Assembly (NCBI GenBank): GCA_963555815.3
Contig: CAUVWX020000002.1
Location: forward strand, 128,001-192,000
DNA from: a bacterium
GTDB taxonomy: Bacteria; UBA8248; JACPRG01; G963555815
Direction: 5' to 3'
DNA length: 64,000 nucleotides
Made by a program: the position numbers and the translations under genes. The first letter of the stretch is position 1. Every line of letters starts with the position of its first letter. Shown here one piece after another: positions 1-64,000 of the stretch. Under the pieces are notes generated by a model. The model searched no databases and had not been told where the DNA came from. It worked only from the letters and a program-made list of their open reading frames with translations.

Positions 1-2
1 AG

Positions 3-1019
3 ACCGAGGAGGAGTTAGACCTGGAAGTCCTTTCCCACTACGACGATATCGGCGTTATCGCCGGGGCCTCCACACCGAGCTGGATGATCCGGCGGGTCAT
101 CGACGCCATTGAGGGTGCAAAAGGTGCGGCCTCGGCCCTGGGGACGGGCTGGCAGAAGGTGGCTGAATTCTTCCTGAAGTCGAATATCTATGCAGCCGCC
201 GCCGCCGCCTGCCTGGCCCTCGCCGTCAATTTGCTTCAGGGTTACCCTCTCCCCCGCTGGTTCTTCCTTATTCCAGCCCTCTATATTTTCGGGCTGCACA
301 CCTTCAACTCCTGGAGCAGTTTGGAGGCAAACCGTTATAACGACCCCGTTCGCGCTAGGTTCTACGAACGGTACTGGATCACCATGACGGCCCTGGCCTC
401 AGCGGCCCTCATCGGGGGACTCGCCTTGATCGCCCTGATCTCTCTTCCGGCCTTTGCCTTGCTCCTGGTTGCCAGCGGCCTCGGGACCTATTACACCCTT
501 CGCATCGAGCCAAGGAGGTTCAAGCGGCTGGACCTTTGGAGGCTGCCTGCCTCCCGCTGCCTTGTGACGCCTCTTGCCTGGATCTTAGTTGCGGTCCTTT
601 TACCCCTCTGGGTCGCCCCAGCGGGATTTCTCCAGACCATCTCCCTGGGGACCCTGGTGGCGGCTCTCTTTGTGTTGCCCCTTATCTTCAGCGTGACGGC
701 CATGGTGGATCTCCGGGACATCCAGGGGGATCGGATTGTCGGCAAGGACACCCTCCCGATTCTCATCAGCACCTGGATGACCCGAAAGACGATCATGGTC
801 GTTTGCGCCGCCACGGCGGTGGGTCTCTTCCTGGCCTCTCTGCTGGGGTGGACGACCTCCCTCGGGTATCTCTTCATCGCCTCCCCAGCCTACACCGTGT
901 GGGTCCTTTACTTCTCCTACAAGCGGAAGGTGATGAGCCTTCTCCTGAACCAGACCCTCATCGAGGGGGCCATTATGTTCCCAGGCCTCATCGCTCTCGG
1001 GTGGTATCTCGCCGGGTGA
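3..1019 (+). CDS. ispH: IspH (LytB) C-terminus fused to a UbiA-family prenyltransferase domain; 5'-truncated by the window edge
   Basis: The frame is open from base 3 and reads TEEELDLEVLSHYDDIGVIAGASTPSWMIRRV (IspH C-terminal AGASTP motif). It is followed by a multi-TM domain with the UbiA motif DLRDIQGD. Confidence 0.85.
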   Translation, partial: TEEELDLEVLSHYDDIGVIAGASTPSWMIRRVIDAIEGAKGAASALGTGWQKVAEFFLKSNIYAAAAAACLALAVNLLQGYPLPRWFFLIPALYIFGLHTFNSWSSLEANRYNDPVRARFYERYWITMTALASAALIGGLALIALISLPAFALLLVASGLGTYYTLRIEPRRFKRLDLWRLPASRCLVTPLAWILVAVLLPLWVAPAGFLQTISLGTLVAALFVLPLIFSVTAMVDLRDIQGDRIVGKDTLPILISTWMTRKTIMVVCAATAVGLFLASLLGWTTSLGYLFIASPAYTVWVLYFSYKRKVMSLLLNQTLIEGAIMFPGLIALGWYLAG

Positions 1020-1076
1020 AGGTTCCTCAGACCAGGCCTCTTGGATGATGTCCAAAAGGCATAGGCGGACTCTCTC

Positions 1077-2897
1077 GTGAAACGAGACCTCATGGGGACC
1101 CTGAAAGAGCGGGTTCTTTTAGCAGACGGGGCGGTGGGGACCCTCCTCTTTGGACGTGGGATTGAGATGAGTCAATGTCTGGAGAGCCTGAACCTCACGG
1201 ACCCCGATCTCATCCGTTCCCTCCACCGTTCTTACATCGAGGCGGGGGCCGACATCATCGAGGCCAACAGCTTTGGGTGCAACCGCCTGAGGCTGGAGAA
1301 GCACGGCTTGGATGCCGATGCCCGCCAGATCGCCAAAAGAGCGGCTGAGATCGCCCGGGAGGCGGCGGGGGAGGACATCTTTGTGGCGGGGAGCGTTGGG
1401 CCTCTGGGGGCCCTTCTCAAGCCCTACGGGGACCTGGACAGTGACGAGGCCTACGCCCTCTTCGCCGAGCCCATCGCGGGTCTTCTCGAGGGGGGGGCCG
1501 ATGCCATCCTGGTGGAGACCTTCATCGATTTGGAGGAGGCCAAGGCTGCCGTCCGAGCCGCCCGCGACCTTCACGCCCCCGCCATCATCTGCCAGCTGGC
1601 CTTCACCGAAGAGGGGAGTACACTCCTCGGGGCGACGCCCGCCTCCCTTCTCAGCGCCATGGAGGGTGATACCTTGGTCCTGGGGGCAAACTGCGGGATG
1701 GGCCCCGAGGGAATGCTCCACTTTGTGGAAGACCTGTGCTCCAAAACCCAAGGGGCGATCTCGGCCATGCCCAACGCGGGATTTCCCCAACAGGTGGAAG
1801 GTCGGATTATCTATCTCACGACGCCGGACTATTTTGCCCACTATTGTCTCCAGTACGTAGAGGCGGGGGCAAACATCGTCGGGGGCTGTTGCGGCACTAC
1901 CGCCCCACACATTACAGCCGCCCGAAAGGCCTTGGACAAGAGGGGAAGACGCCCTGTAGTGCGCCGATCCCCCCAGTCGGGGGTGGGCCTTGAGAAGACC
2001 TCCGCACAGCCGGAGAACCCGCTCCTGCAGGCCCTCCAGTCCAAGTTTGTCACCACGGTTGAGATCAGTCCACCTCGCGGTGCCGAAGTCTCAAGGGTGG
2101 TGACGGGGGCCGCCCGCCTGAAGGCGAGAGGGGTCCAGGCCCTCAACGTGACGGATGGGGCCATGGGCCGGGTCCGGATGAGCCCCACCGCCATCGCCCG
2201 CCTCATTCGTGAGAAGGTGGACCTCGAGATCATCCTGCATTTCACCTGCCGAGACCGAAACCTCATCGGGCTCCAGGCGGAGCTCCTAGGGGCCTACGCG
2301 CTGGGCGTGCGAAACATCCTGGCCCTGACAGGAGATCCGCCAAACCTCCCCGAGGTTCCCAAGGTGACCGGGGTCTTTGATGTGAGGGCCTCCGGCCTCG
2401 TCCGGCTCATCAACCAGTTGAACCGCGGTGAGGATACGGCGGGGAAATCCATCGGTGAGGCGACGGGTCTTTCCGTGGGCGTGGCGGCGAACCCCGGGGC
2501 CGGTGACCTCGGGCTCGAGGTGAAGCGGCTTCGAGACAAGGTCGCCGCCGGGGCTGACTTCATTCATACCCAGGCGGTCTTCGACCTAGATTTGTTCGAT
2601 CGGTTCTTGGAGCGGGCGGAGCCCATTGGGGTTCCCATCCTGGCCGGAGTCCTCCCCCTGAAGACCTCCAGGAGCGCCGAATACCTCCACAACGAGGTCC
2701 CGGGAATCCTCGTCCCCGACGCCATCCGCACGCGGCTTTCCAATGCCAAGACCCCTGAGGCTGAGGTGGAAGTGGGGATCGAGATCGCCCGAGGCCTCCT
2801 CGAAAGTCTTCGCAGTCGAACGGCCGGCGCCTGCCTCATGACCCCCACAAATGATTTTGACTTCATCCTCAGGCTCCTCGAGGGTGTTCCCCTCTGA
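1077..2897 (+). CDS. yitJ: Bifunctional homocysteine S-methyltransferase / 5,10-methylenetetrahydrofolate reductase (YitJ-like)
   Basis: N-terminal LADGAVGT, GANC and GGCCGT Zn motifs; C-terminal MTHFR-like VEISPP, HFTCRDRN, LALTGDP and TQAVFD. Confidence 0.92.
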   Translation: MKRDLMGTLKERVLLADGAVGTLLFGRGIEMSQCLESLNLTDPDLIRSLHRSYIEAGADIIEANSFGCNRLRLEKHGLDADARQIAKRAAEIAREAAGEDIFVAGSVGPLGALLKPYGDLDSDEAYALFAEPIAGLLEGGADAILVETFIDLEEAKAAVRAARDLHAPAIICQLAFTEEGSTLLGATPASLLSAMEGDTLVLGANCGMGPEGMLHFVEDLCSKTQGAISAMPNAGFPQQVEGRIIYLTTPDYFAHYCLQYVEAGANIVGGCCGTTAPHITAARKALDKRGRRPVVRRSPQSGVGLEKTSAQPENPLLQALQSKFVTTVEISPPRGAEVSRVVTGAARLKARGVQALNVTDGAMGRVRMSPTAIARLIREKVDLEIILHFTCRDRNLIGLQAELLGAYALGVRNILALTGDPPNLPEVPKVTGVFDVRASGLVRLINQLNRGEDTAGKSIGEATGLSVGVAANPGAGDLGLEVKRLRDKVAAGADFIHTQAVFDLDLFDRFLERAEPIGVPILAGVLPLKTSRSAEYLHNEVPGILVPDAIRTRLSNAKTPEAEVEVGIEIARGLLESLRSRTAGACLMTPTNDFDFILRLLEGVPL

Positions 2898-2921
2898 TCC
2901 TGCACATGACTTCGAGAGGAG

Positions 2922-3821
2922 GTGGCGAAGATGAACAGGAGGTGCAAGGGAAAGGACCTCCGTTCCGGGTGGGCTCGAGGAGGAGTTTTTGTCTTTTTCC
3001 TAATGGGTGTGTTTCTTGTTTCGGTCTCTTTGGCTCAGACCCCTCCCGGTTTCCCGGACTTTGGGAACAAGATAATAGGGCCGGCCCTCGAACAGGTGGA
3101 GGACCCCCGTCAACTTCCCTTTTCGGACTTTTGGGAGAAGGAGGGGGAACTCTGGGCGAAGATTGCGGAGATCATCGAGGCCCTCCGTCTCATTGATGAG
3201 CGGCTACTTCCTCTGGAAAAGAGGAAAGAGGAGGTGGTTTCAGCCTTGCGGGACCTTCGCAGACAAGACATTTCTCGGGTGAAACAGGCGCCCCGCCTTC
3301 GTGCCCTTGAGGAGATCACAAAATCCACCAAGCCCCTTGCTTCCCAGAGGACCCGGCTCACGGTCGAACTCTCCTCCCTCCTTGTCAGATGGAATCTCCT
3401 TCAAACCCAGGCCTCGCATCAGTTTGAGAGGGAAGGGGCCAAGTTCAGGCAGGTTGTCGCCGACGACGTCGTGAACCGATTCGTGAAGGGTTTTCAAAGG
3501 GCGGACGCTACGGCTGTTTCAAAACTCCTTCTCCGAGGGGGTCAGGTCAACGAGCGCTGGGACCAAAGGGGTTATAAACGTCACCTGACGGAACTCTTCA
3601 AGACAAGCCAGGTGCAGGAATTTCGCATTCCCGATTGGACGCTCCGAGAGGTGAACCCTTACACCATACAGGTGGAGGGCCGATATTTTTTAAAGATAGC
3701 GAAGAAGCCCACGGGAGAGGAAAAACCCACCCCCCCTAAGACGAAAGAGGATGATCTCGTTTTTGTAATCCACGAGGTCTCGGGCGAATGGCTCATCTCA
3801 AACCTGACGGGCGCCCCCTAA
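2922..3821 (+). CDS. Hypothetical exported protein (signal/TM segment, coiled coil, possible NTF2-like C-terminus)
   Basis: 299-aa ORF with RBS gaggag; hydrophobic N-terminal segment ending VSLAQ; C-terminus DDLVFVIHEVSGEWLISNL. Confidence 0.6.
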   Translation: MAKMNRRCKGKDLRSGWARGGVFVFFLMGVFLVSVSLAQTPPGFPDFGNKIIGPALEQVEDPRQLPFSDFWEKEGELWAKIAEIIEALRLIDERLLPLEKRKEEVVSALRDLRRQDISRVKQAPRLRALEEITKSTKPLASQRTRLTVELSSLLVRWNLLQTQASHQFEREGAKFRQVVADDVVNRFVKGFQRADATAVSKLLLRGGQVNERWDQRGYKRHLTELFKTSQVQEFRIPDWTLREVNPYTIQVEGRYFLKIAKKPTGEEKPTPPKTKEDDLVFVIHEVSGEWLISNLTGAP

Positions 3822-3856
3822 GGCCGTTCGCCGAAGCCTCCCTATTCTAGGGTGAG

Positions 3857-4918
3857 ATGATGTACGTTAAAGAACTAAAAGCGCCTTCTGACGACGGGAA
3901 ACCCCGTTCAAGCCAGGGTCCTTCCCCCGAGGAACCGGCGTTTTATCGGGTATCGACTGCTCCAGAGGAGACAACGCTTTTCGACGCCTATTCTCGGGCG
4001 GTGGTCCGAGCCGTCGAGCAGGTCTCCCCTGCCGTGGTCCACATCCACCGGGGAGGATCCAGGAAAAAGGCTGAAACTCGGTCAGGGCGGAGTGACCAGG
4101 GCTCGGGCTCCGGCGTCGTGTTCGCCCCCGATGGATTTATCCTGACCAATGACCATGTGGTCCGGGGGGCGCGCTCCCTCTCCGTCAGCCTCAATGACGG
4201 CCAAAGCGTGGAGGCGACGGTCTTGGGAGAAGACCCCCCGACGGACCTGGCCGTCCTCCGGGCGGAGGCCAGGGATTTAACCGCCGCCCCCTTCGGGGAC
4301 TCCTCAACACTGAGGGTGGGACAGCTCGTCGTCGCCATCGGGAATCCTTTAGGCTTTCAGTGCAGTGTGACGGCGGGGGTGGTCAGCGCCCTTGGCCGTT
4401 CCCTTCGTAGCTTCAGCGGGCGTCTCATCGATCATGTGATCCAGACCGACGCCGCCCTGAACCCCGGCAACTCGGGGGGCCCCCTGGTGGACTCCCAGGG
4501 AAGGGTGGTCGGGATCAACACAGCCGCCATCCTCCCCGCCCAAGGGATCTGTTTCGCCATCCCCAGCAATACGGCAAAGCTCGTCGCGGGACAGATCATG
4601 GCGGAGGGAAGGGTGCGCCGAGGCTTTTTGGGGATCCAGGCCCAGTCGGTCACCATCCCGAAAGACATCGTCCGCTCCTACGGCCTCCCGGGAGAGGCTG
4701 GGGTGCGGGTCCTTGGGGTCGAAAAGAAAAGCCCGGCGAAAAAGGCGAGCGTTCAGGAGGGAGATTTTCTCTGGGCGGTAGACGGAAGGCCCATAGACGG
4801 GGTCGATGACCTTCACCGCATATTGACAGAGAAAAGGAAAGGGGAGGAGATCTCGCTCTCTATCGTGCGAAAAGGGAAACGCCTAGTCCTTCAGGCTACC
4901 CTCGTCGAGTCCAAATAA
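3857..4918 (+). CDS. HtrA/DegP-family trypsin-like serine protease with PDZ domain
   Basis: GSGSGVV, LTNDHVV, DLAVL and QTDAALNPGNSGGPL motifs; C-terminal PDZ domain; no obvious signal peptide. Confidence 0.93.
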   Translation: MMYVKELKAPSDDGKPRSSQGPSPEEPAFYRVSTAPEETTLFDAYSRAVVRAVEQVSPAVVHIHRGGSRKKAETRSGRSDQGSGSGVVFAPDGFILTNDHVVRGARSLSVSLNDGQSVEATVLGEDPPTDLAVLRAEARDLTAAPFGDSSTLRVGQLVVAIGNPLGFQCSVTAGVVSALGRSLRSFSGRLIDHVIQTDAALNPGNSGGPLVDSQGRVVGINTAAILPAQGICFAIPSNTAKLVAGQIMAEGRVRRGFLGIQAQSVTIPKDIVRSYGLPGEAGVRVLGVEKKSPAKKASVQEGDFLWAVDGRPIDGVDDLHRILTEKRKGEEISLSIVRKGKRLVLQATLVESK

Positions 4919-4956
4919 AAGATCTGCATCGGCACAGTGTAACGGCAGTCTGAAAT

Positions 4957-5682
4957 TCAGAGATACTCCCAGGCCCCGCTCTTTCCCCGTTTGCGCCGTC
5001 CCAGGTCGGTCATCTCCTGGACCGTGACGCCGTCAAAGACGGGCCCGTCGGTGCAAACCCGGTAGCCATTGCAGGTGCACTGGCCGCAGATGCCAATGGC
5101 GCATTTCATGTAGCGCTCAAGAGAGTAGTAGGACCGCTCGGGCGGAAGGAAAGGTTTCAGGGCGGCCATCATCTTGTCGGGCCCGCAGACGCAGTAATAT
5201 TGGCCCTCCTCGGGAAGGAGGTTTGTGATGAGGCCCTTCTTTCCCAGGGAGCCGTCCTCGGTGGCGACCTTCACAGGCCCGAGGCTTTCGAATTCCTGCC
5301 GAAAGAGAAGATCGTCGGCGGTCCTCCCTCCAAGAAGGATTTTGGGGTTTTTTGCCTGTTTGGCTAGAAGGAGGAGGGCCGCGATCCCGACCCCGCCTCC
5401 CATGAGGACTGCCCCCTCTTTCACCGGAAAGCTCTTCCCGTAAGGTCCTCGCACCCACAGGGAGTCTCCCTCCTTGAGGGCGAGAAGTCGCTCACTGTAC
5501 CAGCCGAGGTTTTTTGCCGTGATGGCGTTCTCATAGGAGAGAGAAAAAGGCTTTTCGCTCTCGCCTGGGAGCCAGGCCATCACGAATTGACCGGGCTTGG
5601 ACGGGAAGGAGTGATCGAGAAAAAGGGTGTAGTTGCCCCCGCCTTCTTCTCTTCGTTCAACGACGCGGCACCAAGTGCGCAT
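4957..5682 (-). CDS. pyrK: Dihydroorotate dehydrogenase electron transfer subunit
   Basis: PGQFVM, RGPYG, GGGVGIA, CGP and ERYMKCAIGICGQC...C.DGPVF [2Fe-2S] motif; directly downstream of pyrD. Confidence 0.9.
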   Translation of the reverse strand: MRTWCRVVERREEGGGNYTLFLDHSFPSKPGQFVMAWLPGESEKPFSLSYENAITAKNLGWYSERLLALKEGDSLWVRGPYGKSFPVKEGAVLMGGGVGIAALLLLAKQAKNPKILLGGRTADDLLFRQEFESLGPVKVATEDGSLGKKGLITNLLPEEGQYYCVCGPDKMMAALKPFLPPERSYYSLERYMKCAIGICGQCTCNGYRVCTDGPVFDGVTVQEMTDLGRRKRGKSGAWEYL

Positions 5683-5695
5683 CTTGCGCCGACCC

Positions 5696-6694
5696 CTAAG
5701 ATTTTTGCTGGGGTGAGGGGCTGGCTGCGGTCGTCCTCATGGCGTGCGCGCTGCCGACGAGAGATTCCAGCGGCTCCCCCTTGAGGTAGTCCTGGACCCC
5801 CTGCCAAAAATTCCGGGTGTCTCGGACGATGTCCTCAACGGTCCGCTCGGCGAAGAAGGTGCCAAGACCGAGAACGCAGGCACCAGCCAGGAGATACTCC
5901 ACGGCGTCCTCCCAGGTCATGATCCCCCCGTAGGCGATGATGGGAACGCCGAGGGCCCCAAAGACGTCATAGACCATCTTGAGGTTGATGGGCTTGATGG
6001 CGGGGCCTGAGAGCCCGCCCGTCAGTCCAGCCAGAACGGGCGACCTTTGGTGGATGTCGATCGCGAGCCCGGGCCCCAAGGTGTTTCCGCAGCCGAGATA
6101 GTCTGCCCCCGCCTCGACACAAGCGCGGCCGACCTCGACGTAGTCTGTGCCGGGAGAGAGCTTGGCGACGACGGGCTTCTCGGTCGCCTCCCGGGCCGCG
6201 CGCACAACCTGGGCCGACGCCGTGGGGTTCTGCCCCACGAGGTCCGCGACGGACTCCTCCTCGCCTGGGGCCAGATTGGGGCAGCTCAGGTTCAGCTCGT
6301 AGCCGTCCGCATACGGCTCGACCATCCGGATGATGCGGGAGACCTCTTTCGGGTCGACACCGTTGACAGAGACAATGAGCTTGGCTCGGGGGAGACGGGT
6401 CTCCTTCAGCTCGGCCACCCACTCCTCCGGGGACTGGGAAGGCAGGGCCAGTGAGTTCAGGAGCGGGGCACCTGGCGTGTCCTCCTGAGTGACGACCGGG
6501 TTCTCATTCCCCAAGCGCTCGGTGGGGCTGATAGATTTTGTGATGTAGCCCCCGATGGTGGCGCCCTTTTGGTCCAGAAGCTCAAAGATGTCTGGAAAAC
6601 TCAGGATGCCGCTTCCGTTGACGATGGGAGGGTCGAGATTTAGAAGCATGGCCCCTTGCCCTGTCTGGACTTCGGTAGAATTCCCTTTGGCCAC
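5696..6694 (-). CDS. pyrD: Dihydroorotate dehydrogenase, family 1B catalytic subunit
   Basis: TKS, ELNLSCPN, AKLSP, NTLG and GGLSGPAIKP motifs; paired with pyrK. Confidence 0.85.
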   Translation of the reverse strand: MAKGNSTEVQTGQGAMLLNLDPPIVNGSGILSFPDIFELLDQKGATIGGYITKSISPTERLGNENPVVTQEDTPGAPLLNSLALPSQSPEEWVAELKETRLPRAKLIVSVNGVDPKEVSRIIRMVEPYADGYELNLSCPNLAPGEEESVADLVGQNPTASAQVVRAAREATEKPVVAKLSPGTDYVEVGRACVEAGADYLGCGNTLGPGLAIDIHQRSPVLAGLTGGLSGPAIKPINLKMVYDVFGALGVPIIAYGGIMTWEDAVEYLLAGACVLGLGTFFAERTVEDIVRDTRNFWQGVQDYLKGEPLESLVGSAHAMRTTAASPSPQQKS

Positions 6695-6847
6695 TTCCTC
6701 TTCAAGGTCACTTATAGCATGGATTCACCGCATCCTGAAAGGGTTGCACTATATCTTGAGCCAAAGTTTTTAGGACTACAAGAGGTAGGATTTTTTGGAA
6801 GTTTTGTTCGCATTTGCTGAGGCGCAGATATAAGATTTCTGGATGAA

Positions 6848-7549
6848 ATGGGCCCTGAGAACGGGGGGGCAAGAATGGCTGTGCCCATGCCTATCTATCT
6901 TAAGCTAGAGGGCCGAAAGTGCCTGGTGGTGGGAGGAGGCGCCGTGGCGCATCGCAAGGTCAAGGGGCTTCTCCAGGCCGGGGCCCATGTGACCGTCGTC
7001 GCCCCTTCCCTCAGGGGGGGGCTCACACGGCTTCTTCGCAGCGTCACCCCTGGCCGCATTCGGTATCTTTCCCGGCCTTTTCGGTCCCGGGACTTGGAGG
7101 GGTCACTTCTGGCGGTGGCGGCCACCGACGACTCGGCCGTGAATCTACGCGTGGCCGAGGCGGCCCGGCGTCGGGGAACGCTTGTGAACGTCGTCGATTC
7201 GCCTCAGGCCTGCGACTTTATGGTTCCCTCAGTTCTTCGTCGCGGCCCCCTTTGCATCAGCGTCTCCACCTCTGGGGCAAGTCCAGCCCTGGCGAAGAGT
7301 CTGAGGAAGGAGCTTGAAGGGCTCTATGGACACGGCCTTGGCCAGGGTCTTTCCTGGCTCGCCCGCCTTCGGGGGAAGCTGTTGACATCGTCTCTGCCCC
7401 CTGCTAAACGGAGAGAGATACTAAAACGCCTGACGGGCCCCCGAATGTTGAGCCTCCTTCGAAAAGACCCGCGCGAGTTCCGCCGGCAAGCCACCCGGCT
7501 TGTATCGAGCCATCTCTCCCCTCTGAGGAAGGAGGGGGCTAAAGGATGA
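6848..7549 (+). CDS. Precorrin-2 dehydrogenase / sirohydrochlorin ferrochelatase (CysG N-terminal/SirC-like)
   Basis: VVGGGAVAHRK, VNVVD.P..CDF and ISTSGASPALA motifs; first gene of the hem operon; start may be 6875. Confidence 0.9.
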   Translation: MGPENGGARMAVPMPIYLKLEGRKCLVVGGGAVAHRKVKGLLQAGAHVTVVAPSLRGGLTRLLRSVTPGRIRYLSRPFRSRDLEGSLLAVAATDDSAVNLRVAEAARRRGTLVNVVDSPQACDFMVPSVLRRGPLCISVSTSGASPALAKSLRKELEGLYGHGLGQGLSWLARLRGKLLTSSLPPAKRREILKRLTGPRMLSLLRKDPREFRRQATRLVSSHLSPLRKEGAKG

Positions 7550-8334
7550 CTGGTTTCTTCCTCGCCCTGGCCCTTGCTGCGTATTTTCTTGCCAGCCTGG
7601 CCTACATCCTCCATTTTTCCTACCGGCGGGGGTACCTCTCTTGGACGGCGACGGGGCTGGTGGGCCTGGGTTTTGCGTCCCATTCCGTTGCACTCGGGCT
7701 TCGGGTTGCCCACCTGACCACCCTTCCCGTCACGGGCTTCTACGATTTCTTCTCGGTCTTTGCCTGGGTGGTCATCCTGGCCTATGGCGTGGCCCAGATC
7801 ACCCTGGGCATCCAGCAGCTGGGGCTCTTTGTGATCCCAATCTCCTTTGGGGCCTTGGGGGCCGGCCTTGTCCTGGGAGGCGACGCCCTGCCCCAGCCAG
7901 AGGTCTTTCAGAGTGTCTGGCTCTCTCTCCATATCGCGATGGCCTTCCTGGGGGGGGCCATCTTTGTCCTCCTCTTCGGCGTGGGCCTCATGTACCTCAT
8001 TCAGGAGCATCAGGTGAAGGGGAAGCATTTTGGAACCTGGTTCTACCGCCTGCCCTCTCTTCAGGTCCTGGATGATGTGAACCGCAAGGCCCTGGTCCTT
8101 GGCTTTCCCATCCTGACGCTTGGCCTGGTCTCGGGGTCCCTCTGGGCGGAGACTGCGAGGGGGTCTCTCTTGAGCTGGGACCCGGCGAGGACGCTCCCCC
8201 TGGTGGTGCTTTGGGGGGCGTACGGGGTCCTCTTCGTAGCTCGCCTCACGGCGGGCTGGCGGGGGAAGCGGGCGGCCTTCTTCTCCGTGTTGGGTTTTTT
8301 CGGTGTCCTCCTGACCTATCTGCTTCACCTTTGA
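7546..8334 (+). CDS. ccsA: Cytochrome c assembly family membrane protein (CcsA/HemX-like)
   Basis: Multi-TM protein with WLSLHI, RLPSL..LD, GSLWA and WDP motifs; usual position between sirC and hemA. Confidence 0.85.
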   Translation: MTGFFLALALAAYFLASLAYILHFSYRRGYLSWTATGLVGLGFASHSVALGLRVAHLTTLPVTGFYDFFSVFAWVVILAYGVAQITLGIQQLGLFVIPISFGALGAGLVLGGDALPQPEVFQSVWLSLHIAMAFLGGAIFVLLFGVGLMYLIQEHQVKGKHFGTWFYRLPSLQVLDDVNRKALVLGFPILTLGLVSGSLWAETARGSLLSWDPARTLPLVVLWGAYGVLFVARLTAGWRGKRAAFFSVLGFFGVLLTYLLHL

Positions 8335-8341
8335 GGGATGG

Positions 8342-9607
8342 ATGGAGATCATCGTTGCTGGCCTCAGCCATAAACGCAGCCCCGTAGAGGTCCGCGAACA
8401 GGTCTATTTTCCAGAGAGTGAGCTCGGGATCCCCCTAAGGCAGCTCAAGGGTCGGTCCGAGATCGAGGAAGCGGTCCTCCTCTCCACCTGCAATCGGGTC
8501 GAGGTCTACGCTCGGGTGCGGGACTCTCAAAAAGGGGTGCAAGCCGTCAAGGAGTTCCTGAGCCACTACCATGAGGTTCCCCTGGAGACACTGGAAGCTT
8601 ACATGTACGCCTTCTCAACCCGGGAGGCGGTTCGCCATCTCTTCCGCGTGGCCTCCAGCCTGGACTCCATGGTGGTGGGGGAATCCCAGATCCTCGGACA
8701 GGTGAAGGGGGCCTACCAGGTGGCCCGCGAGATGGGAGCGACCGGCCTCTATCTGAACAACCTCTTTGAGCGTGCCTTCCAGACGGCCAAACGGGTGAGG
8801 ACAGAGACCCGGATCGGGGAGAACGCCGTTTCTGTGAGCTACGTGGCGGTCGAGCTGGCCCGGAAGATCTTCAACGTTCTGAGAGAGAAGAAAGTCCTCC
8901 TCATCGGGGCGGGTGAGATGGCGGAGCTCGCTGCCCAGCACCTGGTCCAGCTCGGGGTCCACAGCGTCCTCGTCTCCAATCGGTCCTTCCCCCGTGCCCA
9001 GGAGCTGGCCCAGCGGTTCAACGGGCGGGCCGTCCTCTTTGACGATATAGAGGGAGAGCTTGTCAACGCCGACATCGTCATCAGCTCCACCGGCGCGCCC
9101 CATTATGTCCTTCGGCGCGAGCTCTTCCAGCAGGTCATCCGGAAGCGCAAGAACCGGCCCATGTTCCTCATCGACATCGCCATTCCCCGGGACATCGAGC
9201 CCGACGTCAACACCCTCGATCACATCTATCTCTATGACATTGACGATCTCCAGCAGGTGGTCTCGGCCAACATCAAGGAGCGGCAGCGTGAGGCGAAGCG
9301 AGGGGAAGAGCTGGTGGACCAAGAGACCACCGGTTTTCTCCTCTGGATGGAAACCCTGGAGGTGGTCCCCACCATCGTCTCCCTTCGGGAGCGTGCCGAG
9401 GCCTGCCGCCAGCAAGAGATAGCCAGGGCCCGGGCGAAGCTTGGCCCCTTGACCTCCGAAGAGGAGGAGACCCTGGAGGCCCTGACGAGCGCCATCGTGA
9501 ACAAGCTCCTTCACGCCCCTATCGCACAGCTCAAGAGGCATGCGGGCTCTAACGACGCCTACGAATATCTTCGAATCGCCCGAAACCTCTTCGACCTGGA
9601 TGACTGA
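8342..9607 (+). CDS. hemA: Glutamyl-tRNA reductase
   Basis: LSTCNRVE, SLDSMVVGESQILGQVK, IGAGEM and DIAIPRDIE motifs. Confidence 0.97.
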   Translation: MEIIVAGLSHKRSPVEVREQVYFPESELGIPLRQLKGRSEIEEAVLLSTCNRVEVYARVRDSQKGVQAVKEFLSHYHEVPLETLEAYMYAFSTREAVRHLFRVASSLDSMVVGESQILGQVKGAYQVAREMGATGLYLNNLFERAFQTAKRVRTETRIGENAVSVSYVAVELARKIFNVLREKKVLLIGAGEMAELAAQHLVQLGVHSVLVSNRSFPRAQELAQRFNGRAVLFDDIEGELVNADIVISSTGAPHYVLRRELFQQVIRKRKNRPMFLIDIAIPRDIEPDVNTLDHIYLYDIDDLQQVVSANIKERQREAKRGEELVDQETTGFLLWMETLEVVPTIVSLRERAEACRQQEIARARAKLGPLTSEEEETLEALTSAIVNKLLHAPIAQLKRHAGSNDAYEYLRIARNLFDLDD

Positions 9608-10544
9608 TCCCTCCATGCTGCGCCTGGGCACCCGGGGAAGCCCCCTCGCGCTTCGCCAGGCGGAAGAGGTCCGCCGAGCACTGGAGGCCTCCCACCCGGG
9701 CCTCAGACTAAAACTCGTCACCATCAAGACACATGGCGATCACGTGAAGGAGATCCCTCTCCCCCAACTGGGTGTTAAGGGGATCTTCGCTAAGGAGATC
9801 GAAGAGGCCCTTCTCCGGGAAGAGATTGATGTGGCCGTTCACAGCTTGAAGGATCTCCCGACCGTCCTCCCAGAAGGCCTTTGCATTGGGGCCGTCACAA
9901 AGCGCGAAGACCCCCGGGATGCTCTTATCTCAAGGGGAGACAAAGGCCTCTCTTCCCTGCCTCAAGGGGCCCGCGTGGGGACGAGCAGCCTTCGGCGTGG
10001 GGCGCAACTCCTGGCCCACCGGCCGGACCTCACTGTCGTCCCCCTTCGGGGCAATCTCGACACGCGCCTTCGAAAGCTGGGGGCGGGCGACGTGGACGCC
10101 CTGGTGGTGGCCGCCGCGGGCTTGATCCGGATGGGTTGGAGGGACCGCGTGTCCGAGTTCCTTCCCTTCGAAATTTCACTTCCGGCACCGGGGCAGGGGG
10201 CGCTCGCTCTGGAGATGAGGAGCGATGGCGAGGCCCTTGCACGCTCTCTGGACCATCTGCCCACCCGGCAGGCCACTGAGGCAGAACGGGCCTTCCTAGG
10301 GCGCCTGGAAGGGGGTTGTCAGGTCCCCATCGGGGCCTTCGGCCAGATAGAGGGTGACACACTTCGCCTTTCGGGTTGTGTGGCGAGCCCGGATGGAAGG
10401 AAGATCCTTAGGGGGTCGGTCAAAGGTTCTCCAGGGGCCCCCCAGTCTCTCGGAGACCAGCTGGCCGAGCAACTTCTGGCAGAGGGAGCCGCTGAGATTT
10501 TAGAGGGGATCCGGTCTCACTCCGGGAACAGTGGGGCGGAGTAA
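9600..10544 (+). CDS. hemC: Hydroxymethylbilane synthase (porphobilinogen deaminase)
   Basis: LGTRGSPLA, VHSLKD, GTSSLRR, RGNLDTRL and LEGGCQVP motifs; ATG at 9600 overlaps the end of hemA. Confidence 0.96.
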   Translation: MTDPSMLRLGTRGSPLALRQAEEVRRALEASHPGLRLKLVTIKTHGDHVKEIPLPQLGVKGIFAKEIEEALLREEIDVAVHSLKDLPTVLPEGLCIGAVTKREDPRDALISRGDKGLSSLPQGARVGTSSLRRGAQLLAHRPDLTVVPLRGNLDTRLRKLGAGDVDALVVAAAGLIRMGWRDRVSEFLPFEISLPAPGQGALALEMRSDGEALARSLDHLPTRQATEAERAFLGRLEGGCQVPIGAFGQIEGDTLRLSGCVASPDGRKILRGSVKGSPGAPQSLGDQLAEQLLAEGAAEILEGIRSHSGNSGAE

Positions 10545-10552
10545 ATAAGCAG

Positions 10553-12103
10553 ATGGGTACAGAAGGAATTGTATATCTCGTAGGGGCTGGCCCCGGGGAC
10601 CCGGGGCTTCTCACCCTGAGGGGGGCCGAGTGTCTTCGAAAGGCCGATGTGGTGATTTACGACCATCTGGCGAACCCAGATCTCCTCTCTCACGCGCGGG
10701 AGGAAGCGGAGAAGATCTATGCCGGAAAGGAGGGGGGCCGTCACACGTTGAAGCAGGATGAGATCAACCGGCTCATGGTGGAGCGCGCCGGGGCGGGTCT
10801 GAAGGTGGTCCGCCTCAAAGGCGGGGATCCGTTCCTCTTCGGCCGGGGGGGAGAGGAGGCGGAATTTTTGGTTGAGGCGGGGGTTCCCTTCGAGGTGATC
10901 CCGGGTGTGAGCTCCGCCCTGGCCGCCCCGGCCTACGCCGGAATCCCCCTCACCCACCGGGACCGATCCTCGTCAGCTGCCTTTGTGACGGGCCACGCCG
11001 CTGAGGGGAAGCCGGGGCTTTCTTTCTCGTGGGAGGGCCTGGCGAGAGGGGTCGAGACCCTTGTCTTTCTCATGGGTGTTGGAAATCTCTCTGAGATCTC
11101 CGAACGCCTCATGGCGGCGGGGAGGTCTGCCGAGACTCCGATTGCTGTCATCCGCTGGGGCACCACCCCCCAGCAGGAGACCGTCACGGGGACTTTGGGG
11201 GATATCGTCAGCAAGGTCCAGAAGGCGGAGCTTGGACCCCCAGGCGTTATCGTCGTCGGAGAAGTGGTGGGGCTTCGCGACCGACTGAATTGGTTTGAGA
11301 GGAGGCCCCTCTTTGGAAATCGCATTGTCGTGACCCGGGCCCGGGAGCAGGCGAGCGCCTTTGCCGATCTCCTTCGGGCATACGGGGCCGACGTGGTGGA
11401 GTTTCCCACCATCTCCATCTCCCCCCCTGACGGTTGGGAGTTTCTTGATGCGGCCATCGACCGTTTGGATGTGTACGATTGGGTGGTTTTCACCAGTGTC
11501 AACGGGGTCCGGTTTTTCCTGGAGCGTCTAAAAGTCTCGGGGAAAGACGCCCGGGCCCTTTCGCAAAAAAAGCTCTGCGCCATCGGTCCGGCGACGAGGG
11601 CCGCCCTCGAGGGGGTCGGCCTTCGGGCAGATCTGATCCCCGAGAATTATCGGGCCGAAGGGATCCTGGCCGCGCTCAGGGAAGAGGAGATTCGGGGAAA
11701 GCATTTCCTGATTGCCCGGGCGGCGGCGGCCCGAGAAGTGCTCCCTCAGGAGCTTCGCCGCCGGGGAGCTCAGGTCGATGTGGTGGAGTGCTACCGGACC
11801 GAACCGGGCCCTGGAGGGACAAAGGGACGGGAGCTTCTTCTGAAGGGTGGGATCGATCTCGTGACCTTCACCAGTTCCTCCACGGTTGAGAATTTCGCAG
11901 CGATGTTCAGCCGGGATGAATTGGAGCGGATCCGGGGGAATTTCAGGGTGGCCGCCATCGGTCCCATTACGGCGGAGCGGGCAAGGGATCTTGGCCTGAC
12001 GCCTGATCTTGTAGCGGATGAATATACCGTGCCCGCCCTCACCGAGGCTATCGTGAAGGCCCTTGGAAGGCTTGAGCCATCGGCGCCCCCCACCTCACAG
12101 TGA
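10553..12103 (+). CDS. cobA: Uroporphyrinogen-III C-methyltransferase / uroporphyrinogen-III synthase fusion (CobA-HemD)
   Basis: LVGAGPGDPGLLT and RLKGGDPFLFGRGGEE motifs; HemD part has VVTRA, FTSVNGV, FTSSSTV and AIGPITA. Confidence 0.95.
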   Translation: MGTEGIVYLVGAGPGDPGLLTLRGAECLRKADVVIYDHLANPDLLSHAREEAEKIYAGKEGGRHTLKQDEINRLMVERAGAGLKVVRLKGGDPFLFGRGGEEAEFLVEAGVPFEVIPGVSSALAAPAYAGIPLTHRDRSSSAAFVTGHAAEGKPGLSFSWEGLARGVETLVFLMGVGNLSEISERLMAAGRSAETPIAVIRWGTTPQQETVTGTLGDIVSKVQKAELGPPGVIVVGEVVGLRDRLNWFERRPLFGNRIVVTRAREQASAFADLLRAYGADVVEFPTISISPPDGWEFLDAAIDRLDVYDWVVFTSVNGVRFFLERLKVSGKDARALSQKKLCAIGPATRAALEGVGLRADLIPENYRAEGILAALREEEIRGKHFLIARAAAAREVLPQELRRRGAQVDVVECYRTEPGPGGTKGRELLLKGGIDLVTFTSSSTVENFAAMFSRDELERIRGNFRVAAIGPITAERARDLGLTPDLVADEYTVPALTEAIVKALGRLEPSAPPTSQ

Positions 12104-13185
12104 AAACCTCCTGGTCAAAAGGACTGATCTTCTCCTTGGCAGCGGTGGTGATCTTCCCCCTTCTTCTGGAGTATGGCGCCCGGGGGGGATATGACCTGTA
12201 TCAACGCTTCACCGGGAGGCTCAGGGCCAACTACACCCAGAAAGACCCTTACACTCGCTACCGGTTCCGCCCCGACGTCCATTCAGGCCAAGTAGGGGAA
12301 ACCCGTTTTGATACAAATGCACATGGCTTTCGGGGCGAGCATTTTCCCTGGGAACGTCAGGAAGGGGTCACCCGCGTTGTCTTGACCGGCGACTCCGTGA
12401 CCTTTGGTTGGACGGCGAGCGATGACTCCACCACCTATCCCGCCTTTCTTCAGGGGGCACTTGAGCGGCGTTGGCCGGGGAGGCCCGTCGAAGCCATCAA
12501 CGCCGGGATGCCTCGATACCATGCCGGGGATGTGCATGGGCTGGTGGTCTCCCGCCTGGTCTTTACGCTCCCGAACGCCGTCGTCATTTTAGTCGGGGCC
12601 AATGACGTTCTGGACTCTATTGCGACTCCTCCCTCCCTGAAGCCGAAGCGACGGCAGAAACTCCTGGCGAAGAGCCGGTTCTTCTCCTTCCTGAAAGCGG
12701 GGCGGAACGCCCTCATTCCGGAATCCTCTAAGGCCAGGGCCCTGTCCGAGGTGATCCGCCTGCGGGAGGAAGGGGTGAACAACATCTCCTTATCAGCCCT
12801 CATTCAGTATGAGTTGACCCTTCGGTCCATTGTGCGCGCCCTGAAGGGCCAGAAGATTGAGCCTGTCCTCCTCACTTACCCCCTCTTTCTTAAGCAAGAG
12901 ATGAGCGAGGCTGAGAAGGAGCGGATGATCACGTATCTCGTCCGGTATCCGAACTTGAGCTATGCCGGCTGGATCCGCATCAACCGGGAGCTGAGAGAGC
13001 GGACAGAGCGCGTGGGGAGGGAGGAAGGGGCCCTGCTCCTCCCCGGCCATACCGTCCAGGATTTGCGCTACTTCTCCGACCTCTACCACCTCAATGACGA
13101 GGGAAACAAAGCCCTTGCCGAGTTCGTGGCCGACGGGCTATCCGCCCGGTGGCCTGACGGCCAGATCGGACCCTCGGACGAATAA
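12100..13185 (+). CDS. Membrane-anchored SGNH/GDSL hydrolase family protein
   Basis: N-terminal TM; GDSVTFG, INAG, GAND and D..H (DLYH) blocks; GTGA overlap with cobA/hemD. Confidence 0.8.
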   Translation: MKTSWSKGLIFSLAAVVIFPLLLEYGARGGYDLYQRFTGRLRANYTQKDPYTRYRFRPDVHSGQVGETRFDTNAHGFRGEHFPWERQEGVTRVVLTGDSVTFGWTASDDSTTYPAFLQGALERRWPGRPVEAINAGMPRYHAGDVHGLVVSRLVFTLPNAVVILVGANDVLDSIATPPSLKPKRRQKLLAKSRFFSFLKAGRNALIPESSKARALSEVIRLREEGVNNISLSALIQYELTLRSIVRALKGQKIEPVLLTYPLFLKQEMSEAEKERMITYLVRYPNLSYAGWIRINRELRERTERVGREEGALLLPGHTVQDLRYFSDLYHLNDEGNKALAEFVADGLSARWPDGQIGPSDE

Positions 13186-13294
13186 AAACGCAGGAGAGGG
13201 CTTTTGTTTTGGGTTCGGCTCTCGCTATTGGGGGGGGTGTCTATCTCGTGTCTGTGTGTCGGGACAGCGCTAGGGGCGGGGTGAGACGGGCGTT

Positions 13295-13486
13295 TTAGTC
13301 GTAGGATTCCGAATTTTCTTCCTCTACCCTCCGGTAGTGTTCCTGAAACTCTTCAATGAGATGGTCGATATCGTCTTTTGATCTTCTGGCCTGGGATTGG
13401 CGGTAGCGGTAATAGATATAGCTGGCCACAAGGCCCAGGACAAAGCCAACCGCTAGCCCATCGATGAAGATCCGATAGCTCCCCAC
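13295..13486 (-). CDS. Small single-pass membrane protein
   Basis: 63-aa ORF with one TM helix followed by a charged tail; fills an intergenic gap. Confidence 0.5.
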   Translation of the reverse strand: MGSYRIFIDGLAVGFVLGLVASYIYYRYRQSQARRSKDDIDHLIEEFQEHYRRVEEENSESYD

Positions 13487-13808
13487 CGGCCGGGTGCATC
13501 TCCGTTTCTGTAGTAGGAAAGTGGCTTCACCCTACGCAAGGGTGTCCCCACTGTCAACGGGATTGTGAGGTGATGGGACATGGAGCCCCTTCTGCGAAAG
13601 CTGGACCGGCAGAGGGGGGCGCAGGCTCACCAGAGGATGCGAATGCCGGCGGGACCCGAGGGATGGGTTTTGGCGACGGCCTATTAAACCAATGGGTTTT
13701 AGGATTTCTGTGATAGGATGACAGCAGATTTGAAATCAGCTTGGCGCAAGGATGCACTCGGCCTGGGTTTAGTCTTCAGGCGGGGTCGTTAGAGAAAGGG
13801 GAGGTCGC

Positions 13809-15227
13809 TTGGGTCTTAAGGCTGTCCTTTTCGACTTTGGGGGGACGCTGGACGCCGACGGCATCCACTGGGTGGATCGGTTCCGGGACGCATACGCATC
13901 GGCCGGATTCTCCTTTTCCGCCGAGCGGTTCAACCCCGTCTTTTTCGAGGCAGACAGACGGCTTCCCCTTGAACATGACATGCGGGGGAGATCTTTGCGG
14001 GACCTCATCGGGGTCAAGGTGGATCTGCTTCACGAGGGGTTGGGGATTGGCAAGGGAGTGCAAAAGGCTCAGATCGTGGAGTTATTTTATGGCCGGTCGA
14101 AGGAGGCGCTGGAGAGGAACCGCCACATCCTGGACCGGCTCTCTCAGCGCTACCTCCTGGGAGTGGTCTCCAATTTCTGCGGGAATGTAGACGAGGTGTG
14201 TCGGGAGTTCGGACTTTCCTCCTATCTTCAGGTCATCGTGGACTCCTTCCTGGTCAAAGTGAGCAAGCCGGACCCTCGGATCTTCCATCTGGCCCTGGAG
14301 AAGCTGGGGGTTTCGGCCGACGAGGCGGTGTTTGTGGGGGACAATTTCGAACGGGACATCCTGGCGGCAAGGTCAGCGGGCCTCGGCGCCATCTGGCTTC
14401 ATGCCTCCGACGAGGGCCCTTCCAGTTCCTCGAAACCTGTTCAGACCATCCGCAGCCTGACGGAGCTTGAGAACGCCCTCGGGGGTCTAGAGACATCAGG
14501 AGATCTGGGATTGAGCCGGGCGGGGATCCTGGCGGCTGGCGAAGGGTCCCGCCTTCGAGACGCGGGGTTCGAGACTCCGAAGCCTCTCGTCGAGGTCGCA
14601 GGGGTCCCCTTGATCGAGAGAACCCTTCGAGGCCTCATCCAAGCGGGGGCCCGGGAGGTTTTTTGTATCGTGAACGAAGAAGCCTCCCAGGTGGAACGGT
14701 TTCTACTTCGAGGGGATTTTGGGGCCCGAGTGGAGGTCCTCGTCAAAACCACCCCGAGTTCCCTCGCGAGCCTCCTCGCGCTGAAGGACCGGCTATCGGG
14801 CCAGAGGTTTCTCCTGGCGACAGCGGATACGGTCCTCGGCCCCGAGGACTGGGTTGGCTTCGCGCAGGCCGCCTCCCGGATTGAACGGGCGAACGAGGCC
14901 CTCCTAGGGGCCACGACCTTTGTGGACGACGAGAATCCCCTTTGGCTTCGGTCGAGCCCATCAGGAGAAGTCCTGGCCCTGGGTCCCGTTGCGAAAGGGA
15001 GCGGTTGCGTTACTTCGGGCCTTTACGCTTTCCCGCCCGATGTTTTTCAGGTGGCCGAGGCGGTGGCAAAAAAGCCCGGCGCGAGGCTCCGCGACCTTCT
15101 CATCGGCCTGCATCAACGCGGCTGGCAGCTTCAGGCCCATATCGTCCAGAAGGCGGTGGACGTGGACCGGCCAGAGGATATCCGGGCGGCGGAGGCCCTT
15201 CTGGGGGAACTGGAGGGGGCGTCATGA
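13809..15227 (+). CDS. HAD-family phosphatase fused to a sugar-phosphate nucleotidyltransferase domain
   Basis: N-terminal FDFGGTLD, VVSN, KPDPRIF and FVGDN..DI; C-terminal GILAAGEGSRL...KPLVEV and DVD.PED. Confidence 0.85.
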   Translation: MGLKAVLFDFGGTLDADGIHWVDRFRDAYASAGFSFSAERFNPVFFEADRRLPLEHDMRGRSLRDLIGVKVDLLHEGLGIGKGVQKAQIVELFYGRSKEALERNRHILDRLSQRYLLGVVSNFCGNVDEVCREFGLSSYLQVIVDSFLVKVSKPDPRIFHLALEKLGVSADEAVFVGDNFERDILAARSAGLGAIWLHASDEGPSSSSKPVQTIRSLTELENALGGLETSGDLGLSRAGILAAGEGSRLRDAGFETPKPLVEVAGVPLIERTLRGLIQAGAREVFCIVNEEASQVERFLLRGDFGARVEVLVKTTPSSLASLLALKDRLSGQRFLLATADTVLGPEDWVGFAQAASRIERANEALLGATTFVDDENPLWLRSSPSGEVLALGPVAKGSGCVTSGLYAFPPDVFQVAEAVAKKPGARLRDLLIGLHQRGWQLQAHIVQKAVDVDRPEDIRAAEALLGELEGAS

Positions 15228-16108
15228 CGGGCAAGATCCTCTGCGTCCTGAGGGAGCCCCGCTTTTCGCCGGGAAAGGAGAAGGCTGACGAGGCCATCCT
15301 TTGCCTGACCGCCGATTGGTTAACCTCCCGGGGGATAGAGGTGGAGATCCTCTCGGCCGAGACCCTTGTCGAACGCTGGCAGGGAGAAGGGGATGAGGTG
15401 CCAGCTGAACTCATTCTCTCTATGGCCCAGGGGGAAGGCCCCCTTAAAATCCTCAGCCAGTGGGAGTCCCAGGGCGCCCTCGTCCTGAACCGCCCCGGGG
15501 TGGTCTATGAATGTTCTCGTCGAGAGAGGCTTTTGAGGTGTCTTAAGGGACCCGAAGAGAAGGGGAATGTGCAGGGGGAATTCCCCCAGGAGAGATTTCG
15601 CCTCCCAAGGTCTGAGATTGTGGACACCGAAGGCGGGGAAGAGGCTGCGGCGGGATGGACCTTTCCCCTCTGGGTCAAGCGCGCTGACCACCATGGCCTT
15701 GAGCCCGGCGATGTGGTTTTGGCAAAAGGGCCCAAGGGGGCCAGAGAGGCCCTCTTCGCCCTTTCCTCGCGCAGGGTCCAGCGAGTTCTTCTCCAAGAGC
15801 ATATTGAGGGGCAGGTCATCAAGTTTTACGGCGTCGAGGGGGGACGGTTTTGGCGGTGGCGAGGCGAGGTGCAGAAGACTTATCCTCCTTCTTACAGTGA
15901 AGTTCTGCAGAGGCTGGGCCTTCAGGCCTCCCGACGCCTGGGGCTTGACATCTACGGGGGCGATGTCATCTTGACCCCCGAGGGTAAGGTGTGGCTCATT
16001 GACCTCAACGACTGGCCCAGCTTCACGGGCTATCAGGCGGACGCCTCGGACGCAATCGCCGGCTTTGCCCTGGATGGGCTGAGGAAGAAACGCCTTGTCC
16101 AAAACTGA
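15224..16108 (+). CDS. ATP-grasp fold protein
   Basis: ATG at 15224 overlaps the upstream stop (ATGA); FPLWVK, LLQEHIEG..IKFY and YGGD...IDLNDWPSF ATP-grasp motifs. Confidence 0.75.
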   Translation: MTGKILCVLREPRFSPGKEKADEAILCLTADWLTSRGIEVEILSAETLVERWQGEGDEVPAELILSMAQGEGPLKILSQWESQGALVLNRPGVVYECSRRERLLRCLKGPEEKGNVQGEFPQERFRLPRSEIVDTEGGEEAAAGWTFPLWVKRADHHGLEPGDVVLAKGPKGAREALFALSSRRVQRVLLQEHIEGQVIKFYGVEGGRFWRWRGEVQKTYPPSYSEVLQRLGLQASRRLGLDIYGGDVILTPEGKVWLIDLNDWPSFTGYQADASDAIAGFALDGLRKKRLVQN

Positions 16109-17444
16109 CAAGATTCCCCACATCGTCACCGAGGTGCCCGGACCTAAATCCCGATCCCTGTTCGCCCGGGAGGAGCAGTTCCTTGCGCCCGGACTTCAGA
16201 GCATCGCCCTGAAATCCCGCCTCGCCATCGAGCGGGGCGAGGGCTCTCTCCTCACCGATGTGGATGGGAACACTTTCATTGATTTCTCCGCTGGGGTGGG
16301 GGTGGCGAGCCTGGGACACAGCCATCCGGTCTACCGGGAGGCCCTGCGCGCTCAGCTCGACAAAGTCGTGGTCGGCAGTTTCAGCACGGAGGTCCGGGTG
16401 GAGCTGACGGAGCTCATCGCCCGTCTCGCCCCTGGAGATCTCTGCCGCACCCAATTCTATAGCGGTGGGGCCGAGGCTGCGGAGGCCGGTCTGCGACTGG
16501 CGAAATCTCACACCAAGAAATATGAGTTCCTGGGTTTCTGGGGCGGCTTTCACGGCAAGACGGGGGGGGTCTTGGGCCTGATGGGAAGCGACTGGAAGAA
16601 GGGATTGGGGCCCCTCATGCCCGGGCTATCCCTGGCCCCCTATGCCGACTGCTACCGATGCCCCTTCGGGAAGACCTTCCCGGAATGCGATTTCTTCTGT
16701 GTCGATTTCGTGCGCGAGGCGATCGAGTACCAGACCACGGGCCAGTTGGCCGCCCTGGTGGTGGAGCCCATGCAGGGGACTGCGGGCAACGTCATCCCCC
16801 CTCCCGGCTACCTGGCCAAGCTCAAGGAGGTGGCCGAAGAGAACGGGGCCCTTCTCATCGCCGACGAGATGCTGACGGGTTTTGGGCGCACGGGGCGACT
16901 CTTTGGATGTGATCACGACGCTGTCGTCCCGGACATCATGCTCCTTGGAAAGGGGATGGGGTCAGGCTATGCCGTCAGCGCGGTGGTCTCGACAGACGAG
17001 ATCAGCCGGGCCCTGCCCTTCGCTGAGCCGAGCGGGAGCTCGAGCTCCCACGGGGGCAACCCCCTGGCCTCTGCGGCGGCCCTGGTGACCCTCCAGACCG
17101 TGCTGGCTGAGTCGCTGGTGGAAAACTCCGCCCAGGTCGGCGCCTTCTTACTTGACAAATTGAAGGCCTTGGGCGAAAAATATGAATTTATTGGGGATGT
17201 GCGCGGAAAGGGTCTCTTCATCGGTCTGGATCTGGTGAAGGACCGGGCGACCAAGATTCCCCTAGAGAAGGAGGTCACGGAGCGGATCTTTCAGGAGGCC
17301 CTCCGGCGTGGCCTTCTCCTGATGGCTTACAGCTCTAGAGTCCGAATCAACCCCGCCCTCACTCTGACGGGGGAGGTTGCAGAAGCTGGAATCAATGTCC
17401 TTGATGAAGTCTTTGACTACATCCAACGGAACGTCGCGGTCTAA
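16095..17444 (+). CDS. Class III PLP-dependent aminotransferase
   Basis: DVDGNTFIDF, SGGAEA, GFHGKT, EPMQG, LIADEMLTGFGRTG and PDIMLLGKGMG motifs. Confidence 0.92.
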   Translation: MSKTDKIPHIVTEVPGPKSRSLFAREEQFLAPGLQSIALKSRLAIERGEGSLLTDVDGNTFIDFSAGVGVASLGHSHPVYREALRAQLDKVVVGSFSTEVRVELTELIARLAPGDLCRTQFYSGGAEAAEAGLRLAKSHTKKYEFLGFWGGFHGKTGGVLGLMGSDWKKGLGPLMPGLSLAPYADCYRCPFGKTFPECDFFCVDFVREAIEYQTTGQLAALVVEPMQGTAGNVIPPPGYLAKLKEVAEENGALLIADEMLTGFGRTGRLFGCDHDAVVPDIMLLGKGMGSGYAVSAVVSTDEISRALPFAEPSGSSSSHGGNPLASAAALVTLQTVLAESLVENSAQVGAFLLDKLKALGEKYEFIGDVRGKGLFIGLDLVKDRATKIPLEKEVTERIFQEALRRGLLLMAYSSRVRINPALTLTGEVAEAGINVLDEVFDYIQRNVAV

Positions 17445-18483
17445 TGGTTCCCCGTCGGCTCCGGCCCGGGACATCCCGCGGGTGCGCCGATCCCCGTGGG
17501 TGTGGCTTCACCATTTCCTTAACCGGGTCCGGCTGGCCAAGAGCTACTATCGGGGGGAGACCTACGTCTCTGGATTTCCTGCCCACCTTAAGATAGAGCT
17601 CACCAACTACTGTAACCTCGCCTGCACATTTTGTCCCCACGAACAGATGGAGCGTTCCGTCGGTTTTATGAAGATGGACCTCTTCAAGCGGATCGTCGAT
17701 TCAAGCGTCCGCCACGTGGAGTTCATTTACCTCCATTTCATGGGTGAGTCCCTCGTCCACCCCAAGATCTTCGACATGATCGAATATGCCCGAAGCCTGG
17801 GGATCAAGGCAGGCCTCTCCACCAACGCCAGCTTTCTCGATGAGAGACGGGCCCGGGGCCTCCTCACCTCGAATATCGACTTCCTCATCATCTCCTTCGA
17901 GGGGGCGAACCCCGACACCTACGAGGAGGTGCGGCTCAAGGGCTCTTACAAAGAAACCCTCCAGAACATTCAGAGTTTCTATCGCCTCAAGCGGGAGATC
18001 CCAAACGGGGTGACCAGTGCCGTCCAGATGATTCACACGAGCGAGAGCGATGAGGAGGTGGAGGGCTTCCGAGGCCAGTGGCCTGAGGGGGTCATCATCA
18101 AAAAGATCAAGAACTGGGGCGGCCAGATGCCAGAGCTCACAGCCAGTAAGTCCGTCCAGAACCATCTCAGCCCCTGCGCCCTTCCCTGGAAGGAGCTTTC
18201 CATCCTCTGGGACGGAACACTGACGCTCTGCGCGAACACTTACGATCGGGAGGTCGTCCTGGGACACCTAGATGAAGAGTCCCTGCAGGAGGTCTGGAAC
18301 GGTCCCAAGATGCAGGAGATCCGCAGACGCCACGTGGCCCGTCAAGTCAAAGGCATCCCGGTCTGCGAGACTTGCCCCCGCTATTCCTTTGCCCCCGGCC
18401 AATTCCTGATGCGAGACCAGCTCGCCTTAAGGAAGCTTCACTACTTGGGAAACGGGGGGAGCATGAAGACCGCCCTCTCCTAA
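17377..18483 (+). CDS. Radical SAM protein with SPASM/twitch domain (true start probably downstream, e.g. GTG 17482)
   Basis: CNLACTFC (CxxxCxxC), MGE and STNA motifs; C-terminal CALPW..C..CETC. Confidence 0.88.
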   Translation: MQKLESMSLMKSLTTSNGTSRSNGSPSAPARDIPRVRRSPWVWLHHFLNRVRLAKSYYRGETYVSGFPAHLKIELTNYCNLACTFCPHEQMERSVGFMKMDLFKRIVDSSVRHVEFIYLHFMGESLVHPKIFDMIEYARSLGIKAGLSTNASFLDERRARGLLTSNIDFLIISFEGANPDTYEEVRLKGSYKETLQNIQSFYRLKREIPNGVTSAVQMIHTSESDEEVEGFRGQWPEGVIIKKIKNWGGQMPELTASKSVQNHLSPCALPWKELSILWDGTLTLCANTYDREVVLGHLDEESLQEVWNGPKMQEIRRRHVARQVKGIPVCETCPRYSFAPGQFLMRDQLALRKLHYLGNGGSMKTALS

Positions 18484-18498
18484 GCGAGAGGGATCGCG

Positions 18499-19839
18499 TC
18501 AGGCGGTTGGATGTGCGGGGCGGGTGGACCCGAGGCGGGTCCAGAGAAAGACGAGAGTTAGAAAAAAAAGATTCCCACCGATTGCGCTGGCCCAGAGAAA
18601 CCACTCCAGCCTTCCCGCCACCGCCAGGATCAGGATGAGATAGCTAAAGTCGCGCCGCGTCAGGTAATCTGCCAATCTGGCAAGCCAGCTCAGATCCCCC
18701 CGGACTTTTGGGGCATTCATTCCCTCAACGACTGAAACAAAAAAATCCCCTTTGCCGCTTTTGTTCCTCAGGGTCTTCCAGGAGATCCCTCCCGCAGAGA
18801 GCAAGACCCCCAAGCAGGCCAAGGCCCCAAGCCAGATGAAACGGGGCTCGGGGGTCCTCCAGTAGAGGCCGGCGGCGATTCCCCCAAAGACCGCCACATG
18901 GACCAGATTGTCTGCCCAGAGATCGAGCCACCCACCCAGGCGGGTCTGCTGAAATTTCAGGCGGGCGATCTCTCCATCGCATCCGTCCAGGGTGGAGGTG
19001 AACATGAAGAGGAGGGCGCCGATCACTTGGAACCCCCAGAGAGGCTGAGCAATGAAGCCTGCCGATAGGAGGCCAAGCAGGAGTGTGGCCAGCGTCATCT
19101 GGTTGGGGGTGATGGAGGTTCGGGCGAAGCGCCGGGTCATGGCGAGAGAGATGGGTCGATCCAGGCGTCGGGCGAGGAAGCTGTCGGTCTTTTTGCCCAG
19201 TTCCCGAAAGAGTCGCTCCTCTGCTCGGGGAATGTCGTCGGGGGAGGCAACGGCCACCCAACAGGCATCTTCGGCCGGGAGATACTCGACCTGTGATCCC
19301 TCCAAGGTCCTGAGCCATCGCTCGGGCAAAGGGCCCGCCCCTTCGTTCAGGGCCTTCCCGAGCTTTGCGGCCATCCCGGGCCCGCAGATTGAAACCCCGG
19401 AAAAGCGCTCAAGGAGGTTTCCTTCTCCCTCTCGGGTCAGAAGCTGGACGCCGTCATGGGGAGGGTCTTCGGCGGGTAGGTCTTTCAGGAGTTCGGCCTC
19501 TAAGAGACGATCCGCGAAGACCAGGAGAAAGGGGGCCTTTTCTGCAAAGACTAACCCCTCTTCGGTGTTGTATAGAGGGATGTCTCTCAACCTCTTGTCT
19601 TTGGCGAGATCGGCCAGGAGAGGCTCGGGGGACCCTTCAAAGACTACGGCGAGGGGATCTGCTCCAAGCAGGCGAAGGAGGAGGAGCGTTCGCCTGAGGA
19701 GGCTGAGGCCGCCAATCTGCAGGAGGCAGGGGCTGGAAGTGGTCTGAGTGGGGCTTTTTGGCGGCAAGGGGGCCAAGACAAGGGTTCGACGGGACCTCAC
19801 ATGATTGCTCTCCCCCCGGTTTCGCTCTGTAGGCACCAT
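18499..19839 (-). CDS. CDP-alcohol phosphatidyltransferase with a degenerate N-terminal nucleotidyltransferase-like domain
   Basis: ITPNQMT and LDGCDGEIARLK....GGWLD..AD signature; N-terminal IGGLSLLRR segment. Confidence 0.88.
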   Translation of the reverse strand: MVPTERNRGESNHVRSRRTLVLAPLPPKSPTQTTSSPCLLQIGGLSLLRRTLLLLRLLGADPLAVVFEGSPEPLLADLAKDKRLRDIPLYNTEEGLVFAEKAPFLLVFADRLLEAELLKDLPAEDPPHDGVQLLTREGEGNLLERFSGVSICGPGMAAKLGKALNEGAGPLPERWLRTLEGSQVEYLPAEDACWVAVASPDDIPRAEERLFRELGKKTDSFLARRLDRPISLAMTRRFARTSITPNQMTLATLLLGLLSAGFIAQPLWGFQVIGALLFMFTSTLDGCDGEIARLKFQQTRLGGWLDLWADNLVHVAVFGGIAAGLYWRTPEPRFIWLGALACLGVLLSAGGISWKTLRNKSGKGDFFVSVVEGMNAPKVRGDLSWLARLADYLTRRDFSYLILILAVAGRLEWFLWASAIGGNLFFLTLVFLWTRLGSTRPAHPTA

Positions 19840-19950
19840 ATGATGGCGGACCTCCTTTTTATATAATATCTTGCCACGTTCGGGGGTGTGAATGGTAACG
19901 GTCTCTCAAAAGGTGTTGGCGGCCGCACGGGCCGCTGGAGATGGGCGGTC

Positions 19951-20985
19951 ATGAGCCATGCCCAGAAATGGCGTCTGATCCGTCTCCTTTTCTTGGCCCT
20001 TGGGCTCGCCTTTTTTCCCCTCCTCATCTACAGGCTGGACCCGGGGGCCATCGGGGCCGAGCTGGCCCGGGTAGGGATCTACATCCCCATCATCATCCTG
20101 CCCTACTTTGTGGGCTTCATCTTCGACAGTATCGGCTGGCGGTATTCCTTTTCATCCCCACCGGGGGTGAGCTTCAACCGTCTCTTCTGGGTCCGTATGG
20201 CCGGCGAGGCCATGAACGTGGTCACACCCGCCGCTTACCTGGGGGGGGAGCCCGTCAAGGCCTTCCTTCTGAATAAGCATAAGATTCCGCTGGTCGAGGG
20301 GGCCTCCGCGGTCGTGATTGCAAAGACCGCGATGACCGTGGCCGAGGCAATCTTCGTCATCATCGGGGCCGGTATTGCTCTCCATCAGGTGGGGGCCGGC
20401 TCCGCCGTTGTGAAGGGAGTCCTTCTGGCCCTTATCGCGCTGCTCCCCTTGGTGGGTCTTCTGATCTTTGCCCAACGGGCCGGTCTCTTCACACGTATCC
20501 TTCGGACGCTAAGGAAGCTGGGGCTTCGTGGGCGCTTCCTCGACCGAGCCGAGGAGCGTGTCTCCCACCTTGACCACAACCTCAGCCGCTACTACCGCGA
20601 AAACCCCCGGGGGATGGTCCTCGCCACCTTCTATCACCTTGTGGGCTGGGTCATGGGGGTGGGGGAGGTCTACCTCATCCTCTCCCTGATGGGGATTCCC
20701 GTGGACTTGGGGATGGCCTTCGCCATCGAGGCCCTCGGGGCCATCATCAAGGGGGCCATGTTCTTCATACCGGCGAGCATCGGGACGCAAGAGGGGGGGA
20801 ACGTCCTCATCTTCGCCGCCTATGGGCTCTCGGCCACAACCAGCCTCTCCTTCAGCATTATTCGACGTATCCGAGAGATCATTTATGTTGTTATCGGCCT
20901 CTACATCTTCTCGCGGTACGAGTGGAAGAAGGATGTCCCCAGGGCCGAGACCACCCCGGCCTCCCCTGAGATGTTTGAGAGGTGA
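19951..20985 (+). CDS. Lysylphosphatidylglycerol synthase TM-domain / flippase-like membrane protein
   Basis: Multi-TM protein with GEAMNVVTP...GGEPVK and FIPASIGTQEGG motifs; ATG 19951 is the likely start. Confidence 0.85.
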   Translation: MSHAQKWRLIRLLFLALGLAFFPLLIYRLDPGAIGAELARVGIYIPIIILPYFVGFIFDSIGWRYSFSSPPGVSFNRLFWVRMAGEAMNVVTPAAYLGGEPVKAFLLNKHKIPLVEGASAVVIAKTAMTVAEAIFVIIGAGIALHQVGAGSAVVKGVLLALIALLPLVGLLIFAQRAGLFTRILRTLRKLGLRGRFLDRAEERVSHLDHNLSRYYRENPRGMVLATFYHLVGWVMGVGEVYLILSLMGIPVDLGMAFAIEALGAIIKGAMFFIPASIGTQEGGNVLIFAAYGLSATTSLSFSIIRRIREIIYVVIGLYIFSRYEWKKDVPRAETTPASPEMFER

Positions 20986-21039
20986 GAGTAGCGTCTCCCC
21001 TAAGGGGCGCTGCCTCTTTCTGATGTCTGGGCCTCCCGC

Positions 21040-22218
21040 CTAAAAGTCCACCTTGTGAAGGACCTGGGCCAAGACTCTTCGCTGGGCCTTGGGAATGGGG
21101 AGATCCGAGAGTTGGGAGATTTTTAGCCAACGGCAGGCCTGATAGGCTTGCGGACGAGGAGTCCCCAAAAGGTCCGTTGCCCTAAAGATGTGGAAGGAGA
21201 TCCGGCGGTGGGTCAGGGTGGCTGAGGCGTTGGCCACCTTCCTCAACCCCTTTGCGGACACCCCCAGTCGTTCCTTTAGCGCCTCCTGGAGGGAGAGGGT
21301 CAACCCCCGCCCTGGGCGGCGCTCTCCCCCAGGGAGTCCCCACAGACCCCCAAAGAGACCCTCCTTGGGGTTCTGGACCAGGAGTATTTTTGTTCCGCGG
21401 GTCAGAAAGAGAGAGACCACCTCAACCTCTTTTGGCGGAGTTCGACGAAGGGGTGGGGGGATCTGATTCTGGTGCCCAAGCCTCTTTGCCCCGCATAGGT
21501 TTTTTAGCGGGCAGGAGGGACAGGCGGGGTCTTTAGGTCGGCAGACCAGGGCTCCGAGCTCCATGAGGGCTTGATTGAAATCCCCCGGCCGGTCCCGTGG
21601 AAGAAGGCCCCGTGCCAGCTCCCGCAGGTGTTTAAGAGCGGCCGCCCGCCCGGGGTCTCCCTCTAGGGCGAAAAGGCGGGCGAGGACCCTTTTGACGTTT
21701 CCGTCTAGGGCGGGGTAGGGCTTTCCAAAAGCAATGCTGAGGATAGCGCCCGCCGTATACTCACCGACGCCGGGGAGCTTAGTGAGGGATTGAAAATCCT
21801 CCGGGAGTTTTTCGACGTGCTTGGAGAGGATCACACGGGCCGCCTGGTGCAGGTGCCTCGCACGGGCGTAATAACCCATCCCCTGCCAGATTTTCAGGAC
21901 GGCTTCAAGGGGCGAGGTGGCGAGAACCCTCAGGCTTGGAAAACGTTTCAGGAATTTTCGGTAGTAGGGAAGGACAGTCTTGACCTGGGTCTGGTGGAGC
22001 ATGATCTCGGAGACCCAGATGGCGTAAGGGTCCCTCGACTCCCGCCACGGAAGCTTTCGTCGAAGGCGGGCATACCAGGCGAGGAGATGGGCCTGAAGCT
22101 CCCGCTTTTGCCGGGGGGAGAGATGTAAAAGTTTCGCTGCGGTCAGGGGTCTCCTGGACATCTGACGGGGGGCTCTGAGGATGGCGGATCGTCCTCCACG
22201 GGCGCTCTCTTTAGGCAC
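21040..22218 (-). CDS. mutY: A/G-specific adenine glycosylase
   Basis: LPWR, WVSEIMLHQT, GMGYYARA, LPGVGEYTA, DGNVKRV and C.P..P.C..CPL...C motifs; NUDIX-like C-terminus. Confidence 0.95.
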   Translation of the reverse strand: MPKESARGGRSAILRAPRQMSRRPLTAAKLLHLSPRQKRELQAHLLAWYARLRRKLPWRESRDPYAIWVSEIMLHQTQVKTVLPYYRKFLKRFPSLRVLATSPLEAVLKIWQGMGYYARARHLHQAARVILSKHVEKLPEDFQSLTKLPGVGEYTAGAILSIAFGKPYPALDGNVKRVLARLFALEGDPGRAAALKHLRELARGLLPRDRPGDFNQALMELGALVCRPKDPACPSCPLKNLCGAKRLGHQNQIPPPLRRTPPKEVEVVSLFLTRGTKILLVQNPKEGLFGGLWGLPGGERRPGRGLTLSLQEALKERLGVSAKGLRKVANASATLTHRRISFHIFRATDLLGTPRPQAYQACRWLKISQLSDLPIPKAQRRVLAQVLHKVDF

Positions 22219-22226
22219 ACCCTTTT

Positions 22227-23426
22227 TTAAGTTCCCTCGTAGAAGATGCGGTAGATTCGGCCTGAAAAGTCGTCCGAGACGAGGAGGCTTCCGTCCTTTG
22301 TCACCACAAGGTCAACGGGCCTTCCCCAGACATTTCTGCCCACCAGGAAGCCCGTCAAAAAATCTTCCACGGAAAGAGGCTCTCCGTCCTTCATCCGGAC
22401 TCGGACCACCTTGTAGCCCGTTGGGACAGAGCGGTTCCAGGAGCCGTGGTAGGCGATGAAGAGGTCCCCTCGGTATTCCTCCGGAAATTGACTACCGGTG
22501 TAGAAGGTGAGACCGAGGGGGGCGGAGTGAGCCTGGAGTCCCAGGGTGGGGGGAATCGTCTCCTCGCAGAACCCCGGGAGGCTGAACCCAGGGTCCGGGA
22601 CTTTTTGTCCGTGGCAGTAGGGCCAACCGTAGTGGCCCCCATCTCGGACTATCAATACTTCATCCGGGGGGGCGTCATCCCCGAGCCAGTCCCTTCCGTT
22701 CTCAGTGGCCCAGATTTCTTTTGTCTGCGGGTGAAATACAAACCCGACAGCATTCCGAATGCCCTGGGCGTAGATGCGCCCCTCTGTCCCGTCGGGGTTG
22801 AACTGGAGAATGGCGGCGCGCCGGGGGTCATCCTCGACGCACACATTGCAGGAGGATCCGGCCGAGACATAAAGTTTCCCGTCCGCTCCAAAGCCGAGGG
22901 TCCGGGTCCAGTGCCCCCCTCCCCTTGGAAGGTCGGGGACGACAACCTCCTGGACATCGGCCTTCAGGTCTCCGTCTCTATCCTGAAACCTCAGGACTCG
23001 CCCGTTCTCGGCGACATAAGCCCAGCCGTCGCGGAAGGCAATGCCGTGAGGTCGGTCCAGACCCTCGGCGAAGGGGACGGCCTCGTCGGCCCGCCCGTCC
23101 CCATCGCGGTCCGGCAGGACGACGACCTTGCCTGACCTTGGGGTCGAGACGTAGAGGTGGCCCTGGTCGTCAAAGGCCATAAATCGCGCCATCCCGAGGT
23201 CCGAGGCGAAGACCTCGAAACGAAATCCCGGAGGAAGCTGGACTTTCTCCGTTTGGGCCATGGCGCGCGAAGGGATGAGGCCTGCAAGGAGAAGGGTCAA
23301 GATCCAGGCGCCGACGAGCGCTTTTTTGCGCCATGCTTGAAAAGATGATTTCACGTCCCCCTCCCTTCTCATGTCTCCCCCGTTTCTCGCAGTATATAAC
23401 TGAGGGTGCTGGGGATCGAATCCCAA
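22227..23426 (-). CDS. PQQ-dependent sugar (sorbosone/glucose) dehydrogenase family protein
   Basis: LPPGF, GSSCNVC, GIRNAVG, ENGRDWLGDD.PPDE, YGWPYC and HGSWNRS motifs; signal peptide; start probably ~50-70 nt downstream of the ORF start. Confidence 0.88.
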   Translation of the reverse strand: MGFDPQHPQLYTARNGGDMRREGDVKSSFQAWRKKALVGAWILTLLLAGLIPSRAMAQTEKVQLPPGFRFEVFASDLGMARFMAFDDQGHLYVSTPRSGKVVVLPDRDGDGRADEAVPFAEGLDRPHGIAFRDGWAYVAENGRVLRFQDRDGDLKADVQEVVVPDLPRGGGHWTRTLGFGADGKLYVSAGSSCNVCVEDDPRRAAILQFNPDGTEGRIYAQGIRNAVGFVFHPQTKEIWATENGRDWLGDDAPPDEVLIVRDGGHYGWPYCHGQKVPDPGFSLPGFCEETIPPTLGLQAHSAPLGLTFYTGSQFPEEYRGDLFIAYHGSWNRSVPTGYKVVRVRMKDGEPLSVEDFLTGFLVGRNVWGRPVDLVVTKDGSLLVSDDFSGRIYRIFYEGT

Positions 23427-23463
23427 AGTGAGTTTCGCGACGCCCCAAACGGCCGGCTGCTTT

Positions 23464-24570
23464 TCAGAGGTCTGACATCCTCTCCTCGACGAGGCCGGTG
23501 ATCCCTTGGAAGACCACCTCCGACAGAATCTCTAGTCCCCTTTGTTGCAGGTGGACGTGATCCCGGAAGTAATCGAGCTCGATAGGGAGCTCTTCGTTCG
23601 CCGCGACACAGGAGACACCCTCCAGGGCGCAGAGTTTGTCGTTCACCGCCCAGCCCGTCTGGACGGCCTCCACCAGGACGTCATGCTCGAATCCAGTGTA
23701 GGCGTAGCCGATGCGGTTTCGCTCCTCCGAGACATTTTGGGAATGGATGAGGCTTCCCTGCTTCACAATCACAAAGGGGACAGACCTCTCGGCCAGGAGC
23801 TTGTGGATGCCCAGGAGGTTCTCTCGATAGAAGTTGACCCCGTTTGGCTCGATCTGCTTGTTGAGGGTCTCGTGGCTGGGGCCTTCGTACCGGATGCGGT
23901 AGGTGTAAAGAAGGGCCTTGATGATGGAAAAGCGGAGCCGGGCCACGAGCTGAGAATAGCGGGTCAGCTCATCAACGACCGGGATCTTCCAGGCTGGGAA
24001 CATCAGAGTTCTCTTCTGGTTAAACTCGCCTTGTCTCAACAGGTGGCGGGTGAGGGCCGGGACGTCAGACCACCAAAAATATTTCACGTCGTTCCAGAGG
24101 TGGTAGACGAGGACAAGATCGGGGGAGAGTTGAAGGAGCTCGCATTCCAGCCGCTTGTGAGACTGAAAGGCGGAGTAGCCGGGCGTCCCAGCATTTAGCA
24201 CGACGACGTGCGGCCCAAACCGATCCTGAAGCTTCATCTCCAAGAGACGTGGCCAAGTTTTTTGCCCCTCGGCCTTGGAGTTGAAAGTTGCCGATCCCCC
24301 GAGGACAAGGATTCGGAACTCTCCCGAGGGTTTTTGAAGGGGCATCTCTCTTCCCCGAAGACCTAGCGCGTTGATGTGGATGCCGCCCCGTTTGTTCTCG
24401 TAGACACCGGGCTCCATCTTCCAGCCGAAACACCCGTCCTGAGTGTAGCGGATGGACTTTTTGCGCCAGGCGTCAAAGTCCTTGTAGCGAAGAAAGTTTC
24501 TGACGAACAACTCCCCAGCGATGAGGACGAAGAGGAGAGAGAAGAGCGAGAGAAGGATCTTCTTCTTCAC
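23464..24570 (-). CDS. Membrane-anchored SGNH/GDSL hydrolase family protein
   Basis: N-terminal TM; INALGLRG, LGGSATF, LNAGTPGY, WND and DHVH motifs. Confidence 0.8.
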   Translation of the reverse strand: MKKKILLSLFSLLFVLIAGELFVRNFLRYKDFDAWRKKSIRYTQDGCFGWKMEPGVYENKRGGIHINALGLRGREMPLQKPSGEFRILVLGGSATFNSKAEGQKTWPRLLEMKLQDRFGPHVVVLNAGTPGYSAFQSHKRLECELLQLSPDLVLVYHLWNDVKYFWWSDVPALTRHLLRQGEFNQKRTLMFPAWKIPVVDELTRYSQLVARLRFSIIKALLYTYRIRYEGPSHETLNKQIEPNGVNFYRENLLGIHKLLAERSVPFVIVKQGSLIHSQNVSEERNRIGYAYTGFEHDVLVEAVQTGWAVNDKLCALEGVSCVAANEELPIELDYFRDHVHLQQRGLEILSEVVFQGITGLVEERMSDL

Positions 24571-24684
24571 GGTCGACTGTCGTTGTTGTGAGGGGGCCTT
24601 GAGATGGCCAAAATCTCTTTTTTGCTGGGACTCATCCCCACTCCTTCTGACGCCGCTGGAAAGCTCATTTTGAGCGGTTCCATA

Positions 24685-26217
24685 TTATGACAGGATTTCC
24701 CGGTCCAGGGAGCGGTACTGGATGGCTTCGGAGAGGTGATGGACGAGAATGTTGGCCTCGCCTTCGAGGTCGGCAATGGTGCGGGCCACATTGAGGATGC
24801 GGTGATAGGCCCGGGCCGACAGGGAGAGCCGCTCCATGGCGGTCTCAAGCAGCCTGTTTGAGTCCTCGTCAATCTCGCAGAATTTTTTGATGTGCCTTGG
24901 GCCCATGTGGGCGTTGCAGTAGATCTTCGTCCCCTTGAAACGTTCCCGCTGGATCCCTCTCGTCCGGTTGACCCGCCCCCTGATCTCCTCGCTCGTCTCT
25001 CCTCCTGTCGCCTTTGAGAGATCCTCGTAGCGGACCCGGGGGACCTCGACGTGGATATCGATCTGGTCCAGCAGGGGGCCCGAGATCCGGGATCGGTAGC
25101 CCTTGATCTGAAGGGGGGTGCAGGTGCAGGGCCGGGCGAGATCTCCGTAGAAACCGCAGGGGCAGGGGTTCATGGCCGCGGCCAGCATGAAGCGGGCGGG
25201 ATAGGAGAGGGTCGCAGCGGCCCGGGAGATCGTCACCTTCCCGTCTTCCAGGGGCTGGCGCAGGACCTCCAGGACATGGCGCTTAAATTCGGGGAGCTCG
25301 TCCAGGAAGAGGACCCCGTGGTGGGCAATGGACACCTCGCCGGGCATGGGAAGGGTCCCGCCTCCGATAAGGCCGGCGTCGCTGATGGTGTGATGGGGGG
25401 AGCGAAAGGGCCGAAGGGCGATGAGGGCTCGGTTGTCCCCCATGAGCCCCATGACGGAGTGAACCTTGCTCGTCTCGATGGACTCCTCCAGGGTCAGCTC
25501 CGGCAAGATGGTCGAAACCCTTTGCGCCAGCATGGATTTTCCCGCCCCGGGCGGGCCCATCATGAGGATGTTGTGGCCCCCGGCGCAGGCCACCTCCATG
25601 GCCCGCTTCGCGTGGGGCTGGCCCCGGATCTCCTGAAAATCCACGTCGTAGTTTTTAGTCTCAGTGAAAATTTTTGTGAGGTCGATCTGGACCCGCTCCA
25701 GCTCTAATTCCCCGCTCAGATACCCTGCCACTTGGGGCAGCGTGTCGGCCGCCAAGACCGAAGTTTTCGGCGCCGCAGAGGCCGCCTCGAGGGCGTTCTC
25801 CCGCGGCAGGATGAGGGCTGCGACATTTTCTTTGAGGCCCGCCGCGATCGGAAGGGCCCCCTTGATGGGCTTCACCCGGCCATCCAGAGAGAGCTCACCG
25901 AGGAGGACGACGCGCGAGAGGCGATCCCCTGAAAGGATCCCTGACGCCTGTAGAATCCCGACGGCGATGGGGAGGTCAAAGGCCGAGCCCTCCTTTCGGA
26001 CGTCGGCGGGTGCCAAGTTCACGGTGATTCGTTTCAAGGGGAACTGATAACCCGCATTCTTGATGGCGGCGGTGACCCGGTCTCTGGATTCCTTGACGGC
26101 GAGGTCAGGAAGCCCCACCGTCAGAAAGGCGGGAAGCCCTTGTGAGAGGTCTACCTCGACCTCCACCTCATAGGCATCAATTCCCAGCACCGCGGCCGAG
26201 AGGACTTTGGCGAGCAT
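24685..26217 (-). CDS. comM: YifB/ComM Mg-chelatase-like AAA+ ATPase
   Basis: VGLPD, NLAPAD..K.G..FDLPIA, GPPGAGKS, PFRSPHH, LFLDELPEF and AAMNPCPCG motifs. Confidence 0.95.
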   Translation of the reverse strand: MLAKVLSAAVLGIDAYEVEVEVDLSQGLPAFLTVGLPDLAVKESRDRVTAAIKNAGYQFPLKRITVNLAPADVRKEGSAFDLPIAVGILQASGILSGDRLSRVVLLGELSLDGRVKPIKGALPIAAGLKENVAALILPRENALEAASAAPKTSVLAADTLPQVAGYLSGELELERVQIDLTKIFTETKNYDVDFQEIRGQPHAKRAMEVACAGGHNILMMGPPGAGKSMLAQRVSTILPELTLEESIETSKVHSVMGLMGDNRALIALRPFRSPHHTISDAGLIGGGTLPMPGEVSIAHHGVLFLDELPEFKRHVLEVLRQPLEDGKVTISRAAATLSYPARFMLAAAMNPCPCGFYGDLARPCTCTPLQIKGYRSRISGPLLDQIDIHVEVPRVRYEDLSKATGGETSEEIRGRVNRTRGIQRERFKGTKIYCNAHMGPRHIKKFCEIDEDSNRLLETAMERLSLSARAYHRILNVARTIADLEGEANILVHHLSEAIQYRSLDREILS

Positions 26218-26309
26218 GGAAAAGTGCTCCTGTGAAGGGGTTAGAGGGCTATTCTAAAGGCTTTGAGGAGGTAATACAACGACCGGGTTCTGGAATGTTT
26301 TGGCGCGAT

Positions 26310-26696
26310 TTAGACGTCCTCTAAAGTGATCTGGATGGCTGCGCTCTCTCCCCCTTCCCCACGGCGTCGGATCCCCCGTCCCATGAGCCACCAGAGATAC
26401 CAGTACTTCTTCCGATAGACAGGCAGGATCACGGTATAGATGGCTAGATCCTCGACCCACGAGGCCTGCCCCTCAAAAGAGGGCGCCTTGAGAGATCCGA
26501 ACCGGACCGTGACGCGGGGATTTTTCCTTATCCTTCTCGCCTTCACGCTGCTCCTAAGTGTCGTGAAGTAGATCCGCCCCTCATGGACTATGAACCAGAC
26601 CGGGACCGTCCCAGACCGTCCTTCCGGCCCGTACGTGGTTAGGAATAGACGGTGAGCCTTGATGGTTTTGAGAGCGACGGGGAGGACCTGCTCCAT
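26310..26696 (-). CDS. Pyridoxamine 5'-phosphate oxidase-like (PPOX/split-barrel) protein
   Basis: LTT....G....VPVWF and K.RRIRKNPRV motifs. Confidence 0.75.
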   Translation of the reverse strand: MEQVLPVALKTIKAHRLFLTTYGPEGRSGTVPVWFIVHEGRIYFTTLRSSVKARRIRKNPRVTVRFGSLKAPSFEGQASWVEDLAIYTVILPVYRKKYWYLWWLMGRGIRRRGEGGESAAIQITLEDV

Positions 26697-26938
26697 TCGA
26701 AGCCCCTCAGCCTCTGGGATGAGCCCCTCAGGCCAACGCGGTGGGAGTCAACTCTGAGGCGATATTATACGTGAAGTCGATTCGGCAGAGGATTCTCTAC
26801 CAGAAAGCCTGGAATCTGGGGTCAGATTCTGGTACGCTATATGATCAATGCCAGCGGGTTGACTGGGCGACACTAAACCATCGGAAATTCCCGTGCCTGG
26901 GATTGTCCTGTGAAGATGAAGAAAGAGGGTTCGCTTCC

Positions 26939-27757
26939 GTGAACGCACTTCCCAAGCCCCGAATCGGTCTCGTCGGTTGCGGTGCCATTGGGCGGGTGGT
27001 CGCCCGCGGAATCGAACGGGAAGATTTTCCCGCCGAACTGGTGGGAGTGACGGACGCCGTCCAGGAGTTGGCAGAAAAGCTTTCCGCTGAACTTCCTTCC
27101 TCCCCTCCGATTATGACCCTCCCAGACCTGGTGGCGGCTTCGAATTTGGTGGTGGAGGCCGTCACACCCCAAGCGGCGCCGGCGATCGTCGAGGCGGCTA
27201 TAAAAGGGGGCCGAGACATCATGATGATGTCGGTCGGCGCCCTGGTGATGAACCCGGCCCTCATGGATCTGGCGAGGGAGCACGGGCGTGTGATCTACGC
27301 GTCTTCCGGGGCCATCGCGGGGCTGGACGGCGTAAAGTCCGCGGCACAGGGTGAGCTCCGCAGCGTTACCATCACCACCCGAAAGCCTCCGAGCGGGTTT
27401 CGGGGGGTGGAGGAAGTCAAGCGGCAGGGGATCGATTTGGACAAACTGGATCACCCTCACGTCCTGTTCGAGGGACCGGCCCGGGAGGCCATCAAAAAAT
27501 TCCCCGCCAGCGTTAACGTATCTTCCGCCCTGAGCCTGGCCGGCCTTGGGGCCGACCGAACGACCGTCCGTGTGGTGGTGGACCCGGGAGCCCAGCAGAA
27601 CATCCACGAGATCCAAGTTGAGGGGGATTTCGGACGTCTGACCACGCGGACCGAGAACGTCCCTTCGCCTGACAACCCTAAAACCAGCTATCTGGCTGCT
27701 CTCTCGGCGCTGGCGACGCTGAAGCGCATTGCCGATCCCATCCGTATCGGGACGTAG
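26939..27757 (+). CDS. nadX: L-aspartate dehydrogenase
   Basis: IGLVGCGAIG, SGAIAGLD, TRKPP, FP...NV and NPKTSYLAALS motifs; GTG 26939 is the likely start. Confidence 0.92.
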   Translation: MNALPKPRIGLVGCGAIGRVVARGIEREDFPAELVGVTDAVQELAEKLSAELPSSPPIMTLPDLVAASNLVVEAVTPQAAPAIVEAAIKGGRDIMMMSVGALVMNPALMDLAREHGRVIYASSGAIAGLDGVKSAAQGELRSVTITTRKPPSGFRGVEEVKRQGIDLDKLDHPHVLFEGPAREAIKKFPASVNVSSALSLAGLGADRTTVRVVVDPGAQQNIHEIQVEGDFGRLTTRTENVPSPDNPKTSYLAALSALATLKRIADPIRIGT

Positions 27758-27925
27758 GGCGGCACCCAGCGCTGAGGGGCCCTGTTTCTCAGGGTTGTCC
27801 TTGTCCGTTGCAGGGTTTTTGGAAGGGGGCTATACTGGTACGTTTATTCGATTTTTAGGAGCTTTTCAGGAGGGGGGATGGCCCCCCCCTCCCTGTTTGA
27901 CTCCTGAGGTTACGAGGAGCATGTC

Positions 27926-29260
27926 ATGAGTGAGAGTAAGACGCCTTCTGCGGTTTTGAAGATGGAGTCTACAGCCGCAAAAGGGGGTTCCTTTAAAGAC
28001 GCCACGCGGCGCTTGGACCGGGCGCTTGAGTTTTTTCCTCTGAGTGAAGAGGTCGAGGAGACCCTTCGTCATCCAAGGCTTTCCCTTCAGGTTTCGATTC
28101 CGGTTCGGATGGACGACGGTTCCCTCCGTCTTTTTCAGGGGTATCGGGTTCGTTATAACGACGCCCGGGGTCCTGGAAAGGGGGGGATTCGGTTTCATCC
28201 GGATGTGGATCAAGACGAGGTGACGGCCCTTGCCTTTTGGATGACGTTCAAGTGTGCGTTGGTGAACATTCCCTTCGGTGGGGCGAAGGGGGGTGTGGCG
28301 GTCGACCCGAGAGAGCTTTCTCATGCGGAGCTGGAACGATTAAGTCGGGGGTACATAGACGCCATTGCGGAGTTTATTGGCCCTGACATTGATATTCCTG
28401 CTCCTGACGTTTACACCAACCCCACCATCATGGCTTGGATGGCCGACGAGTACAGTCTGATTCGTCGGATGAAGACCCCTGCGACGATTACCGGCAAGCC
28501 CGTTTCTTTGGGTGGGAGTCTGGGCCGCGAGGACGCGACGGCCCGGGGAGGCTATTACACCATCCAGGTCATGGCGAAGGAGTTTGGGCTGAAGCCCGAG
28601 AAGACGACGGTGGCCATTCAGGGCTATGGGAACGCGGGTTATTTTGCGGCCCAGCTTCTTGCCCAGGACGGTTATCGGATTGTGGGCTTGAGTGACTCCA
28701 AGGGGGGCATTTATCGTCCGGAGGGTTTTGATCCGGAGGCGGTGAAGGCCCACAAGGACGTGGAGGGGAGAGTGGCCGGGGTGAGTCGGCGCAACGGCGA
28801 ATTTGAGGAGGTCCCCCACGACCGGATCACCAACGAGGAGCTTTTGGAGCTGGACGTGGATATTCTCATTCCCTCCGCCCTGGAGAATGTGATTACGGCT
28901 GAGAACGCGCCGAGGGTGAAGGCCCGTTACATGGTGGAGCTCGCCAACGGTCCGATTACCTCAGAGGCGAGCGCCATCATGAAGCACCGCGTCTTTCTCA
29001 TCCCCGACATTCTGGCCAACGCGGGGGGTGTGACGGTCAGCTATTTTGAGTGGGTTCAGAACCGGGCCGGGTTCTATTGGACGCTGGAAGAGGTGCACAG
29101 CCGGCTTAAGACCATCATGGTGACGGAGTTCCGTGAGCTGCTCAGTGTGGCCAAGGAGTATTCCACGGACAACCGGACGGCGGCTTATATCTTGGCCCTT
29201 CGGCGTCTGGCGGAGGCCATCGAGGCCCAGGGGACCCGGGAATTTTTCGCCAAGGCCTAA
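27926..29260 (+). CDS. gdhA: Glu/Leu/Phe/Val dehydrogenase (glutamate dehydrogenase)
   Basis: GPGKGGIRFHP, PFGGAKGG, DIPAPDV, TGKP, QGYGNAG and PDILANAGGVTVSYFEWVQN motifs. Confidence 0.93.
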   Translation: MSESKTPSAVLKMESTAAKGGSFKDATRRLDRALEFFPLSEEVEETLRHPRLSLQVSIPVRMDDGSLRLFQGYRVRYNDARGPGKGGIRFHPDVDQDEVTALAFWMTFKCALVNIPFGGAKGGVAVDPRELSHAELERLSRGYIDAIAEFIGPDIDIPAPDVYTNPTIMAWMADEYSLIRRMKTPATITGKPVSLGGSLGREDATARGGYYTIQVMAKEFGLKPEKTTVAIQGYGNAGYFAAQLLAQDGYRIVGLSDSKGGIYRPEGFDPEAVKAHKDVEGRVAGVSRRNGEFEEVPHDRITNEELLELDVDILIPSALENVITAENAPRVKARYMVELANGPITSEASAIMKHRVFLIPDILANAGGVTVSYFEWVQNRAGFYWTLEEVHSRLKTIMVTEFRELLSVAKEYSTDNRTAAYILALRRLAEAIEAQGTREFFAKA

Positions 29261-29269
29261 AAGCCCTCT

Positions 29270-29309
29270 AGAAAGAGGCCGACTCCTTTTCCGGTGTCGG
29301 CCTCTTTCT
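29270..29309 (+). terminator. Stem-loop immediately after gdh (probable intrinsic terminator)
   Basis: AGAAAGAGGCCGAC ... GTCGGCCTCTTTCT form a perfect 14-bp inverted repeat. Confidence 0.65.
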
Positions 29310-29505
29310 GGCCGGAAGATTTTAGGAAGGACCGAAGTTGCCACAAACCCGGCGCATTTTCGGGCGCACCGGTTTTTTTTCAAAAAAAAAGAGGATGTAA
29401 TCGGTTGAACAAATTGCGTAAAATCTTGCCTCTTTTGATCGCCTTGAATTTCCGCGGACTGTCTCGTAAGGCGTCCGCCGGAGGAAGAACGCGAGTTCGG
29501 TTCTC

Positions 29506-30690
29506 ATGATCATCGGAATTTTAAAGGAAACCTTCCCAGGTGAGCGTCGTGTGGCCCTGGTTCCGGCCATGCTTCCATCCTTGAGGAAGGCCGGCCTGGA
29601 AGTTGTGGTGGAAGCAGGGGCCGGAGAGGCCGCAGGATTTCCTGATTCTGGTTTCCAGGAAAAAGAGGCGCGAATTGTAGCATCCCGGGGCGAAGTCTTT
29701 TCTCAAGCAGACGTCATTCCTCAAGTTCGCACGCTGGGGGCCAACCCTGAGGCGGGTCAGGCTGACCTTGAATTGCTCCGTCCCAAACAGACTGTCCTGG
29801 GATTTTGCGAGCCACTTACGGCTGGCGAGGAGATGAAAGAGCTGGCTTCACGTGGCGTGACCGTTTTATCGCTCGAGTTCATGCCCCGGATTACTAGGGC
29901 GCAGAGCATGGATGTGCTTTCTTCAATGGCCACAATCACTGGCTACAAGGCGGTTTTAATCGCTGCGGATGTTCTTCCCAGAATGTTCCCAATGATGATG
30001 ACCGCCGCAGGGACTATTGCCCCTGCCCGTGTGCTCGTCGTCGGCGCAGGCGTTGCCGGCCTGCAAGCCGTCGCCACCGCACACCGGCTTGGGGCGGTGG
30101 TGCATGCCTACGATGTGCGGCCCGACGTCAAAGAACAGGTGGAGAGCCTTGGCGCAAAGTTCGTAGAGCTTCCTCTGGAGGCGTCGGGTGCGCAGGACAA
30201 GGGCGGCTATGCAAAGGATTTGGGTGATGACTTCTACCGGCGGCAACGTGAACTAATGGGCCGAGTGGTGGCCGAGAGCAACGTGGTCATTACCACGGCG
30301 GCGGTCCCTGGAAAACAAGCGCCCATTCTGATTACCTGCCAGATGGTGGAGGGCATGGCACCGGGCTCAGTGATCGTCGATGTGGCCGCCGAGCGGGGCG
30401 GCAACTGCGAACTGACCCAGCCGTCCGAAACGGCCTATAAAAACGGGGTGGCCATCATCGGACCGGTGAACCTCCCCTCTACCATTCCGTATCACGCCAG
30501 CCAGATGTACGCCAAGAACATTTCGACCTTTCTCCTCCACCTGGTCAAGGATGGCCACCTGAATCTTGACATGGAGGACCAGATCGCCCGCGAGACGCTT
30601 GTGGCACGGGAGGGGGAGGTCGTTCATCCGAGAGTTCGTGAGGCCCTTGGGCTCGGGACTGACCAGCCCGCGGGTGGGGGAACTGCGTAG
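29506..30690 (+). CDS. pntA: NAD(P) transhydrogenase alpha subunit, part 1 (domain I)
   Basis: GERRVA, RITRAQSMDVLSS, VVGAGVAGLQA, DVRP and GGNCELT motifs. Confidence 0.95.
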   Translation: MIIGILKETFPGERRVALVPAMLPSLRKAGLEVVVEAGAGEAAGFPDSGFQEKEARIVASRGEVFSQADVIPQVRTLGANPEAGQADLELLRPKQTVLGFCEPLTAGEEMKELASRGVTVLSLEFMPRITRAQSMDVLSSMATITGYKAVLIAADVLPRMFPMMMTAAGTIAPARVLVVGAGVAGLQAVATAHRLGAVVHAYDVRPDVKEQVESLGAKFVELPLEASGAQDKGGYAKDLGDDFYRRQRELMGRVVAESNVVITTAAVPGKQAPILITCQMVEGMAPGSVIVDVAAERGGNCELTQPSETAYKNGVAIIGPVNLPSTIPYHASQMYAKNISTFLLHLVKDGHLNLDMEDQIARETLVAREGEVVHPRVREALGLGTDQPAGGGTA

Positions 30691-30971
30691 TGGATGCCCT
30701 CATTATTGTCTTGACCATTTTCGTGCTCGCCATGTTCGTCGGCTTTGAGGTCATCACCAAAGTTCCGCCGACGCTGCACACGCCTCTCATGTCGGGGTCC
30801 AACGCCATCTCCGGCATTACGATCATCGGCGCTCTTCTCTCCGCCGGAACGCAGCACACCCTGCTCACGACCATCCTCGGCCTGATCGCGGCCATCTTTG
30901 CCGCTATCAACGTCGTCGGAGGGTTCCTCGTGACTCACCGCATGCTCGGCATGTTCCGAAGGAAAGACTGA
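30690..30971 (+). CDS. NAD(P) transhydrogenase alpha subunit, part 2 (membrane)
   Basis: KVPPTLHTPLMSGSNAISG and NVVGGFLVTHRMLGMF motifs. Confidence 0.95.
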   Translation: MDALIIVLTIFVLAMFVGFEVITKVPPTLHTPLMSGSNAISGITIIGALLSAGTQHTLLTTILGLIAAIFAAINVVGGFLVTHRMLGMFRRKD

Positions 30972-30974
30972 GCC

Positions 30975-32366
30975 ATGAATATCTCCCTGATCAATCTTGC
31001 CTATCTCGTCGCTTCGGTCCTGTTCATTTTGGGACTCACGGGGCTTGGCCATCCGCGCACGGCGGTGCGGGGCAACCTGATCGGCGCTGTTGGGATGCTG
31101 ATCGCCGTCGTGGCCACCCTGGTGGACCGGCGGATCATCAGCTACGAAATGATCGTTGTTGGGCTTGTGGTGGGTGCGACCATAGGAGCGGTCCTTGCGC
31201 TTAAGATTCAGATGACCGCCATGCCGCAAATGGTCGCGTTGCTGAACGGATTCGGCGGCGGCGCCTCGGTGCTGGTGGCCGGAGCAGCGCTCATTGAGGT
31301 CGGACTGCTTTCGGGAAAACCCCCCACTCAGCTCACAGTGGCCACTGCCGCCACCGGGATTATTGGAGCCGTCACCTTCTGGGGCAGCCTGGTGGCGTTC
31401 GCCAAGCTCCAGGAAATTATGCCAGGTAAAGCTGTTCTTTTTAGGGGACAGCAAGTGTTGAACGCCCTCCTCGGCCTCATCGCCCTCGTCATTGGCGCGT
31501 GGGTGGTTGTTTTTCCTCAAACCATAAACGCCTATTGGGGGTTGGTGGCGGTCTCCTCAATTCTCGGTATCTTGTTGGTGATCCCCATCGGCGGGGCCGA
31601 CATGCCGGTCGTGATCGCCCTCCTGAACTCGTACTCTGGGCTTGCCGCCACAGCCACCGGGTTCGTCCTTTCCAACAACGTTCTCGTCATCGGTGGCTCA
31701 CTGGTCGGGGCGTCGGGGATCATCCTCACGCGCATCATGTGCAAGGCCATGAACCGCTCCATGGTGAACGTCCTCTTTGGCGTCATGGGACCGGTTGAGG
31801 GCCAAACGACGACTGCCGATGAGATTTATGCCGGCCGGATCAAGTCCGCCACCTCAGACGAGGTGGCGATGGTATTCGACGCGGCGCGCCGGGTCGTTAT
31901 CGTTCCGGGGTATGGGATGGCCGTTGCCCAGGCTCAGCACGCAGTCCGCGCCCTGGCCGACCTTTTGGAATCGCGCGGGGTGGACGTGGAGTACGGGATT
32001 CACCCGGTCGCCGGCCGCATGCCAGGTCACATGAACGTCCTTCTCGCCGAGGCGAAAGTCCCCTACGACAAGCTCAAGGAATTGGATCAGATCAACCCGG
32101 GCATGGAGCAGGTGGATATTGCGCTGGTCATCGGGGCCAATGATACCGTGAACCCCGTGGCAAGCACGGATTCCTCAAGCCCCATCTCCGGCATGCCCAT
32201 CATCGAGGTAGAGAAGGCCCGCACGGTGATCGTGATCAAGCGCAGCCTGAGCCCGGGTTTTGCCGGGATCCCCAACCCGCTGTTCGCCTCCGACAGGACT
32301 CTGATGTACTTCGGAGACGGACAAAAAGCGGTCCTAGATCTCATCAGCGCCCTGAAAGCAGCCTGA
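30975..32366 (+). CDS. pntB: NAD(P) transhydrogenase beta subunit
   Basis: MTAMPQMVA, IGGADMPVVIALLNSYSG, PGYGMAVAQAQ and HPVAGRMPGHMNVLLAEA motifs. Confidence 0.96.
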   Translation: MNISLINLAYLVASVLFILGLTGLGHPRTAVRGNLIGAVGMLIAVVATLVDRRIISYEMIVVGLVVGATIGAVLALKIQMTAMPQMVALLNGFGGGASVLVAGAALIEVGLLSGKPPTQLTVATAATGIIGAVTFWGSLVAFAKLQEIMPGKAVLFRGQQVLNALLGLIALVIGAWVVVFPQTINAYWGLVAVSSILGILLVIPIGGADMPVVIALLNSYSGLAATATGFVLSNNVLVIGGSLVGASGIILTRIMCKAMNRSMVNVLFGVMGPVEGQTTTADEIYAGRIKSATSDEVAMVFDAARRVVIVPGYGMAVAQAQHAVRALADLLESRGVDVEYGIHPVAGRMPGHMNVLLAEAKVPYDKLKELDQINPGMEQVDIALVIGANDTVNPVASTDSSSPISGMPIIEVEKARTVIVIKRSLSPGFAGIPNPLFASDRTLMYFGDGQKAVLDLISALKAA

Positions 32367-32418
32367 TCCACAGCCCCCCAGAAGCGACAGAGACTTCTTC
32401 CAGCCAGGAAGGCGCTGG

Positions 32419-32874
32419 TTATCGTTCTCTGATCTGCGGATTTGTCTGAAGGATATTCGGCAAGGTTTCCACAAATGCCTTAATTTCGTCTCGCACCCTG
32501 CGGAATGTATTCCTGATTTCCTCTTCACTTCCCCGGGCCTTGGCTGGATCCGGGAAGCCGACGTGCACCACCCGGGTTGGTCTGGGGAAGGCCGGGCAAT
32601 GCTCATCGGCGTGACTGCAGACCGTAACCACATAGTCAAATTTGAGGTCGGGCAGATCGTCCACGCGCTTGGACGTTTGACCGGAGATGTCCACCCCCGC
32701 CTCCTTCATCACTTCTACGGCGCGGGGGTTCAGCCCGTGGGGCTCGACCCCGGCGGAATAGGGGTCGATGGTGTCTGTGTGGAGGCGTCTGGCCCACCCC
32801 TCGGCCATCTGGCTGCGGCAGGAATTTCCGGTGCACAAGAAGAGGATTTTCAGCTTCCCCTCTGAGGGCAACAT
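32419..32874 (-). CDS. arsC: Arsenate reductase, thioredoxin/LMW-PTPase type
   Basis: [16 protein letters not shown] and VTVC......CP.FP...H..FPDP motifs. Confidence 0.9.
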
Positions 32875-32909
32875 AGACCTTTAAGCGTTCAATGGAGCCG
32901 AGGACAAGC

Positions 32910-32985
<76 letters not shown>

Positions 32986-33010
32986 ACCCCTTGTTTTTGA
33001 AGCAGTTACA

Positions 33011-34120
33011 CTACCCAATCTCAGCCGGACTTGCTAGAGTGTCTGTTTTTGTGTCTTCTTGGCTGTCGAGAAGCGCCACTGCCCGAGCCTTGTGTCGGTC
33101 AGTCAGGTGAGAGTACCTCATCACCATCCGCATGGTTTTATGGCCCAGTAACTCCCTGATGGTGTTCAAGTCCACTCCTGCCATTGCCAGGGCTGAGGCA
33201 AACTCATGGCGGGTGTCATGAAAGGTGTAGTCCCGAATACCGGCCCTCCGGACGCCGCTCTCAAAACCCTTCCGGATGCCTCGGATGGCCTCACCGTCGG
33301 GGCGGCAGAAGACATAGCCCCCATCTATACGGTAGGGAATTTCCTCCAGGATAGCACAGGCCGTCCCATTCAAAGGCATCGTCCTCCCCTCGCCGGACTT
33401 GGCTTCTCGCACCCGAAGGAATCTACCCCTGAGATCCACATCGCGCCACTCAAGCATAAAGATTTCACCGCGTCGTAGGCCGGTGTTGCGAGCGAAGTCA
33501 TAGATCCGCCTGATCCGGGGATGAAATTCTGTCTGAAGGCGTTCTCGCTCCTCGTCCTCCAGGATACGGCAACGGGCGTTGTTCTCCTTCAAGAACTTCG
33601 CCTTTACGACAGGGTTGGTAGTGACCTTCCCGTTCTCGATGGCCCGATTGAACATAGTTTTGAGCAGGGCCAACTCCCGGTTCACTGTTGCAGGCTTTCT
33701 CTTGGCCAGCCGGTCCGTCTGATAGCGCTGGACCATCTCGGGGGTGATGGCATCCAGGTACAAGTCCCCTAGGACAGGGAGGAGGGCCTTGAGGCTTGAT
33801 GTGTCCCGGAGGGCCGATCTCTTCCGTGCCGAATAGATCCGTGTGTATTCCTCGGCATACTGTCTGAGAGTGACCCGACGGACGGTCCGCCGGTCCAGGT
33901 GCTTTCCCTCGGCGATCTCGGTCCGTCTCTTGCCCATGACCGTTACGGCCAAGCGTTTGTTGGGGCCGATCCACTCCCGGGTTCTCCTGCCCCCGACGTA
34001 GTAGTCGAGAAAGTAATTACCCCGATTGTCCTGGCGCACACCAGGAGGCAGGTGGAGGGCCTTGCGTCTGGACAGCCCACGTGGCTTCCGAGAGGTCTTG
34101 GGTTCGTTAGGTGCGTTCAT
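33011..34120 (-). CDS. Tyrosine recombinase / phage integrase
   Basis: KPATVNRELA, TGLRRGEI, FHDTRH, ELLGHK and MRYSH give an intact R-H-R-H-Y set; N-terminal arm-binding-like segment. Confidence 0.95.
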   Translation of the reverse strand: MNAPNEPKTSRKPRGLSRRKALHLPPGVRQDNRGNYFLDYYVGGRRTREWIGPNKRLAVTVMGKRRTEIAEGKHLDRRTVRRVTLRQYAEEYTRIYSARKRSALRDTSSLKALLPVLGDLYLDAITPEMVQRYQTDRLAKRKPATVNRELALLKTMFNRAIENGKVTTNPVVKAKFLKENNARCRILEDEERERLQTEFHPRIRRIYDFARNTGLRRGEIFMLEWRDVDLRGRFLRVREAKSGEGRTMPLNGTACAILEEIPYRIDGGYVFCRPDGEAIRGIRKGFESGVRRAGIRDYTFHDTRHEFASALAMAGVDLNTIRELLGHKTMRMVMRYSHLTDRHKARAVALLDSQEDTKTDTLASPAEIG

Positions 34121-34311
34121 GGCCTTTTCCCCTGTCTCCTTTGTCGTCTGGCCTTTGCCCCGGCCTCCCTGTCCAAGCCCTGGGCGATGAACCGCCGGGC
34201 CACCACCGAGATGTTAGCCCGCTCCCGCTCGGCGATGGCCTCCAGGAGGCGGTAGTCATCAGCACTGATGCGAAGATGCAAGCCAAGTTCATATCTGGTC
34301 CGGTTTCTCAT
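34117..34311 (-). CDS. Ribbon-helix-helix (CopG-like) DNA-binding protein
   Basis: LHLRISADDYRLLEAIAERERANISVVARRFI fits the RHH pattern; its stop overlaps the integrase start (ATGA). Confidence 0.7.
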   Translation of the reverse strand: MRNRTRYELGLHLRISADDYRLLEAIAERERANISVVARRFIAQGLDREAGAKARRQRRQGKRP

Positions 34312-34347
34312 GTAGAACAAAATAGGACAAAAATCTACTGGATTCAA
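34312..34347 (-). promoter_or_regulatory. Sigma70-like promoter for RHH-integrase, probably leaderless, overlapped by repeats
   Basis: Minus strand: TTGAAT (34347-34342), 17 nt, TATTTT (34324-34319), 7 nt, ATG. It also contains a GTAGA/TCTAC inverted repeat and a G(A/G)ACAAAA direct repeat. Confidence 0.55.
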
Positions 34348-34355
34348 GCCTTTTT

Positions 34356-34565
34356 CTACGTTCGCTCCCGAGCAGGAGTCTTTCCTTTCTCAATAACATC
34401 GTCGAGGTCGGCCAGGTCAAACCTCAGGCTTCGGCCCATCTTCACCTTGGGGATGCGACCCATGCTGGCCCACTGGCGGACGGTCCATTCGGCCAGGCAC
34501 AAGTATTCAGCGGCCTCAGCGGCAGTCAGGAGGCGCTTTTTCAGGCTACGGTCGGGGGAGGTCAT
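34356..34565 (-). CDS. Excisionase-family helix-turn-helix protein
   Basis: LLTAAEAAEYLCLAEWTVRQW...GRIP.VKMGRSLRF fits the HTH_17 pattern. Confidence 0.88.
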   Translation of the reverse strand: MTSPDRSLKKRLLTAAEAAEYLCLAEWTVRQWASMGRIPKVKMGRSLRFDLADLDDVIEKGKTPARERT

Positions 34566-34723
34566 TTTGCTTTTACCTCAGATCCGCCCAATCTGTTCTC
34601 CCCACTCCGCATTCCGCAAGTTGACCTGATTTGCGGTTTGAGGAAGTTCTATGCTCGCTCATTTCCTTTTCGCAAACCGCAGCCCCCCTATAGGGGCTGC
34701 GGTACGCGGAAGAGCGGCACCTG

Positions 34724-35857
34724 TTATGCGGATGGCCCATTATCGGCTGGCCCCTCCTCTACCCAATACACCCGTGAAATTCTCGGCCCATCTGCCTTGA
34801 CCAGTCCTTCGCCCTTAGCCTTTTTCATGGCCTCTTGCGCCGTCCTCTCCCTCCACCCAAGGCGAGCCTCAAGGGCTTGAAAGATAGGTTTCCATCCCTG
34901 CACCTTCCCGTCATCCGTTAGTTGCTGAAGCTCAACCACTGTGTCCCTCACTGCCTTGGCGCGCCATTCGTCCTTCCCCGGGCCTATGAGCCCTTGCACC
35001 CGATGCCATCCTGCTTCTTGTGGGAAGAGGAGCTCCAGATTCGGGGGAAGCTGCCTATAACGGGCCTTGGTGAAGTAGGCATTGACGAGCACGCCCTCCG
35101 CGTCCCCCTGTTTCCGCTCAAGGGTCAGGCGGGCGTCGCACCAGTCAAGGGGCCTAACACTTCCCCTGAACCTGTGCTCAGTGCTGCGGTCCTGCGACTT
35201 GTTCCAGTTATGGCTCAGGATGAGACCGCCACCCAGCTTGCGGTAGAGGTGGCGTAGCCCCGTGAGGATGGGCTCCCAGTCCTGCTCGGAGTTAATGTCT
35301 CCTGACATCATCTCCCTTACCGGGTCTAGGATGAGCACGTCGGCACCAAAATCCTCCGAAACCTGCCCCAGTCTCTCTAGACCTTCCACTCGGTCCAGCT
35401 TGAGTCCATCGGCCATGATGAGGCCGAAGCGTCCCATAGCGTCACGGAGCGGCGCGCCGGGGCCTTCAAGCAACATCTCTAGCCGCTGTTTGTAGAGCCC
35501 CTTGTGTCCCTCACCTGCGATGTAAAGAACACGCCGAGGGCCACCTGTGGGGAGCTCAAGAAAGTCCCGCCCAGCCGCCAGGCTCAGTGCTAGCTCTAAG
35601 AGGAGCCAAGTCTTTGTGGCCCCGTAGGATCCGTCGATGCTAAGGGCGGTCTTCCGGAGGAAGAATCCATCGCCCCAGAGGCGTTCAGGGAGGGAAATTT
35701 TTGTCGCTAGAAGCTCTTCTCCTGTAATGACTGTCAAGCTCCCGGATTCACTGGACGTAGGGTCATGCGAGGCTGGAGAGCTCGTCACCTTATACTGGGC
35801 AGTGTGGATAGCCATGAGGGCCTCGGGTCCCTGAACGGGTGTACATGTCATTGACAT
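34724..35857 (-). CDS. AAA_25 / RepA-like SF4-type helicase ATPase with C-terminal winged-helix-like region
   Basis: Walker A-like GSYGATKT, VLYIAGE, Walker B VLILDP, LSHNWNK and RGS motifs; no primase domain. Confidence 0.8.
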   Translation of the reverse strand: MSMTCTPVQGPEALMAIHTAQYKVTSSPASHDPTSSESGSLTVITGEELLATKISLPERLWGDGFFLRKTALSIDGSYGATKTWLLLELALSLAAGRDFLELPTGGPRRVLYIAGEGHKGLYKQRLEMLLEGPGAPLRDAMGRFGLIMADGLKLDRVEGLERLGQVSEDFGADVLILDPVREMMSGDINSEQDWEPILTGLRHLYRKLGGGLILSHNWNKSQDRSTEHRFRGSVRPLDWCDARLTLERKQGDAEGVLVNAYFTKARYRQLPPNLELLFPQEAGWHRVQGLIGPGKDEWRAKAVRDTVVELQQLTDDGKVQGWKPIFQALEARLGWRERTAQEAMKKAKGEGLVKADGPRISRVYWVEEGPADNGPSA

Positions 35858-36000
35858 TTACCAGCCCTCCCGATGACGTGAGGACAGGTGCCAGAACATT
35901 GGTGGTGGAGATTCAGGGTCTCACGATTATTGTTACGAGAGATTGTGTGTGGTATTTTCTCTGACACAGGTTCGCCTCCTTTAGCGAGTTGGTGGCCTGG

Positions 36001-36045
36001 GCGCCCCCGTACCGGCGTTCGCGCGCCGGATCAATGCGGGGGCGC
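36001..36045 (-). other. Long GC-rich stem-loop between ORF 36048-36842 and the helicase leader
   Basis: GCGCCCCCG...CGGGGGCGC outer stem encloses a CCGGCG...CGCCGG inner stem. Confidence 0.55.
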
Positions 36046-36047
36046 TA

Positions 36048-36842
36048 TTAATTTAACGGGCCGACGTTTTCCAAAACTTTGCTAAATGGTCGATTTCCCG
36101 GCGATCCCTCGGGTTGCTTAACCTCTTCCAGCTTATTGAGCCATATGTCTGCGAGTTCCCCTAGCCGGTCCAAGTGGTAATGTGCTTTAGATGAATCTCC
36201 TTTTTCAATGCCCTTGCGGGCCTCCTCGAGGTGCCAAGTGTTCAAACCCTCTGCACACCACATCAGCTGCCAAAATTCCTCCTCATTGTAATCCGTGTGT
36301 CTGATCATGTCGGAGACCAAACGAAAGAGACATCTCTCTAACTTTTCAAAGTATTCATCTCCTTCGTTTTCCTCTCTGCTCTGGAGTTCCTGGTACATTT
36401 GGTAGAGACCGTACGCTTGGTAGAGAATTGATAACCTGGCATCAAAGCTATAGTTCAAGTACTCCTCCCAAGCACTTGCTGCTTTAACGGAATCTAATTT
36501 AAGCAGCTCTTCGATGTAAAAATGGGCAAGACTTCCCAATTCTCGTGCCTGCGCTCCCTTAAATCGGTCTTCTGTCCTCCAAACCCGAATTTGATTGTCG
36601 GATACATCTACGAGCTTTGCGAGGTGTTCGAGTGTCCATTGAAGTCCACCTCCATGAAAGACTTGGAGACACGCAGCAGCATGCTTGTGAAAAGGAAACG
36701 GGCGTGGCTGGCTTCTTGGAATTCCCTTTCGAGGTCGTTCTTCGTATGACTCAAGTCTGTCGACTATCCATCTCTTTGCAAGGGGCGAAGACCGTAAAGC
36801 CCTTTTGACTTCTGAAAGAATGTGCCTTTTACTAGCGTCCAC
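36048..36842 (-). CDS. Hypothetical protein with an internal HTH-like motif
   Basis: 264-aa ORF with RBS gaggag; TLEHLAKLVDVSDNQIRVWRTE is an HTH-like segment. Confidence 0.65.
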   Translation of the reverse strand: MDASKRHILSEVKRALRSSPLAKRWIVDRLESYEERPRKGIPRSQPRPFPFHKHAAACLQVFHGGGLQWTLEHLAKLVDVSDNQIRVWRTEDRFKGAQARELGSLAHFYIEELLKLDSVKAASAWEEYLNYSFDARLSILYQAYGLYQMYQELQSREENEGDEYFEKLERCLFRLVSDMIRHTDYNEEEFWQLMWCAEGLNTWHLEEARKGIEKGDSSKAHYHLDRLGELADIWLNKLEEVKQPEGSPGNRPFSKVLENVGPLN

Positions 36843-37805
36843 AATAATGTCTCCTCTTCAATCATTATTTTAATATATATGGCCCTGCTTCGGAATTTGG
36901 CAAGCCCTTTTTGCATGATTTTTTTGCGCGTCAAGGAGAGGTGCCACCAGTCTGAAATCTGCAACCTTGGAGGCGAGGGGGAGCTCTAAGCAGAGAGCTG
37001 CGAATCTTCGCACCCAAGCATATTTCAATGGGTGAAAATTGAAAGGAACGTTCCTAGCGATAAATGAGATTGGAAAAAAGGATGCATGGGGAGGAATTCA
37101 AAGACCCCCCTCCCTGAACGTGACCTTCACGCTGGAGTGCCGGGAAGGAATGTGGTCCCTCCAGCCTCGCCAAAGGACAGCTGCCGCACCTCCCCGGCAG
37201 CGTCCCGGGCGGGACATTCAGGCTAAAACAACTGAAGGGCTTTTAGGGGCGGCTCTAGGTATCCCTGGAGAGGCTAGAATATAAACTCTTAAGTAGATTA
37301 TATAATTGCTTAAAGACCCTATGAAACCTGGATGGGTCTTAGGGGAATGCTACAATGATCTCAGATGATATAAAAAGTCAAGTGAGTGGAAACTGTGGAC
37401 CCTTCTGGCATCTGGCGCCAACTTGGGCCTCGTCAGCGAAGCCCCTGGCCCTCCAGCACCCCTTCATGGTGAGGCCCTGGTCCTCCAGTTCCTCACGGAC
37501 TTCGCTCACATGCGGGACGAGGAAATGATGACCCAAGCGCAGGCGTGCAAGGAGGTCGGGAAGCACTACAACGACCTCACAGGGGGCCACCTCTTTCAGC
37601 CAGAAGGCGCTGGACACCATCCGGACGTTTCACATCGCTATCGAGCGTATCCCAGCGGGATGCGGGCAGATGCTCTGCGCCCTGGATTTCTACCTCGAAT
37701 CCCCCAAGGAGGTGGCCATCATCGGGCCAAAAGAATCCCCCGAGACGCTGACAATTTTTAAGGGCCATCCACTAGGCAGTAAACCCAGCCAGAGGACGGT
37801 ACCGC

Positions 37806-38213
37806 ATGGGATGGTATGAAGCCCTCAAGGACGCTCACGCCGTTGCAGACCGGCTCAAAAATGCTGAGTTGAAGCAGAGGTTGGCCGATCTTCAGGTGGA
37901 ATGTGCAAAGCTCGCCGAAGAGAACGCGAGGCTGCGTCAAGAGCTAATCGCTTTACGTCAGCGTGTGCGAACCCGCGAGGAAATGCAGTATCAGCACGAC
38001 GTGTATTGGCGACATTCCGGCGGCAAGCGTGAAGGCCCCTTCTGCCCAAAGTGTTTTGATGGAAAAGAAAAGGCGGCCCGAATGAGTGACCGCCCAGATG
38101 ACACCTATTGGCGATGTCCCGTCTGCGAATATCTTATCTATAAGTTGGGCCAAGATTTTCGGGGGGGGTCGGCTGGTGACGCCGAGACCGAATTTGACCC
38201 GTTTTCAGGCTGA
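37806..38213 (+). CDS. Cassette gene 1: coiled-coil plus Zn-ribbon hypothetical protein
   Basis: N-terminal coiled coil, CPKC...CPVC motif, followed by an attC site. Confidence 0.75.
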   Translation: MGWYEALKDAHAVADRLKNAELKQRLADLQVECAKLAEENARLRQELIALRQRVRTREEMQYQHDVYWRHSGGKREGPFCPKCFDGKEKAARMSDRPDDTYWRCPVCEYLIYKLGQDFRGGSAGDAETEFDPFSG

Positions 38214-38224
38214 ACACTCACGGT

Positions 38225-38282
38225 GCCTAACACCCGGCTTCAGCGGACGCGCTTCGCGTGCGGCTGTGCCGAAACGTTAGAA
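38225..38282 (+). mobile_element. Integron attC site 1
   Basis: GCCTAAC ... GTTAGAA ends; internal pairing CGGC/GCCG, CAGC/GCTG and ACGCG/CGCGT; 58 bp, starting 11 nt after a stop codon. Confidence 0.85.
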
Positions 38283-38378
38283 TGTTGGACGGTTCGGCGA
38301 TCCAGGAGAATTTGGCCGAATCCTGGTCCTTAATCTGGCAGTCCAATATATATTGGGCGGGGGTAAAAGGAACAAAAT

Positions 38379-38885
38379 ATGGCGACAACGGTTTCCGTTG
38401 AAGGTCCCCTTAAGGTTCCCTGCTATCAAGGAAGGGTGGGACGTACAATTACTGATAAAAACATCAGGGATTTCTGGCGGAAGCATGCGGCCCTTTCGAA
38501 AGGGCGGGGTTGCTACGTGTTCGGCATAAGGACAGGCGGGGGGCTAACGCCAGGCTACGTCGGCAAGGCAACGAAGTTGTTCAAACAGGAGACGTTCGCC
38601 CATCACAAAATCACTCGCTACCAGCGATTTTTGGTCGATTATCAAAAGGGTACGCCAGTGATATTTTTCATCACCGCAGCGAAGAAAAAGGGTGCACCAA
38701 ATTCAGCTCACATTAGCCAGCTTGAAACATTTCTTATTCATGTGGCTCTTGCTTTAAATCCTGAATTACTCAACATCAAGGGAACTAAGGTAGAGCAATG
38801 GGCAATCGTTGGTGTTCTACGGAGCAAGGGGAAGCCATCAAAAAGTGCGCAGCAGTTCAAGAAACTAATGAAGATTGGAGCGTAA
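38379..38885 (+). CDS. Cassette gene 2: GIY-YIG-like nuclease-fold protein
   Basis: GCYVF....GYVGKA motif pair, downstream LET.LI and LLN; flanked by attC sites. Confidence 0.65.
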   Translation: MATTVSVEGPLKVPCYQGRVGRTITDKNIRDFWRKHAALSKGRGCYVFGIRTGGGLTPGYVGKATKLFKQETFAHHKITRYQRFLVDYQKGTPVIFFITAAKKKGAPNSAHISQLETFLIHVALALNPELLNIKGTKVEQWAIVGVLRSKGKPSKSAQQFKKLMKIGA

Positions 38886-38895
38886 TCTCTCCGCC

Positions 38896-38955
38896 GTCTA
38901 ACACGCTGGCTGAGGGGACCGGCATCGGTGGCTGCTCAGCGCTACGGTGTTAGGC
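38896..38955 (+). mobile_element. Integron attC site 2
   Basis: GTCTAACAC ... GTGTTAGGC ends; GCTGAG/CTCAGC and ACCG/CGGT inner stems; 60 bp. Confidence 0.85.
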
Positions 38956-38971
38956 CGATGGGATACTGCGC

Positions 38972-39721
38972 ATGTTTCCGGAACTTGCCCTAAAGCTGGC
39001 ACCTATTCTCGATGCCTATTTCCCCCCGGAGGACGTACGGGAGTTGGCGGCCCTTTTCGACATCAACCTTACTTCGACTGTGGACCACCAACCACGAATG
39101 TTGTCGGTCGCACGAGAGCTCACGGAGACGCTCGAGCAGGGGAACACCCGCCGGCTCCTCGACAGCCTACTTGACCTAGCGGAAAGTAGAAACAACGAGA
39201 GCGTAGCCCATACTACGTTTGAACGGCAAACCTTCCATCAGGAAATGAGCGGCGTGGTTCGGGAGGCTAAGGAGCTCCTAGAAACCTCGGTAGCGCCCCC
39301 CGAAATCGCCGTGGCGGCCGGAAGCGTCTTCTCGGCCAAGTCTAGGGTCCGCGAGATTCTCGAGACGGCAACAGACAGCATATTCGTTGTAGATCCTTAC
39401 GTGGGGCTTGGAACGCTGGACTGTCTAAGGAATCTTACAGTTCCGATCCGCCTGCTTACGGGCACCCAGCCGAGCTCCATCGAGACGGATTTTGATCGGG
39501 CGGTCCAATCCTTTTGCGCGGAAGGGCACACGCTGCAAGTAAGGCAGGTGGGGCAACTCCACGACCGTCACCTAGTTTTCAACGATCGCTGTTGGCTCGT
39601 TGGCGGATCATTGAAGGACGCCGGGAAGAAGCCCTTCAACTGCATCGAGATCACCGACGAGAAAGTTCTTGTAGTCACCGACTTGGAAGCCAAGTGGCAG
39701 GGCGGAACTCCGTTCCCCTAA
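38972..39721 (+). CDS. Cassette gene 3: helical N-terminal domain plus C-terminal PLD-like domain
   Basis: IFVVDPYV and LHDRHLVFNDRCWLVGGSLKDAGKK (HDR-type PLD-like motif). Confidence 0.7.
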   Translation: MFPELALKLAPILDAYFPPEDVRELAALFDINLTSTVDHQPRMLSVARELTETLEQGNTRRLLDSLLDLAESRNNESVAHTTFERQTFHQEMSGVVREAKELLETSVAPPEIAVAAGSVFSAKSRVREILETATDSIFVVDPYVGLGTLDCLRNLTVPIRLLTGTQPSSIETDFDRAVQSFCAEGHTLQVRQVGQLHDRHLVFNDRCWLVGGSLKDAGKKPFNCIEITDEKVLVVTDLEAKWQGGTPFP

Positions 39722-39744
39722 TTCTTTTCCGGCGGTGTGCGACG

Positions 39745-39772
39745 GTCTAACCAAGCGACTGCGCTACGCTCC
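39745..39772 (+). mobile_element. Truncated attC site 3 (left end only)
   Basis: GTCTAACCAAGCG lies 23 nt after the cassette-3 stop; there is no closing GTTRRRY before the repeat at 39795. Confidence 0.45.
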
Positions 39773-39794
39773 AGACCTAAATGAGCCATCCAGT

Positions 39795-39898
39795 GGTCCT
39801 GAGAAATTTTGGGTTCAGGGTTTGTTGTGGTTGGGACTCCGCCTCATCCGGGGGGTGTGGTGGGGGCCTCCCCCCCTCTCGGGGAATGGGGCTTTTCG
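39795..39898 (+). repeat. Island ~100-bp repeat, copy A
   Basis: GGTCCTGAGAAATTTTGGGT...GGGACTCCGCCTCATCCGGGGGGTG..TGGGGGCCTCCCCCCCTC, similar to the copies at 46350 and 55426. Confidence 0.75.
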
Positions 39899-39958
39899 GC
39901 GACGGCAGCCCACCTTGGCTGACCTGGTCTCGACGCTAAGGAGAAAGAAATGGAAGGT

Positions 39959-41533
39959 CTAGCGGTCCCCGAGCTCTTGGAGGAGGTTTTCAACTTCGGT
40001 CGCTATTGGGTGTCCTATCCTGCGGGAGATCTCAAGTGCCTCTCTGGCGTAGCGGATGGTCTCACCCCTTTGGCCCTGTTGATTTGCAAGGAGGGCGAGG
40101 TTGAAGAGCGTCCCTGAAACATCTGGCTCTTTGCCAAGTCTTCTTGCAATCGCAAGACCCTCCTGGAAGAGCCTTTCGGCCTCGTCGAAGCGGCCACGCT
40201 GCGCGGCGACTACTCCCAGGTTACCCAGCGTACTTGCGACATCTGGCTCATTTCCAAGTTTCTTATCAATCGCCAGGCTTTCCCGGAAAAGCCTTGCGGC
40301 CTCTTCTAAGCGCCCGCGCCTGTCGGCGACCAAGCCGAGGTTGTTCAGCGACCCTGCGACGCCTGGCTCGTCGCCAATTCTCCTCTTAATCGCTAGGCTC
40401 TCCTGGTGGAGCCTCTCGGCCTCGTCGTAGCGACCCCGGCTGCCGGCGACCAAACCGAGGCCACACAGCGACCCTGCGACGCCTGACTCATTGCCAAGTC
40501 TCCTCTCAATCGCCAGGCTCTCCTGGTAGAGTCTCTCGGCCTCATCGAAGCGACCGCGGTTACGGGCGACCTCGCCGCGGTTATTTAGCGCCGCTGCGAC
40601 GGTCCCTTCGTCGCCAAGTCTCCTTGCAATCTCCAAACTCTCCCGGTAGAGCCTCTCGGCCTCGTCGTAGCGCTCTTGCCTCCCGGCGACAATGCCGAGA
40701 TTATTGAGGACCTCCCCCGTCCCCTTTTCGTCTCCTCTCTTTGTGAAAACAGAAAGGGCGTGACGTCCCGCCTCCTCCGCCTCGTCCCACCTCCCGCGGC
40801 TTTCAAGGACCGCTCCAAGGTTTTGCCAGGCCTCGGCATAGTCCGGGTCAAGGGTGAGGGCCTGTTGATAGAGTGCAATGGCCTCATCCCAGCGGTTTTG
40901 GTCATAGGCCTCTCTTCCCTTTCCATGTAGCGCATAAGCATCAAAGGTCTTCGTCGCAGGCTTCTCGATCTTCTCCCTTGTCTCCTCAGGAACTTCTATC
41001 TTCTCTCCAGGAGGCAAGGAGGCCACCTCGCCGCCTATCACCTGCCGGTTCAGGACCTCAACCGCGTCAAGAGCAAGCGTCGCAAAAGCCTCAAAGAGAC
41101 GACCGTCCACCGGACTTACAAGGCTTGAAGCTCCGAGGACCGTTCCTGTCTCAACATCGACAAAACGGATGTTAACGTTGACACTTCCCGCAAAGATGAC
41201 AAAGGAGCCAAGACCCATGACCTCCGCCCCAAGCTGTTCTCCCAGCTGGGCGGCCTTCTCTTCGTTAAAGAGGTCAGAGAGGGAGAGACGAAGCTCATCC
41301 ACCAGCTTCTTCCACTGAGCCCGCTCTATCACCTGGATGCCTGGGACCTCGGAGAGCTTTCCAGCGAGGGTTTCGGGCACATTGAGGCCGATCCAGCTGA
41401 ATTCTTCCTTCAGGCTGCCCCCTGACTGGTTCTCTAGGTCCAGGACGGCAATCCGGCGGGCCCCCTCGGCAGGAAGCGCGAGGAGAAGTGAGAAAAGGAG
41501 GACGACGAGAGACGTTCGGCGAAGGACCATCAA
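39959..41533 (-). CDS. Exported CsgG/FlgO-like N-terminal domain plus tetratricopeptide repeat protein
   Basis: Signal peptide; IAVLDLEN, VIER and IRFVDVETG motifs; then ~40-aa TPR units (LNNLG.VA..RGR.DEAERLYQESLAI). Confidence 0.85.
   Translation of the reverse strand: MMVLRRTSLVVLLFSLLLALPAEGARRIAVLDLENQSGGSLKEEFSWIGLNVPETLAGKLSEVPGIQVIERAQWKKLVDELRLSLSDLFNEEKAAQLGEQLGAEVMGLGSFVIFAGSVNVNIRFVDVETGTVLGASSLVSPVDGRLFEAFATLALDAVEVLNRQVIGGEVASLPPGEKIEVPEETREKIEKPATKTFDAYALHGKGREAYDQNRWDEAIALYQQALTLDPDYAEAWQNLGAVLESRGRWDEAEEAGRHALSVFTKRGDEKGTGEVLNNLGIVAGRQERYDEAERLYRESLEIARRLGDEGTVAAALNNRGEVARNRGRFDEAERLYQESLAIERRLGNESGVAGSLCGLGLVAGSRGRYDEAERLHQESLAIKRRIGDEPGVAGSLNNLGLVADRRGRLEEAARLFRESLAIDKKLGNEPDVASTLGNLGVVAAQRGRFDEAERLFQEGLAIARRLGKEPDVSGTLFNLALLANQQGQRGETIRYAREALEISRRIGHPIATEVENLLQELGDR
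40050..40770 (-). repeat. Intragenic 120-bp tandem repeats encoding TPR units
   Basis: A GAGCCTCTCGGCCTCGTCG-like motif recurs at about 40169, 40289, 40409, 40529 and 40649. Confidence 0.85.
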
Positions 41534-41746
41534 GCCTTTCTCCTAAAAGAAGGTCTTAATGATATCATTTACAGAATTATCTGAGGAGGATTTTTCGATA
41601 CGGATCCACGTCAGGATGGGATGGAAAACCTTGTTGCCTTCTTCGCTAAATTCACGCTGAAGCGAGAGGACAAGCCCAAAGAAACGGCAATTGATGTTAA
41701 GGTTTAATAGGAAGCTTCAAATCTATTTTCCGAGGTCAGTAGTCTA

Positions 41747-44617
41747 ATGCCCCCTTTTGAAGTTCGTGAAGAGGTTCTAAACGTTGTTCTAGCCAACTTA
41801 CTCGAAGAGCGCGGTTTGCTCTCTGTTCCAGAGACGATCCGCCGCTCGGTGAGAGGTCGCAAGCACCGCTTGCCCGACGTGACTGTAGCAGACCTGTGGG
41901 GGATCCGAATAGTTATTGAAGGACGGGTTGGAAGAACTCCAGGGATTCGAAGGTCACTCCTCCACGATTCTCGGATGCGAATTGAGGAGGGGATTTGTCC
42001 TATTTGCCTGTCCGTTCTATATCCTGCCGAACTTCGTGTGGTCACTTCGATGCCGTTGCTCAAGAGGACGATGGCGCGTGAGTCGCTAATCGTTCGAGTT
42101 ATCTCAGAAAGCAGCGACGGCGATTGGGCTGATACCACAGTTGACGGACTATCAGAAATCCTTCGACGCAGTTACGAGCTCCTGGTTAGCGAAGATGTGG
42201 TGGCGAGTGCGGTTGGGGAGTTGGAGGAAAGCATCGACACAGCCAGCGAGATCCTTGTTTCGGCTCAGGCAGCAGCCCCAAGACTAAGGGACCTTCTGGG
42301 AATTCGAGAAGAGACAGACGGTGAGGATTTACGGATTTCGAGAATCGCAGCATTAACCCTAGTTAATGCCATGATTTTTCAACAGACCCTTGTCGCGCGG
42401 GCCCCCCGCGTCTGGCCACTAAAGCGATCGATTGCCCGACCGCATGTCGCAGAAGCACTTACCAATGCATGGGAGATCATTATCGGAGAAATTGATTACG
42501 TTCCTATTTTCAGTCTAGCCCTTAAGATAGTGGATGTATTATCAGGCAACCCCGGCTTAAATGATGCACTCCGAACACTTGCAGAATCTGCCATGCGGAT
42601 TACCGGCCGCCGAGCTGCGCTCAGACACGATTTAATGGGACGCATCTATCACCATCTATTGGCTGACAGGAAGTATTTTGGCGCCTACTATACTACGGTT
42701 CCAGCGGCAACCCTACTACTCAAACTCACCCTTGATCCGTCGCATTTTCGGGTCAACTGGAGCAATCTCGATCAAGTTTGTGAACTTCGTATAGCTGATC
42801 TGGCTAGCGGAACAGGGACACTTCTGAAGGCTGCTCTCCAGAGTATTGTGGATAACCACGTGCGTTCCCGTGCGGAAGATAAGGATTCGCCAAATCTTCT
42901 ATCATTGCACCAAGCCTTGGTTGAAGATAGCTTATGGGGTTTCGATGTGGTTCCTTTCGCAATTCATCTTGCGGCATCAGCTCTTGCGATGCACGAACCG
43001 GACGCGCAGTTTAGAGATATGCGTTTGCATACTATGTCACTAGGTGGTGGCCGCTGGCCCAACTTGGGCAGTTTAGATTTTCTGTCAGGGAGCCGCGTTA
43101 GGGTGCAAGCAGATCTCTTTGGCAGTCCTACTGGACCTGGCCGCGTGACTGCCGCAGGAGAAGTGAGGGAGACGGTCGAAGTTCCGCTGTTGGATCTCTG
43201 CGTTATGAATCCACCATTTACCAGAAGTGTGGGTGGGAACCTGCTTTTTGGCCATGCTCCTCCACGTCAGCGCCGGCAAATGCAAGATGAATTAGGTAAC
43301 ATTGTTAGACGAAGAGGGGTTCCTGCTAATATTACGGCTGGCCTCGGGTCCGTGTTCGCCGCTTTGGCCCATCAGTATATCAAGCCTGGGGGATACTTAG
43401 CGTTAGTGCTCCCCCGCGCACTATTATCGGGAGTCGCTTGGGGGCGAACCCGGCAGCTCATTGGCACCTACTACCACGTTGAATACGTGATCGTTAGCCA
43501 TGAGCCTGGGCGATGGAACTTCTCAGAAAACACAAGTCTCAGTGAATGCCTGATTGTCGCTAGACGCCTTCAAGAAGGAGAAATTCCAGTTGAGACCAAG
43601 ATCGTTAACTTATGGGTTCAGCCAAAAACGAGTATTGAGGCGTTAACCGTCTCTGATCTCGTTCGCCGGACACCAGGAGTCCATTTAGACGCGGAAACCG
43701 GGATTGACGAGTTGCGGACTGAAACACAGAAATTCGGTGAAGTAATCATCTGCCCACCAGAACGGATCCGAGTAGGGCAGTGGAATCAAGAGGCCGCCTT
43801 CTCGCAGACAGACCTTAACCGTGTGGCATATCATTTAAAGGAAGGCCAAATTTACATTCCTGGTCGAGGCGCAATTGCTAGTATCCCAAGGATTCATCTC
43901 CAAGGATTAGGGGAACTCGGATCCGATAGAAGAGACATTCATGATGGATTTCGGCCTACACCCGATCCAACTCCATACGCGGCGTTCTGGGGACATTCTA
44001 CTGATTTGGTTCGGCACTTGTCCCAGACACCCAACCGCCATTTGTCGCCACTCGGACGCCCCCTTCCGGGTCGCCCGCGTCGAGATCCTCATCTTCTGTG
44101 GTCACGTTCGGGACGATTGTTAATTGCTGAGCGACTGAGGCTTAATACAGTTCGGGTATTGAGTGTCTATCTTGACCGACAAGTTCTCTCCAATACTTGG
44201 TGGCCCTTCAGTGGCTTTCACGGGGGGCAGCGTTCCAGCGGAAGAAATCGAACGCATCCTCGTGCTTTGGCTCAACTCTACCTTGGGAGTGATTTCCTTG
44301 ATAGCAGCTCGGGTTGACACTGAAGGTGCATGGGTCGACCTCAAAAAGCCTAGTCTCGAGGCTACCATTGTGATGAATGCGTCGGTTCTTTCAAGGGAAC
44401 AAGGGAACAACGTCGAATGCTGATTGAGACCTATGAGGAAATATCAGAGCAAGATTTTCTTCGGCTTCCAGAAATAAACCACGATGTTGTGAGGAGCCGG
44501 GTTGATTCGGCCATAATGACAGCTTTTGGCTGTTCAGAGGATCTCGCCGTACTCCGCGAAATGTTGTCGGTTGAGCCCCTTATGCTCGGTTCCCCGGTAG
44601 TAACGGGCACTTCGTGA
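41747..44617 (+). pseudogene. Type IIG-like fused restriction-modification enzyme (N6-adenine MTase) with two frameshifts near the 3' end
   Basis: N-terminal PD..E (LPDV..VIEGR), GAYYT, DLASGTGTLL and MNPPF motifs. The tail continues in ORFs 44163-44423 and 44417-44617. Confidence 0.8.
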
Positions 44618-44759
44618 GTCCTCGGTCAAGTAAGCCCGGAGAGCGCTTAACAATACGTACTTAGCTTACTTAACTAACCCATTGCTCAAATTTCTTTAGC
44701 CTTTTTGATTCCAGTTGTTCCAATGGGACACCACAGTCGTTACAAAGATAAGATGGAGA

Positions 44760-45428
44760 CTAATTGATATCTAGCTCCAGCTTAAGAGGCCGCCCAATGC
44801 AGGAGAAGCAGCCACATTCTCCGCATCGGGGACACACATGGACTGTTTCAACTCTCTTCCCACAATGTGAACATTTGAAAAAGAAGAGCCTTTTCTTGAA
44901 GACCGTAAAGAGGTAGATACCTCCCAGCCATATTATTAGTGCACTACCCCAGAAGACAAGGGCGGTCCGCCAAAGAGGAAACCCTTCCCCCGAGGGAGCC
45001 AATATATTTGTCAAAGACCAAACGGCCCACAAAACTAAGACCAGAAAAGAAATACCTAATATAAACCCGGTCAGCCACTTGCCGGTTCGTAAACCAGCCT
45101 TTTTTAAAAAGTAGCTTAAGGGTTTCTGCGCATTTGCTTTAGCGGTCTCCTGGGCCCGATCCCGCCATTTCCGCATTCTTTGAGATAGCTTGGGATTTTT
45201 TTCTAATACGGAGATTAAACATCTGTCATATTCCGCTCGTTTCTCCGGATCCCCCAATATCTCCCGGGCCTCTATAATCGTTATTGTTTTTTCTTTTGCA
45301 TCGGCAGATTGGTTTTTGTCTGGGTGCCATCTTAAAAGTTGTCTACGAAACGTTTTTTGAACCTCAGATGGAGAAGCGCCTCTGGAAATATCAAGCACTT
45401 GATAATAATCGACAATTTGTTCCATCAC
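44760..45428 (-). CDS. DnaJ (J-domain) membrane protein with C-terminal Cys-rich Zn ribbon
   Basis: DYYQVL...WHPDKN...ILGDPEKRAEYD, two TM segments, and CSHC..CPRCGECGCFSC. Confidence 0.8.
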   Translation of the reverse strand: MMEQIVDYYQVLDISRGASPSEVQKTFRRQLLRWHPDKNQSADAKEKTITIIEAREILGDPEKRAEYDRCLISVLEKNPKLSQRMRKWRDRAQETAKANAQKPLSYFLKKAGLRTGKWLTGFILGISFLVLVLWAVWSLTNILAPSGEGFPLWRTALVFWGSALIIWLGGIYLFTVFKKRLFFFKCSHCGKRVETVHVCPRCGECGCFSCIGRPLKLELDIN

Positions 45429-45650
45429 CTAAGCTTGAAATCCTCGCCGCAGTTCAGGTCCAGATGTCTCCCTTATCTCAAATCCCTTTTCGCTTTTTCT
45501 TGGGGACTCTTCTGATTCTCTATTGGGCCAATTTTGTTCATTTATAGGGATTTGTTTGACTTGTATCACGGCTTCATAAAGTCGTTGCTTCGCGGGTGGA
45601 TAAAACTTATACATCCAAGCACGGCTTTGATTGCTCGGATAGAATAAGAT

Positions 45651-46073
45651 CTATTTCATTCTCCCATTGGTGGTGCCTCCAAAGGCGTCCTTCAGAACGG
45701 TAATGCCGATGGCGACACAGAAGAGGAACGCCCCCCACACAACCACATCAACGGACCAGCTCTTCCCGAGGAAATCCACCATAACTACAGGGAAAGCTAC
45801 CCCTAGCGCGAAGAAGAACAGGGCTGTTCCTATCACTTTCACTTGTTTCGAGCTACCAGTGGCCTCGAAGAGGCCATCCCGTTCAACCGCGGGCTCAAGA
45901 GGAGGGGGGAGAGAGGGCCTATGTTCTCGGTTGTCGTCGCCAGCATCCTCAGGGCCGTCTCGTCGAACGCTGGCCTGATCATCACTTATATGTGTCTCCT
46001 CCCTCCAGGACTCCGTGTAGATGGTCAAGAAGACCACGAACCCTATTAGAATCAGAGTCACTATCAGTGCCAT
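45651..46073 (-). CDS. Hypothetical membrane protein
   Basis: 140 aa with three hydrophobic segments. Confidence 0.55.
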   Translation of the reverse strand: MALIVTLILIGFVVFLTIYTESWREETHISDDQASVRRDGPEDAGDDNREHRPSLPPPLEPAVERDGLFEATGSSKQVKVIGTALFFFALGVAFPVVMVDFLGKSWSVDVVVWGAFLFCVAIGITVLKDAFGGTTNGRMK

Positions 46074-46349
46074 TCCGTCAGCTTCCTAGATATCTCCACC
46101 GTTCCTTCGCGGCCCAGGTCTTGCCTGAGCCAGCACCGAAGATACTTCCAGAAGGCGTCGTCGTGGGAGTAGGGGTAGTAGCCGCCCTCGCGGGAGAGTG
46201 GCCCCCCCTCCGCTGCCTCCCAGACAGTATCCTAGTGCGCTGCAGGTCCTCGGTCACCCCCTTTTTCAAGGACCGTCTGACACCCCCTGGAGGAGGACTT
46301 TCCGATATGGAATGGCAGCTGGAGGAGCTTTGGGTAGCGATAGGGTAGG

Positions 46350-46454
46350 GGTCCCGAGAAAATTTGGGTATTTGGTATGGTCAGGATGGGACCCCCCCCT
46401 CATCCTGGGGGTGGTGGGGGGCTACCCCCCTCCGGGGGATGAGCTTTTTCGGGG
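46350..46454 (+). repeat. Island ~100-bp repeat, copy B (overlaps the polB 3' end)
   Basis: GGTCCCGAGAAAATTTGGGTATTTGGTATGGTC...GGGGGGCTACCCCCCTCCGG. Confidence 0.8.
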
Positions 46455-48633
46455 AAGCCCCACCTTCCATCACTATCCAGAGTTCTTTCACAGCTCGATC
46501 AAGAAGCTCCGTATAGGCCTCAGCATCGTAGAGGTCCTCTGGGCGGATGAAGGGGGCCGCCCTGACTCGGGTCTCTTTCAAAGGGTCTCTGACATTCTTG
46601 AGGAGAAAGGACACCTTCTCTCCGGGATGCAATCTGATTCCGGCCCTTTCATACTCTCTTGCCGCAAGAGCAGTTCGGCTGTCCACCTTGTAGTCCGATG
46701 GTTTACGGGTAAGACGTCGGCTCAGGAGAAGGAGGTGGCAAGGGACATTTCCAGACCGGAGCTCGTCCCGCCACCGCTCCCATTCTTCCTTTGCCTTAGG
46801 GATAAGGTCCTGGTACTCCTTCAGGTTCTTAGCGGTGGTGAGAATCTTCAGCACTGAAAGCTGGGCCTCCTGGATGAAGCGGGGTGTGTCCCGTCTTCGA
46901 TAGGCAAGGCCTCTCGCCTTTAACCCCCCATCCCGAAAGAGTCCGAAGAATCGGCTTGGGACTCCAACCCCAGGCCTCTGCTTTGAGGGGAGGAAATGGA
47001 CCCACCGGTAGATCCCCTCAAGGGCCATCGGGATACGAGTCCTTGTCTCAATCTCCCGAATGAGCTCCAAAAGGACCTCCTGCCTCATGTCCCCACCCTG
47101 GAGCCAGAGGGAGTCGGTCAGGGCGTGGAGCATCCGGTACCCTTTCCCCTCCGCCAACTCTTTGGCCTGAAGCAAAGTCTCTCGTCCGATGGCTGTTACT
47201 GCTTCATGGGCCTCGATCCTTCCGAACCGGGCATTTCGATATCCGAGATACCCAAAACAGGTCACAAGCATCCACTTGAGGGCCGTCTGACGTCGGTCAA
47301 AGCGAATCCGGTCCTCTTCTGTCTTCGCTTCTCGCCTACGCCGCTTGTACTTTTCTCTTAGCTTGAGGATAGGGGCTAAGACTCTGGGAACCAGGCCTTC
47401 TCTACGCCTACAAAGGTGATAGCCCGACTCAGGAACTCTTTCGCCGTCCTCCTTGCAACAAGAACACAGGACCGTTTCAGGTGAGATGTTATGAGCCATC
47501 ATGATGGCGGGGTACATGGAGGCGAAATCGATCTCGGCCACGTCCTCGAAGGCCCCCACTTGGGGAGCATAGGTCAAGCCTCCCTTGTCGGCGATGAAGA
47601 GGGTCCAGGGACTCTTGAAGGCTTCAGGTTCTCCCTTTCGCCAGGGAACGAGGATGTTCTGGCTGAAAGCCGCATCGAGTTGCATGGAGGAGATGGCTGT
47701 TCCGGGCGATGTCCGAGCAGAAGTCTGGACCGGAACCTTTGAAAGACGGGCGAGCTCAACAATGCCCTCCAAACCCCCTTCCTTGTGCATGAAGGAGGCT
47801 TTCTGGTCGATGTGCCAGCGGCCATAAAGGGGGTAGCGAGGGGGTGAATAGAGAATTTGGCCATAGGTGAAGTAAGAGCGCCCCTCAGTCCTCAAGAAGC
47901 GTGAGGGGGGCTTTGGGTCTCGGTCGAGACGAAGGCTCTTTCTGGCAAGTCGCTCGGCCTGAAGGAGCCAGGGAAAGAGAAGAGTATCTCCCTGAGTAGT
48001 GAGGATGAGGTCGGGGTCAGCGAGGTCGAGTAGGGAGTTTAATGCTGAGACAAGCTCTTCTGGTCTCTCAGACTCAATCTCGTAGTCTCTTCCATCCCAG
48101 ATGGCTCTGATCCCTGGAAAACGGCCCCGAAAATCCCCCAGAGGTTCAAGCTCCAGTACCTGAAGATGAGGGAGCGTGAACTCCTCCCAGGGCAACTCAG
48201 CTGCCTCAATCTCTTCGACGGTATCCCCTGTGACCCCTGCCCGGATCCGCCCGCACGGAAAGAGGCCTGTCTCATAGAGATAGGCCTGAGGAAGGGGGAG
48301 GTCGGCGTTGTAGATGCGAAGAGGACCGTCGTACTCAGGAAGGAATTGAGAGAGCTTTTGGTACTGGGGTCCCCCCGAAACTTTAAGCTCAAGAACCCGG
48401 ATATTCTTGCCGGACCAGAACTCGACCTTCTCTGTCCACCTGGCCCCTTGGATGAGACGCTTGCCCTTGAGGGAGGTCACAAGGCGCCTCAGAGGTGTTT
48501 CCTTTCCTTCCAGGTATATCCTGGGCCGGTAGGCGTGGCGAAGGAGTTTCGGGCCCTCTTTGGTCAGGATCCAAAGCCGAGCCTCCCCACCTACGATGTA
48601 GATATCGAAGAGGGTCCCTTCAACGGTTCCCAT
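46381..48633 (-). CDS. Family B DNA polymerase, PolB2/G2-like, with degenerate exonuclease and altered motif C
   Basis: Motif A DFASMYP, motif [13 protein letters not shown], motif C HALTDS (versus YGDTDS), HNISPET..C.CC and K.RG...RRRDTP. Confidence 0.88.
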
Positions 48634-48937
48634 TGGCCCTCAGGAGGTTTATTTCCTGCCTCAAGGCGGCCACTTCATTCATCAGGATCTCGACTTCGGT
48701 CCGAAGGGGCAAAAACTTCTCGATGAACTTCTGTTGTTCGATGAGGGCAGAGAGGAGGATTAAGTCCATTGGCCAGGGATGGCCTGAATAGACGGATGGG
48801 GCCACATGGTGCTTTCCGAAGGCGAAGAGCCGATCGAAGGCATCCTGATCTTCTTTCCTGAGAGCCCGCCTGAACTGGTTTAATGCCCTTTCCTCCTGCG
48901 CAAGGACCTGGCTGAAGGGAGCTACCGTTCGTCCCAT
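48620..48937 (-). CDS. Small alpha-helical PolB2-associated protein (arCOG07300-like)
   Basis: MGRTVAPF...FRRALRKEDQDAFDRLF pattern; overlaps both neighbouring genes. Confidence 0.75.
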   Translation of the reverse strand: MGRTVAPFSQVLAQEERALNQFRRALRKEDQDAFDRLFAFGKHHVAPSVYSGHPWPMDLILLSALIEQQKFIEKFLPLRTEVEILMNEVAALRQEINLLRANGNR

Positions 48938-49602
48938 CGTGTTTCCTCCCAATGGGCAAGGAGCGGAAGGGTGCCTCCCTCCGTGGGCCTGAGGGTTTGC
49001 GTTAGCGGTTTCAGAATTCTCACCCTTGGCCCCCACTTATCCTTCTCCGCCAGGGCCACGGTCTCGACCAGGGAAGGGAGCTCACGAAAAAGGGTTCGCC
49101 TCTCCCTGGCACCGGCCACTGAAGGCTGGGCAATAAGGAGGGGGGCACTGATTCTCAGGAGTGCTGTTTGAAGCCGCTTGAAGAGAGCCTTGACCTCCTG
49201 CCAGGGAATGCCCTCATCCATGAAGGTGTTGAGGGGTCCTGAGACGACAACGAGTGCAGGGTCTTTCTCTAAGAGTCCTTGAACCCTTTCCTCTAGAAGA
49301 ACCGTGAGCTGATGACAGGTAAAGGCCCTGGAGAGAAGAAAACCTTCCCGGTTGAGAATGTCTTCTGGGTGAAGGCCAATCCGCCGTGCATAACGGGCCA
49401 CTATGTAGGGGTCAAAAGCATTGGCCCCGTCCACGAAGAGGACCCGGCCCCCAGAAGCGGCTAGGACTCCGGAAAGAAGGGTTGCCGCAGGAAGAGCGAG
49501 ACTACCTCCAAGGAGAACTCGACCCCTTGGGATCTGGATCCGCACCTCGCCCATAAGGGCTTCAAGGGGAACGCCAGGGGAGACTTGGACGGTGGGGATC
49601 AT
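48922..49602 (-). CDS. Inactivated RadA/RecA-fold protein (ImuA-analogous)
   Basis: VLFVDGANAFDPY and SRAFTCHQL RadA-like motifs; no Walker A GxxGxGKT. ATG 49602 is preferred because a promoter lies just upstream. Confidence 0.75.
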   Translation of the reverse strand: MIPTVQVSPGVPLEALMGEVRIQIPRGRVLLGGSLALPAATLLSGVLAASGGRVLFVDGANAFDPYIVARYARRIGLHPEDILNREGFLLSRAFTCHQLTVLLEERVQGLLEKDPALVVVSGPLNTFMDEGIPWQEVKALFKRLQTALLRISAPLLIAQPSVAGARERRTLFRELPSLVETVALAEKDKWGPRVRILKPLTQTLRPTEGGTLPLLAHWEETRWDER

Positions 49603-49633
49603 AGTGTGGAGCCTCAACAATAGAGTGGTAATA

Positions 49634-49665
49634 CGAAAATATAGCGAAAGCAAGGGGTCTGTCAA
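49634..49665 (-). promoter_or_regulatory. Sigma70 promoter of the RadA-like/PolB operon with a direct-repeat operator candidate
   Basis: Minus strand: TTGACA (49665-49660), 16 nt, TATATT (49643-49638). CGAAA repeats at 49634 and 49645 straddle the -10. Confidence 0.6.
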
Positions 49666-49909
49666 GATAGATTCGTCCTGGGAGACTAATTTCATGTAAT
49701 TAGCTGATCTATTGAAGATTAATTGGATGGAGGTTGAGGTTCTAGGTCGCTACCTACTGTTGCTTCGCGTTAGCGGCGCCTTGCCCTGAAACGTCGGAAA
49801 ACCCTTGCCTCCCGTCAGCACTTCAACTAATACTTGATTGTATTGCAGCAAGAGAACCCTTTTGGAGTCTTTCTCCCTAGAGCCCTCACGAGTGCCTAAG
49901 GAGCCTAAC

Positions 49910-50317
49910 ATGAAGAAAAATTTTATCGGATTCTTGTTCCTTGTGCCTCTACTCATAACGGCATGCACAGTGCCGTACGATGATCTCAACACTGCGCCAA
50001 GCTCCCTAACCCCTGGTGTAGTGAAAACCGAGATCGTCACAGGTGAAACAACACAAGCGGAAGTGCTGGAAGTTTTTGGCCCTCCTGATCTTGTCACCGT
50101 TGATAAAGGCATTGAGTTGTGGGGATACGACAAGATCTCTCGCGAAACAGCGTATTCTTCGTTCGGTATTTTGGCCGGTGGCCTTGCCGGTCCAGCCGTT
50201 GCTGGTGGGGTCGTGCGGGGGGGGAAGACCACCCAAACCACAAAGACCGTGTTCCTCCTCATTTATTTCAAGAATGACGTGGTTGTCGATCATAAACTTA
50301 GTGCCACAAAATTCTAA
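49910..50317 (+). CDS. Lipoprotein, SmpA/BamE-like
   Basis: RBS aaggag, lipobox ITAC, and G.TTQAEVLEVFGPP...W.Y motif. Confidence 0.75.
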   Translation: MKKNFIGFLFLVPLLITACTVPYDDLNTAPSSLTPGVVKTEIVTGETTQAEVLEVFGPPDLVTVDKGIELWGYDKISRETAYSSFGILAGGLAGPAVAGGVVRGGKTTQTTKTVFLLIYFKNDVVVDHKLSATKF

Positions 50318-50341
50318 CGGAGCCAAAAGGGGAATAAACTT

Positions 50342-50953
50342 GTGAGACCTTTGAAACATTCCCTCCTAATCCTCGTGGTGTTGATTCTATATGCTTGCGC
50401 TGCTGGACCAGGAGTTGGCCCTGGCCAGTTGGCGACAAGGGCCATAGAAACCCGCATTATCGATGCGGATTTTGACACAGCGTATCGAGCCGCCAGCCAC
50501 GCGATGTTCGCCTTGGGCTTCACCATAAGTCATACCGAGAAAGAATCTGGTATTTTGGTTGGGAGATTTACTGATCTCCATAAGGGCCGAAAGGTTGGTT
50601 ATGTGTTGTTGTTTGGAGTGGTGGGTGCACTGATTGATACTAAGGAGACGTTCGATGTGACCCTTTTTCTAATCCCGAGACGTGATGAAGAGAATAAAAC
50701 GACGCTTCGAATCCAGATGGCAATAGATGGTAAGCTAAAGCTGAACAACGAAGTCGTAAGCAGGATTTGGATAGTTACCCAACGCGCGGCGATGTTGGAG
50801 GCGGGCGTAACTATTCCGGAAGAATTAGAGGAACAGTTCCAAAAGTTAGAAGAAGAAAGTGCCTCAGCACAAAATGTGGCACAAGAGGAATTTGAGAGGG
50901 AAGAAGCGGAAAGGAAAAAACACGACGAGTCTACTGGGCTAAAAAGGCCCTAG
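50342..50953 (+). CDS. Hypothetical lipoprotein
   Basis: Lipobox LYAC; RAIETR...GFTI...KESGIL segment; co-oriented with the upstream lipoprotein gene. Confidence 0.7.
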   Translation: MRPLKHSLLILVVLILYACAAGPGVGPGQLATRAIETRIIDADFDTAYRAASHAMFALGFTISHTEKESGILVGRFTDLHKGRKVGYVLLFGVVGALIDTKETFDVTLFLIPRRDEENKTTLRIQMAIDGKLKLNNEVVSRIWIVTQRAAMLEAGVTIPEELEEQFQKLEEESASAQNVAQEEFEREEAERKKHDESTGLKRP

Positions 50954-51029
50954 AATTACAAGACACTCAAATCAGTTCGGAGTACCCTGGTACCGCATAG
51001 AAGGTGATTTTAGCCACACCTTGTGTCTG

Positions 51030-51845
51030 TCACCCATTGGTCTCCTGGGTATTGACAAGCATCCCCTGAAGCATACGCACCGAGGCCGGCGCATGGCCCG
51101 CATAGTGGTTGTTGAAGTAGGCTAGGATATCAAGCTTCCGCTCTAGAAGATCCTGAAAGACAGGGACCCATCGGAGCAGATCTTCAGTGCGGTCAATCAC
51201 CACCCTGTCCCAGGTGTCGGTCATCCCCTCAATCTTTTTTCGATCGCCAAGCCAGCGGACGAAGACGAAATCTGCCGTCACAGGGTCCACCTTATTCACC
51301 AGCTCGTCGATCTTGTTCATCCAGGGGTGATCTATGAGTGTGAAGGCCACCCCGTGATCCCGTAGGATGCTCAGAAGCTCTTCTTCCACCCAGGCCTTGT
51401 TCCGCACCTCGACAGCAAAGCGATAGCCCTGGGGGAGCTTCCCGAGGAACTTCCTGAGGCGGTCGAAAAAGGGTTTCGGGCTGGGAAATCTCTTCCTGTT
51501 GAAGTAGGGGAATTGGAAGAGGAGCGGACTGAGTTTATCTTCTAAGAGGTCCATTACCCCAAGGAAGGTTCTAAGGTCCTCTCCGCAGTCCTGCAGTACT
51601 TTTTCATGAGTGATGACCTGGGGAACCTTGGCCGAGAAGACGAAACCATCGGGGAGCTTTCGCCTCCAGCCCTCAACTGTCCTGGCAGAAGGGCTCCTGT
51701 AGAAGGTGGCATCGCACTCGACAGTATTGAACTTCTGGGCGTAGGCTACTAGGTAGCCAGAAGGGCGGGTCCCAGGTGGGTAAAAACTCTTCCCCCATCC
51801 CTCCGCCGTCCAGCTTGAAGTCCCTAGTAACAGCCGTCCATTCAC
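51030..51845 (-). CDS. DUF72 family protein
   Basis: LGTSSW, FYP, FNTVECDATFYR.P, KVPQVITH, AVEVRN and YFNNHYAGHA motifs. Confidence 0.92.
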   Translation of the reverse strand: MNGRLLLGTSSWTAEGWGKSFYPPGTRPSGYLVAYAQKFNTVECDATFYRSPSARTVEGWRRKLPDGFVFSAKVPQVITHEKVLQDCGEDLRTFLGVMDLLEDKLSPLLFQFPYFNRKRFPSPKPFFDRLRKFLGKLPQGYRFAVEVRNKAWVEEELLSILRDHGVAFTLIDHPWMNKIDELVNKVDPVTADFVFVRWLGDRKKIEGMTDTWDRVVIDRTEDLLRWVPVFQDLLERKLDILAYFNNHYAGHAPASVRMLQGMLVNTQETNG

Positions 51846-51966
51846 TTCCTCACCTCTAGAATGAGTTGCTCTGTCAGTCTAGCAGGACACCATAATATCG
51901 GGAACAGCTTCTATATTCCTTCAGGCGAGGGTATCATTTAGCCATAGGTTCCACTTCAGGGGACAG

Positions 51967-52974
51967 TTGGCAAACATCGACCTGCGGTCCAGGTCCATAC
52001 ACATTCTGCATGCACTTAGGAACGTCATAAGACGGATATACCGCATCTCATTCTGCTGTATGGCCTTTGCCTTGGTCGCATGCGGATCGCCGAAAGATTT
52101 TATCAGGGCGACAAGCGATTTCGCGGCGGCAACGGCGACCGTATCCGAGGCATACCGCCAGCAAATAATGGTGATCCACACCCTGGAGGCAGATACCCAT
52201 CTCCGCATTGCTCGCCTAAACCCGGAAGAAGATCTGAACCTGAAAACATTAAGGGATGTTAGAACCTTCAGCGAAGACGCGCTCAACGCAAGGCTTGACG
52301 CGGTCGATGCAGTCGTGATCTATGCAAACCTTCTCGCGGAGGCTGCCGGTGACGACATTGGGGCCACTTTTGCAGAGAAAGTTGAAGCCGCAAGCATCTC
52401 CTTCCAGGGCCTTAGCAAGCGATTTTCTGATGCAACAAACGATCCAACGGATGGTGAGAAGCTTTTGGAGGTGGGCGGGCTTTTCACCACAATCGCTTCA
52501 AACCTCGGTCGAACGATCCTGGAGAGACAACAGGCATCGGCGATTCGAATGGCGGTTATTTCAGCCGAGCCTGACATATCCAAAATCCTGGACCTTCTCA
52601 AAGATGACATTGCTGTCTTCAAGATTCTCCGGGGCACGAAAGCGGATGAGCGATTGAAGGAAGTAATAGTCGCCTACAACGCCAAAGTGAAGGCCCATCG
52701 CGCCAACCCGACCGAGAGCAAGTTTCCGGGCAAAGCGCATGAACAGGCACACATCTTGGTAGCTGAGGAGTACGGGACGTTTAACGCCCTGTCCCTGACT
52801 CAGCGTCGCCTAAGCGACGTTCTCATTGCCCTTGATAAAGCTAACGAGGCGCTCGCCAAAGTCGCGGAATCCAAAGACAGAGAGCGCTCCACAAGTGAAC
52901 TCCTTGCCACAACCCAAGAGTTGCGGATACGGGTGGAAGCTGTACTAAAGTCCATCGAGGCTCTGAAGAAATGA
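51967..52974 (+). CDS. Alpha-helical hypothetical lipoprotein (start uncertain)
   Basis: Lipobox LVAC near the N-terminus; long amphipathic helical sequence. Confidence 0.65.
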   Translation: MANIDLRSRSIHILHALRNVIRRIYRISFCCMAFALVACGSPKDFIRATSDFAAATATVSEAYRQQIMVIHTLEADTHLRIARLNPEEDLNLKTLRDVRTFSEDALNARLDAVDAVVIYANLLAEAAGDDIGATFAEKVEAASISFQGLSKRFSDATNDPTDGEKLLEVGGLFTTIASNLGRTILERQQASAIRMAVISAEPDISKILDLLKDDIAVFKILRGTKADERLKEVIVAYNAKVKAHRANPTESKFPGKAHEQAHILVAEEYGTFNALSLTQRRLSDVLIALDKANEALAKVAESKDRERSTSELLATTQELRIRVEAVLKSIEALKK

Positions 52975-52996
52975 AGGAGCTACGAAGGAGAGAGCA

Positions 52997-53356
52997 ATGA
53001 GCCGGGAAGTCCCTGAGTCTCTAGAGAACATGGGCCAGTTGGCGCGGCGGATCGATGATCAAGAGGCAGACTCTCAAAACGGCCTGACGAATCAGGAGCG
53101 TGACGATCTCAAAAGAGAATTGCGCAAGATAAGGATGGAGATGTCCGAACTTGCCCGTGGAATATTCGATGCGACCTCAGGGGGCTTCGCCGAAGCTAAG
53201 AATAAACTAGACGGACATGTGCAAACACTTAGCAGTAAACTTACTCAACTTCGACGGGCGGCCGAAATTGCAGATGACGTCAAGAACATCGCTGCGTCCG
53301 TAGATGAACTGCTAGCGTTGGCATCATCGATCGCCAGCCGGGCGAAGCCACTTTGA
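52997..53356 (+). CDS. Small helical hypothetical protein
   Basis: RBS aaggag; 119-aa coiled-coil-like ORF directly downstream of the lipoprotein gene. Confidence 0.65.
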   Translation: MSREVPESLENMGQLARRIDDQEADSQNGLTNQERDDLKRELRKIRMEMSELARGIFDATSGGFAEAKNKLDGHVQTLSSKLTQLRRAAEIADDVKNIAASVDELLALASSIASRAKPL

Positions 53357-53657
53357 TCGATTAGGCCCGCGTTCCAACGAATACACTTACATTCGTCTTC
53401 CAGCCAAAGAACTTCTATGAAGGTCGTCGAACCAAATGGGTTGGAAAGCTCACTAGCGACGAAGTGTTTCCATTCATGCGAGAATCTGGAAATTCTACCC
53501 GGGATCATTGACTACTGGGTGGGCCACGAGTTGCTTCAGTCGCTACCCATCGGACCCGTTCGACTTCACAGCTATCCCGATCCATCCAGCCAAACAGTTC
53601 TGCCTGGCCCATGTCCGGAAGGGAACTCTCGTTGGGTAAAGGGGTTTCGAAAGCCCG

Positions 53658-53686
53658 TTGACAGGGCTATTAGAAGTGATTTTAAT
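53658..53686 (+). promoter_or_regulatory. Sigma70-like promoter upstream of the poly-G-split gene
   Basis: TTGACA (53658-53663), 17 nt, TTTAAT (53681-53686). Confidence 0.5.
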
Positions 53687-53864
53687 GGATTAAAGCACCG
53701 ATGACGCCTGGAAGGGCATCATCCCAGGTTGAAATAAAAAATTCCCATCAAGATCAATCCGAGGTCATCGGCTGTGCGAGCGCCGGCGTTTAGTCAGGAG
53801 CACGGTCCTCAAATCCTCGGACGAGAGCATCGGAAGTAATCCTCTGGAAAGAGAGGATCAAGCA

Positions 53865-55350
53865 ATGGGCAGGCTCAAGGGTTTGACCTCTCCCGTTTCT
53901 TATTTGAATACCCTCCCCAAAATACTGACTGCATTAGCAACCTTAATTGGAGCAATAACTGCATTAATCTTGGTTTTGTCTCCTCCTAATATGCCTGATG
54001 AAGAGATGGAAAGGACGGGGCCCCCTGGGGGGGGGCGTACAACACAAGCCCACTGACGAGGGGGCTGAAGTGCTCTCTTTACTTAAGCGGGCGGACGCTC
54101 ATTTTGTCCTCTTAAGGTTTGTGACGCCCAAAGATGGCAATGCGCATGAGACGCTTGTGAAAGTCCTGGAGCTTGACCCAGGGAACGAACGGGCATTGAA
54201 GAAAATTCAGGAGATTTCGGAGATTTACCGTGGGTGGGGCAAGGCGGATTTTAGGAAGATGAAATTTTCTAGGGCAAGGGGACACTTTGAAAAGGTCCTC
54301 TTAATCCATCCTGAGGACCGGGGCGCTCAGGACTGGTTAGAGGCCATTGAGCAGGCCGGGGAGGAAGTTCGCATAACAGTGCGGGAACCGGAGGAGCAAG
54401 ATCGCCTTGCCTTACTTGAGCAAGAGCAAAAAGAGGACGAAAGGACACGCAGGGAGGAGGTGTTAGAAGAAGTACTACAAGTACTACGAAGAGAGGGAGA
54501 ACCAGAAGCACCACCAAGATTTGAGGCTGAAGACGGTTTCCTGCGGCGCGTAGGAGAATTTTCAGGGGTAGAAGGGGTGTGGCGGGTAGTCAGGACCGGC
54601 GAGGACACGACCGACGGTGGGACTCCCTTCCCTTCGGAAAGGACCTTCACTCTGGTGCTCCGAGCGGATGGAAGCACGCTTCGCGGATCTATGTCGACCC
54701 ATTCGATGGGCACTCTCCCGTCTGAAAACTTTTGGGCGGACGAGATCACGAATGAGCATTGTGGCAAGGCGCCGGACGGTCGAGTCAGGCACGCAGAGAG
54801 CCGTCAACCTCTGGGGGGAACGGTTTTTGAGGGGGAGTTTGTACATTTCACCTCGTCTCCTGGAGAGATCGTGGTGGATGATTGCAGCCTTCTTCAAAAG
54901 CACGGGGTGGACCGTCTCTTGGACACGGGGTCCTTTAACGGGGAACTTTCCCCGGACGGTAGCTCCATCACCCTGGACTGGGAGTGGGCCGAATTCCTGG
55001 GCGGCGGAAACATAGTCTTGAAGAAGGTGGATGAAGAACCCCTGCCGCTCGTGTTCGATGATCCGGGGGTCCGAGGGGCCACGAACCTCTTAATCGTTTA
55101 TGAGGATCGTTACGAAAAGAAACAAAAGGAGCTTGTCTCGCAACTTCGCGCTCTCGGCTATAACCCGAGGCTGGGGAACGTTTCGAAGGGGTTTTCCTGC
55201 AGTGCGAATGCACGAAGCCTGGCGTTGGGGGGCGGGACCGACCCCGCAGTCCTGGATGAGCTTCGCAGCAAAGCAGATGACGTGATGCCGAATTTCTTTA
55301 CAGAGTGGTTAGATGATAGCGACCTTAACCACATTTACTTGTGTGGTTAA
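53865..55350 (+). pseudogene. Membrane-anchored TPR-containing protein split by a frameshift at a G9 tract
   Basis: ORF 53865-54056 (RBS gagga, TM anchor) joins ORF 53998-55350 (P..GNA....KVLELDPGN TPR) if G9 at 54027-54035 is G8 or G11. Confidence 0.7.
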
Positions 55351-55425
55351 TGAGAGTTTATCGTTGTCCTTCAGGACTTAAGAGTGGACAATTGTGCGGT
55401 GGTTCCCCAAGTGGAATTAAGTGAG

Positions 55426-55516
55426 GATCCCGAGAAAATTGGGGTATTTGGTATGGTCCAGGGGGGACTCCGCCCCTTTTTCGCCCCTGCATGGGGGGCT
55501 ACCCCCCCCTTCCGGT
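55426..55516 (+). repeat. Island ~100-bp repeat, copy C
   Basis: GATCCCGAGAAAATTGGGGTATTTGGTATGGTC...GGGGGGCTACCCCCCCCTTCCGG. Confidence 0.8.
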
Positions 55517-55666
55517 AGGAAGGACGGAGGGGTCTCCAAAAAGTCTCCAAATTGCACCCTTAAGGCGGTATGCTGCGGTATACGGTTGGGGACAGCTGAT
55601 TTCGGAATCCATTGATAATGTGGGGATTGAAAGCAACAGCGGGGGTCCGGAGATGGGCCAAAAACC

Positions 55667-55713
55667 GACTGGCAGTCATGAGGTCGGCGGTTCGATCTCG
55701 CTCAGCTACACAA
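55667..55713 (+). pseudogene. 3' half of a tRNA-Ala(GGC) gene (att-like remnant)
   Basis: GACTGGCAGTCATGAGGTCGGCGGTTCGATCTCGCTCAGCTACACAA has an anticodon arm with GGC, a T-arm GGTTCGA and a decayed acceptor end; no D-arm or 5' half upstream. Confidence 0.8.
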
Positions 55714-55721
55714 ATTAAATC

Positions 55722-55758
55722 AAGGGGTTGAGAGACTCTCGCAGCCCCTTTTTTATTT
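55722..55758 (+). terminator. Intrinsic terminator after the tRNA fragment
   Basis: AAGGGGTTG...CAGCCCCTT stem followed by TTTTATTT. Confidence 0.65.
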
Positions 55759-55832
55759 GCTCGATTCCAGAAAATGTCTGAATGGCCGTTGTCGCCCAAG
55801 CGCTTCCCCTTCACCTCGTCTTGAGCGTTTTC

Positions 55833-55997
55833 TCATCTCGCATCCAGTGGACGGATGGGTCGGACGACTCCCACGGCTTTGCGAAGGGCCATCCTTGCGA
55901 TGTTGACATCTGCCAAGGCGGAGAAGGAATTTGTCCTCGCCTCTAGCTCCGCACTTTGCGCGATGAGGAGACTTTCGATCGTCCCCTTTGCCGTCAT
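55833..55997 (-). pseudogene. Probable C-terminal remnant of a TolC-family gene
   Basis: Reads MTAKGTIESLLIAQSAELEARTNSFSALADVNIARMALRKAVG, like the last helices of outer-membrane efflux proteins; stops lie upstream in frame. Confidence 0.4.
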
Positions 55998-56142
55998 TCA
56001 ACTCGGGGTGCCCGATGCGAGAAGTCTCAGGAACCTCTTTTCTTCGATGTGTCAACCTGAAATGGCTTGAGATCTGGGGATCTAAGAGGAATGGAGCAGA
56101 ATCAGGGAGACGGGTGGGATATCCGCTCCCCCGGGAGGGGCC

Positions 56143-57171
56143 CTAAATCCCACACCTCTTCATCTTCTGGTAAAGAGTTTTTCGATTGATCTGGAGGACG
56201 CGGGCCGCCCTCGACCGATTGTTTTTGGCGAGGTTTAGGGCCGTCTGGATGGCCTCCCGCTCCACCTGCTCAACGATGCGCTGACTCATCTCCGTCAAGC
56301 CCAACCCCTCCTCCAGCCAGGACGCGATGTCCAGGTGGCCATTGTCCCCACCGGAGCTGTTCTTGCCGTTCATAAAGGTCAAGTGATCTGGTCCGATGAC
56401 CCCCTTCGCCAGGAGCATGGCGCGCCGGACAATGTTTCTCAGCTCGCGCACATTGCCCGGGAAGGGATAGGCGAGGAGTGTGTCCATGGCCTCTTCCGAG
56501 AACCCTTCGATCTCCTTGTTCAACTCCGCGTTGGTTTCCTCCCGGAAACGATTGGCCAGGTGAGGGACATCTTCTTTTCTCTCTCGAAGGGCCGGGATCT
56601 TGATGATGAACTCGCTCAGCCGGTGATAGAGGTCCGCCCGGAAGTTCTCCTTCCTGACCTCTTCCTCCAGGTTCACGTTTGAGGCCACCAGGAGTCTTCC
56701 CTTCAGGGGAACGGGTTTTTTACCCCCGACGGGCAAAAAGGCCTTCTCCTCAAGGGCCCTCAGAAACTTGCGCTGCATCTCCGGCGTCAGGCCCGTGATC
56801 TCATCTAGGAGCAGGGTCCCACCGCCGGCCACCGCCAGGAGTCCCGGGACCTTTGAGTCCGCCCCCGTGAAGGCCCCCTTCTCGTGGCCGAAGAGCTCGC
56901 TCTCAAAGAGCGACCCTGACATGGCCCCGCAGTCGACGCCGAGGAAGGGCATTGCCCTTCTCTTGCTCCGGTGATGGATCTGCCGGGCGACGACCTCTTT
57001 TCCTGTCCCCGTCTCTCCTTGGATGATGACCGTGTAATCGGTCTTTGCGATTTGCTCGATGGCGAGGGACAGCTCCTCGATGGCCCGGCTTCTCCCCATC
57101 AGGGGCTTGAGCCCATTTGGGCCTGTGTCCCGAGGGGCCGCTGCGTCCGTTGAGAGATTAGGGCTGCTCAC
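56143..57171 (-). CDS. Sigma54-dependent transcriptional activator (AAA+ plus Fis HTH, no receiver domain)
   Basis: GETGTGKE, ESELFGHEKGAFTGA, LLDEI, FRADLYHRL and PGNVREL motifs; C-terminal AARVLQINRKTLY. Confidence 0.93.
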   Translation of the reverse strand: MSSPNLSTDAAAPRDTGPNGLKPLMGRSRAIEELSLAIEQIAKTDYTVIIQGETGTGKEVVARQIHHRSKRRAMPFLGVDCGAMSGSLFESELFGHEKGAFTGADSKVPGLLAVAGGGTLLLDEITGLTPEMQRKFLRALEEKAFLPVGGKKPVPLKGRLLVASNVNLEEEVRKENFRADLYHRLSEFIIKIPALRERKEDVPHLANRFREETNAELNKEIEGFSEEAMDTLLAYPFPGNVRELRNIVRRAMLLAKGVIGPDHLTFMNGKNSSGGDNGHLDIASWLEEGLGLTEMSQRIVEQVEREAIQTALNLAKNNRSRAARVLQINRKTLYQKMKRCGI

Positions 57172-57207
57172 CGCGCATCACCTCCCACCTGAGGGTCTAA
57201 GAGGCCC

Positions 57208-57579
57208 TCAGTTCGCCATTAAACCGAGGATCTTGAGCCACACGTTCTTCTCGAGATGGTTGAGGTCAAGGGGTTTCGTGATGTAATCGTCGGCCCCCAT
57301 CTGGCGAGCCAAGTGAATGACCTCCTCGTCCACCACCCCGGTTATCATGATCACCCCGAGACTGGGGTTCTTCTCCTTTGCCCGAGCCAGGACCTCCATC
57401 CCGTCCATCCCCGGCATGCGAACGTCGAGGAGCATCACGAGGGGCTTCTCGGAGTCCACCTTGCTGAGGGCCTCCTCGCCCCCGCTGGCGGTGATCGGCT
57501 CATACCCCTTTCCCTGGAAGAATTCTCCCAGGGTTTGGCAGGTGAGGGGCTCGTCATCCACGATCAGGATTTTTTTCAT
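57208..57579 (-). CDS. Single-domain response regulator
   Basis: ILIVDDE, LLDVRMPGMDG, MITG and DYITKP motifs. Confidence 0.93.
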   Translation of the reverse strand: MKKILIVDDEPLTCQTLGEFFQGKGYEPITASGGEEALSKVDSEKPLVMLLDVRMPGMDGMEVLARAKEKNPSLGVIMITGVVDEEVIHLARQMGADDYITKPLDLNHLEKNVWLKILGLMAN

Positions 57580-58439
57580 GGGCGCTCTCCTTTGACGGGG
57601 ACTGGGAGCTCGACGCGGAAGGTGGAGCCCTTCCCCTCTGTGCTCTCTACGCTGATTTTGCCGTCGTAGCTTTCGACAATCTCACGACAGATCGATAAAC
57701 CCAGCCCCGTCCCCCGGTCCTGGGGCTTGGTCGTAAAAAAGGGTTCGAAGAGCTTGAGCAGGTTTTCCCTCGAGATCCCGCAGCCCGTGTCAGAGAAGGA
57801 GACCTCTACCGTCTTCTTTCCGTTTACGCCCTTCACCCGCGCCGAGACCGTGAGGGAGCCTCCCTGGGGCATGGCGTCCTTGGCATTGGAGATCAGATTT
57901 AGGAAGACCTGGGAGAGCTGGCGGCGATCGGCCTGAATTTCTGGGAGCCCCTGGGCCAGCTCCTTTTGCAGGTGGATATTGGCCAGCTGCAGCTCTCGGC
58001 CAAGTAAAGAGAGGGTCTCTTCGATCACCTCATCGACCTGCATGTTGGTTTGTATGACAGGCTCTGTCCGCGAAAATCGGCGAAGCTGGTCTGTGATCGT
58101 GACAATCCGCTGGACCTGCTCGAGGATGCCCTGAAACCTTTCCCTGAGAGGAGGTTCCAAATCGGGGCTTGCGAGGGCGAGCTGGGCCTGCATGGAGATG
58201 ATGCTGAGGGGGTTTAAGATTTCGTGGCAGGCCCCTGCCGTCAGCCGGCCAAGGGAGGCGAGCTTCTCAGAGGAGATGAGTTGTCCCCGGGCCCCTTTTG
58301 CCCACCTGTTTTGGCGTGGCGAGGATTTTCGGGGGATGACCCCCGTCTTCGCCGCCGGTTTCCGTTGCCTCTCTTCTTTGGCCTTCATTTCTTTCGCCCT
58401 TCCTGGTTCAAAGGCGCCTTTTTCCTCAGTGTTTCCCAA
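57576..58439 (-). CDS. Histidine kinase (HisKA plus HATPase) without a recognisable sensor domain
   Basis: SEKLASLGRLTAGACHEILNPL, QVFLNLISNAKDAM, DTGCGI and FEPFFTTK..GTGLGL motifs. Confidence 0.9.
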   Translation of the reverse strand: MGNTEEKGAFEPGRAKEMKAKEERQRKPAAKTGVIPRKSSPRQNRWAKGARGQLISSEKLASLGRLTAGACHEILNPLSIISMQAQLALASPDLEPPLRERFQGILEQVQRIVTITDQLRRFSRTEPVIQTNMQVDEVIEETLSLLGRELQLANIHLQKELAQGLPEIQADRRQLSQVFLNLISNAKDAMPQGGSLTVSARVKGVNGKKTVEVSFSDTGCGISRENLLKLFEPFFTTKPQDRGTGLGLSICREIVESYDGKISVESTEGKGSTFRVELPVPVKGERP

Positions 58440-58959
58440 TGACCCCTTGCACGACTGTCTCTATGTCCGCCAGCGAGACGGGCTTCCTCAGGAGGATGAA
58501 AGGGCCCATTTCAAGGGCCCGACGGAGGAGGGCCTCATCTGACGTAGATGTGATGACGACGACCTTGGCGCTGGGGGCAAACTTCTTTACGGCCTTAAAG
58601 ACCTCAACCCCGTTCATCCCTGGCAGCTTGAGGTCGAGGAAGACGAGATCAAACTGCCCTTGCCTGGCTAGCTCGATGGCCTCCTCTCCGGTTTGAGTCG
58701 TGACAACACCGTACGGGAGAAGAAAGGCCATCTCTTTGAACGCGTTACAGACGCTCTCTTCGTCATCTACCACCAAGACCCGGGGGCCCGGGCGAGTTCC
58801 CTGGCCGTCAAGCCAACTCTCCAGTGTCCGCTGGCGAAGGCGCCACTGTCCGCCGACCTTGAAGGCGGGGACCTTCCGCTGGTTCACAAGGGCGTAGAGG
58901 GTGGAGAGGCCGATCTTTAAGTAGTCGGCGGCTTGACGTAGCGTGAGGATGTTATCCAT
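58426..58959 (-). CDS. Response regulator with N-terminal excisionase-like HTH
   Basis: LTLRQAADYLKIGLSTLY...VPAFKVGGQWR followed by VLVVDDE, FLDLKLPG and KP. Confidence 0.88.
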   Translation of the reverse strand: MDNILTLRQAADYLKIGLSTLYALVNQRKVPAFKVGGQWRLRQRTLESWLDGQGTRPGPRVLVVDDEESVCNAFKEMAFLLPYGVVTTQTGEEAIELARQGQFDLVFLDLKLPGMNGVEVFKAVKKFAPSAKVVVITSTSDEALLRRALEMGPFILLRKPVSLADIETVVQGVIGKH

Positions 58960-59240
58960 ATGGAAAATCCTACCAAGATTCCTCGATGTTTGCTACTTTT
59001 CTTATTTTTTAGTAATTCTATGATTAAAATAACTGACTTATACAATTTATCAAGAAAATTATTTAATTATTTTGATTAACTATAAAAATACTATAATAGC
59101 ATTGAATATTCTGAATATTAGTTAACTTTTGTTGATATTACAATTACTTTAAGGTTTATGCGAAAACATATTGAATATGCTTGGAATAATGCTAAAATAT
59201 AGGTCGTTCTAAGGGGGTCTAGATGGTCATTTCAGGTGGA

Positions 59241-59293
59241 ATGTACATTAACTGTGGACATGCAGGGGGAAAATGTACATCAAGGGTGAACAT
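59241..59293. promoter_or_regulatory. Two 21-bp imperfect palindromes 32 bp apart (candidate transcription-factor sites)
   Basis: ATGTACAT-taact-GTGGACAT (59241-59261) and ATGTACAT-caagg-GTGAACAT (59273-59293). Confidence 0.5.
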
Positions 59294-59591
59294 GTGTCGT
59301 CGCACTCCAAATAGGCCGTCCGTCAGATGTGCGAACGCCCGATGGACTCCGAGCCAGATGGCCTCCAAAGTCGACCACCCCTTCAGTCGATATCCATCCC
59401 GGCAAAGTTCTTTGGAGGACCAGCGCTGACAGAAATTTAGCACCTGAAACCTGTTGGGAGATGGAGCGCTCGGCTTTCTTGTTTCTTTCTTGTGTGGAAG
59501 GCCGAGGACCATTTTGTTCGAAGAATACCTTTCCCCGATGTGGGTTTTGGAGTAAAATTGGGCTGTTTTTTCCTTTGGGTCTTGCCGTGAA

Positions 59592-60377
59592 TTGAGAGAG
59601 GAGAGGAACGGAGTTTTGATCCAACGCCTTGGGAGCATGTGTCTTTTCGTCGTCCAGGAGATGGGACGGATGCTTCTTTTTCTCCTCGCGGTTGCTCAAG
59701 GCGCCTTTCGGCCCCCCTTCCGCTTGGGGCTCGTGGTCAAACGGATCAACTTCATCGGGGTTAAGTCCTTTTTCGTCATTGCCCTGACGGCCGCCTTCAC
59801 GGGGATGGTGCTTAGCCTTCAGGGCTTCTTCACGCTCCAAAAGTTTGGGGCCGAGGGACTCCTTGGCTCCGCGGTGGCCCTCAGTCTCATCCGAGAGTTA
59901 GGGCCCGTCCTCGCTGCCCTCATGGTGACGGGGCGGGCAGGTTCTGCGATGACGGCCGAGATCGGCATCATGGCCATCACCGAGCAGATTGATGCCCTCC
60001 GTGCTATGGCGGTGAACCCCATTAAATATTTGGTCGTCCCGAATCTCATCGCAGGACTCATCGCGGTCCCCCTCCTGACCGCTCTATTTGATGTGATTGG
60101 GATATTCGGGGGCTTTCTCGTGGGCGTGAAGCTCCTGGGGCTAAGCTCGGGGGCCTATTTTGGCCAGATGGAAGCCAGCGTGAGTTTTCAGGATATCAGT
60201 AGTGGCTTCTGGAAGTCGGTGAGCTTTGGGTTTCTGCTGACGTTCGTTGCGTGCTATAAAGGATACTTTGCCCGCCACGGGGCCGAGGGAGTCAGTAAGG
60301 CGATGACGCAGGCGGTCGTCATGGCCTCCGTCCTCATTCTGGTATGGGACTATTTCATGACGTCGCTATTCTTCTGA
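59592..60377 (+). CDS. mlaE: MlaE ABC transporter permease
   Basis: RELGPVLAALMVTGRAGSAMTAEIG.M...EQIDAL and GAEGV motifs; start may be TTG 59616. Confidence 0.93.
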   Translation: MREERNGVLIQRLGSMCLFVVQEMGRMLLFLLAVAQGAFRPPFRLGLVVKRINFIGVKSFFVIALTAAFTGMVLSLQGFFTLQKFGAEGLLGSAVALSLIRELGPVLAALMVTGRAGSAMTAEIGIMAITEQIDALRAMAVNPIKYLVVPNLIAGLIAVPLLTALFDVIGIFGGFLVGVKLLGLSSGAYFGQMEASVSFQDISSGFWKSVSFGFLLTFVACYKGYFARHGAEGVSKAMTQAVVMASVLILVWDYFMTSLFF

Positions 60378-60405
60378 GGTCGGGAGGCTTTTTGGGAGAG
60401 AGACC

Positions 60406-60852
60406 ATGAAGCGCGGAACGACTGAGACGATGGTCGGGCTCTTCATCCTGCTAGGCATTGCCGCCCTGGCCTACTTGGCCTTCCAGCTCGGGGATGTGCG
60501 ATTCTTGGGCGGTCAAGACTATACCGTGAGGGCCATCTTCCCCTCGGTTACCGGCCTCAAGGAGGGGGCGGGTGTGGAGATCGCGGGGGTGAAGGTGGGA
60601 AAGGTGGCGAGCATCTCGCTCCATGAGGGCCGGGCCTTGGTCACCCTCCGGATCCGGAAAGAAGTCGTCCTCGTCGAGGACGTGATCGCCTCAGTCAGGA
60701 CTAAGGGCATCATCGGGGACAAATATGTTCAGCTCGCCCCAGGTGGATCAGATAGGGTCATTCAGGCTGGGGGCCGAATTCGAGAGACTGTGCCGCCCGT
60801 GGATCTAGAAGAAATCATCGGCCAGTTCATCTTTGGTCGGATGGATCAATAG
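60406..60852 (+). CDS. mlaD: MlaD MCE-domain protein
   Basis: N-terminal TM; F.SVTGLKEGA.V.IAGVKVG.V and T.GIIGDKYV.L.PGG motifs. Confidence 0.93.
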   Translation: MKRGTTETMVGLFILLGIAALAYLAFQLGDVRFLGGQDYTVRAIFPSVTGLKEGAGVEIAGVKVGKVASISLHEGRALVTLRIRKEVVLVEDVIASVRTKGIIGDKYVQLAPGGSDRVIQAGGRIRETVPPVDLEEIIGQFIFGRMDQ

Positions 60853-60916
60853 AGGTGAGGCCCCCTGAAACAAGGTAGGGGGTTCGGTCCTGCGACATGA
60901 GAGGGAGCAAGAAAGC

Positions 60917-62395
60917 ATGAATATTTTCTCTAAGGGGTTCAGGGTGTCAATCAGTAGGGGTACGGTTCTTCTCGCAGGGGGAGCCCTCCTTGGGGTCTTG
61001 ACCCTTCCCGCATTTGCCCAAGAAACCCCAGGGAGTCGGGTCGTCAACCTTGACGAGGCCATCCGTCTCGCTCTTCAGAATAACGCCGAGATCAAAGAGT
61101 CTAAGGAGGGCATATCCGGGGCCCTGGGGAAAAAGCGGCAAGCGGATGCAGCCCGATTTGCCCAGGCGGACCTCCTTACCCTCCTTGGGCCCTCGCCCCA
61201 AGCCCGTGGAAACCAGATCGTCTCCCCGGACGATGTGGACAGACCCACCCTCAACGGGGTCTTCACGCGGGCCATCGTCCAGATCACCCAGCCCATCTAC
61301 ACCTTCGGCGAGATTAGCGGGCTTCGGGAGGCAGCCTCCTCGGGGGTGAGAGTGGAGGAGGCCAGGGTCCAAGAAAAATCGTCCAAGGTTATTGTGGCAG
61401 TGAAGCAGTTCTACTACGGGGTGATCCTGGCACGGGAGCTAAGGATCCTCGCCCAGGAGGTCATGGATCAGCTGGATGTCGCCAAGCAAAAGGTGAGGCA
61501 ACTCCTTGACCAGGGGTCCGTCTCGGTGGATGAAGTGGCCCTCTGGAAGCTCGAGGCTTTTCAGGGGACGGTCGAGACCGGTCTCCATGAGGCTGAGAAG
61601 GCCGCCGAGCTCGCCCTAGGGGCCCTTAAATTCACCTTGGGGTTTGGCCCCAATGAGGACCTCGACGTGGCTGACCGGCGGCTTATCATCGAGCAAACGG
61701 CGCTGGAATCCCTTTCCTTTTATCAGGAGAGGTCCTTTGAGCTTCGCCCGGAGTTCGTCCAGATCCAAGAGGGGCTGAAAGCTCTTCGGGCCCTCGTGCG
61801 GGTGGAAAAGAGCAGGTACTACCCGAAATTCTTCATTGCGGCCCTGGCCGATGCGGCTGAGGCCGGAAACAGGACCGACATTAATAACCCTTTCATCAAT
61901 GACGAGCTAAACCATGAGACGTTGGGCGTCGCCGTGGGTTTCAAGTGGGCTTTCAATTTCGGCATCACGACGGGGAAGGTCCAGGTGGCCCGGGCAGAGG
62001 TGGCCAAGCTGGAGCACAAGAAGACCTTTGCTGAAGGGGGTATCCCCCTCCAGGTCAAGAAGGCCTATGAAGAGGTGATGGAGGCCGACAAGAACTTTGA
62101 AGTGACTGAGACCTCCTACCAATCGGCTCGAAAGTGGCTGGTCGCCTCCGTTGCCAACTTTGACCTCGGGATCGGAGACCCGGAGGAGATCTTTGAGGCC
62201 CTGGAACAGTATGCGAAGATGCGAGTGAGGAACTTCCAGTCGATGTTTGAGCACAACCTCGCTGTGGCAAAGTTGGAGCACGCGAGCGGCCTCCTGGTGG
62301 TGTCGGTGGAGCAGGCTGGGGGGGCTGAGGAGGAGAAGCCGGCGGATCAGGCTAGGGAGGAAAGGGATATCGACGATGATGAAAGCATTTCTTAA
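60917..62395 (+). CDS. TolC-family outer membrane protein
   Basis: Signal peptide; LDEAIRLALQNN, QPIYTFG, RPE and YYPK motifs; C-terminal AKLEHASG. Confidence 0.85.
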   Translation: MNIFSKGFRVSISRGTVLLAGGALLGVLTLPAFAQETPGSRVVNLDEAIRLALQNNAEIKESKEGISGALGKKRQADAARFAQADLLTLLGPSPQARGNQIVSPDDVDRPTLNGVFTRAIVQITQPIYTFGEISGLREAASSGVRVEEARVQEKSSKVIVAVKQFYYGVILARELRILAQEVMDQLDVAKQKVRQLLDQGSVSVDEVALWKLEAFQGTVETGLHEAEKAAELALGALKFTLGFGPNEDLDVADRRLIIEQTALESLSFYQERSFELRPEFVQIQEGLKALRALVRVEKSRYYPKFFIAALADAAEAGNRTDINNPFINDELNHETLGVAVGFKWAFNFGITTGKVQVARAEVAKLEHKKTFAEGGIPLQVKKAYEEVMEADKNFEVTETSYQSARKWLVASVANFDLGIGDPEEIFEALEQYAKMRVRNFQSMFEHNLAVAKLEHASGLLVVSVEQAGGAEEEKPADQAREERDIDDDESIS

Positions 62396-62999
62396 CAGTT
62401 GGGCGAAGTGGGCGCTCTTAGGGGTGTTCCTGGCGGGCTTCACAATTGGGGAGCCCCTGGAGGCGCAGCCGAGGGATGAACTGAATGGGACGGTGGACGA
62501 AGTCATCGCTATCCTGAAGAACCCGAGCTTCGAGGGAGCGGCGAATACCCAGGCCCGCCGCGACCGCCTCCGTTTGACCATTGGCCCGCGATTTGATTTC
62601 CGCGAGATGGCCAAACGCTCCCTCGCACGGCACTGGAGGGATCGTTCCGAGGAGGAGAGGGACGAGTTCGTCGCGGTCTTCGCAGACCTCCTGGAACAGT
62701 CCTATGTGTCGAGAATCGAGGATTACACAGATCAAGAGATTCTCTATCCAGAGGAGCGGATTGAGGACAATTTTGCCGAAGTCGGGACCAAGATCGTCGT
62801 AGAGTCAGGGCGAGAAGTCCCGATCGATTATCGTCTATACCAGACCGAGAGCGGCTGGCGCGTCTATGACATCGTCATCGAAGGCGTAAGCCTTGTTAGC
62901 AACTACCGCTCCCAGTTCAACCGCATCATCAACCAGAATTCCTACGACGCGCTCCTGAATCGGATGCACACAAAGCAAGAGGAAGAGGCGGGCAATTGA
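62376..62999 (+). CDS. mlaC: MlaC/Ttg2D phospholipid-binding protein
   Basis: FDFREMAKRSLARHW and WRVYDIVIEGVSLVSNYRSQF motifs; ATG 62376. Confidence 0.92.
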   Translation: MMKAFLNSWAKWALLGVFLAGFTIGEPLEAQPRDELNGTVDEVIAILKNPSFEGAANTQARRDRLRLTIGPRFDFREMAKRSLARHWRDRSEEERDEFVAVFADLLEQSYVSRIEDYTDQEILYPEERIEDNFAEVGTKIVVESGREVPIDYRLYQTESGWRVYDIVIEGVSLVSNYRSQFNRIINQNSYDALLNRMHTKQEEEAGN

Positions 63000-63061
63000 G
63001 CCCCCGTTAAGAGCGGCATGGTGAAAATAAGAGTGGGGAAAGACAGTCCGAGGAGGGTAGC

Positions 63062-63499
63062 ATGGGACAGAAGGGGGGAGGGTCCGTCCGGCTGAGGGGG
63101 ACTCTCTTCCATGGGCTTGGGGTGGGGTCCCGTTTTACTGAGCTCCCCTGGGCCAAGGAAAAGTTAAAGCAGATTCTAGGATTTATCCCTCACCCGGGCA
63201 CTCTCAATCTTCGCCTGGATCGCAAAGAAAGCGCCGACCCCCTCTCTACCATCCGGTCCTCGCCGGGCCACCTCATGTCTCCCCCCGATGATTCCTCCTG
63301 CGCCGCCCGCTGCTACCCGGCGACCATCGCGGGGCACATCCCCGGGGGCCTCGTGGTCCCCGTGGTGGACGGCTATCGCGAGGACGTCTTGGAGCTCCTG
63401 GCCCCGGTCAATCTCCGCGAGACTTTAGACCTGGAAGAAGGAGACCTCGTCTGGGTGGAGGTCTTCGTGGAGGGAAAGCGGGGAATCCCCTTCGATTGA
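63062..63499 (+). CDS. CTP-dependent (archaeal-type) riboflavin kinase, DUF120
   Basis: G....GLG.G, LGF.PHPGTLNL and ELLAPVNLR..L.L.EGD.V motifs. Confidence 0.85.
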   Translation: MGQKGGGSVRLRGTLFHGLGVGSRFTELPWAKEKLKQILGFIPHPGTLNLRLDRKESADPLSTIRSSPGHLMSPPDDSSCAARCYPATIAGHIPGGLVVPVVDGYREDVLELLAPVNLRETLDLEEGDLVWVEVFVEGKRGIPFD

Positions 63500-63534
63500 G
63501 CTTTCGGGATTGTGGCTGGGGATGCGCTTTTCTC

Positions 63535-63999
63535 TCAGGTGGGGATGGCGTCTGGTTTCTCCAGCGCTGCTTTTAGCCGCTGGAGGAAATCAGCGGCTGG
63601 CGCCCCGTCGATGATGCGGTGGTCAAAGGAGAGGCTGAGATAGAGGATGTCTCGGATGACGACGTGGCCATCCATGGCGACCGGCGTCTTGGTAACCTTC
63701 CCAATCCCGAGAATACAGGCGTCCGGCAGGTTGACAATGGGCGTGAACATCTGGATCCCGTAAGCTCCGAGGTTCGTCGTCGTAAAGGTGCTCCCCTGGA
63801 CCTCTTCCAGTGTGAGCTTTCCTTCCCTGGCCCGGCCGGCGAGGTCTCGGGTCTCCCGAGCGATGGTCCCAAGGTCCTTCTGGTCGGTGTTTCGGATCAC
63901 AGGGACGATGAGGCCCGCCTCGGTCTGGACGGCAACGCCTATGTGGATGTCCTCTAGAATCTGGATCACGTCCCCTTCGAGTCTTGCATTAACAGCAGG
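63535..63999 (-). CDS. 2-oxoacid dehydrogenase E2 (dihydrolipoamide acyltransferase) catalytic domain; 5'-truncated by the window edge
   Basis: GLIVPVIRN, GSTFTTTNLG and SFDHRIIDGA motifs. Confidence 0.93.
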   Translation of the reverse strand, partial: PAVNARLEGDVIQILEDIHIGVAVQTEAGLIVPVIRNTDQKDLGTIARETRDLAGRAREGKLTLEEVQGSTFTTTNLGAYGIQMFTPIVNLPDACILGIGKVTKTPVAMDGHVVIRDILYLSLSFDHRIIDGAPAADFLQRLKAALEKPDAIPT

Positions 64000-64000
64000 G

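Follow-up and report, generated by a model that had tools for sequence, protein, structure and literature searches.

The window, by which we mean the whole stretch of 64,000 nucleotides that was analysed, carries three co-oriented genes on its minus strand. As had been described from the letters of the sequence, their open reading frames overlap, by 16 nt (iRadA/PPB2) and 14 nt (PPB2/PolB2). They follow each other in the order of the known bacterial operons, iRadA-PPB2-PolB2, and a gene of a family known to neighbour PolB2 lies close by:

48922-49602, minus strand: iRadA, 226 aa, RadA/Rad51-derived, without Walker A
48620-48937, minus strand: PPB2 (arCOG07300-type), 105 aa, MGRT arm, helical with a long C-terminal helix
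46381-48633, minus strand: PolB2/G2 family B polymerase, 750 aa, decayed exonuclease motifs, HALTDS, D349-K350 and F339-KSP
51030-51845, minus strand: DUF72 gene, published PolB2 neighbour (Pfam E 2e-58)

The iRadA protein probably starts at ATG 49602, which has GAGG nine bases upstream and coincides with the start of the relatives' proteins. The longest-ORF start at 49695 is disfavoured because the promoter would then fall within iRadA. The end of the DUF72 gene is 1.43 kb from the iRadA start, in line with the 1.4 kb first estimated, and two opposite-strand genes lie in between. Partial DUF72 copies are present on another contig of the same assembly, named C1 below, at 136589-136973 and about 1100585-1100750. 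Pairwise comparison with the genome G002 gave dN/dS values of about 0.08-0.11 for iRadA, PPB2 and PolB2; all three genes are under purifying selection. They are an intact copy of the iRadA-PPB2-PolB2 operon that has been published as the "PolB2 mutasome".

In Pfam, PF00136 matches the polymerase (E 1e-35). Among NCBIfam models NF004416 fits it best (E 5e-123), with a score of 412 bits that lies below the model cut-off of 516 bits; Pol II models match at E 4e-14. Its best solved relatives, both by sequence and by fold, are the PolBs of Thermococcales. Motif A (DFASMYP) and motif C (HALTDS) were found as previously read. Motif B, which had been taken as intact, is of the PolB2 type: it reads K453-WML-V-TC-F-G, that is KxxxNSxYG with Asn changed to Val and Tyr to Phe, and haloarchaeal PolB2 show the same pattern. 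Residues D369, K453 and D507 are retained. H503 and D507 of motif C, which has one Asp, and D349-K350, the D(K/R) motif before the palm, are invariant in all 35 aligned polymerases. The FxxA-like segment reads FKSP, the common form being FK[TS]A. When the polymerase is folded without partners, residues 310-354 have a pLDDT below 50, and in this model they might constitute a partner-binding segment. Alignment with four exonuclease-intact PolBs places E163 and L165 at the Asp and Glu of Exo I, and L219 at the Asp of Exo II. As the preliminary description stated, no acidic Exo motifs are recognisable, and these substitutions support a predicted loss of the proofreading exonuclease site.

We calculated a tree from 30 of the 60 polymerases gathered (IQ-TREE fast search), with haloarchaeal and other archaeal PolB2 standing in for the absent Sulfolobus Dpo2. 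The window polymerase groups with three family members (SH-aLRT 100). The bacterial clade (SH-aLRT 90) is nested in a clade with archaeal PolB2 (SH-aLRT 100), and E. coli Pol II and six other archaeal PolBs fall apart from the window polymerase. The initial assignment is thereby confirmed: the enzyme belongs to bacterial PolB2 within archaeal PolB2, and not to Pol II (G1) or to B1/B3. Extracts of PMC7544198 (Kazlauskas et al. 2020) likewise place bacterial G2 within archaeal B2, and describe G2 as having an unconserved Exo I and, in motif C, a single Asp together with a conserved His. Bacteria likely took the operon from archaea.

The two upstream proteins had been described as a RadA-fold protein lacking Walker A and a helical MGRT-type protein of about 105 residues, and both descriptions hold. 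iRadA matches Pfam Rad51 (E 4e-6), and a profile of 47 iRadA-like sequences matches structures of RadA/Rad51 at E 8e-13; with E ≤ 0.01 it reaches 54 distinct sequences. None of the 47 aligned iRadA core regions contains the Walker A motif GxxxxGK[ST]. PPB2 has 105 residues, starts with MGRT and is predicted to be helical, with a 48-residue C-terminal helix (pLDDT 92). A fold search with PPB2 was uninformative: its helical matches were middling, with a Z of 5.1 at best and of 4.0 for the SigR N-terminal domain. We compared the family profiles with the genes preceding PolB2 on two haloarchaeal plasmids: the iRadA profile matches the partner genes at E 3e-12 and 1e-9, and the PPB2 profile matches the genes in PPB2 position at E 6e-31 and 4e-26. 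A pattern search over the last 30 residues revealed no clear Q-led beta-clamp motif in iRadA or PolB2; iRadA's C-terminal part reads ...GTLPLLAHW....

The proposed relation of the partners to RadA and arCOG07300 is supported. The trio stands in this order at 64 of the 92 loci examined. Most other loci end at a contig edge, and seven, with at least 2 kb upstream, lack both partners. Neighbours at the 92 loci include LexA (28), SRAP (5) and DUF72 (4); the layout is a cassette led by lexA at 26. No SRAP gene was found in the window genome, which is 96% complete. Searching a collection of species genomes with an alignment query gave at least 600 stretches, 583 of them confirmed, for an estimated total of about 1800; a single-protein query of the same collection gave no matches. 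The polymerase is present in 4 of 6 family genomes, and in 8 of 61 genomes overall. It matches 114 plasmid records, and all 25 among the matches listed are haloarchaeal, with no bacterial plasmid seen among these 25. Four records of Leptospira phages also match, and one that was read carries iRadA-PPB2-PolB2-SRAP. Since a Leptospira phage carries the trio, the cassette can ride mobile DNA.

Upstream of iRadA, two overlapping features were identified:

49638-49665, minus strand: sigma70-type promoter TTGACA-16-TATATT, 11/12 matches
49634-49649, minus strand: TTTCG-N6-TTTCG, a candidate LexA operator lying across the -10 element

The promoter scan as a whole returned 2 overlapping matches for 3.3 expected, which is not above chance; a TTGAC-type -35 also precedes the operons of the relatives that were read. 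The operator-like repeat, TTTCGCTATATTTTCG (49649-49634), runs across the -10 element. The single lexA of the window genome carries TTGAC-TTTCGTTTCGGTTTCG at its own promoter. Within 170 nt of lexA, the exact TTTCG-N6-TTTCG is found at 3 of 30 loci of the class (the window genome, G001 and G045) and in none of the shuffled sequences; at many of the remaining lexA loci coding-like sequence lies directly upstream and the promoter is out of view. The shorter TTCG-N7-TTCG lies directly behind the lexA -35 in 5 of 5 further family genomes, which makes 7 of 7 family genomes, and G045 besides, that have this core at the promoter of lexA. Before iRadA, it occurs at 11 of the 29 loci whose cassette lacks lexA (shuffled sequences: 0.23 on average and 2 at most; other spacings: 0-1), at none of 9 archaeal loci and at 2 of 25 lexA-first loci. 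The 11 loci, which as kin are not all independent, comprise six genomes of the window's class (window included), four Acidobacteriota and one Xenobia. The alphaproteobacterial LexA box taken up further below, GTTC-N7-GTTC, was reportedly found by Mazon and co-workers in 2006 in Acidobacterium capsulatum too. Read by eye, the same position is occupied by a GAAC-N4-GTTC palindrome in Chloroflexi and Armatimonadota, by palindromes of the type CTA(T/A)AC-N4-GTATAG at Syntrophales-like loci and by GTGA(A/C)-type palindromes in Nitrospirae. Such differing palindromes at one position across phyla are what lineage-specific LexA control would yield.

Of the 95 sites that a matrix derived from the relatives' lexA sites alone gave in 2.08 Mb, that of lexA came 5th and that of the operon 11th; some of the sites outranking the operon fall inside genes, and the motif alone is weakly specific. 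The exact motif is found within 260 nt of recA in 2 of 14 genomes and in none of 6 of the window's family. G003 and G005 have only degenerate repeats before the operon. The LexA of the window genome, encoded on C1, scores above the TIGR00498 cut-off, LexA and RecA both look intact, and the genome has its own DinB-type gene. As the repeat covers the operon -10 and all seven family genomes have its core on the lexA promoter, TTTCG-N6-TTTCG is likely a LexA operator. The motif that the operon promoter has in common with the cell's lexA promoter also makes it likely that the operon is repressed and switched on only by DNA damage. Of the "strong sigma70 promoter" first described, the TTGACA-16-TATATT elements stand, and "strong" has to be amended in view of the likely operator over the -10. 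Literature searches, which covered few subscription papers, found nothing relevant on this operator or on LexA motifs in Nitrospinota.

Taken together, these data make it probable that the locus is an intact bacterial PolB2 (G2) operon for a predicted proofreading-free translesion extender complex, likely repressed by the host LexA until damage occurs. The steps that follow rest on published models and on the Sulfolobus enzyme. DNA damage would activate RecA; LexA would be cleaved and would leave TTTCG-N6-TTTCG, and the three translationally coupled genes would then be expressed. PolB2 would bind iRadA via the segment before D349-K350, with one MGRT arm inserted by a PPB2 trimer. Primer ends that are mispaired or next to a lesion would be extended by the complex, perhaps once the host DinB has carried out the insertion, and mutations would be traded for survival. 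The loss of proofreading put forward in the preliminary description is supported. "Mutator" needs amendment: extracts of PMC8764526 describe archaeal Dpo2, which is without exonuclease, as accurate on undamaged DNA and as an efficient mismatch and lesion extender.

The same operon could instead provide a fairly accurate damage-induced polymerase for gap filling or fork restart, which would add little mutagenesis and leave the error-prone step to DinB. That the genome has a DinB-type gene of its own fits this view, as does a DEDDh exonuclease gene that has the second-best operator-like site. However, the exonuclease residues of the polymerase are lost, and the lexA-first layouts at 26 of the 92 loci parallel lexA-imuA-imuB-dnaE2. 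We therefore consider an accurate gap-filling role unlikely and retain the translesion extender complex.

The surroundings of the operon bear on how it came to this place. They comprise the following features:

32910-32985, minus strand: tRNA-Phe(GAA), left island boundary
33011-35857, minus strand: integration module, adjoining tRNA-Phe
33011-34120, minus strand: tyrosine integrase of this module
34356-34565, minus strand: HTH_17 excisionase-like gene of this module
34724-35857, minus strand: AAA_25 RepA-like gene of this module
39792-39936, no strand given: further copy of the GC-rich element
46322-46348, plus strand: 27 nt remaining from a second polB2 3' end (EELWVAIG, then stop), convergent with intact polB2 and abutting it
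46349-46455, no strand given: GC-rich element of about 100 bp, which follows polB2 3' remnants
55425-55507, plus strand: further copy of the GC-rich element, within 55425-55712
55667-55712, plus strand: degenerate tRNA-Ala 3' half, with the preceding GC-rich copy the probable right island boundary

The GC content is 54% over 33.0-55.7 kb versus 61% to the left, and polB2 ranks among the 7% of long genes that have the lowest GC. In G001, a sister species of the same genus (95% complete), both flanks match at 91-93% and the operon has no match; the tRNA-Phe site there holds a different cargo of about 11 kb with radical-SAM. The operon has no match in G006 either. With the integrase module, the lower GC and the missing match in the sister species, "island-borne" proved a fitting term as far as the window genome is concerned, and the copy is best explained as part of an old tRNA-targeted accessory region. 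On C1, a duplicate of the 5' half of tRNA-Phe is found at 974056-974100. Since this duplicate continues into the sequence that follows the island in G001, the assembly appears to be rearranged within the island, whose two ends lie on different contigs.

Four decayed polB2 3' ends are located on C1 (128879, 137962, 933007 and 973598; 61-77% amino-acid identity); the 27-nt remnant at 46322 brings the truncated 3' ends of polB2 in the window genome to five. Of the four fragments on C1, three are about 0.2-0.7 kb from attachment-like duplications of tRNA-Leu, tRNA-Ala or tRNA-Phe, and a 90%-identical integrase adjoins tRNA-Leu. A DNA search found no polB2 remnants in G001. The last 25 or so codons of the intact polymerase are provided by the reverse complement of the GC-rich element at 46349-46455, a repeat without Rfam match. 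A site-specific crossover at this repeat inside polB2 was rejected because the remnants start at different residues (about 592, 675, 685, 690 and 716).

Read literally, the preliminary description implies a currently mobile mutator cassette that serves an integrative element from a strong, unrepressed promoter. The integrase module at tRNA-Phe, the difference in GC, the missing match in G001, the polB2 remnants near other attachment-like sites and the trio on Leptospira phages are all consistent with this. Against it, the polymerase groups with its family members, to which its identity is 66-77%, comparable with the 72-75% of LexA. Among 51 proteins scanned in the neighbourhood of six relatives' loci, in flanks of up to 20 kb, no integrase family is represented (the window's own integrase is 12 kb from the operon). 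In contigs of four studies, one of which spans 41614-51285, operon and flanks are co-linear; the tRNA-Phe island has its two ends on different contigs of the assembly, and an operator-like repeat lies over the -10. As a whole, this reading is quite improbable. What remains of "mobile" is a past association with integrative elements, as the relatives keep the operon among metabolic genes.

That the cassette is decaying and non-functional, like its truncated sister copies, is hardly credible: the five truncated 3' ends, the C-terminal 25 or so residues taken from an unrelated repeat and the lack of a match in G001 and G006 would fit, but all three frames have stayed open, D369, K453 and D507 are retained, dN/dS is close to 0.1 and no indel lies inside the operon among those listed for four other strains.

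For the intact, LexA-controlled operon that we favour, related elements likely would once have borne further copies, since deleted down to their 3' ends. A bolder version is possible, if doubtful: a family of tRNA-targeting integrative elements may repeatedly have brought the PolB2 mutasome into this lineage as terminal cargo, linked beforehand to the host LexA by a TTTCG-N6-TTTCG operator, and one copy would have been kept by selection and the others deleted to their 3' ends. If so, bacterial PolB2 would be an evolvability cassette that is gained and purged in series, comparable to rumAB on SXT elements, and would belong to a small SOS regulon without recA.

The system itself is already published, so that the gain is incremental. 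In the extracts available of the papers, the trio is reported from several bacteria, sometimes with lexA, e.g. in Leptospirillum ferriphilum (Makarova et al. 2014, PMC4104785). Timinskas, Timinskas and Venclovas (2025, PMC11791011) introduce the names iRadA and PPB2, model a heteropentamer of PolB2, iRadA and a PPB2 trimer for 40 species, and give iRadA-PPB2-PolB2 as the sole gene order in bacteria and lexA, SRAP and DUF72 as neighbours. Just a fraction of members have a beta-clamp motif on iRadA or PolB2. The supplement of the 2025 paper contains Nitrospinota entries ("nitrospin" occurs 12 times), among them a group 1a operon with HALTDS. A 2026 survey (PMC12926913) still terms the complex predicted in the parts at hand. 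The trio, its neighbours and the five-subunit model are thus not new; the remark in the preliminary description that no functional characterisation in bacteria is known agrees with our searches. Bacterial PolB2 operons are widespread (about 1800 stretches estimated), yet literature searches found no functional study of a bacterial PolB2, and on bacterial PolB2, mutagenesis and LexA since 2020 they returned PMC11791011 only. The main-text extracts of that paper do not take up operator sequences or island remnants. The candidate operator and the remnants, not found in the literature searched, are modest additions: the window copy adds a candidate LexA operator, and with it sequence-level support for damage induction, for a lineage whose nearest relative with a name bears the label Nitrospinota, and it adds traces of repeated carriage on integrative elements.

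The window operon shares with the known group 1a operon the gene order, the MGRT arm, a one-Asp motif C with His, D(K/R), a dead exonuclease, an iRadA without N-terminal domain or ATPase site, and DUF72 nearby. It differs in having no cassette lexA, the distant host lexA being the likely regulator, in reading FKSP instead of FK[TS]A, and in having no clear beta-clamp motif. E. coli Pol II (G1) has an intact exonuclease, a DTD motif C and a single subunit, whereas the window polymerase has lost the exonuclease residues, carries HALTDS and is predicted to act in a complex. Dpo2 of Sulfolobus islandicus, described in extracts of PMC7390963 as damage-inducible and responsible for targeted mutagenesis, belongs to the same polymerase group and by analogy suggests the working model of a damage-inducible, exonuclease-free extender; unlike the window operon, it is archaeal and has an orc1/cdc6 neighbour instead of the LexA control that is likely here. 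According to extracts of PMC3323433, the alphaproteobacterial LexA box is GTTC-N7-GTTC, and where a genome has few LexA targets, imuA-imuB-dnaE2 is sometimes one of them. The candidate operator shares with this box the direct repeat, the 11-bp period and the TTC core, whereas its putative half-site TTTCG has T as first base and a conserved G after the core. The window operon would work like the imuA-imuB-dnaE2 cassette, a LexA-controlled set of three genes led by an inactive RecA/RadA homologue, but its polymerase is of family B instead of C, and it is without an inactive Y-family subunit.

The best-scoring TTTCG-N6-TTTCG repeat, the operator-like motif common to the promoters of the PolB2 operon and lexA, was found at C2:594496 in the genome holding the window, between divergent genes that from their sequences look like mazG and mutL. 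The second-best operator-like site of this genome belongs to the following gene (locus L186):

C1:314386-315402, DEDDh/DnaQ-family exonuclease (TIGR00573 match above the cut-off)

This site is flanked by TTGACA on one side and TACAGT on the other. The exonuclease gene likely shares one small LexA regulon with the PolB2 operon, and its product is a possible candidate for proofreading in trans.

Three further features of the window are:

38972-39721, VPA1262 N-terminal domain, matched weakly at E 1e-6, which misses the cut-off
39959-41533, CsgG-like domain with 40-residue TPR repeats
41747-44423, large N6-methyltransferase-like gene (856 aa), followed by a short ORF

The first falls in a part of the island that is not spanned by the contigs of three of the four other strains. 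Paralogues of the CsgG-like/TPR gene are present on both contigs of the genome, and the family is expanded in the genus. The methyltransferase-like gene and the short ORF are perhaps a broken restriction-modification gene; relative to the window, three of the four other strains have deletions of 1 nt at 44210 and 8 nt at 44392.

The integrases at window 32945-34183 and C1:125209-126446 are 90% identical. They adjoin different tRNAs, Phe-GAA and Leu-CAA respectively, and the pair suggests that the target site changed recently.

The order iRadA-PPB2-PolB2 followed by SRAP is also found in three viral loci (L059, L141 and L144), which comprise a phage record of the Leptospira LE1 type and two viral contigs related to it. 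L059 has an integrase upstream as well.

The PPB2 of genome G016 (L027) ends in QQRLDF, a beta-clamp-like QxxLxF motif. A loose clamp-type pattern is rare among PPB2 tails (4 of 72); the clamp-motif search of Timinskas, Timinskas and Venclovas 2025 (PMC11791011) covered only PolB2 and iRadA.

Operon layouts also vary. Neither iRadA nor PPB2 was detected within the 2-5 kb of sequence upstream of PolB2 in L082, L089-L093 and L143, which are stand-alone or split layouts. Both polB2 copies of genome G045 (L028 and L029), located on duplicated-looking contigs, are broken into two frames near residue 395-400. At L098, a single open frame spans iRadA and PPB2, a fusion variant already described in the same paper (PMC11791011).
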